A stretch of 26,926 nt of DNA, taken from Vulcanimicrobiota bacterium. GTDB taxonomy: Bacteria; Vulcanimicrobiota; Vulcanimicrobiia; Vulcanimicrobiales; Vulcanimicrobiaceae. Below, piece by piece: positions 1-26,926 of this stretch. The translations under genes were made by a program, and so were the position numbers. Each line of letters begins with the position of its first letter. Position 1 is the stretch's first letter. A model generated the notes under the pieces. It was not told where the DNA came from. It did not search any database and saw only the letters and a program-made list of their open reading frames with translations. The DNA lies in NCBI GenBank assembly GCA_003135555.1, contig PLCF01000072.1, positions 84,483 to 111,408 on the forward strand. Direction: 5' to 3'.

Positions 1-482
1 CGCTGGCGCATCCCGCCGGAAAATTGGTGCGGATAGTCCTTGAGGCGCTGGCGGGCCAAGGGGATGCGGACGAGCTCGAGCATCTCGACCGCCTTGTCGA
101 GCGCGTCCTTGTGGCTCAGTCCCAGGTGCAGCCGCGTGGCTTCGGCGATCTGCTCGCCGATGGTGAGCACCGGGTTGAGCGAGGTCATCGGGTCCTGGAA
201 GATCATCGCGATGTCGCGGCCGCGGATCTTGCGCATCTCCGCTTCGCTCTTGTCGAGCAGGTTCTCACCCTTGAACAGGATCTTGCCGCGCTCGATACGA
301 CCGTTCTGCGCGATCAGCCGCATGATCGAGAGTGAGGTGACGGACTTGCCCGAGCCGGATTCGCCGACGATCCCCAGCGTCGAGCCGGGTTCGACCGAGA
401 ACGACAGCCCGTTGACGGCGGCGACGGTGCCGTCTTCGGTCTTGAATGTCGTCTTGAGGTCGTGGACCTCGAGCAGCGCCAA
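1..482 (-). CDS. Oligopeptide/dipeptide ABC transporter ATP-binding subunit (OppD/DppD-like), 3' end outside the window
   Basis: Not in the ORF track; translated by hand from TTG at 482: [49 protein letters not shown] (Walker A) ... [11 protein letters not shown] (ABC signature) at the window edge. Confidence 0.93.
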
Positions 483-485
483 GTC

Positions 486-860
486 CTAGATTCCGCTCAG
501 ACTCACGAGTAACGCGAAGAAGACGAACAGGACCGCGACGGTCTGCGTGACGCGCGCGATCTGCGCATCGAGCCCCAGCCGGCGCGTCGACGACTCGACG
601 CGGCCGCCCAGCGTTCCGCTGAGCCCTTCCTGTTTGGTGGTCTGGATCGCCAGAAAGAAGACCAACAAGACGCCCAGCACGACGAAACCTCCGGCCAGCG
701 TATGCGTCAGCCAGGGCCAGTGCTGCGCCAGCCACGAGTGCGGGGTGGTATCGAACGTGACGTTCGGCGGCAGCGTGAACGGGGCGATGGACGCCTGGGC
801 AGCGGGCACCTTCTCAGGGACCGGCGCGGCCGAAGCTGCCGCGAGCAGCACGGGAAGCAC
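486..860 (-). CDS. secG: Preprotein translocase subunit SecG with N-terminal extension
   Basis: The C-terminal ~70 aa have two hydrophobic helices flanking [15 protein letters not shown], the typical SecG loop. AGGAG lies about 10 nt upstream of GTG 860. Confidence 0.85.
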
Positions 861-947
861 GATGGGGAGACTCCTGTACGGTTCCTACGGGGAACTGGGG
901 GGAAAAGAACCGCCGGGGCTTGGCCCCAAGCGTGAAAAGGTCCTGTC

Positions 948-2834
948 TTAGCCGGCCGGCGACGGGGCCAGCGCGCGGATTCGCGCGGCGATGTTCTCGC
1001 CCGAGAGACCGAACTGCGCGCGCTGCGCTTCCGGCTTGGCGTGCTGGACCAGCACGTTGGGGACGCCGATCCGCTCGACCGTCACGTCCATTCCGCGGTC
1101 GCTGACGAACTCGACCACGGCCGACCCGAATCCGCCCGCCAAGCTGTGTTCCTCGAGCGTGATGAAGCGCCGGTGCGTCTCGCCCAGCTCGAGCAGCAGC
1201 GTCTCGTCGAGCGGCACGACGAAGCGCGCGTTGACCACCGTCGGACGCAATCCGTCGGCCTCCAACAGATCGTAGGCGTCGAGCGCGGCATCGACGGTGT
1301 TGCCCAGCGCGAGGATCGCGACCTCGCTGCCCGCGCGCAGGACCTCGGCCCGCCCGAGCACGAGCGGCGCGGGGGGATCGACGTGCTTGCCGCTGGTCGA
1401 GCCGCGCGGGTAACGGATCGCCGCCGGCGCGCCCAGCGAGAGCGCGAGATCGAGCATCGGCGCGACCTCGCTTTCGTTGCGGGGCGCCATGACGGTGATG
1501 CCGGGGAGCGTACGCAGGTAGGCGACGTCGTAGAGGCCCATGTGCGTTGGACCGTCGTCACCGACGAAACCGGCACGGTCGATCGCGAAGACGACTGGGA
1601 GGCTCTGGACGACGACGTCGTGCACGACCTGATCGTAGGCGCGCTGCAAGAACGTGGAATAGATCGCGCAGACCGGCTTGAGGCCCTGCGTCGACGCGCC
1701 GGCGGCGAAGCAAACCGCGTGCGCCTCGGCGATTCCGACGTCGAAGTATCGTTGCGGGAACATCTTGGCGAACTTCGCCAACCCGGTGCCGTCGGGCATC
1801 GCGGCGGTGATTCCGACCACGTGCTCGTCGCGCTCGGCGGCGGCGATCAGCGCGTCGGCGAAGGCCTGGGCGAAGGTCGGACGCGCCGGCTTTTTTTCGA
1901 GCTTCCCTTCGTCGGGATGATACACGCCCGGGCCGACGCCGTGGAACGTGCGGCTGTCGCCCTCGGCGATGTCATAGCCCTTGCCCTTGACGGTCTTGAC
2001 GTGCAGCAACACCGGTCCCGGGATCTTGCGCGCGTTCGATATCACGTCCATGAGCGTGTCGAGGTCGTGTCCGTCGATCGGGCCGACGTAGCGGAAGCCC
2101 ATCTCCTCGAAGATCACCGGTGCCTTGTGATCGGGTAGGGTGAAGCGCATCCCGGCAATCTCCGCGGTCGAGAGCGCTTTGCGTGCGGTGTCGCCCAGCG
2201 GGACGTGATCGAGCATCCCCTTGAGGACCTCGCGACCCTTGGTGAAGAACGGCTTCGAGCGCAGCATCCCCAGATACGAGGCGATCGAGCCGACGTTGGG
2301 CGCGATCGACATCTCGTTGTCGTTGAGGATCACGATGAAGTTCGTCTTGAGCAGGCCGGCGTTGTTGATCGCCTCGTACGCCAGCCCGCCGGTGAGGGCG
2401 CCGTCGCCGATGATCCCCACGATGGTGTCGGTCCGCCCGGCGAGATCGCGCGCCGTCGCCATGCCGAGCGCGGCCGAGATCGACGTCGAAGCGTGGCCCG
2501 CTCCGAAGGCGTCGTACTCCGACTCGCTGCGCATCGCGAAGCCGCTGACGCCGCCGCCTTGGCGCAAGGTGTGAAAGCGGTCGGCGCGCCCGGTCAAGAG
2601 CTTGTGGACGTAACTCTGGTGGCTGACGTCCCACACGACGACGTCGTTGGGGAGGTCGAGCACCCGGTGCAACGCGATCGTGAGTTCGACGACGCCGAGG
2701 TTGGGCGCGAGGTGTCCGCCGTTGGCGGCGCAGACGCGAATGAGCAGCTCGCGGATCTCGGCGGCGAGCCGATCGAGCTCGGGACGGGTGAGCCGCTTGA
2801 CGTCGGCCGGGGTCGAAATCCGCTCCAGGATCAT
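948..2834 (-). CDS. dxs: 1-deoxy-D-xylulose-5-phosphate synthase
   Basis: Motifs GGHLAPNLGVVELT, WDVSHQSYVHK, GHASTSISAALG, GDGALTGG..EA.NN, ILNDNEMSI, DVGIAE, YSTFLQRAYDQ, DGPTH. Start placed at ATG 2834 (MILERISTPADVK), which matches the usual DXS N-terminus. Confidence 0.97.
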   Translation of the reverse strand: MILERISTPADVKRLTRPELDRLAAEIRELLIRVCAANGGHLAPNLGVVELTIALHRVLDLPNDVVVWDVSHQSYVHKLLTGRADRFHTLRQGGGVSGFAMRSESEYDAFGAGHASTSISAALGMATARDLAGRTDTIVGIIGDGALTGGLAYEAINNAGLLKTNFIVILNDNEMSIAPNVGSIASYLGMLRSKPFFTKGREVLKGMLDHVPLGDTARKALSTAEIAGMRFTLPDHKAPVIFEEMGFRYVGPIDGHDLDTLMDVISNARKIPGPVLLHVKTVKGKGYDIAEGDSRTFHGVGPGVYHPDEGKLEKKPARPTFAQAFADALIAAAERDEHVVGITAAMPDGTGLAKFAKMFPQRYFDVGIAEAHAVCFAAGASTQGLKPVCAIYSTFLQRAYDQVVHDVVVQSLPVVFAIDRAGFVGDDGPTHMGLYDVAYLRTLPGITVMAPRNESEVAPMLDLALSLGAPAAIRYPRGSTSGKHVDPPAPLVLGRAEVLRAGSEVAILALGNTVDAALDAYDLLEADGLRPTVVNARFVVPLDETLLLELGETHRRFITLEEHSLAGGFGSAVVEFVSDRGMDVTVERIGVPNVLVQHAKPEAQRAQFGLSGENIAARIRALAPSPAG

Positions 2835-2846
2835 TCCGGGATGTTC

Positions 2847-2872
2847 TACGAGACGGGCCGAAGGCCCGTTCC
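2847..2872 (-). promoter_or_regulatory. Putative alternative (ECF-like) sigma promoter of dxs, GGAAC-N17-CGTA
   Basis: Minus strand reads GGAAC gggccttcggcccgtct CGTA gaacatcccgga ATG. The same spacing occurs at 7135-7160 and 24297-24322. Confidence 0.5.
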
Positions 2873-3532
2873 GTGCAGGCACCCGACGGATTCGGCGCAA
2901 GCGATTCCTCCCGACAGCCGGCGACTCAGCTGCGCGTCCGCAAGCGGGTCTGGACCGATGTAGCGAAGGTCGTTTCGACGGTCTGCAACCCGTTTTTGGC
3001 CTCGCTCGCCTTGTTCGTGATCCTCGCCGGCGCCCGCTCGCGGAGCTCCCACGAGTTCTGGGTGCTGCTCTTCAACAGCGCGTTCTTCACCTCGATCGCG
3101 CCGATGCTGTTCATCTTCTATCTGTACGCGACGGACCGGATCTCCGACCTCGACATGTCGATCCGCAGCGAGCGCGAGCGCGTCTTCCTAGCCTTCGTGG
3201 TTCTCTACGCGTTGGGTGGTCTGGACCTGTGGCTGATCCACGCGCCCACGATCATGACCGCGACGATGGCCGGCTATGCCGCCAGCCTGTTGATCGTGCA
3301 ATGGATCACGCGCTACTGGAAGATCTCGACCCACGCGCTGGGCGTCACCGCTCCGCTCGTCGTGCTCACGGTCCTGTTTGGCGACGAGCCGGTTCCGTTC
3401 TACGTGCTGATCCTGCTCGTCGGGTGGTCGCGTGTCTACCTGCGCGCGCACACGCTGCTGCAAGTCGTGGCGGGCGTCGGCTTGGCACTCGGAACGACGC
3501 TACTCTTCTTCCGCATCTTCCGCGTCGTCTAA
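2873..3532 (+). CDS. PAP2-superfamily-like polytopic membrane protein (putative lipid phosphate phosphatase)
   Basis: About six hydrophobic segments. KISTH and WSRVYLRAHT resemble the PAP2 C2 and C3 (SRxxxxxH) motifs. Start codon uncertain. Confidence 0.65.
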   Translation: MQAPDGFGASDSSRQPATQLRVRKRVWTDVAKVVSTVCNPFLASLALFVILAGARSRSSHEFWVLLFNSAFFTSIAPMLFIFYLYATDRISDLDMSIRSERERVFLAFVVLYALGGLDLWLIHAPTIMTATMAGYAASLLIVQWITRYWKISTHALGVTAPLVVLTVLFGDEPVPFYVLILLVGWSRVYLRAHTLLQVVAGVGLALGTTLLFFRIFRVV

Positions 3533-4302
3533 GGCGCGACGAGGGCGGCGACGCGGCCGGTCGTGTCGCCGGTCCAGCGGCGGATCGCGGCTTCGAACGC
3601 GTGCGGGTCGCCGTTGGTGTAGTACGCGGTCGTCGACGCGCCGCGCGCCAGGCCCAAGCCGGCGATGAGCTTGGCGCTCGCGGCGGCTTGCGCGACGGCC
3701 GGGTCGATGCGCGCGACGCCGCCGCCCAGCGCGGCGGCGAACCAGCGATCGAGCAGCGGATAGTGGCTGCAGCCGTAGACGATCGCGTCGACGCCGGGTG
3801 CAAGGCCGGCGACGGCATCGATCACGGCTTGGCGCGCCGTCTCGCTCTCGGCCAGGCCCTGCTCGACGATCGGAACGAGTTGCGGCGCGGCGATCTCGTA
3901 CACCTCGGCGGCCGGCGCCGTGGCGCGGATCGCTCGCCCATACGCGCCGCTGCGCACCGTGGCGGCCGTCGCGACGACGGCGATGCGGCGGTACGGCGTT
4001 GCGACGAACGACCGTCCCGCCGTGGCGATCAAATCGAGGACCGGGAACGGCGTGGCCGGCCAGCCCAGCCGCTCCGCGACGGCACAGGTCGTGTTGCAGG
4101 CGGTGATCACGGCATCGACGCGTTGCTCCGCGAGCACCGCCAGGTTGTCGCGCAGAAAACCGGCGATCTCGGCGTCCGTCCGGTCGCCGTACGGGTTATG
4201 CGCTTGGTCGGCGAAGTAGACGATGTCCGCATTGATGCCGGCGGCGCGCATCGCAGCGAGCACCGTGAGCCCGCCCAGGCCCGAATCGTAGACGCCCAGC
4301 AC
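3529..4302 (-). CDS. murI: Glutamate racemase
   Basis: DSGLGGLTV, PYG, ACNT and GCSHYP; both catalytic cysteines present. Confidence 0.93.
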   Translation of the reverse strand: MLGVYDSGLGGLTVLAAMRAAGINADIVYFADQAHNPYGDRTDAEIAGFLRDNLAVLAEQRVDAVITACNTTCAVAERLGWPATPFPVLDLIATAGRSFVATPYRRIAVVATAATVRSGAYGRAIRATAPAAEVYEIAAPQLVPIVEQGLAESETARQAVIDAVAGLAPGVDAIVYGCSHYPLLDRWFAAALGGGVARIDPAVAQAAASAKLIAGLGLARGASTTAYYTNGDPHAFEAAIRRWTGDTTGRVAALVAP

Positions 4303-4303
4303 G

Positions 4304-6244
4304 TTACTGCTGAATGCTCAGCGTGTTGGCGGCCGGCGAACCGGCGTACGCTTTGACGCCGTTGGCGATCCCCTGCGCGACGCTCTGCAAGAAGGACGGC
4401 TGGCGCAGCAGCGCGACGTCGCCGAGATTGGTCACGAACGCGGTCTCGACCAGCACCGCCGGCATCGACGTGTGGCGCACGACGTAGAAGTTCTCGTGGC
4501 GCGTTCCGTCGTCTTGCGTACCGGCGAGCGCGACGAGGTTCTTCTCGATCGCCTGCGCCAGGGATGCGTCCTGGGGTTTGTACCAGTACACCGTGGTGCC
4601 GCGCGCCGTGTCGTTCGGCGCGCTGTTGATGTGGATGCTGATGAACAGGCGCGCGCCCGCGTTGTTGGCCACGTCGCACCGCGTCTGGAGGTACGCTCGA
4701 TCGTCGGCGTTGGGCTTCCCGTCGGTGTGCATCTTCGCCAGGAGGTCGGCGCTGAGCGGATCGATGTCGGTCTCGCGCGTCATGCGCACCGTCCAGCCTT
4801 GCGCGACGAGCAACGCCTTGAGTCGTTGCGCGATGTCGAGGGTGAGCGTTTTTTCCACCAGACCGTTGTGCGCCGTACCGGAATCGCCGCCGCCGTGGCC
4901 CGGATCGATGACGATCAACTTGGGGTTGGTGGCGGCGCCGAACTTCCAAGCCGTCGCGTCGGAAGGATCCGGGCTGGCGGCGCTGGCCACGACCGGAGCA
5001 CCGCCGGTCCGTCCGCTGCCGGTGCGCGCGAGATCGGTCGCGGACTCCTGCGCCACCGTGATGAGCAGCCCCGATTCGCTGGGCGTGAGATCGATGCGCT
5101 GCTCGCCGGAGAGCGTGAACGCGACCCGCACGCTGGGCGAGTCGCTGGACCCTTGCTGGCGCACTCGCACCGACGAGACGGCGCCGAACGACGGATGCTC
5201 GTCGCGGCCCGGGCCGTTGAGCGTCGTCTCGTGGAAGTCGACGTACCAGCGGTTGTCGTTGAGACGGTGCCAGTCGTATGCGGCCGCGGCGCTCAGCGCG
5301 ACTCGCACGACGACCGCGTCGTTGGGCGCGGGCTCGATGGCGACGTCGGTGACGGTCGCACGGCCCGCGACGTTAGGCGGCGCGGCGGTCGGCGCGGCAA
5401 GCGGGATGCCGGATCCGGCCGGATTGTCGGGCGGCGGCGTCGCGAAGCCGCCCGGCGGCGGCGGCGGCGCCGCGCCTGCGGCCGCCACGCCGCGCGATTC
5501 GAAGACCACGGTGTAGGCATCGGGCGAGCCGGACGGCAGCACGCGATGCGTTGCGCCGCGCACGCCGCCGATCGTGATCGTCGTGGTCGGCACGCGCGAC
5601 GAACCGCCGACCGCGACGTCGATGGAGTCGACGGCCGCGCCCGGGATACGCCGGGACGGCGCCAGCGACGATCCCAGACCGACGAACGCGAGTTGGATGC
5701 GATCGGGCGCCTCGGCGGTCGTGTTGGTCAGCAGCGGCATCGCGCCGCGCACCGTGACCAGCGTTCGGCCCGCCTCGGTGCGTACGTCGAGCGCGCCGAT
5801 GCGCGGCTGAAGCACGATCTCGCCCGGGCCCGGTACCGGTTCGACATAGAGCGCCCGCGCCAGCGTGTAGAACGGCAGCACGACGTCGTTCCCGTCGGGC
5901 AGCGCCGCGAACGGCGCCTGGGCGCGAACGCCGGCGACGGTGTACCCCGGGTCGCCGAGGGTGAAGACGATGGTGCGCCGGTCTTGCGCGGTGATCACCA
6001 CGTAGCGCTGTTGGGGCTGGAAGGACACCACCGCACCGAGCCGGTCGAGGAAGCGCCGCATCCCTGCGTCGCGCGTGCTGACCGCGAGGTCGCCCTGCAT
6101 TTCGACGGCGTGTTCGAGGATGAGCCGCGTGCCCTGAAACCACAGCGACGGCGGACGATCCTGCGCGCGCGCCGCGGGCGCGAAGCCGGCGCCGGCGACG
6201 GCCGCGATCAGTAAGCTAGAAACTCGAACGCGAAAGCGGTTCAT
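4304..6244 (-). CDS. Secreted N-acetylmuramoyl-L-alanine amidase (Amidase_3) with AMIN-like N-terminal domains
   Basis: Signal peptide ending ARA-QD. C-terminal IVIDPGHGG, VEK, FISIHINS and PAVLVETAF supply the zinc/catalytic motifs. Pro-rich linker separates beta-rich domains. Confidence 0.92.
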   Translation of the reverse strand: MNRFRVRVSSLLIAAVAGAGFAPAARAQDRPPSLWFQGTRLILEHAVEMQGDLAVSTRDAGMRRFLDRLGAVVSFQPQQRYVVITAQDRRTIVFTLGDPGYTVAGVRAQAPFAALPDGNDVVLPFYTLARALYVEPVPGPGEIVLQPRIGALDVRTEAGRTLVTVRGAMPLLTNTTAEAPDRIQLAFVGLGSSLAPSRRIPGAAVDSIDVAVGGSSRVPTTTITIGGVRGATHRVLPSGSPDAYTVVFESRGVAAAGAAPPPPPGGFATPPPDNPAGSGIPLAAPTAAPPNVAGRATVTDVAIEPAPNDAVVVRVALSAAAAYDWHRLNDNRWYVDFHETTLNGPGRDEHPSFGAVSSVRVRQQGSSDSPSVRVAFTLSGEQRIDLTPSESGLLITVAQESATDLARTGSGRTGGAPVVASAASPDPSDATAWKFGAATNPKLIVIDPGHGGGDSGTAHNGLVEKTLTLDIAQRLKALLVAQGWTVRMTRETDIDPLSADLLAKMHTDGKPNADDRAYLQTRCDVANNAGARLFISIHINSAPNDTARGTTVYWYKPQDASLAQAIEKNLVALAGTQDDGTRHENFYVVRHTSMPAVLVETAFVTNLGDVALLRQPSFLQSVAQGIANGVKAYAGSPAANTLSIQQ

Positions 6245-6719
6245 CGAGCTCCAGGTGTCCTCCGGGTAGCGTGGCGACGCGGGCGCCGTCGATCCGCACC
6301 TTCACCGAGGTGATGCCGAGGTTCGGTTGCGTAAGTGTCCATACGAGCGCCTTGAACTCCGCCGACTCCGCGAACCCGCCTTGCGCCGAGGACGCGACGT
6401 CCTTAGAGATATCGACGTCTGCTATTGATCCCTGAACGTCGACGGCACGCACGCGCGTTCCCGCCGGAAACCGAATCGCGTCGGTCCCCGGGGGCGGGCC
6501 GGCGACGCACTGCGTGGCGGCGTAAAAGGCCACGCTGAGCCGGTCGCGCGCGTTCCCGAGGCTCACCCGCCACGGCACCAGCGTCGTTCCGTCGGCCTTT
6601 GCGTAGTAGACCGTGACCGCATCGCCGACGGCGTTCTGACGGTGTGTGGTGAACCACCATGCCGCAACGACCGCAGCCGCGAACAGCCCGACCAGCACCA
6701 AGGTGCGCGAGAATCGCAT
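6216..6719 (-). CDS. GerMN domain-containing membrane-anchored protein
   Basis: N-terminal TM helix. GP....FPAGTRV, LVWTLTQ, V.VRIDG and GHLEL..PL fit the GerMN pattern. Overlaps the amidase start by 29 nt. Confidence 0.85.
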   Translation of the reverse strand: MRFSRTLVLVGLFAAAVVAAWWFTTHRQNAVGDAVTVYYAKADGTTLVPWRVSLGNARDRLSVAFYAATQCVAGPPPGTDAIRFPAGTRVRAVDVQGSIADVDISKDVASSAQGGFAESAEFKALVWTLTQPNLGITSVKVRIDGARVATLPGGHLELDEPLSRSSF

Positions 6720-6743
6720 CTTGGATGGTCGCTATTCTGCGTG

Positions 6744-7037
6744 CTAGGCGTTACGCCCCTGACGGCGATAGGTGATCCGTCCGCGGGTGAGATCGTAGGG
6801 CGAGAGCTCCACGTCGACGTCGTCGCCGGGCGTGATGCGGATGCGGAAGCGGCGCAGCCGGCCGGCCAGGCTGGCCAGGATCGTGTGCCCGTTCTCGAGT
6901 TCCACCTTGAACGTCGAGCTGGGGAAGGTCTCGACGACGCGGCCGACCAGGCTCAGCGTGTCTTCTTTGACGACGGGGCTGAGCGGCTCGCGGCGCTTCT
7001 TGCCACCGCCGCCCTTGCGTCTGCGGGGAGGGGGAAT
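6744..7037 (-). CDS. infA: Translation initiation factor IF-1, probable non-canonical ATT start
   Basis: [68 protein letters not shown] is clearly IF-1. Product identity is confident; the start is inferred from GAAGGAG-5nt-ATT in frame. Confidence 0.88.
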
Positions 7038-7134
7038 GGTTACTCCTTCGATGATCGGGGCGGGGTGCGATTGGTCCGGGGGTTCGCGGCCGTAATCCGA
7101 TTCGCCCGCGACGGCGGGTCCCGGGGCGGCGCCG

Positions 7135-7160
7135 GGAACTTCCCCGAGGCGCTCCGGGTT
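7135..7160 (+). promoter_or_regulatory. Putative alternative (ECF-like) sigma promoter, GGAAC-N17-GGTT
   Basis: GGAAC ttccccgaggcgctccg GGTT atgggtggcgtc ATG(7173); same geometry as the motifs before dxs and the malonyl-CoA decarboxylase gene. Confidence 0.42.
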
Positions 7161-7172
7161 ATGGGTGGCGTC

Positions 7173-7256
7173 ATGCTCACAGGTGCTATCGTGTTCGGAA
7201 TGGTCGGCGTCGCAGCCGGGTTTACTTGGGACTACTTCGCTAGCCGAGGCAAGTAA
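7173..7256 (+). CDS. Putative small single-pass membrane protein (27 aa; 31 aa if started at ATG 7161)
   Basis: [27 protein letters not shown]: one hydrophobic helix with a basic tail. Promoter-like motif upstream and a hairpin at 7271-7287 downstream. Confidence 0.5.
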
Positions 7257-7270
7257 GCGCACGAGGCCCC

Positions 7271-7291
7271 GGCCGCGCCGCGCGGCCTCTT
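7271..7291 (+). terminator. Possible weak terminator hairpin after the small ORF
   Basis: GGCCGCG-ccg-CGCGGCC followed only by TCTT. Confidence 0.3.
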
Positions 7292-7335
7292 GACGCGGAC
7301 CTTACGTTCGCGATGGGCACCATTTGGGACAATCC

Positions 7336-7346
7336 TGTGTTAGAGT
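7336..7346 (+). promoter_or_regulatory. Extended -10 sigma70-type promoter of the zinc-ribbon gene
   Basis: TGTG-T-TAGAGT (TRTG plus TAnnnT); a hairpin begins 5 nt downstream, near the expected transcription start. Confidence 0.55.
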
Positions 7347-7351
7347 GAGCG

Positions 7352-7495
7352 AGCCGAACCGACGTAGGCGTCTTACGTTCGGCTGATAGTACGAGTCATG
7401 TCCCACGTGGTCTGGCGCTCAGGCGTTCTCCCGGTTCAGGTACATCGCACGTCTTCAAACCCCCCGACGCCGGAGTTCATATCGATGTACACTGA
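7352..7495 (+). promoter_or_regulatory. Structured 5' leader, candidate cis-regulatory RNA
   Basis: 5' hairpin AGCCGAAC (7352-7359) / GTTCGGCT (7377-7384). Helix TCAG-GTACATCG (7436-7447) / CGATGTAC-a-CTGA (7483-7495) covers the ATG. Confidence 0.5.
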
Positions 7496-7832
7496 CGAAA
7501 CCCTGAATTGCACCGACTGCAATGCCCCCTTCACGTTCTCAGCCGGAGAGCAAGAGTTCTTCGCCGCAAAGGGATTCACCAACAAGCCCAACCGTTGCCC
7601 GGATTGCCGTGCTGCTCGTAAGAGCCAGCGTGGCGGCAGCGGCGGCGGCGGCGGCGGCTCGTACGCCGGCGGCGGCTACGGCGGCGGCGGCGGCGCAAGC
7701 CGTCCGGCACGCGAGATGTTCCAAGCGACCTGCAGCGGATGCGGCAAAGTCGCGGAAGTCCCGTTCCAGCCCCGCGGCGACAAGCCGGTCTACTGCCGCG
7801 ACTGCTTCTCGCAGCGCCAATCGTATCGCTAA
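7485..7832 (+). CDS. Zinc-ribbon / CxxC-x17-CxxC domain protein with glycine-rich linker
   Basis: CTDC...FSAGEQEFF..KGF...P.RCPDCR, then a Gly/Tyr linker, then CSGC-x17-CRDC with VPFQP..DKPVYC. GGAG precedes ATG 7485. Confidence 0.9.
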   Translation: MYTDETLNCTDCNAPFTFSAGEQEFFAAKGFTNKPNRCPDCRAARKSQRGGSGGGGGGSYAGGGYGGGGGASRPAREMFQATCSGCGKVAEVPFQPRGDKPVYCRDCFSQRQSYR

Positions 7833-7854
7833 CACCTAGCGACACACACGGAAC

Positions 7855-7889
7855 GAGGCCCGGGGATCCGTCCCCGGGCTTCTTCTTTT
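7855..7889 (+). terminator. Intrinsic terminator
   Basis: GAGGCCCGGGGA-tccg-TCCCCGGGCTTC followed by TTCTTTT, between convergent genes. Confidence 0.8.
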
Positions 7890-10674
7890 AGGGGGACGTC
7901 GCCGAGGCGATCTCGAGCTTCCAGTCTTTCAGCGGCGTCGTTTCGAGTTGCAGGTTGTCGAGCAGCGCGCGCAGGCGCCGCGCCGCAGGCCCGCTGCCGC
8001 TGGTGCGCTCGCGCCTGAATGCGGGTTCCCAGGCTTGATACCACAGCCGCGCTTCGACGCGTAGCCGGGCCGGGTCGAGCGGCGTGTGCAGCGGTACGCG
8101 ATACGCGACGACCGCGCGGCCCTTGCCGTCGGCGTAGCGCGGATCGGTCTCGACGAACGCGCCTTCGGGCCGCGTCGCGACGAGCCAGTTCGCCGGCAAC
8201 GCGATCCCGCGCGGACCGTCTTTGCGCCAGCCCTGCGGCAGGAGCCGATTGTCTTTGAGGTGGTGGTCGCGCCGAATGAAGCTGGTGGTGAGGTCGCCTT
8301 CGCGATCTTGCACGAGCTCTTCGAAGATCTGCACGTCGTCGCTGCGCGTGATCGGCCGGCGCTCGTCGAAATGCTGCTGGTAGCGCTGCTTCCCGTCCGG
8401 GCCGCGCGTGAAGTACTCCGTCGGCAGCACGTCGCCGGGCGCCGCGCCTGCGACGATCTCGCCGTTCGCGTTGGTCGACCCGGACGCCCAGACGACGCTG
8501 CCGTCGGGAGCGACGACCTTGAGCTCGAGCCAGGCGCGGCGAAATCCCACTCCGCTGGGGAAGCGGTGGCCGGTAAGGTTGGTGACGCCGACGTCGGCGA
8601 CGAGCGTCCCGTTCTGGATGCGCGCCGCGAGGTCGACCGTCGCCGTCTTGTGCCGCGCCTGGTGCACGACGTTACCGATCGCGTCGTCGAGATCGGTCGA
8701 CGAGCCCGACATGTAGTCGTTCAGCCGAACGCCCAGCGCGTCGGAGTTGCGCGCAAAGGTGCGCAACAGGAATGCGTTGAGCCCGAGCAGCTCGTGGCGG
8801 CGGAAGCCCGTCTTGCGAAAGCGCACGTCGATCCCGTACAGCGGTGCACGATGCTCGGCTTGCGGGTAGGTCTGGTCCTGAACCAGCGCGATTTGCGTTT
8901 GGATCGCGGCCTGGTGGACGTCGAGGCGGTCGTTGTCGACGCCCGCGGGCATGTGACAGTCTTGGCACGAGCGCGCCCCGGCCAAGGGCTTGTACTCGGT
9001 TTGGAAGCGGCTGTTCGTCCACTCGACGTAGGTGTTCTGCTCGACGTCGTGCGCCATCGACGCGACGATCGGGTGAATCTTCGCCGGCCGGTCGACGACC
9101 GGAAGGTCGATCGAGTGACAGCTCGTGCAAAGCCGCGCCGACTTCGTGAGCGCGCTGAAGACGGGCTTCGCCCCGAGCGACTCGTTCATCGGATGCGCCG
9201 CGATGAGTTTGGTCTCGAACGGTCCCTGCAACTCGTCCGCGCGCCCGGTCGAAAAGAGGCCGGTGTTGCGGTGCGCCAGCACGAACGCCAGCGAGGTCTC
9301 CGCTTTGGTCTGCGTGATGTGGTGGCAGACCGTACAGCTGATGCCGTCGCGCGCGAGCCCGCCGAGGTGGAACTGCGGCGTCGCCGGGTCGGCTTGGAAG
9401 ACCCACCGCGCATCGAAGTGTGCGGACGCGCCGTGTTCGATTTCGTTGGTGCGTTTGCCCATCACGCCGTGGCAGCGCATGCAGGTATCGACGACTTGTT
9501 GTGCGAGCGTCGCGCGCGTACGCTGCGGGTGGTTGCCGGCGATCCGCCGCGCGGGGATCCGGTCGATGTATGCGAGCTCGCTCTCGAGCTGCGCGAAGAA
9601 CACCGGGTCGCGTCCCGCCAGTCCCATCGGCGACCAGCGCCATTCGCCGTACTCCGAGACGTTGACGCCGGCGGGGCCCGGCGGCGCCGCCGGCGGCGCC
9701 GAGTATGCCGGCGACGGCGTGAGCCACATCAGCGGCCCCGACGGCGGCCCCGACGCCGCGCTGTGACAGCCCATGCATTGGTCCGAGGTCAAGAACTGCG
9801 GCGGCAGCTTCGCGTGCAACTTCGCCGGCAGCGAATCGAGCGGCTCGGCCGGGAACGTCTGCATCGCGACGGGGCGCGCGTGCGACACGATCGGCGGGTG
9901 GACGGCGTTCTTCTCGTGCTCGGCATCAATCGGCGGGGTGGCGCGGGCCGACGGCGGCGGCGTGCGCCACGAATCGTCGACCTTGAAGGTCAGCGGCTCG
10001 CCCGGAAAGCCCGCGACGTTGTCGAGCGCCGCGAACGTGGCGGCAACGTTGGCCGACGCGTGGCAGCGCAGGCAGTACAGCCCGAAGCCCGCGTTGGGAT
10101 ATTGCGTGCGGGAGAACGTCATCGGCGGCGCCGTGTAGACCTCGGCCCAGAACCAGCCATCGCGCGACGCCGACGCGCGACGAATCATCACCGTCCAATC
10201 GGTCGGCTGGAGCGCGTCGCCGGTGCGGCCGTCGTAGGCTGCGGCCGGCGGCGGATACTGCTCCTTGATGATGACCGCGCCGTCGGGCGGGGCGCCGGTG
10301 CGGCCGTTGCGCAGCCAAGCCACGACCTCGGGCGAGTAGTAGACGCGCACCGCCGGGTGGGTGCCGTAGTACACGCCGTGCACGTACGGGCCGGTGTCGC
10401 GCACGTATTTGTCGACGCACCAGCCGATGCGGCGGTATCCGTACGTCCGCAGGTACGCGACCATCCTGCGCTCGATCGCGACCGGCTCGCCGGGCGGGAC
10501 GACGGCCGGCAATCGTAACGCCGCCGGGACCTCCGCGCGCGCCGTACGGGGGCACGGATCCGACAGGGTCGCCGCGACCGCGACGTCACGACCCGGGAAC
10601 ATGCCGCGCGCGGCCTCGACGCCCAACGGCGCCGAGCCGGCGACTGCGGCCAACACCAGCAGCCACGAACGCAC
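7888..10674 (-). CDS. Exported multihaem c-type cytochrome with N-terminal cytochrome P460-like domain
   Basis: Signal peptide and six CxxCH motifs (CLRCH, CMGCH, CMRCH, CTVCH, CTSCH, CQDCH). PDGAVIIKE...GWFW...CLRCH is P460-like; TGHRFPSG in the C-terminal part. GGAGG precedes the GTG. Confidence 0.85.
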   Translation of the reverse strand: MRSWLLVLAAVAGSAPLGVEAARGMFPGRDVAVAATLSDPCPRTARAEVPAALRLPAVVPPGEPVAIERRMVAYLRTYGYRRIGWCVDKYVRDTGPYVHGVYYGTHPAVRVYYSPEVVAWLRNGRTGAPPDGAVIIKEQYPPPAAAYDGRTGDALQPTDWTVMIRRASASRDGWFWAEVYTAPPMTFSRTQYPNAGFGLYCLRCHASANVAATFAALDNVAGFPGEPLTFKVDDSWRTPPPSARATPPIDAEHEKNAVHPPIVSHARPVAMQTFPAEPLDSLPAKLHAKLPPQFLTSDQCMGCHSAASGPPSGPLMWLTPSPAYSAPPAAPPGPAGVNVSEYGEWRWSPMGLAGRDPVFFAQLESELAYIDRIPARRIAGNHPQRTRATLAQQVVDTCMRCHGVMGKRTNEIEHGASAHFDARWVFQADPATPQFHLGGLARDGISCTVCHHITQTKAETSLAFVLAHRNTGLFSTGRADELQGPFETKLIAAHPMNESLGAKPVFSALTKSARLCTSCHSIDLPVVDRPAKIHPIVASMAHDVEQNTYVEWTNSRFQTEYKPLAGARSCQDCHMPAGVDNDRLDVHQAAIQTQIALVQDQTYPQAEHRAPLYGIDVRFRKTGFRRHELLGLNAFLLRTFARNSDALGVRLNDYMSGSSTDLDDAIGNVVHQARHKTATVDLAARIQNGTLVADVGVTNLTGHRFPSGVGFRRAWLELKVVAPDGSVVWASGSTNANGEIVAGAAPGDVLPTEYFTRGPDGKQRYQQHFDERRPITRSDDVQIFEELVQDREGDLTTSFIRRDHHLKDNRLLPQGWRKDGPRGIALPANWLVATRPEGAFVETDPRYADGKGRAVVAYRVPLHTPLDPARLRVEARLWYQAWEPAFRRERTSGSGPAARRLRALLDNLQLETTPLKDWKLEIASATSP

Positions 10675-10709
10675 GTTACAGGCCCTCCACGCCGCCGGTT
10701 CTCGCTAGA

Positions 10710-11321
10710 TCACTTGGGATACAGGACGCGCGTCGTCGACGAGCGGTCGATCTCGGCGACGCGAGCGTAGGTCCGCCCGAGCACATCCATGCTGGGGTTC
10801 GTCACGCCGAACCACATACGCTCGTTCTTGAAGTGGTGCCAGAGATGGTACTTCTTGATCCAGCGGCCGAACGGCGTCCGCGGAACGAAGTCGATGTGGG
10901 CCACGTAGTGCACCCACTCGTACCACAACAAGCCCAGCACGCTGCCCAGCAGCAGCGCAGCGCTCAGCGCGAGATCGCGCGTGATGCCGTAGTAGATACC
11001 GAACGTCAGCGCAGCGACCGGAATCACGAACCAGACCGGCAGGAACAGCAGGCTCAGCTCGGCGGGCGTGATGTGGTGATCGTAGTGCAGCCGGTGCTGC
11101 AGGCGCAAGACGAACGCGTTCCGCTGCGGCGGCGCGTGGAACATGAACCGGTGCGTCGTGTACTCGGAAACGAAGAACACCAGCGCCCCGCCGGCGACGG
11201 CGACCAGGTTTGCGGCGGCGAAGCTCAGCCCGTGCGCGGCGAACAGCGCGATCAGCGCCGCCGCGAGCACCAGCAGCAGCGTGTTGCTGCCGTGGCGCAG
11301 GAAGCTCGCAAACGTCGTCAT
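10710..11321 (-). CDS. Fatty acid hydroxylase / sterol desaturase family membrane di-metal enzyme
   Basis: His boxes HRFMFH, HYDHH, HYVAH, HLWHH, plus FGVT and TM segments. ATG 11321 overlaps the upstream stop (TGATG). Confidence 0.9.
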   Translation of the reverse strand: MTTFASFLRHGSNTLLLVLAAALIALFAAHGLSFAAANLVAVAGGALVFFVSEYTTHRFMFHAPPQRNAFVLRLQHRLHYDHHITPAELSLLFLPVWFVIPVAALTFGIYYGITRDLALSAALLLGSVLGLLWYEWVHYVAHIDFVPRTPFGRWIKKYHLWHHFKNERMWFGVTNPSMDVLGRTYARVAEIDRSSTTRVLYPK

Positions 11322-12319
11322 CAGCGCTCCTCCTCGGGCTTGCGCCGCGGCAGGGCGTACCACGCCGCGTCGCAGGCCCGGCGGTCGTCGTCGTCGAGCG
11401 TGATCTGCAGCGCTTGGAGCGAGTCGCGCAGCTGCTCGGCCCGGCTTGCGCCGACGATCGCCGCGGTCACGCCGGGCTGGTCGAGCACCCAGCGCAGCGC
11501 GACGTGGGTGATGCTCTTGCCGCGCGTGGCGACGTCGGCGGCGAGGCGCGCGACGACGTCGAGCTGCTCGTCCTGCCAGTACCGCTGCTGATACAGCGAG
11601 GCCGCGTTGCCCAGGGTGAAGCGCGTCCCTTCGCGCGGCTGCTCGCCGCGCTTGTACTTACCCGTCAGCATCCCGGCGGCAAGCGGGTTGAACACCACCG
11701 CGCCGACGCCGTGCGCCGCTGCGGCCGGCAGCAGCTCGGACTCGATCTGCCGGAACAAGAGGTTGTAGCGCGGCTGGACCGCGTCGAAGCGGATCGTCGC
11801 GCCGCGTTCGGCGGCCCACAGCGACGACATCATCTGCCACGCCGCGATGTTGCTGCACCCCGCATAGCGGATCTTTCCGGCGCGGCGCAGATCGTCGAAC
11901 GCCGACAGCGTCTCTTCGATCGGCGACTCGGGGTCCCAGCGATGGATGTAGTACAGGTCGATCCAGTCGGTCTTGAGCCGCCGCAGCGACGCGTCGCACG
12001 CCTCGATGACGTGCCGGCGCGAGTTTCCCTTGTCGTTGGGCCCTGGGCCCATCGGCATGTAGACCTTCGTCGCGACGACGAAACGCTCGCGTTTGCCGGT
12101 CAGCCAATCACCGACGATCTCCTCGGTGCGTCCGACCGTCTCGAGCGTCCCGCCGACGGGATAGACGTCGGCCACGTCGATGAAATCGATTCCGGCGTCT
12201 TCCGCCGCGCCCATGATGGCGAACGACTCGTTGCGATCGGTCTGCAGCCCGAACGTCATCGTCCCCAGGCAGATCTCCGAGACCTTGAGGCCGGTGCGGC
12301 CTAAACGGACGGTGCGCAT
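11321..12319 (-). CDS. Aldo/keto reductase
   Basis: LGRTGLKVSEICLGTMTFG, DVADVY, ATK, SLRRLKTDWIDLYYIH, GKIRYAGCSN, PLAAG.LTGKY. Confidence 0.95.
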   Translation of the reverse strand: MRTVRLGRTGLKVSEICLGTMTFGLQTDRNESFAIMGAAEDAGIDFIDVADVYPVGGTLETVGRTEEIVGDWLTGKRERFVVATKVYMPMGPGPNDKGNSRRHVIEACDASLRRLKTDWIDLYYIHRWDPESPIEETLSAFDDLRRAGKIRYAGCSNIAAWQMMSSLWAAERGATIRFDAVQPRYNLLFRQIESELLPAAAAHGVGAVVFNPLAAGMLTGKYKRGEQPREGTRFTLGNAASLYQQRYWQDEQLDVVARLAADVATRGKSITHVALRWVLDQPGVTAAIVGASRAEQLRDSLQALQITLDDDDRRACDAAWYALPRRKPEEER

Positions 12320-12417
12320 CGCGCTGCGGCTTCTCGCTCCGCAGCCCGAGGACCCGGCACACCCTGCCGCAAGGCAGGCCGAGCGGATTCCCAGGCTGAC
12401 GGCGTAGCCTCGGGGTC

Positions 12418-13122
12418 ATGAAGGGTGTCATCGCAGCGTTGGCTGCTTTCGTCATCGCCGTCGTTTCCGGTGGCGCCGCGCGCGCGGACGAACTGCAGGC
12501 ACCGCCGACGCTGACCCCCGCCGTCGCCGGCAACGCGGCCGCGGCCTGCCCCGACGCCGCTCCGTATGCCCGCGCGCTGGTCGACGGGATCACGCTGGCC
12601 CAGGCGACCGCCGCCACGCCGATCCTGATGCGGTGCGCGACCGCGACCCGGCTCTTCGAGCTGCAGTGGAAGAACTCGGCGGCCGCGCTCGCGCTCGCCG
12701 CCGTCGAGCTCTCGCGAGGTCTGCTCGAGCACGATCCTGCGCTCCTCAAGCGCGCCGCGGACGGTACGCATGCGTGGCGCAGCAGGGTGCCCCAGAGCGA
12801 CGAACAGATTCTTACGTGGGATCTGGTCCCCGACATCTATGACAACCGCCTTCATGCCGTCACGTACGTCGACGGGTCGTGCGGCGCCAATCCGTACATG
12901 AACGCCGCGTACATCTACGTGGCCGCGCGTTCGGGGATCGCCTGGCTCCGCACGCCGCGCGCCATCCGAAACGCCACCCCGTGCAACGCTGTCGCAGCGC
13001 GCGCCGCGAGCTTTGGCGGTGGCGGCATCGACATCGGCGCGAGCCCGTTCACGGTTCCGATCCCGACGCGGCCCGCCCCGGCGCCCGACGAGGTGCTGCG
13101 GCCCAACGCTCCTCCGCGCTAA
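12418..13122 (+). CDS. Hypothetical secreted protein
   Basis: Signal peptide MKGVIAALAAFVIAVVSGGAARA-DE, four Cys, Pro-rich tail, host-like codon usage. No family recognised. Confidence 0.7.
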   Translation: MKGVIAALAAFVIAVVSGGAARADELQAPPTLTPAVAGNAAAACPDAAPYARALVDGITLAQATAATPILMRCATATRLFELQWKNSAAALALAAVELSRGLLEHDPALLKRAADGTHAWRSRVPQSDEQILTWDLVPDIYDNRLHAVTYVDGSCGANPYMNAAYIYVAARSGIAWLRTPRAIRNATPCNAVAARAASFGGGGIDIGASPFTVPIPTRPAPAPDEVLRPNAPPR

Positions 13123-13143
13123 ACGGTCGCGCGGAGATCGGGC

Positions 13144-13917
13144 CTACTCGCCGGTGTTGGTTTCCGTGACCGGCAAGGGCGCTTTGCTGGGGCGAGCGCG
13201 AAGCAATTTTTTTGCCGCGGGCGCCGTCGTCGCGCCCAGTTCGACCCAGCCGGCTTGCGTCGCGACCTCGATCATCGTGATCGGGTGGATCTCCCACAGC
13301 GTCGAGCGCGTCGGGTTCTTGGTGTTGTTTTCGGGGAGCTGCTCGGGATGTTCGTAGTCGAACAATCGCCAGCCGCTGATCCGCACCTGCGCGCCGTCGG
13401 CGACGAGTTGCTGCAGCGCGGCAAGCGTCCAGGCCGGATTGGCTTGACGCCAGCGCGGCGTGATCTCGGCCACCGCCGACCACGAGCGGTCCTGGTCCAC
13501 GTCGGCCGTGTCGACGAGCCAGCTGTGGAAGTCCACCCCGTTGCGATCGGTGAACTTGCAGTTCGACGCTTCGGCCCCTTCGGATTTGACGCCCTTGAGA
13601 TAGCCCACAATGCGCACCGGCTCGTCCTCGAGGGCTTTGAACGTCGCGAGATCCTCGGGGGTCCAGGTCGACCGCGCCGCCTTGTCATGCGTCGGCAAGT
13701 TGCGGAATTCGGCAACCGTCGTCGCCGTCGTCGTCGCGGGCATGCCCACCCGGTTCTTGAGCATGTTCTCGACCGGATCGGCGGCGCCGGGCTGACCCCC
13801 CGGACCGCAGGTTTGCGCCGTGCCGGGATCGCTGAAGATCGCTGACTGCGGGGCATTCGAGGCGCTCGCTGCGAGCGGCACAGCGAGCAAGGCGGCGACC
13901 ATGACAAACGCGCGCAT
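13144..13917 (-). CDS. Hypothetical secreted protein, possibly OB-fold
   Basis: AAGGAG before ATG 13917; signal peptide ending ASA. Motifs VRIVGYL, SNC, DFH, AEITP, VRISGW..FD.EH, WEIHPI. Confidence 0.8.
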   Translation of the reverse strand: MRAFVMVAALLAVPLAASASNAPQSAIFSDPGTAQTCGPGGQPGAADPVENMLKNRVGMPATTTATTVAEFRNLPTHDKAARSTWTPEDLATFKALEDEPVRIVGYLKGVKSEGAEASNCKFTDRNGVDFHSWLVDTADVDQDRSWSAVAEITPRWRQANPAWTLAALQQLVADGAQVRISGWRLFDYEHPEQLPENNTKNPTRSTLWEIHPITMIEVATQAGWVELGATTAPAAKKLLRARPSKAPLPVTETNTGE

Positions 13918-13952
13918 CGGCACTCCTTGACACCTAAGGGGTTGTCGGTCTG

Positions 13953-13981
13953 AGTGTATCGCCGGCACTACGAGCCGTCTA
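13953..13981 (-). promoter_or_regulatory. sigma70-type promoter of the 13144-13917 gene
   Basis: TAGACG-N17-TACACT on the minus strand, 35 nt upstream of the ATG. Confidence 0.6.
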
Positions 13982-13998
13982 GCCCGTCGTCCGGGCGC

Positions 13999-14934
13999 TC
14001 AAACAAGCGACGCCCCGATGCGTTCCAGCGCCGACGCGCCCGCCCGGAAGAGTGGGGCGTCCGAGGTCTTCCAAGCGTAGTGCGCCTCAAGTGCGGCATG
14101 GTAGATCGCGCGGTATCGCGCAAGCGCACGCGTCCGCGCATCGACCGGACCGTAGGCTTCGAAAAACACCGTTTGGCCGGCCGGCTCGAGCACGAGATCG
14201 GCGATCGCGATGTCGAGCGCGGGATGGCCGAGATGGAGGTCCCCCCAGTCGATCACCCCGCTCAGCTCGCCGGCCTCGTCGATCAGCAAGTGACGCGCGT
14301 AGAGATCGCCGTGCACGATGTGTGACGCGGTCTCGTCCGGCCGGGGCGCGACAGCGCGCAGAAACGCGAGCAGCCGAGATGGGTCGGCGATAACTCCGGC
14401 CTCGTGCAGGGCGGCAAAGCGTTCGGCGACGGGCCTGAAGCGGCTCTCGTGGTTCAAGCGGCCGATCTCGTCGCGAGGCAGACCGCGCTCGACGGCCGCG
14501 CGCGGATCGATGTGGTGCAGCGCTCGCACGAACGTTCCCAAGCCGCGCGCAAGTGCTGCGGAGTCCCCGGCGCCGGCGCGCGCGCAGAGCGTCGTTCCGG
14601 CCAGACGCGCGTAACCCGCGAAGGGCCACGGATAGTCGTCGCCCGGCGTGCCGGCGAAGCGCGGGAGCGGGATCGGGACGGGCAGTGCCGGCGCGAGCAG
14701 CGGGAGGATCGCGATCTCACGCAGTATCAGCGGCGCTGCGATCGCGCGGCGCGGAAAGCGGAACACGAACTCCCCACCGACCAAATATGCCGTGTTGTCC
14801 CAGCCGTTACCGAACGGTTCGACGGACGACGCGGCGAGCTCGGGGAACTGCGCGGCGATCAGCGCGCGCGCTTCGTCCACCGTGATCGAGCGCTGCGCGG
14901 CCCAATCATCGGCGCCGGCGGGGACCGCCGTCAC
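13999..14934 (-). CDS. Aminoglycoside phosphotransferase (APH/choline kinase-like) family protein
   Basis: GWDN, FVFRFPR, P.P.P, HGDL, GVIDWGD, GHPA.D. GTG 14934 overlaps the Lhr stop (GTGA). Confidence 0.88.
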   Translation of the reverse strand: MTAVPAGADDWAAQRSITVDEARALIAAQFPELAASSVEPFGNGWDNTAYLVGGEFVFRFPRRAIAAPLILREIAILPLLAPALPVPIPLPRFAGTPGDDYPWPFAGYARLAGTTLCARAGAGDSAALARGLGTFVRALHHIDPRAAVERGLPRDEIGRLNHESRFRPVAERFAALHEAGVIADPSRLLAFLRAVAPRPDETASHIVHGDLYARHLLIDEAGELSGVIDWGDLHLGHPALDIAIADLVLEPAGQTVFFEAYGPVDARTRALARYRAIYHAALEAHYAWKTSDAPLFRAGASALERIGASLV

Positions 14935-17900
14935 GAAACGGCGACGTGAAGCGGTTTCGGCTGCATTCCGCCGGCGAGCGTCTTCGCAATGCGCAGCGGG
15001 TCGTAGTCGGAGACCTCGACGACGTCGGCGTCGCTGCCGCTGCGGCGCGCCGCGCGCAGCGCCTCGATCGCTTCGGGCAGCGCGAACTGCTCGCCGACGT
15101 ACCCCGCAACGAAGCGCCCGCCCCGAATCTCGCCGCGCGCCTCCAAGCGCCGCAGCGCGCCGAGCAGCTCGCGCCAAGGCGGCGCGAGGGTTTCGCGCGC
15201 GACGACGTCGCGAAAGACGACGCCCCAGCGCTCCAGCAGGCGGCGCGCAAAGCCTTCGGCCGCGATACGTTCCGTCTCCGACGCCAGCCGCGTCCAGCGG
15301 CCGCTCGAGGCGCGCGGGCGCGCCCGCAGCCCCTTTTCACCGAGCCGCCGCTTGGAGTCGATGAGCGAGCGCAGCGCGTCGAAGCCGTCGGCCGTCACCA
15401 GCCCCGCGGCGACGAGCTGCCAGAGCGCTTCTTCGACCTCGCTGGGCAAACGTTTGGTGCCGCGTACGATGTCGCCGAAGAACGGTGCCCCGCGGCGGCC
15501 GATCTCCTCGAGCACTTCGCGCGCGGCGTGCGAGAGTGCGGCGTTCTCCTCGCCGTCGCGGGTCACGACGAGCGCGTCGGCGTCCTCGCGCCGCAACAGT
15601 GAGATCGGCGCGAGCTTGGTCGGGCGAATGCGGCGCTGCCGCTCGTCTTCGTCCTTGGGCGCGAGCGCGGGGTGGGGCGAGAGGCGGCCCCACATGATCT
15701 CACCGGAGTAGCACAGCTGGTCGAGATACTCGCGCTTGTAGCGCGCGACGCGTGCCGGCAGGATCGAGGCTTCCCACGCGGCGGCCGGAATCTCGTAGCC
15801 TTCGAGCTGCTTGATGACGTGCAGCGTGCCCTCGATCCCGTACAACCGCGACGACGGCGCAACGTGCTGCCAGCGAAACAGAAAGCGCACGTACTCGGCG
15901 GTGGTGACCGGCTCGATCTCGCGCCGCAGCTGACCCAAGGTGAGGCGATGGATGCGGGCCAACACGCGGCGATTGCACCACTCCTCGTCGTCGCCCCGGA
16001 AGCGGCCGCGCAGCAGCTGCCCGTCCGTCTCCAGGCGGAGCAGCGCCATCTCGACCGCCGCCGCATCGACCACGAACCGTTCCGCAAGCTCCGCAATGGT
16101 CACCGGGCCGCTCGATTCAAGCCAGCCGCGCAGAATCTCCGCGAACGCTTCTTCGCGCGTGCCGGGCTGCGGCTGCGCAGGCGGGACCGACGCGATCTCC
16201 GGCGCGATCGTCGCGTCGGGATAGGCAACACGCGCTAGATCGAGCCGCTCGGCACAGACCCACAAGCCCGCCGCAACACCGGTCAACGTCGTGGCGCGGC
16301 GCTGCGCGACCAACTCGTCGTACCACGTGGTCCACTCGGCGACCGGCGGCAGGACGACGAGCGTGTAGAGCGCGTCGTGCAGCTCGTCGGCGTCGCGCAC
16401 GACCGGTCGCACCGACTCGCTCACCTCGGCGATCGCCGCCGGATCGAGGATGCCCGCACCTTCGGCGTCGCTGCGGATCGTGCGGCGCAGCGTCACCGCG
16501 CGGGCGCGACGCTCTTCCAGCGGCGCGTCGTCGAGGTACGCGTAGGGATTGGCGTTGAGGATCTCGTGGCAGAACGGCGAGGGTTCGGGCGTGTCCACGG
16601 CGACCGTCGCGATCGCGCCGCTCTCGATCGCGCACAGCACTTCGATGAGCCCGTCGACGTCCATCGCCTCGCGCAGACAGTTGTCGATCGTCTCGCGCAC
16701 CAGCACGTGGTCGGGGATGCGGATCGGGCCGGTCAGGTTCTCGGCGCACGCCGCAGCGTCGGGGAAGCACGAGGCGAGCAAGTCCTCGGCGCGCATCCGC
16801 TGCAGTTGCGGCGCGACCTTCTTCCCGCCGTACATGCGCAGGATCGCCAGCGCGCGGGTCGCGTTCCAGCGCCAGCGCGCGCCGAAGACCGGCGCGGCCA
16901 GCAGCGCTTGCGTGAGGGTCTGCTCGACGCTCGCCGATTTGACGTATTCGAACACGATCTCCAGCGGGAACGCATGCTGATCGCTCAGCGATAGGCAGAT
17001 CCCGTTGTCGGTCGCGGCGGCTTGGAGCTCGATGTTGAAGCTGCGGCAGAACTTCTTGCGCAGCGCCAAACCCCACGCGCGGTTGATCCGCGCGCCGAAC
17101 GGCGTGTGCAGGATCAGCTGCATCCCGCCGGCCTCGTCGAAGAACCGCTCGGCCACGATCGTCGTGCCGGTCGGCACCGTGCCGAGCACCGCCTTGCCGG
17201 CGCGGACGTACGCGACGGCCTGCTCGGCGCCGCCGCGGTCGACGCCGCACTCGGCGATCAGCCACGCGACGGCGGAGGCGTCGTCACGCTCGTCGATCGC
17301 CGTGCGCAGCAGCGAGACTTCGTGCGAGAGCTCGATGGTGCGCCCCGGGCCTTCGCCGTTCCAGAACGGGATCGACGGCGGCGCGCCGTGCGCGTCGGCG
17401 ACGCGGACGACGCCCGGCTCGACGCGGCGGATCTGCCACGAGGTCGTCCCCAGCAAGAAGATGTCGCCGGCCATGCTTTCGACCGCGAAGTCTTCGTCGA
17501 CGGTACCGATAACGTGGCCGTCCGGTTCGACGACGACGTTGTAGTTGGCCGTCTCCGGGATCGCGCCGCCTGAGGTGATCGCGGCCATTCGCGCGCCGCG
17601 CCGCGCCCGCAGCCGGCCGTTGACGCGGTCGTGATGCAAGTACGCGCCGCTGCGACCGCGCGAGGTCGCCACGCCGTCGGCGAGCATCGTCACCACGTCG
17701 TCGAAGTCTTTGCGCGACAGCTCGCGGTAGGGATACGCTGCGCGCACGAGGGCGTAGAGCGCCTCGACGTCCCAATCGTCGGCGGCGCACGCGGCGACCA
17801 GCTGTTGGGCCAGGATGTCGAGCGGCGCCGTGGGGATGCGCAGCGCGTCCATCGCGCCGCTGCGCATCCCGCGCACGAGCGCGGCGCATTCGAGCAGCTC

Positions 17901-19034
17901 GTCACGGGTCGTGGCGAAGAGCCGGCCTTCGGGCAGCGCGCCGACCCAGTGGCCGGAGCGGCCAATGCGCTGCAGCGCAACGCCGATCGCGCGCGGCGAC
18001 CCGAGCTGGACGACGAGGTCGATCGAGCCGATGTCTATCCCCAGCTCCAGGGACGCGGTCGCCACGACGGCCCGCAGCTCGCCGTTCTTGAGCCGGTTCT
18101 CGGCCTCGAAGCGCAGCTCGCGCGCCAGGCTGCCGTGGTGCGCCATCACCATCCCGTCGCCAAGCCGCTGCGTCAGGGCAAAGGTCACGCGCTCGCTCAT
18201 CCGCCGGGTGCTGACGAACACCAGCGTGGTGCGGTGCGCACGGATGAGCTCGGCCAGCCGGTCGTAGATCTCGCCCGACATCTCGTTGCTCGCGACGCAG
18301 CTCAGCTCGTCGGCCGGAACCTCAACCGCCAGCGTCATCGCGCGCCGGTGCCCGACGTCGATCACGTCGGCGTCAGGGCTGAGGAACCGCGCGACGGTCG
18401 CGATCGGGCGCACCGTCGCCGAGAGCCCGATGCGCTGCGGGCGGCGCCCGGTCTCGCGCAAGACGTACTCGTCGAGCCGGGCCAGCGTGAGCGCCAGGTG
18501 CGAGCCGCGCTTGTCGGCGGCGACGGCGTGGATCTCGTCGACGATCACGGTCTGCACGCGCGCGAAGAGCCGGCGCGACTTCTCGGCGGTGAGCAGGATG
18601 AAGAGCGACTCGGGCGTCGTGACCAGCACGTGCGGCGGCTTGCGCAGCATCCGCGCGCGCTCGGCCTGGGTGGTGTCGCCGGTGCGCGTCGCGGTGCGGA
18701 TCGGCGCGAGCGGGATGCCGTGCTCGATCGCCGCGGTCAGCAGCTCCCCCAGCGGGATTTCGAGGTTCTTGCGGACGTCGTTGGTGAGCGCCTTGAGCGG
18801 CGAGACGTAGACGACCAGCGTCTCGTCGGGCAGATCGCCGGCCTCAGCGCGGCGGATCAGGTCGTCGAGGCACAGCGTGAAGGCGGCCAGCGTCTTCCCC
18901 GAGCCGGTCGGAGCCGAGATGAGCACGTCGCGACCGGCGCGGATGAGCGGCCAGCCTTGGGCCTGCGGCTCGGTCGGCTCGCCGTAGCGAGAGGTAAACC
19001 ACTCGCCGACGAGCGCGTGAAAATCGCGCATCAC
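14931..19034 (-). CDS. lhr: Lhr-family ATP-dependent SF2 helicase, long form with C-terminal domain
   Basis: APTGSGKT, YVSPLKAL.ND, DEIH, GLSAT, HHGSL, TASLELGIDIG, QRIGRSGH; C-terminal LRRLEARGEIRGGRFV...GEQFA. Confidence 0.92.
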   Translation of the reverse strand: MMRDFHALVGEWFTSRYGEPTEPQAQGWPLIRAGRDVLISAPTGSGKTLAAFTLCLDDLIRRAEAGDLPDETLVVYVSPLKALTNDVRKNLEIPLGELLTAAIEHGIPLAPIRTATRTGDTTQAERARMLRKPPHVLVTTPESLFILLTAEKSRRLFARVQTVIVDEIHAVAADKRGSHLALTLARLDEYVLRETGRRPQRIGLSATVRPIATVARFLSPDADVIDVGHRRAMTLAVEVPADELSCVASNEMSGEIYDRLAELIRAHRTTLVFVSTRRMSERVTFALTQRLGDGMVMAHHGSLARELRFEAENRLKNGELRAVVATASLELGIDIGSIDLVVQLGSPRAIGVALQRIGRSGHWVGALPEGRLFATTRDELLECAALVRGMRSGAMDALRIPTAPLDILAQQLVAACAADDWDVEALYALVRAAYPYRELSRKDFDDVVTMLADGVATSRGRSGAYLHHDRVNGRLRARRGARMAAITSGGAIPETANYNVVVEPDGHVIGTVDEDFAVESMAGDIFLLGTTSWQIRRVEPGVVRVADAHGAPPSIPFWNGEGPGRTIELSHEVSLLRTAIDERDDASAVAWLIAECGVDRGGAEQAVAYVRAGKAVLGTVPTGTTIVAERFFDEAGGMQLILHTPFGARINRAWGLALRKKFCRSFNIELQAAATDNGICLSLSDQHAFPLEIVFEYVKSASVEQTLTQALLAAPVFGARWRWNATRALAILRMYGGKKVAPQLQRMRAEDLLASCFPDAAACAENLTGPIRIPDHVLVRETIDNCLREAMDVDGLIEVLCAIESGAIATVAVDTPEPSPFCHEILNANPYAYLDDAPLEERRARAVTLRRTIRSDAEGAGILDPAAIAEVSESVRPVVRDADELHDALYTLVVLPPVAEWTTWYDELVAQRRATTLTGVAAGLWVCAERLDLARVAYPDATIAPEIASVPPAQPQPGTREEAFAEILRGWLESSGPVTIAELAERFVVDAAAVEMALLRLETDGQLLRGRFRGDDEEWCNRRVLARIHRLTLGQLRREIEPVTTAEYVRFLFRWQHVAPSSRLYGIEGTLHVIKQLEGYEIPAAAWEASILPARVARYKREYLDQLCYSGEIMWGRLSPHPALAPKDEDERQRRIRPTKLAPISLLRREDADALVVTRDGEENAALSHAAREVLEEIGRRGAPFFGDIVRGTKRLPSEVEEALWQLVAAGLVTADGFDALRSLIDSKRRLGEKGLRARPRASSGRWTRLASETERIAAEGFARRLLERWGVVFRDVVARETLAPPWRELLGALRRLEARGEIRGGRFVAGYVGEQFALPEAIEALRAARRSGSDADVVEVSDYDPLRIAKTLAGGMQPKPLHVAVS

Positions 19035-19173
19035 CGTGTTGGCTTTTCCAACTCGCCGATTGCAGGTCCCGTTTCCACGTCAGCGCCCCGGCGTGGGAAC
19101 GACTGAAGCAAGATTCGAGTGGGGCCCACCGAAGGAAGCAGTCCCTCGTATCTCTTGTCCAGCGAGGCCGCCG

Positions 19174-22059
19174 ATGGGTGACTTCTTCCGAAATCACCAC
19201 GCCCAGCTGCACCTCACCTATGCGGCGCCGCCTTCGCTACGAAGGGCTCAGGTCGCCGCAATTTGGGCACTTTCCGCCCATGCTATTGAAACAACCGACC
19301 CGGCGCAGGCCGTCCTCCCTACTGGGACCGGTAAGACGGCGGTCATTGTCGCTCTCCCCTTCGCCCTAAAGGCCGAGCGGGTACTGATCGTTACGCCTTC
19401 GCAAGTAGTACGCCGCCAAATCGCGAGACAATTCGCGACGTTGGCAATCCTGCGGCAAACACGCGCTCTCGCGCCCTTCGATGGCTTTCCGGACGTGCGC
19501 TCACTGGGGACGCAGGTTCGAAGCGCCGATCAGTGGCCACTAATGAGGCGCCACGACGTGGTCGTCACGACACCGCAATGTGTCAGCCCCGCCTACAAAA
19601 GGGTGGTTCCTCCACCGAGCGGTTTTTTTGATCTTTTGATCGTGGACGAAGCACACCACGAACCGGCAAAAACTTGGCGTGCCCTGATCGAGCATTTTGC
19701 GGGAACGCGTCGCCTCTTGCTTACAGCTACGCCTTTCCGTCGAGATCGACGCGGCATTAGTGGCGAGATAGCGTACTGGTACTCCCTGCACGATGCAATC
19801 GCCGACGGTGTCTATGCACCGATTCATTTCCGCGGCGTTCGACAAGGCCCAAACGAATCGGCGGATGACGCCGTTGCGAGGACCGCAATTGCTCGGATGA
19901 ATTCCGTCGAACACCGAAACGCGCGGACCCAGCTCGTCGTCCGAACGGACCAAATCAACGATGCCCTACGGCTTCGTGAACTATACGCGCGCAAAGGCCT
20001 TGAGCTTCACGTTCTATCAAGCGACTCTTCCGCTCGCGACGTCACACGCGTACTAGATGAGCTGGAAGCAGGTACTGCGCGCGGCGCCGTTGTTGTGGGT
20101 GTTCTGACGGAAGGCTTCGATCTGCCTCGCCTCAAGATCGCCGCGTATCATCAAAAACACCGGTCCCTTGGCGCCACGCTGCAGTTCATCGGTCGCCTGG
20201 CTCGCACGACTGACATCGAAGCTGCGCCACCGGAACTGCTAGCGATTCCTGAAGAAATTTCCGGTGAAACACGTCAGTTGTATGACGAAGACGCCTCGTG
20301 GACGGAACTCTTGCCTCGTATCGCCGATACTGCGGTCGCGCGCGAACGGGAACGCCGCGAATATTCGCAAACATTTCCGAAGCCCAGCGCTAACTATTCA
20401 AGGACGTCGATTTTCCCACCACTGAGAATACAGTGCTTGAAAATCTCTCATGAAGTTGAGTGGGCGCAGCTTCGCCTGACCGAGACTTGGCCCAAGCAAA
20501 TCGTACGATCGCCGGTTTTCGACTACGCCACAGATGGAGAAGGCGTGTTAGCGCTCGCAATCACACGCGATCTCGTGCATCCGCAATGGATCCTGTCTGA
20601 TGCGCTCGATTCGTTCGAATACACGCTGCATCTAGCCTGCTTGGATCGGGAGCGCGGGTACTTATACTTGACGACCAGTACGGACGCAAGCCGTCGCGAC
20701 ATCCTGCAGCACTACGGGCTGGAAGAACACACAGCCGAAGTCGATCCGCAAAGGCTTAACGCGATTCTGCATGAATTGGGCGTCGAAGGCTACTCCAACA
20801 TTGGCGTCCGAATGTCCCGAGAGACAGCGTTGCAAGGTCTCTCATACCAGATACTAACGGGAAGCAATCCTACACGTGGTATCGGGGGCCTAGATGCTGC
20901 CGGATCGAGTGCTGGCCACCTTATCGGCCGTTACCGTGAAGGCGCCGAATGGCATAGCCTTAGCGTTTCGCTTGACAGCGGCCGGCTGCGACGGTCGGGG
21001 GAAGCAACCCTCCTGGACTATCGCGACTGGTGCTTTGAAGTATCGCGCCTCTTGGATACTACTCAGGCCGCAAACACGCCGCCCGGGCTGGCGCTAGCCG
21101 TCAGAGCCAGCTTCGTTGCGTATCCGCACGATGCGATAGGAGCAACCTTACCGGAATTCTTCTACTCAGGCGAGCTTGAACTGGACAACGACGGAGTCTG
21201 GATCAATTCGCTTTCGACCGAGGTCCGCGTTCGGAGCGCCGGAGATCACCTCATTCTGGGCTTGTCCTCGGCGAATCACCTAATCGCCACGTTCACCTAT
21301 GATCTCAGCGGGCGCATAGCTAGTCGATGCGACATCGATTCTCGACTAGCTGGAAAGGTGCTCCCGCTTTCGGAGCTCTTAGCTGACTTCAGACCACCAC
21401 AGTTCTATTTTGCTGATGGCAGCACAGTCTCAGGAAATGGGTTACTTGGCCCGCGAGCATACCATGCTGCACTCAGAACCGATGTCTTTGAGATCTGGAC
21501 TTGGGAAGACGTGGATATTCGTCGCGAGTCGAAGCCCGCCCGGCCACCGAAAACCAAGAATATCCAGGAGCGGGTCGTTGAGGAATTCGCTCGCCGGTAC
21601 CCGGAAGCATGGATTGTGGTGGACGACGGATCGGGCGAAATAGCCGATGTTATCGTCCTTTGGTTCCGAAACCAGCGTATTCTGGACCTCACCCTGATTC
21701 ATTGCAAGTGGTCAACCGAAGATCGTCCCGGTCGACGCCTGGACGACCTCTACCAGGTAGCCTGCCAAACGATACGCAGCACGCGTTGGAGCGCACCGAG
21801 GATGCTGCTGCCGGAGCTTGTGAACCGTATTGCACATCGGCAACAAACTCGGTGCGTACGCGGCACGAAGGAGGAGATCGTAGAGGCCATTGAGGCGTAC
21901 GGAAGCCGGGGAGTTTTTATGGGCAGAGTATTTGCCGTGCAACCAGGCATCTCACATGCTGCCACGACGGATTGGGGCGAGGGGAAGAACCTGATTGCTG
22001 CCTGCGATGACTTCGTGAGTCGCGCGGGGTTGCCGCTGACTTTCTGTGTCTCTGAATAG
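19174..22059 (+). CDS. SF2 (ResIII/DEAH-type) helicase fused to a C-terminal PD-(D/E)XK-like nuclease domain
   Basis: LPTGTGKT, DEAHH, TATP, LTEGFDLP, QFIGRLAR; C-terminal DDGSGEIADVIV...LIHCKWS...LYQVACQ. GAGG precedes ATG 19174. Confidence 0.82.
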   Translation: MGDFFRNHHAQLHLTYAAPPSLRRAQVAAIWALSAHAIETTDPAQAVLPTGTGKTAVIVALPFALKAERVLIVTPSQVVRRQIARQFATLAILRQTRALAPFDGFPDVRSLGTQVRSADQWPLMRRHDVVVTTPQCVSPAYKRVVPPPSGFFDLLIVDEAHHEPAKTWRALIEHFAGTRRLLLTATPFRRDRRGISGEIAYWYSLHDAIADGVYAPIHFRGVRQGPNESADDAVARTAIARMNSVEHRNARTQLVVRTDQINDALRLRELYARKGLELHVLSSDSSARDVTRVLDELEAGTARGAVVVGVLTEGFDLPRLKIAAYHQKHRSLGATLQFIGRLARTTDIEAAPPELLAIPEEISGETRQLYDEDASWTELLPRIADTAVARERERREYSQTFPKPSANYSRTSIFPPLRIQCLKISHEVEWAQLRLTETWPKQIVRSPVFDYATDGEGVLALAITRDLVHPQWILSDALDSFEYTLHLACLDRERGYLYLTTSTDASRRDILQHYGLEEHTAEVDPQRLNAILHELGVEGYSNIGVRMSRETALQGLSYQILTGSNPTRGIGGLDAAGSSAGHLIGRYREGAEWHSLSVSLDSGRLRRSGEATLLDYRDWCFEVSRLLDTTQAANTPPGLALAVRASFVAYPHDAIGATLPEFFYSGELELDNDGVWINSLSTEVRVRSAGDHLILGLSSANHLIATFTYDLSGRIASRCDIDSRLAGKVLPLSELLADFRPPQFYFADGSTVSGNGLLGPRAYHAALRTDVFEIWTWEDVDIRRESKPARPPKTKNIQERVVEEFARRYPEAWIVVDDGSGEIADVIVLWFRNQRILDLTLIHCKWSTEDRPGRRLDDLYQVACQTIRSTRWSAPRMLLPELVNRIAHRQQTRCVRGTKEEIVEAIEAYGSRGVFMGRVFAVQPGISHAATTDWGEGKNLIAACDDFVSRAGLPLTFCVSE

Positions 22060-22196
22060 CGGCGTGATCAGAACGGTGGCTTCGCCCCGGGGAACAGCCG
22101 GGTGCGGTTCGGTGACTCTCACCATCGCCGCCAGGTCGTCGACCCGCAGAACCCGGCGAAACCTGAGCTGCTGGCGAGCTCGACGGCTTAAATCTG

Positions 22197-22721
22197 CTAG
22201 TCACGCTCGATTGGCGTGCCGGGACGCCACATATGCCGCCCAACGAGGTCGGCCGGCCGCACCAGCGGCAACAGATGTTCGCGAAACGCTTCGCGGGCAT
22301 CGTAAAGGCTGTTGAATGCTCGCCGGGCTGCCCCTTCCAAGTATTCGCGACCTTCGACGAATGGCGGATCCTCATTGGCACGCATTCGCTCGATGAATGC
22401 ATGGGACTGTTCCGCGACGGAGAGCGCTTCGAGTACGCGCCGACGCTGCTTATTGTTGAGCGCTTTTGCTCCGTCCGGAGAGAAAACACGCTGACGCAGT
22501 CTTTCCAGGTAACCTGAGAAGCCAATCGTCGGGTACTCGGGATAGTCGCGCGCCATTGCCATCTCGATTGTAAGCTGCGTCAGCAAATACTCGACTTGTG
22601 CCCTAACCCCACGAAGGTCTCGTCGGGCCAACACAGCCCGACCCACAAGAGCAATAATGGCGGCGAGGAGAGCCCCAGCGGCCTGTAGAGCTATGGCAAT
22701 GGGGTCTAGGCTGCTCGTCAT
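22197..22721 (-). CDS. Hypothetical membrane-anchored protein
   Basis: N-terminal hydrophobic helix (IAIALQAAGALLAAIIALVG) followed by a charged, apparently helical region. Lies in the low-GC insert. Confidence 0.65.
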   Translation of the reverse strand: MTSSLDPIAIALQAAGALLAAIIALVGRAVLARRDLRGVRAQVEYLLTQLTIEMAMARDYPEYPTIGFSGYLERLRQRVFSPDGAKALNNKQRRRVLEALSVAEQSHAFIERMRANEDPPFVEGREYLEGAARRAFNSLYDAREAFREHLLPLVRPADLVGRHMWRPGTPIERD

Positions 22722-22919
22722 CGTGGCTCATTGATTTTGTCATCGACGAGTTACTTCCCGGCGAGATAACGCCGCGTATCGCCAAACGACTTGATTCATA
22801 CAGGCGCCCGAAACCGCGGATTCGCCCTAGAGTGCTGCCGACCGAAGGGCTGATCCTGATCGGCGCAACTCGTGCAAGCGACATCTTGGCAACGCGTACA
22901 TCTCGGAACTTGCCGTATT

Positions 22920-24284
22920 CTAACGCGCGGCTTGGGGCTCGCGCACGACGATGCGCTTCGCGCGTGCGGCGACCGCGCGAATCGCCGCCAGGAGTGCACC
23001 GCGGCGCGAGATCGTCGGCGGCAGATCGTCGAGGATCGTGGGATCGGCGGCGGCGAGCGCCTTCACCGCCGGTGAGGCTTCGACGCCGTGGGCCGTCGCG
23101 TAGGCGAGCTGGTTGGCGGCGATGCGGTCGAGCGCGTAGCGGTAGTTGACCATGACCCCGAAGGACTGCTCGAGCCCGCGCGGGGTCGGATCGGCGCGCC
23201 AGTCGAGGCGCTCGACGATCGCGCCGTTGGCGACGTGGAAGCGCGCCACGGCATCGCGCGGCGCGCCGTCGGCGCGCTTGACCGCCGTGAGATACCGCGC
23301 TGCGAGCCGCAACAGCGGTTCGCGCAGCGAGGACGCCGCGGCGGCGTTGCGATGCCAGGCCGGCGAGCCGAGCAGCTCGCGGACCTCGGTAGGGACACGC
23401 TCGCCCAGCGCTCGCACCCACGCCGCGAACCCCGGCAGCGGCGAGAGCGTCGCAAACGTGCGCAGCTTCGGCAGCTCGGTGCGCAGCAGCTCGACGGCAT
23501 GCTTGATCAGCGCGTTTCCGAACGGGATGCCGGTGAGCCCGGGCTCGCAGTTCGAGATCGAGTAGAAGGTCGCGCTGCGCGCGACCGCGGCGTCGACCCG
23601 GGGCGCGTCGGGGTTGAGGATCGCGCGAATCGAGGCCGGCGTCTCGTCGGTCAGGGCGACCTCGGTGAACGCCAACGGCATCCCGGGCAGCGCGGGGTGA
23701 AAGAACGCGTACACGCGCCGGTCCTCGTCGAGCCGGTCCTTCAGATCGAACCATCCCCGCACGGCATGCACGGCTTCGGAGCGCGCGAGCCGCTCGAGCA
23801 GGGCGGCCGAGTCGGCCCAGGTCAGCCGGCGCAGCTCGAGCAGCCCGAGGTCGAGGCGCGCGCCTAAGAACGCGCGCAGGTCTTCGTCGAGCGGCGCAAG
23901 ATCGACGACGTCGGCGCGCTTGGCCAGGAAGCTCATGAGCGCCGCGCGCAAGTCCACGATGAAGCGCAGGTCACCGGGCGGTGCCGCGAGGTGGCGCAGC
24001 ACGCCGTCGCGCGCCGGTTCGAGGCCACGGCGCAGTTGCGCGAGCGCGGCCCGGCGTTCGCCGCCCGAGGTCGCGCCCTGCACCCAGGCCAGGTCGCTCT
24101 CGACGCGCGTGCGGTCGACGTCGAGCCGGTCGAGCAGCCGGAAGAACCGAACAAGCTCGTCTTCGCCGGCGACGGCGACGGTCGACCGGACCGTGCGGAC
24201 GTGGTCGCGCGCCGCGAGATCCCCCAGCGGGAGGAGGCGCAACGCGTCGACGGCGCGCTCGACCGGGGTCACTCGGGCCGGCAT
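22920..24284 (-). CDS. Malonyl-CoA decarboxylase
   Basis: EAVH, DLKDRL..DRRVYAFFHP, FTEVALT, FYSISNC..GL.GI.FGN.LIK, TLSPLPGF, VARFH..NGA, G.MVNY.Y. AAGGAG precedes the ATG. Confidence 0.93.
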   Translation of the reverse strand: MPARVTPVERAVDALRLLPLGDLAARDHVRTVRSTVAVAGEDELVRFFRLLDRLDVDRTRVESDLAWVQGATSGGERRAALAQLRRGLEPARDGVLRHLAAPPGDLRFIVDLRAALMSFLAKRADVVDLAPLDEDLRAFLGARLDLGLLELRRLTWADSAALLERLARSEAVHAVRGWFDLKDRLDEDRRVYAFFHPALPGMPLAFTEVALTDETPASIRAILNPDAPRVDAAVARSATFYSISNCEPGLTGIPFGNALIKHAVELLRTELPKLRTFATLSPLPGFAAWVRALGERVPTEVRELLGSPAWHRNAAAASSLREPLLRLAARYLTAVKRADGAPRDAVARFHVANGAIVERLDWRADPTPRGLEQSFGVMVNYRYALDRIAANQLAYATAHGVEASPAVKALAAADPTILDDLPPTISRRGALLAAIRAVAARAKRIVVREPQAAR

Positions 24285-24296
24285 GACACTCCTTAG

Positions 24297-24322
24297 TACC
24301 GCGGTCCGATCGTTTGAGTTCC
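24297..24322 (-). promoter_or_regulatory. Putative alternative (ECF-like) sigma promoter, GGAAC-N17-GGTA
   Basis: Minus strand reads GGAAC tcaaacgatcggaccgc GGTA ctaaggagtgtc ATG. Confidence 0.5.
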
Positions 24323-24325
24323 GAA

Positions 24326-24351
24326 CGCGCGGCGGTTGCCGCCGCCGCGCG
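24326..24351 (-). terminator. Hairpin after the lipoprotein gene, possible terminator
   Basis: 10-bp perfect stem CGCGCGGCGG / CCGCCGCGCG with a 6-nt loop; only TT follows on the minus strand. Confidence 0.4.
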
Positions 24352-24364
24352 CTATCCGGAAGGT

Positions 24365-25336
24365 CTAGCAGCCGGTGGTCAGGACCGTGAACGGCGCGAT
24401 CGTGCTGTTGATGGCGCGGTCGCCTGCGTTCGTCAGGTCGGCGATGCTGTTGACGCCGATCGCACAGTAGCTTGCGAAGCCCCGCTGCATGTGGATCGCC
24501 GTAAGGTTGTGCGTGGTGACCGTCGACGGGGCGCCGTTCCCGAAGAAGAACCCGTCCTCCGGCCCGGGGAGGACCGTCGGCTGGCCGGAGCCGATCGCGG
24601 TGATGTTGCGGAGGTTAGCGGTCGAGCCATACTGGATCGCCGCGCCGCCGCCGACGTTCATCGAGTTGTCGACGCGTACGTCCTCGACGACCACGTTCGA
24701 GCCCTGAACGTTGATGCCCAAGAACGACATGTTTTTGATCAGCGTCTCGCCGACCAAACCGCGCGCATTATTGATGATAACGATGCCGTCGAACGCGTCG
24801 GTGATGATGGAGCGCTCGACCGAACCGGTCGTGCCGTAGGCGAACCAGATGCCGTCGCCCGTCGCGTCCGAACCGTGGCCGTCGACCACCGTGTCGCTGA
24901 TCTGAAAGTCCTCGGCTCCATCGGCGACGACCTGGATGTGGCCCGCGCCGTGGACACGCGCATGCCGCAGCCGTGCGTGCTTCGAGTTCGGTCCGAGATA
25001 GATCCCGTAGTCGCAGCCTCCGCCATCGATGTTGCGCACGCGGTCCTCGTGCTGACCTCCCTCTTCATCGTTTCCGTCGTTCGGAACGCCGACGAAACGT
25101 ATCGTCCGCGTCGGATTCAACTTCGTATTCGGATTTGCGGTGAGGATCGGCGTGCACGTGACGGGTGCCGAGCGGGTGCTCACGTCGAGCGCGCGCGCCG
25201 ACGCCATTGGAACCGAACCCTGGCCGACGACGGGCGGTGTGCCAGACGTCCCGCCTCCTCCGCCGCCGCCGCAGGCTGAGAGGATGGCACCCGTCGCGGC
25301 CAGCGCGAGCGTGCACAAAACGCGAGGTCTCTGCAT
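24365..25336 (-). CDS. Lipoprotein with right-handed parallel beta-helix repeats
   Basis: Lipobox ILSA-C followed by a Gly run. Repeating GI-x units (YGIYL, DGIWF, DGIVI, LGINV) fit a pectin-lyase-like helix. GAAAGG precedes ATG 25336. Confidence 0.75.
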   Translation of the reverse strand: MQRPRVLCTLALAATGAILSACGGGGGGGTSGTPPVVGQGSVPMASARALDVSTRSAPVTCTPILTANPNTKLNPTRTIRFVGVPNDGNDEEGGQHEDRVRNIDGGGCDYGIYLGPNSKHARLRHARVHGAGHIQVVADGAEDFQISDTVVDGHGSDATGDGIWFAYGTTGSVERSIITDAFDGIVIINNARGLVGETLIKNMSFLGINVQGSNVVVEDVRVDNSMNVGGGAAIQYGSTANLRNITAIGSGQPTVLPGPEDGFFFGNGAPSTVTTHNLTAIHMQRGFASYCAIGVNSIADLTNAGDRAINSTIAPFTVLTTGC

Positions 25337-25466
25337 GAGCGAGCCTTTCGTACGCGGCCGAGCACCGGCTCTCGGGCCGCACGGATTCGAGGCCGCGCCC
25401 CTGCTCGCCCTGGAGTGCTGCCCAAAAATCCCTAGCGACCCAGGTCGTCGGACCCTGGGCGGCCGA

Positions 25467-26324
25467 TCAGCGCTTGCCCGAGGCAGCCCGCGCGACGGCG
25501 CGTGCCGCGAAGACGTCGGCCATCGCCGCGCGATAGGCGCCCGAGGCGAATGTATCCGAACGCGCCGTCGCGCCGGCGGCTGCGCTCGCGCAAGCCGCCT
25601 TGACGGCATCCGCGTCGTTGGGGTCGACACCGGCCAGCGCACGCTCGACCCCGCCGGACCGAAACGCGGCATCGCCCACGCCGGTGATCGCGACGCGCGC
25701 CGAGCCGATCGTCGCGCCGTTCATCGTGAGCGCGACGGCGGCGCCGACGACCGCGTAGTGTGAGGCCGGGTGGTGGAACTTCACATACGCCGACTTCGGC
25801 GCCGCGTCGAAGGCGATCTGCGTGAGCAACTCCTGCTCGCCTAGCGCCGTCTCGAACATGCCGACGAAGAACGCGTCGGCCTGCAAACGGCGCACGCCCT
25901 TTTTTCCGGTAAGCGTGAAGGTCGCATCGAGCGCTTTGAGCACCGCGGGGTAGTCCGCCGACGGGTCGCCGTGCGCCGAGGCGCCGCCGATCGTCCCGCG
26001 GTTGCGCACTTGCGGATCGCCCAGATCGTTGGCGGCATCCCACAGCGCGGGCGCGTGCTTCTTGAGCGCGTCGCTGGCGGCCAGCGTCGCGTGCTTGGTC
26101 AGCGCGCCGATGGTGATGCGGTCGCCACTGACCTCGATCGCGTCGAGCTTCGGGATCGCGCCGATGTCGATGAGCACCGCCGGCGCGGCCAAACGCAGCT
26201 TCATCATCGGGATGAGGCTGTGACCGCCGGCGAGCAGTTTCGCGGCGCCGCCGTGCTCCTCGAGCAGACGCAAGGCATCCTCGACGCTGGTCGCTCGGAT
26301 GTAGTCGAACGCTGCAGGAATCAT
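25467..26324 (-). CDS. Molybdo-flavoprotein FAD-binding medium subunit (CoxM/CutM-like)
   Basis: MIPAAFDY, LAGGHSLIPMMKLRLA.P, IGAL..H, DPQVRNRGTIGG, DPSADYP. ATG 26324 overlaps the upstream stop (ATGA). Confidence 0.93.
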   Translation of the reverse strand: MIPAAFDYIRATSVEDALRLLEEHGGAAKLLAGGHSLIPMMKLRLAAPAVLIDIGAIPKLDAIEVSGDRITIGALTKHATLAASDALKKHAPALWDAANDLGDPQVRNRGTIGGASAHGDPSADYPAVLKALDATFTLTGKKGVRRLQADAFFVGMFETALGEQELLTQIAFDAAPKSAYVKFHHPASHYAVVGAAVALTMNGATIGSARVAITGVGDAAFRSGGVERALAGVDPNDADAVKAACASAAAGATARSDTFASGAYRAAMADVFAARAVARAASGKR

Positions 26325-26926
26325 CTCGCGCTCCCGTTCGTGGCGTGCATGGCGGCCCAGAGCTTCTCGGGCTTGAGCGGCATGTCGATGTGCTCGACGC
26401 CGAACGGCGCGAGCGCGTCGATCACGGCGTTCGCGACCGCGGGCGTCGAGCCGATCGTCCCGGCCTCGCCGACACCCTTGACGCCCAACGGGTTGACGGT
26501 CGTCGGCGTGACGGTGTGATCGAGCTCGTAGTGCGGCACCTGCTCGGCGTGCGGGATCGCGTAGTCCATGAGCGTCCCGGTGAGCAGCTGGCCGTTGTCG
26601 TCGTAGATGACCTCCTCGAAGAGCGCCTGGGCCAAGCCTTGCGCGATCCCGCCGTGCACCTGCCCTTCGACGATCATCGGGTTGAGCAGCCGCCCGCAGT
26701 CGTCCACGGCGAGGTACTTGACGATCTGCACTTGGCCGGTCTGGGCGTCGACCTCGACGACGCAAACGTGGGTGCCGAAGGGAAAAACGAAGTTCGGCGG
26801 TTCGAAACGCCGCGTCGCGTCGAGCCCCGGCTCCAGTCCGGGCGGCAGATTGTCGCCCATGAAGGCCAAGAAGCCGGCCTCCGGCGTGGTCATCGACTTG
26901 GACGGATCGCCTTTGACGCCGATCTT
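26321..26926 (-). CDS. Molybdopterin-binding large subunit (CoxL/xanthine dehydrogenase family), C-terminal part only
   Basis: VEVD..TG, DDCG..LNP.IVEGQVHGGIAQG, DY.IP, NPLGVKGVGEAG, AVANAVIDAL. The frame is open to the window edge. Confidence 0.93.
   Translation of the reverse strand, partial: KIGVKGDPSKSMTTPEAGFLAFMGDNLPPGLEPGLDATRRFEPPNFVFPFGTHVCVVEVDAQTGQVQIVKYLAVDDCGRLLNPMIVEGQVHGGIAQGLAQALFEEVIYDDNGQLLTGTLMDYAIPHAEQVPHYELDHTVTPTTVNPLGVKGVGEAGTIGSTPAVANAVIDALAPFGVEHIDMPLKPEKLWAAMHATNGSAR

Follow-up and report, generated by a model that had tools for sequence, protein, structure and literature searches.

AUH start codons (AUU, AUC or AUA) are read by fMet-tRNA with a mismatch at the third position; IF3 destabilizes the resulting complexes and IF1 strengthens the effect, as a helper of IF3 discrimination and not as the main discriminator. 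By rejecting AUH complexes, IF3 represses its own AUU-started gene, a mechanism of textbook standing. We know of no start-codon-based autoregulation described for IF-1, and E. coli infA is not, to our knowledge, autoregulated. In the published record, IF1 and IF3 are named in abstracts as quality-control factors of the 30S pre-initiation complex, and the role of IF1 as a helper of IF3 discrimination also appears in the abstract of a 2026 bioRxiv preprint on IF1/IF2. The available passages of PMC5499595 name the infC triplets AUU or AUC as the target of IF3 autoregulation.

Weak start codons have also been described for infA. A functional UUG start is reported for chloroplast infA in Chlorella and tobacco (Hirose et al. 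1999, as cited in PMC9845219), and its change to AUG raised translation approximately 300-fold, according to the same citing passage. E. coli infA mRNAs have been engineered with AUU, AUA, GUG and UUG starts, and the AUU and AUA versions were translated in E. coli extracts (passages of PMC5499595). In the available part of PMC12874989, infA comes up solely in connection with codon usage and Ka/Ks. Full-text literature searches brought up no natural bacterial infA described as starting at AUU, AUA or AUC.

The infA locus analysed here can be set against each of these systems. With the AUU-, AUC- or AUA-started infC genes of E. coli and many other bacteria it shares an SD-led AUH start on an initiation-factor gene, conserved far and with the AUH codons interchanging, but the gene is infA and the start belongs to one paralogous lineage in one family. 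Like the chloroplast gene, as reported in the citing passage, it is a natural infA with a weaker-than-AUG start; unlike the organellar UUG, which is canonical and accepted by IF3, the AUH codon here is discriminated against. The E. coli AUU- and AUA-infA mRNAs demonstrate that bacterial ribosomes translate an AUH infA message, whereas they are laboratory constructs, and the passages available from PMC5499595 report no natural AUH infA. The classical infA of the map-infA-rpmJ operon, of the E. coli type with 72 aa, has in common with the present gene the TIGR00008 and PF01176 matches and the OB-fold core. It starts with ATG, GTG or TTG in what we call class B and in other families; by contrast, the genes that we call class A (both labels were coined in this analysis) are stand-alone, begin with AUH and have a basic extension some 20 residues long.

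The infA locus and its start region

The window, that is, the whole stretch of 26,926 nucleotides of DNA that was analysed, belongs to contig C50 of the source genome, that of a soil bacterium (G000); this genome is 84% complete in 98 contigs and has 67.9% G+C. The features around infA are collected in Table 1. The infA frame matches TIGR00008 (infA) with 96.4 bits against a cut-off of 61.15, at residues 99-166 of a 172-aa frame or from residue 24 when counted from ATT, and it matches the Pfam model PF01176 with 78.6 bits against a cut-off of 30.2. With a model matched above its curated cut-off over model positions 1-68 of 69, the product belongs to the IF-1 family. The classical traits of a map/rpmJ position and a length of about 72 aa are typical of this family and not defining; they are absent from this stand-alone gene, which encodes 97 aa with a 23-residue extension.

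Table 1. Features of the infA locus, in coordinates of the window.
Feature	Coordinates	Strand	Remarks
infA CDS	6744..7037	-	97 codons, ATT (7037-7035) to TAG (6746-6744); class A stand-alone IF-1
IF-1 OB-fold core	6747..6968	-	TIGR00008 model positions 1-68 of 69
Basic N-terminal extension	6969..7034	-	22 residues ahead of the IF-1 core; invariant Pro in 26/26
Proposed start codon ATT (AUU)	7035..7037	-	ATT in 24/26, ATC in 2/26 genus genomes
Divergent intergenic region, which must hold the infA promoter and a short leader	7038..7160	undefined	Unconserved in the genus except for the SD
Shine-Dalgarno GAAGGAG	7043..7049	-	5 nt (TAACC) from ATT
Small hydrophobic ORF, ~27-31 aa	7161..7256	+	Divergent from infA; conservation by tblastn
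GTG, rejected start	7260..7262	-	Sole in-frame canonical codon upstream of ATT

A preliminary description of this DNA had reported that no ATG, GTG or TTG occurs in frame from GTG 7262 to the IF-1 core, and our reading of the frame confirms this. GTG 7262 lies 75 codons ahead of ATT and opens the 172-aa frame, and the first canonical codon downstream of ATT is a GTG at codon 44, within the IF-1 core. The same description had placed a GAAGGAG motif at 7049-7043, 5 nt ahead of an in-frame ATT at 7037-7035, and both are found there: the minus strand reads ATC GAA GGA GTA ACC ATT CCC CCT CCC CGC AGA CGC AAG. A pyrimidine tract, CCCCCTCCCC (7034-7025), lies within the N-terminal extension. A promoter scan of 6600-7500 gave no match to the sigma-70 consensus, and the leader and start region gave no sign of unusual RNA structure (z = 0.12). 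In RNA-library runs, short contigs of relatives, 88-96% alike, fall on the infA body and are uninformative on its 5' end and expression; none of the RNA-run contigs of relatives bridges the infA start region.

Downstream, infA is followed by a GerMN-domain gene and then by an ORF that we take to be an amidase. On the opposite strand, tblastn locates the peptide of 7161-7256 next to infA throughout the genus loci, with 60-85% identity; it has no Pfam match and is likely an unannotated small membrane protein. Since this peptide is conserved, the DNA upstream of the SD is a divergent spacer followed by an opposite-strand gene, and not an arm of IF-1. Adjoining the locus, the plus-strand gene at 7398-7832 encodes two treble-clef zinc-finger domains (PF13451 and PF23477) joined by a Gly-rich linker, and is kept beside infA in most genus genomes. 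High contig depth was seen in the RNA-library runs X1 and X2 at 7362-7500, over the first ~100 bases of the zinc-finger gene and at the edge of the compared stretch.

Within the genus, the locus was read in 26 genomes (first in 23, then in three more). The preliminary description had suggested that orthologous loci be aligned for a conserved SD plus ATT, and such an arrangement is seen: an AAGGAG-like SD, a spacer of 5-6 nt and then ATT (24 genomes) or ATC (two) are present in 26/26, the motif and its spacer having been kept in 23/23 of the loci compared first. Directly after the start codon, all 26 genomes have CCN CCN CCN CGC AGA (Pro-Pro-Pro-Arg-Arg). Across the 26 genomes, pairwise nucleotide identity averages 29.5% at positions -75 to -16 and 58% over the SD and spacer (-15 to -1), then climbs to 79% in the first 15 codons and 91% in the first 60 codons of the core. 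The three Pro codons differ at the third position only, with the amino acids invariant in 26/26; codons 2-23 as a whole show synonymous Pro changes and conservative K/R swaps, and the 97-aa product is 87-100% identical among the genomes. This synonymous-only variation of the Pro codons places the beginning of protein-level selection exactly behind ATT and, with the invariant amino acids, argues that the stretch behind ATT is translated.

An SD followed by ATT is common by itself, with 440 in-frame sites of this kind in the long frames of the genome, so the significance of the infA site rests on its conservation and not on the motif. As for the codon, Ile is encoded in 1160 long ORFs of this genome by ATC in 93.1%, ATT in 5.5% and ATA in 1.5% of cases; because of this preference for ATC, a codon that merely encoded an internal Ile would not be expected as ATT in 24 of 26 genomes. 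On this comparative evidence, with SD plus ATT or ATC in 26/26 and conservation that begins after the codon, the earlier claim that infA is initiated at an AUU behind the SD is strongly supported, and we regard such initiation as very likely.

In the extension itself, the second Pro codon is CCT in 20 and CCA in six of the 26 genomes, each of which makes up 2.6% of the Pro codons of the genome. The Pro codons form a CCCCCUCC tract that is complementary to the SD; in most genus loci, short pairings (SD:UUCC or SD:CUCC, 4-5 bp) are predicted, which lack covariation. The tract could be an SD-masking element, a constraint on A/U-richness or an EF-P-dependent step.

Other positions for the start were weighed against these data. 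A start at GTG 7262, giving an IF-1 of 172 residues that carries a long arm at its N-terminus, would use the only in-frame canonical codon upstream and would agree with public gene calls of 112-165 aa for relatives, but the frame that it opens is not conserved (29.5% pairwise identity, with unrelated N-termini in the databases) and overlaps the conserved small protein encoded on the opposite strand at 7161-7256. In 6 of the 26 genomes an in-frame stop (TAA in five, TGA in one) lies four codons upstream of ATT, inside the SD-bearing stretch; upstream in-frame stops in relatives fall 4 to 72 codons before ATT, and in 11 of 23 genomes the interval from that stop to ATT is free of canonical starts. 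Contradicted by the unconserved frame, the upstream stops and the opposite-strand ORF, the GTG 7262 start was rejected as extremely improbable. Initiation might also occur further downstream, for example at CTG or GTG codons around 29-44, so that the stretch after ATT would be a leader and the protein would have about 55-70 residues; database calls of 70 and 79 aa (P0060 and P0059) are in line with this. Codons 2-23, however, evolve as coding sequence, and since residue 24 is where the match to the IF-1 family model sets in, any start beyond it cuts into the conserved core. Between ATT and the core, a canonical codon occurs in only one of 23 genomes (L013, ATG at codon 18); further downstream, canonical codons stand at positions that differ between genomes and are absent altogether from 7 of 23 loci, and relatives in other families have an ATG- or TTG-started extension of similar length. 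We therefore hold a downstream start to be very unlikely. Lastly, ATT might result from misassembly or from a private change of ATG, or the gene might be a decaying pseudogene, and the draft state of the genome (84% complete, 98 contigs) could speak for this reading. The same codon site is ATT or ATC in 26 independent genus genomes, among them a 1-contig, 99%-complete one, and the frame is intact, above the family cut-off, strongly conserved and the only IF-1 gene found. The sequencing error or private ATG mutation that the preliminary description had allowed for is thus contradicted, and the probability of this reading is close to nil.

If infA starts at AUU, public annotation of its relatives needs correction. 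Gene calls for relatives range from 70 to 165 aa, and their leaders upstream of IPPPRRR are mutually unrelated, as expected since gene finders must choose some ATG, GTG or TTG; judged from the aligned sequences, the N-terminus appears to be wrong in every public gene call examined for this IF-1. Among named database proteins the closest is P0047 (96% identity), which NCBI lists as a hypothetical protein of Vulcanimicrobium alpinum; other close matches carry the label Candidatus Eremiobacteraeota.

Class A genes in the family and loss of the operon copy

A search of the family covered 201 genomes and found IF-1 in 194 of them, over 78 genera; for the codons before the core, we compared second copies, outgroups and, from most of the listed genera, a single locus each. 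Class A has the core (V/T)FPS(T/S)TF.VELENGH and occurs only in this family, in 106 distinct loci that include the 26 of the genus. Class B, with the core PLPNAMFRVEL, is present in part of the genomes of this family and extends beyond it to the two others of its class and to further families of the phylum. In a quick maximum-likelihood tree of 77 columns, where many inner forks are unresolved, class A splits from the rest with an SH-aLRT of 89.

Starts were counted by position and stop bounds; a basic-tract rule, which left obvious ATA-GCN starts unclassified, was dropped. Among the 80 class A loci of other genera, 69 have ATA, ATC or ATT 16-27 codons before the core Lys, usually as ATA GCN or ATC GCN, and as ATT when CCN comes next. 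Stop-bounded loci, with an in-frame stop within 40 codons, number 47 of the 80, and 37 of these 47 are without any canonical start. Eleven of the 80 have no ATH at the site, ten of them having ATG, TTG or GTG and one (L054) GTA. In class B and out-of-class loci, by contrast, none of 41 is obligately non-canonical, and ATG, GTG or TTG stands before the core in all of them within the region searched. As 69/80 class A loci carry ATH against 0/41 obligately non-canonical loci elsewhere, the alignments indicate that the AUH start is an ancestral, conserved property of class A with few reversions. It is not indispensable, given the ten loci that have reverted to ATG, TTG or GTG and the one with GTA.

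In that last locus (L054, from G057), GTA occupies the homologous start, and neither an ATH nor a canonical codon occurs between the upstream stop and the core; this may be a true GTA start, an error or a copy in decay. In other genera, class A loci such as L042, L045, L070, L072, L075 and L092 have a TATGAY box, resembling a -10 element, approximately 30 nt upstream of the start, followed by TTTGAAAG.GGT/GAG and then by ATA or ATC GCN. The pattern suggests a dedicated promoter with a short leader in those genera; it was not seen upstream of infA in the present genus.

The two classes also differ in their surroundings. None of the 106 class A loci lies beside map or rpmJ, whereas class B is flanked by both genes in 27 of 33 loci, by map only in two and by neither in four. 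A second IF-1 match occurs in about a third of the family genomes (62/194, a hand count of matches, which do not equal copy numbers), so the first class A gene may have been an accessory copy.

The genus of the source genome has only class A. G000 has a single PF01176 match, with an unassembled second copy possible at 84% completeness, and a protein search gave a single IF-1 match in nearly all genus genomes, including the 1-contig, 99%-complete one; additional fragments in G013 come from a second copy resembling class A. The operon of G000 (C3, L217:1-2000) runs adk-map-rpmJ-rpsM, where map and rpmJ are only 40 bases apart and infA is missing. The classical infA is thus deleted from its usual operon place in this genus and, with the operon copy absent and a single IF-1 match, the ATT-started gene has to supply the IF-1 of the cell. 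The IF-1 core of the genus sits on a long branch inside class A (0.87 changes per column, SH-aLRT 99). By this branch length, IF-1 appears to have evolved fast in this genus, where only the class A copy was found.

AUH starts in infC and elsewhere in the genome

The infC frame of G000 also lacks a canonical start: GGAGAG is followed after six bases by ATA GCA CGA CCG, with which the conserved N-terminus ARPLRINE begins. The infC codon is ATA in 19/19 genus loci and in 28/28 loci from other genera of the family, 27 of them in the aligned position and the remaining one earlier by a codon; it is ATC in 4/4 loci from another family of the order and ATT in 7/7 from another family of the class. The class A infA start (GTC ATA GCC CGC) resembles the infC context (GTC ATA GCA CGA), a likeness to which we give little weight because both proteins begin with Ala-Arg. 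Some of these counts draw on three unpublished genomes, which contribute L026 (infA) and L183 (infC), both from G036, and the infC loci L207 (G061) and L209 (G059). L026 is one of seven outgroup infA loci of the class, and L183 is one of the seven ATT infC loci. With the unpublished genomes left out, the counts become 6/6 for outgroup infA, 6/6 for ATT infC and 26/26 for infC of other genera, and the conclusions are unchanged.

Starts of this type are not a general habit of the genome. A crude, relaxed screen, which required an SD-like motif, a boundary in coding potential and no canonical codon nearby, passed ATG at a rate of 0.30, GTG at 0.18 and TTG at 0.15. The rates were 0.029 for ATA (9/306), 0.029 for ATC (71/2455) and 0.018 for ATT (8/440), in a similar range to non-start codons such as TTC (0.031), AAG (0.028) and CTC (0.027). 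The relaxed screen recovered both infA and infC. Two stricter screens missed infA: the first, which allowed no canonical codon upstream in frame, was too strict, and the second, which found 89 ATG, 58 GTG and 21 TTG against 1 ATT and 1 ATA, missed infC as well. All three codon-usage screens are crude and of low sensitivity. Because ATH passes at the same rates as background codons, ATH starts are not a bulk habit; they are rare exceptions in this genome and do not reflect a relaxed code.

A few further candidates were seen, named here from a reading of their N-terminal motifs. An mreB-like gene has ATC with a stop 6 codons upstream and IDIGIDLGTANVLVY (G000 C54, plus strand, index 46594), a recR-like gene has ATC ATC behind TAAGGGAG with a stop 3 codons upstream (G000 C62, minus strand, index 26537), and an ABC ATPase has ATA behind GGAGG (G000 C73, plus strand, index 22124). 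These three are likely ATH-started genes, and their presence suggests that the lineage tolerates ATH starts outside initiation-factor genes. The genome encodes an ordinary initiator tRNA-fMet(CAU), and a tRNA search of the genome found no initiator-like tRNA matching AUH.

A possible start-codon-fidelity feedback on infA

The reading that we favour starts from what is observed, namely the conserved start position, the history of the paralogues and the parallel with infC, and adds initiation with fMet at the AUU and a control of this step by the initiation factors. The AAGGAG SD would position the ribosome, and the ordinary initiator tRNA, with its CAU anticodon, would read AUU at 7037-7035 to give a 97-residue IF-1 with a basic N-terminal extension. 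Class A, to which this translocated paralogue belongs, arose within this family, of the Eremiobacterota type, beside a map-infA-rpmJ operon copy and has had an AUH start since its origin; the genus lost the operon copy, leaving the AUU gene to supply all IF-1. Since IF3, assisted by IF1, rejects AUH initiation complexes, the yield of IF-1 should respond inversely to the supply of the two factors, falling when IF3 or IF1 is in excess over ribosomes (30S) and rising when they are scarce. With infC at AUA and infA at AUU, both factors would come under one start-codon-fidelity feedback, and the output of IF-1 would be coupled to IF3 and to IF-1 itself. As IF1 is only a helper in discrimination, any loop on infA would have to operate via IF3, alone or jointly with IF1. 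The strong SD would fit a design that is efficient when initiation is allowed, and not merely weak.

An AUH codon read by the standard tRNA is what IF3 and IF1 discriminate against, and infC also starts at AUA, which makes a feedback on infA a reasonable inference. Given the AUU start, we judge an infC-like feedback to be plausible, at slightly better than an even call. For the reading as a whole, which joins the AUU start and the class A history with a fidelity feedback by IF3 and IF1 shared with infC, and in which it is the feedback that we infer, our confidence is moderate. A wider version of it is more tentative: a regulated AUH paralogue, under one feedback with the AUA-started infC, may have replaced a constitutive operon copy and may now set the balance of IF1, IF3 and ribosomes, and the Pro-Pro-Pro stretch could add a further layer dependent on EF-P or structure.

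The main competitor accepts the AUU start as real but supposes that the weak codon only sets a constitutive level, or is near-neutral and compensated by the SD, with no feedback. It draws on the ten of 80 class A loci elsewhere that use ATG, TTG or GTG, apparently without harm, and on the few unrelated genes in this genome that also look ATH-started, and it agrees with the fact that E. coli infA is not known to us as an autoregulated gene. The setting of expression levels is one accepted reason for rare start codons, according to the passages available from PMC5499595, and would suit the many genomes in which a canonical operon copy stands beside class A. Against it, most of the genera sampled have retained AUH, with ATA, ATC and ATT replacing one another, and because ATG is one mutation away and AUH is nevertheless kept, ATG appears to be selected against. 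The use of the same AUH device by infC in the same genomes likewise argues against mere level-setting. Moreover, any AUH start used with the standard initiator tRNA responds to the level of IF3, so some dependence would be hard to avoid. On balance we think level-setting alone unlikely, though far from negligible, and retain the fidelity feedback as our preferred reading.

For annotation, the consequence is that pipelines which allow ATT, ATA or ATC starts for infC only will mis-call infA across a large, mostly uncultured family. The database names include a cultured member of the lineage (the source of P0047), which makes a bench test of the prediction possible. If the feedback operates as proposed, the entire IF-1 supply of the cell would be set by initiation proofreading itself. 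An AUH-started infA next to an AUA-started infC would then offer a test system for whether two factors are balanced via the same fidelity checkpoint, and it also asks what follows when a regulated paralogue becomes the only copy.
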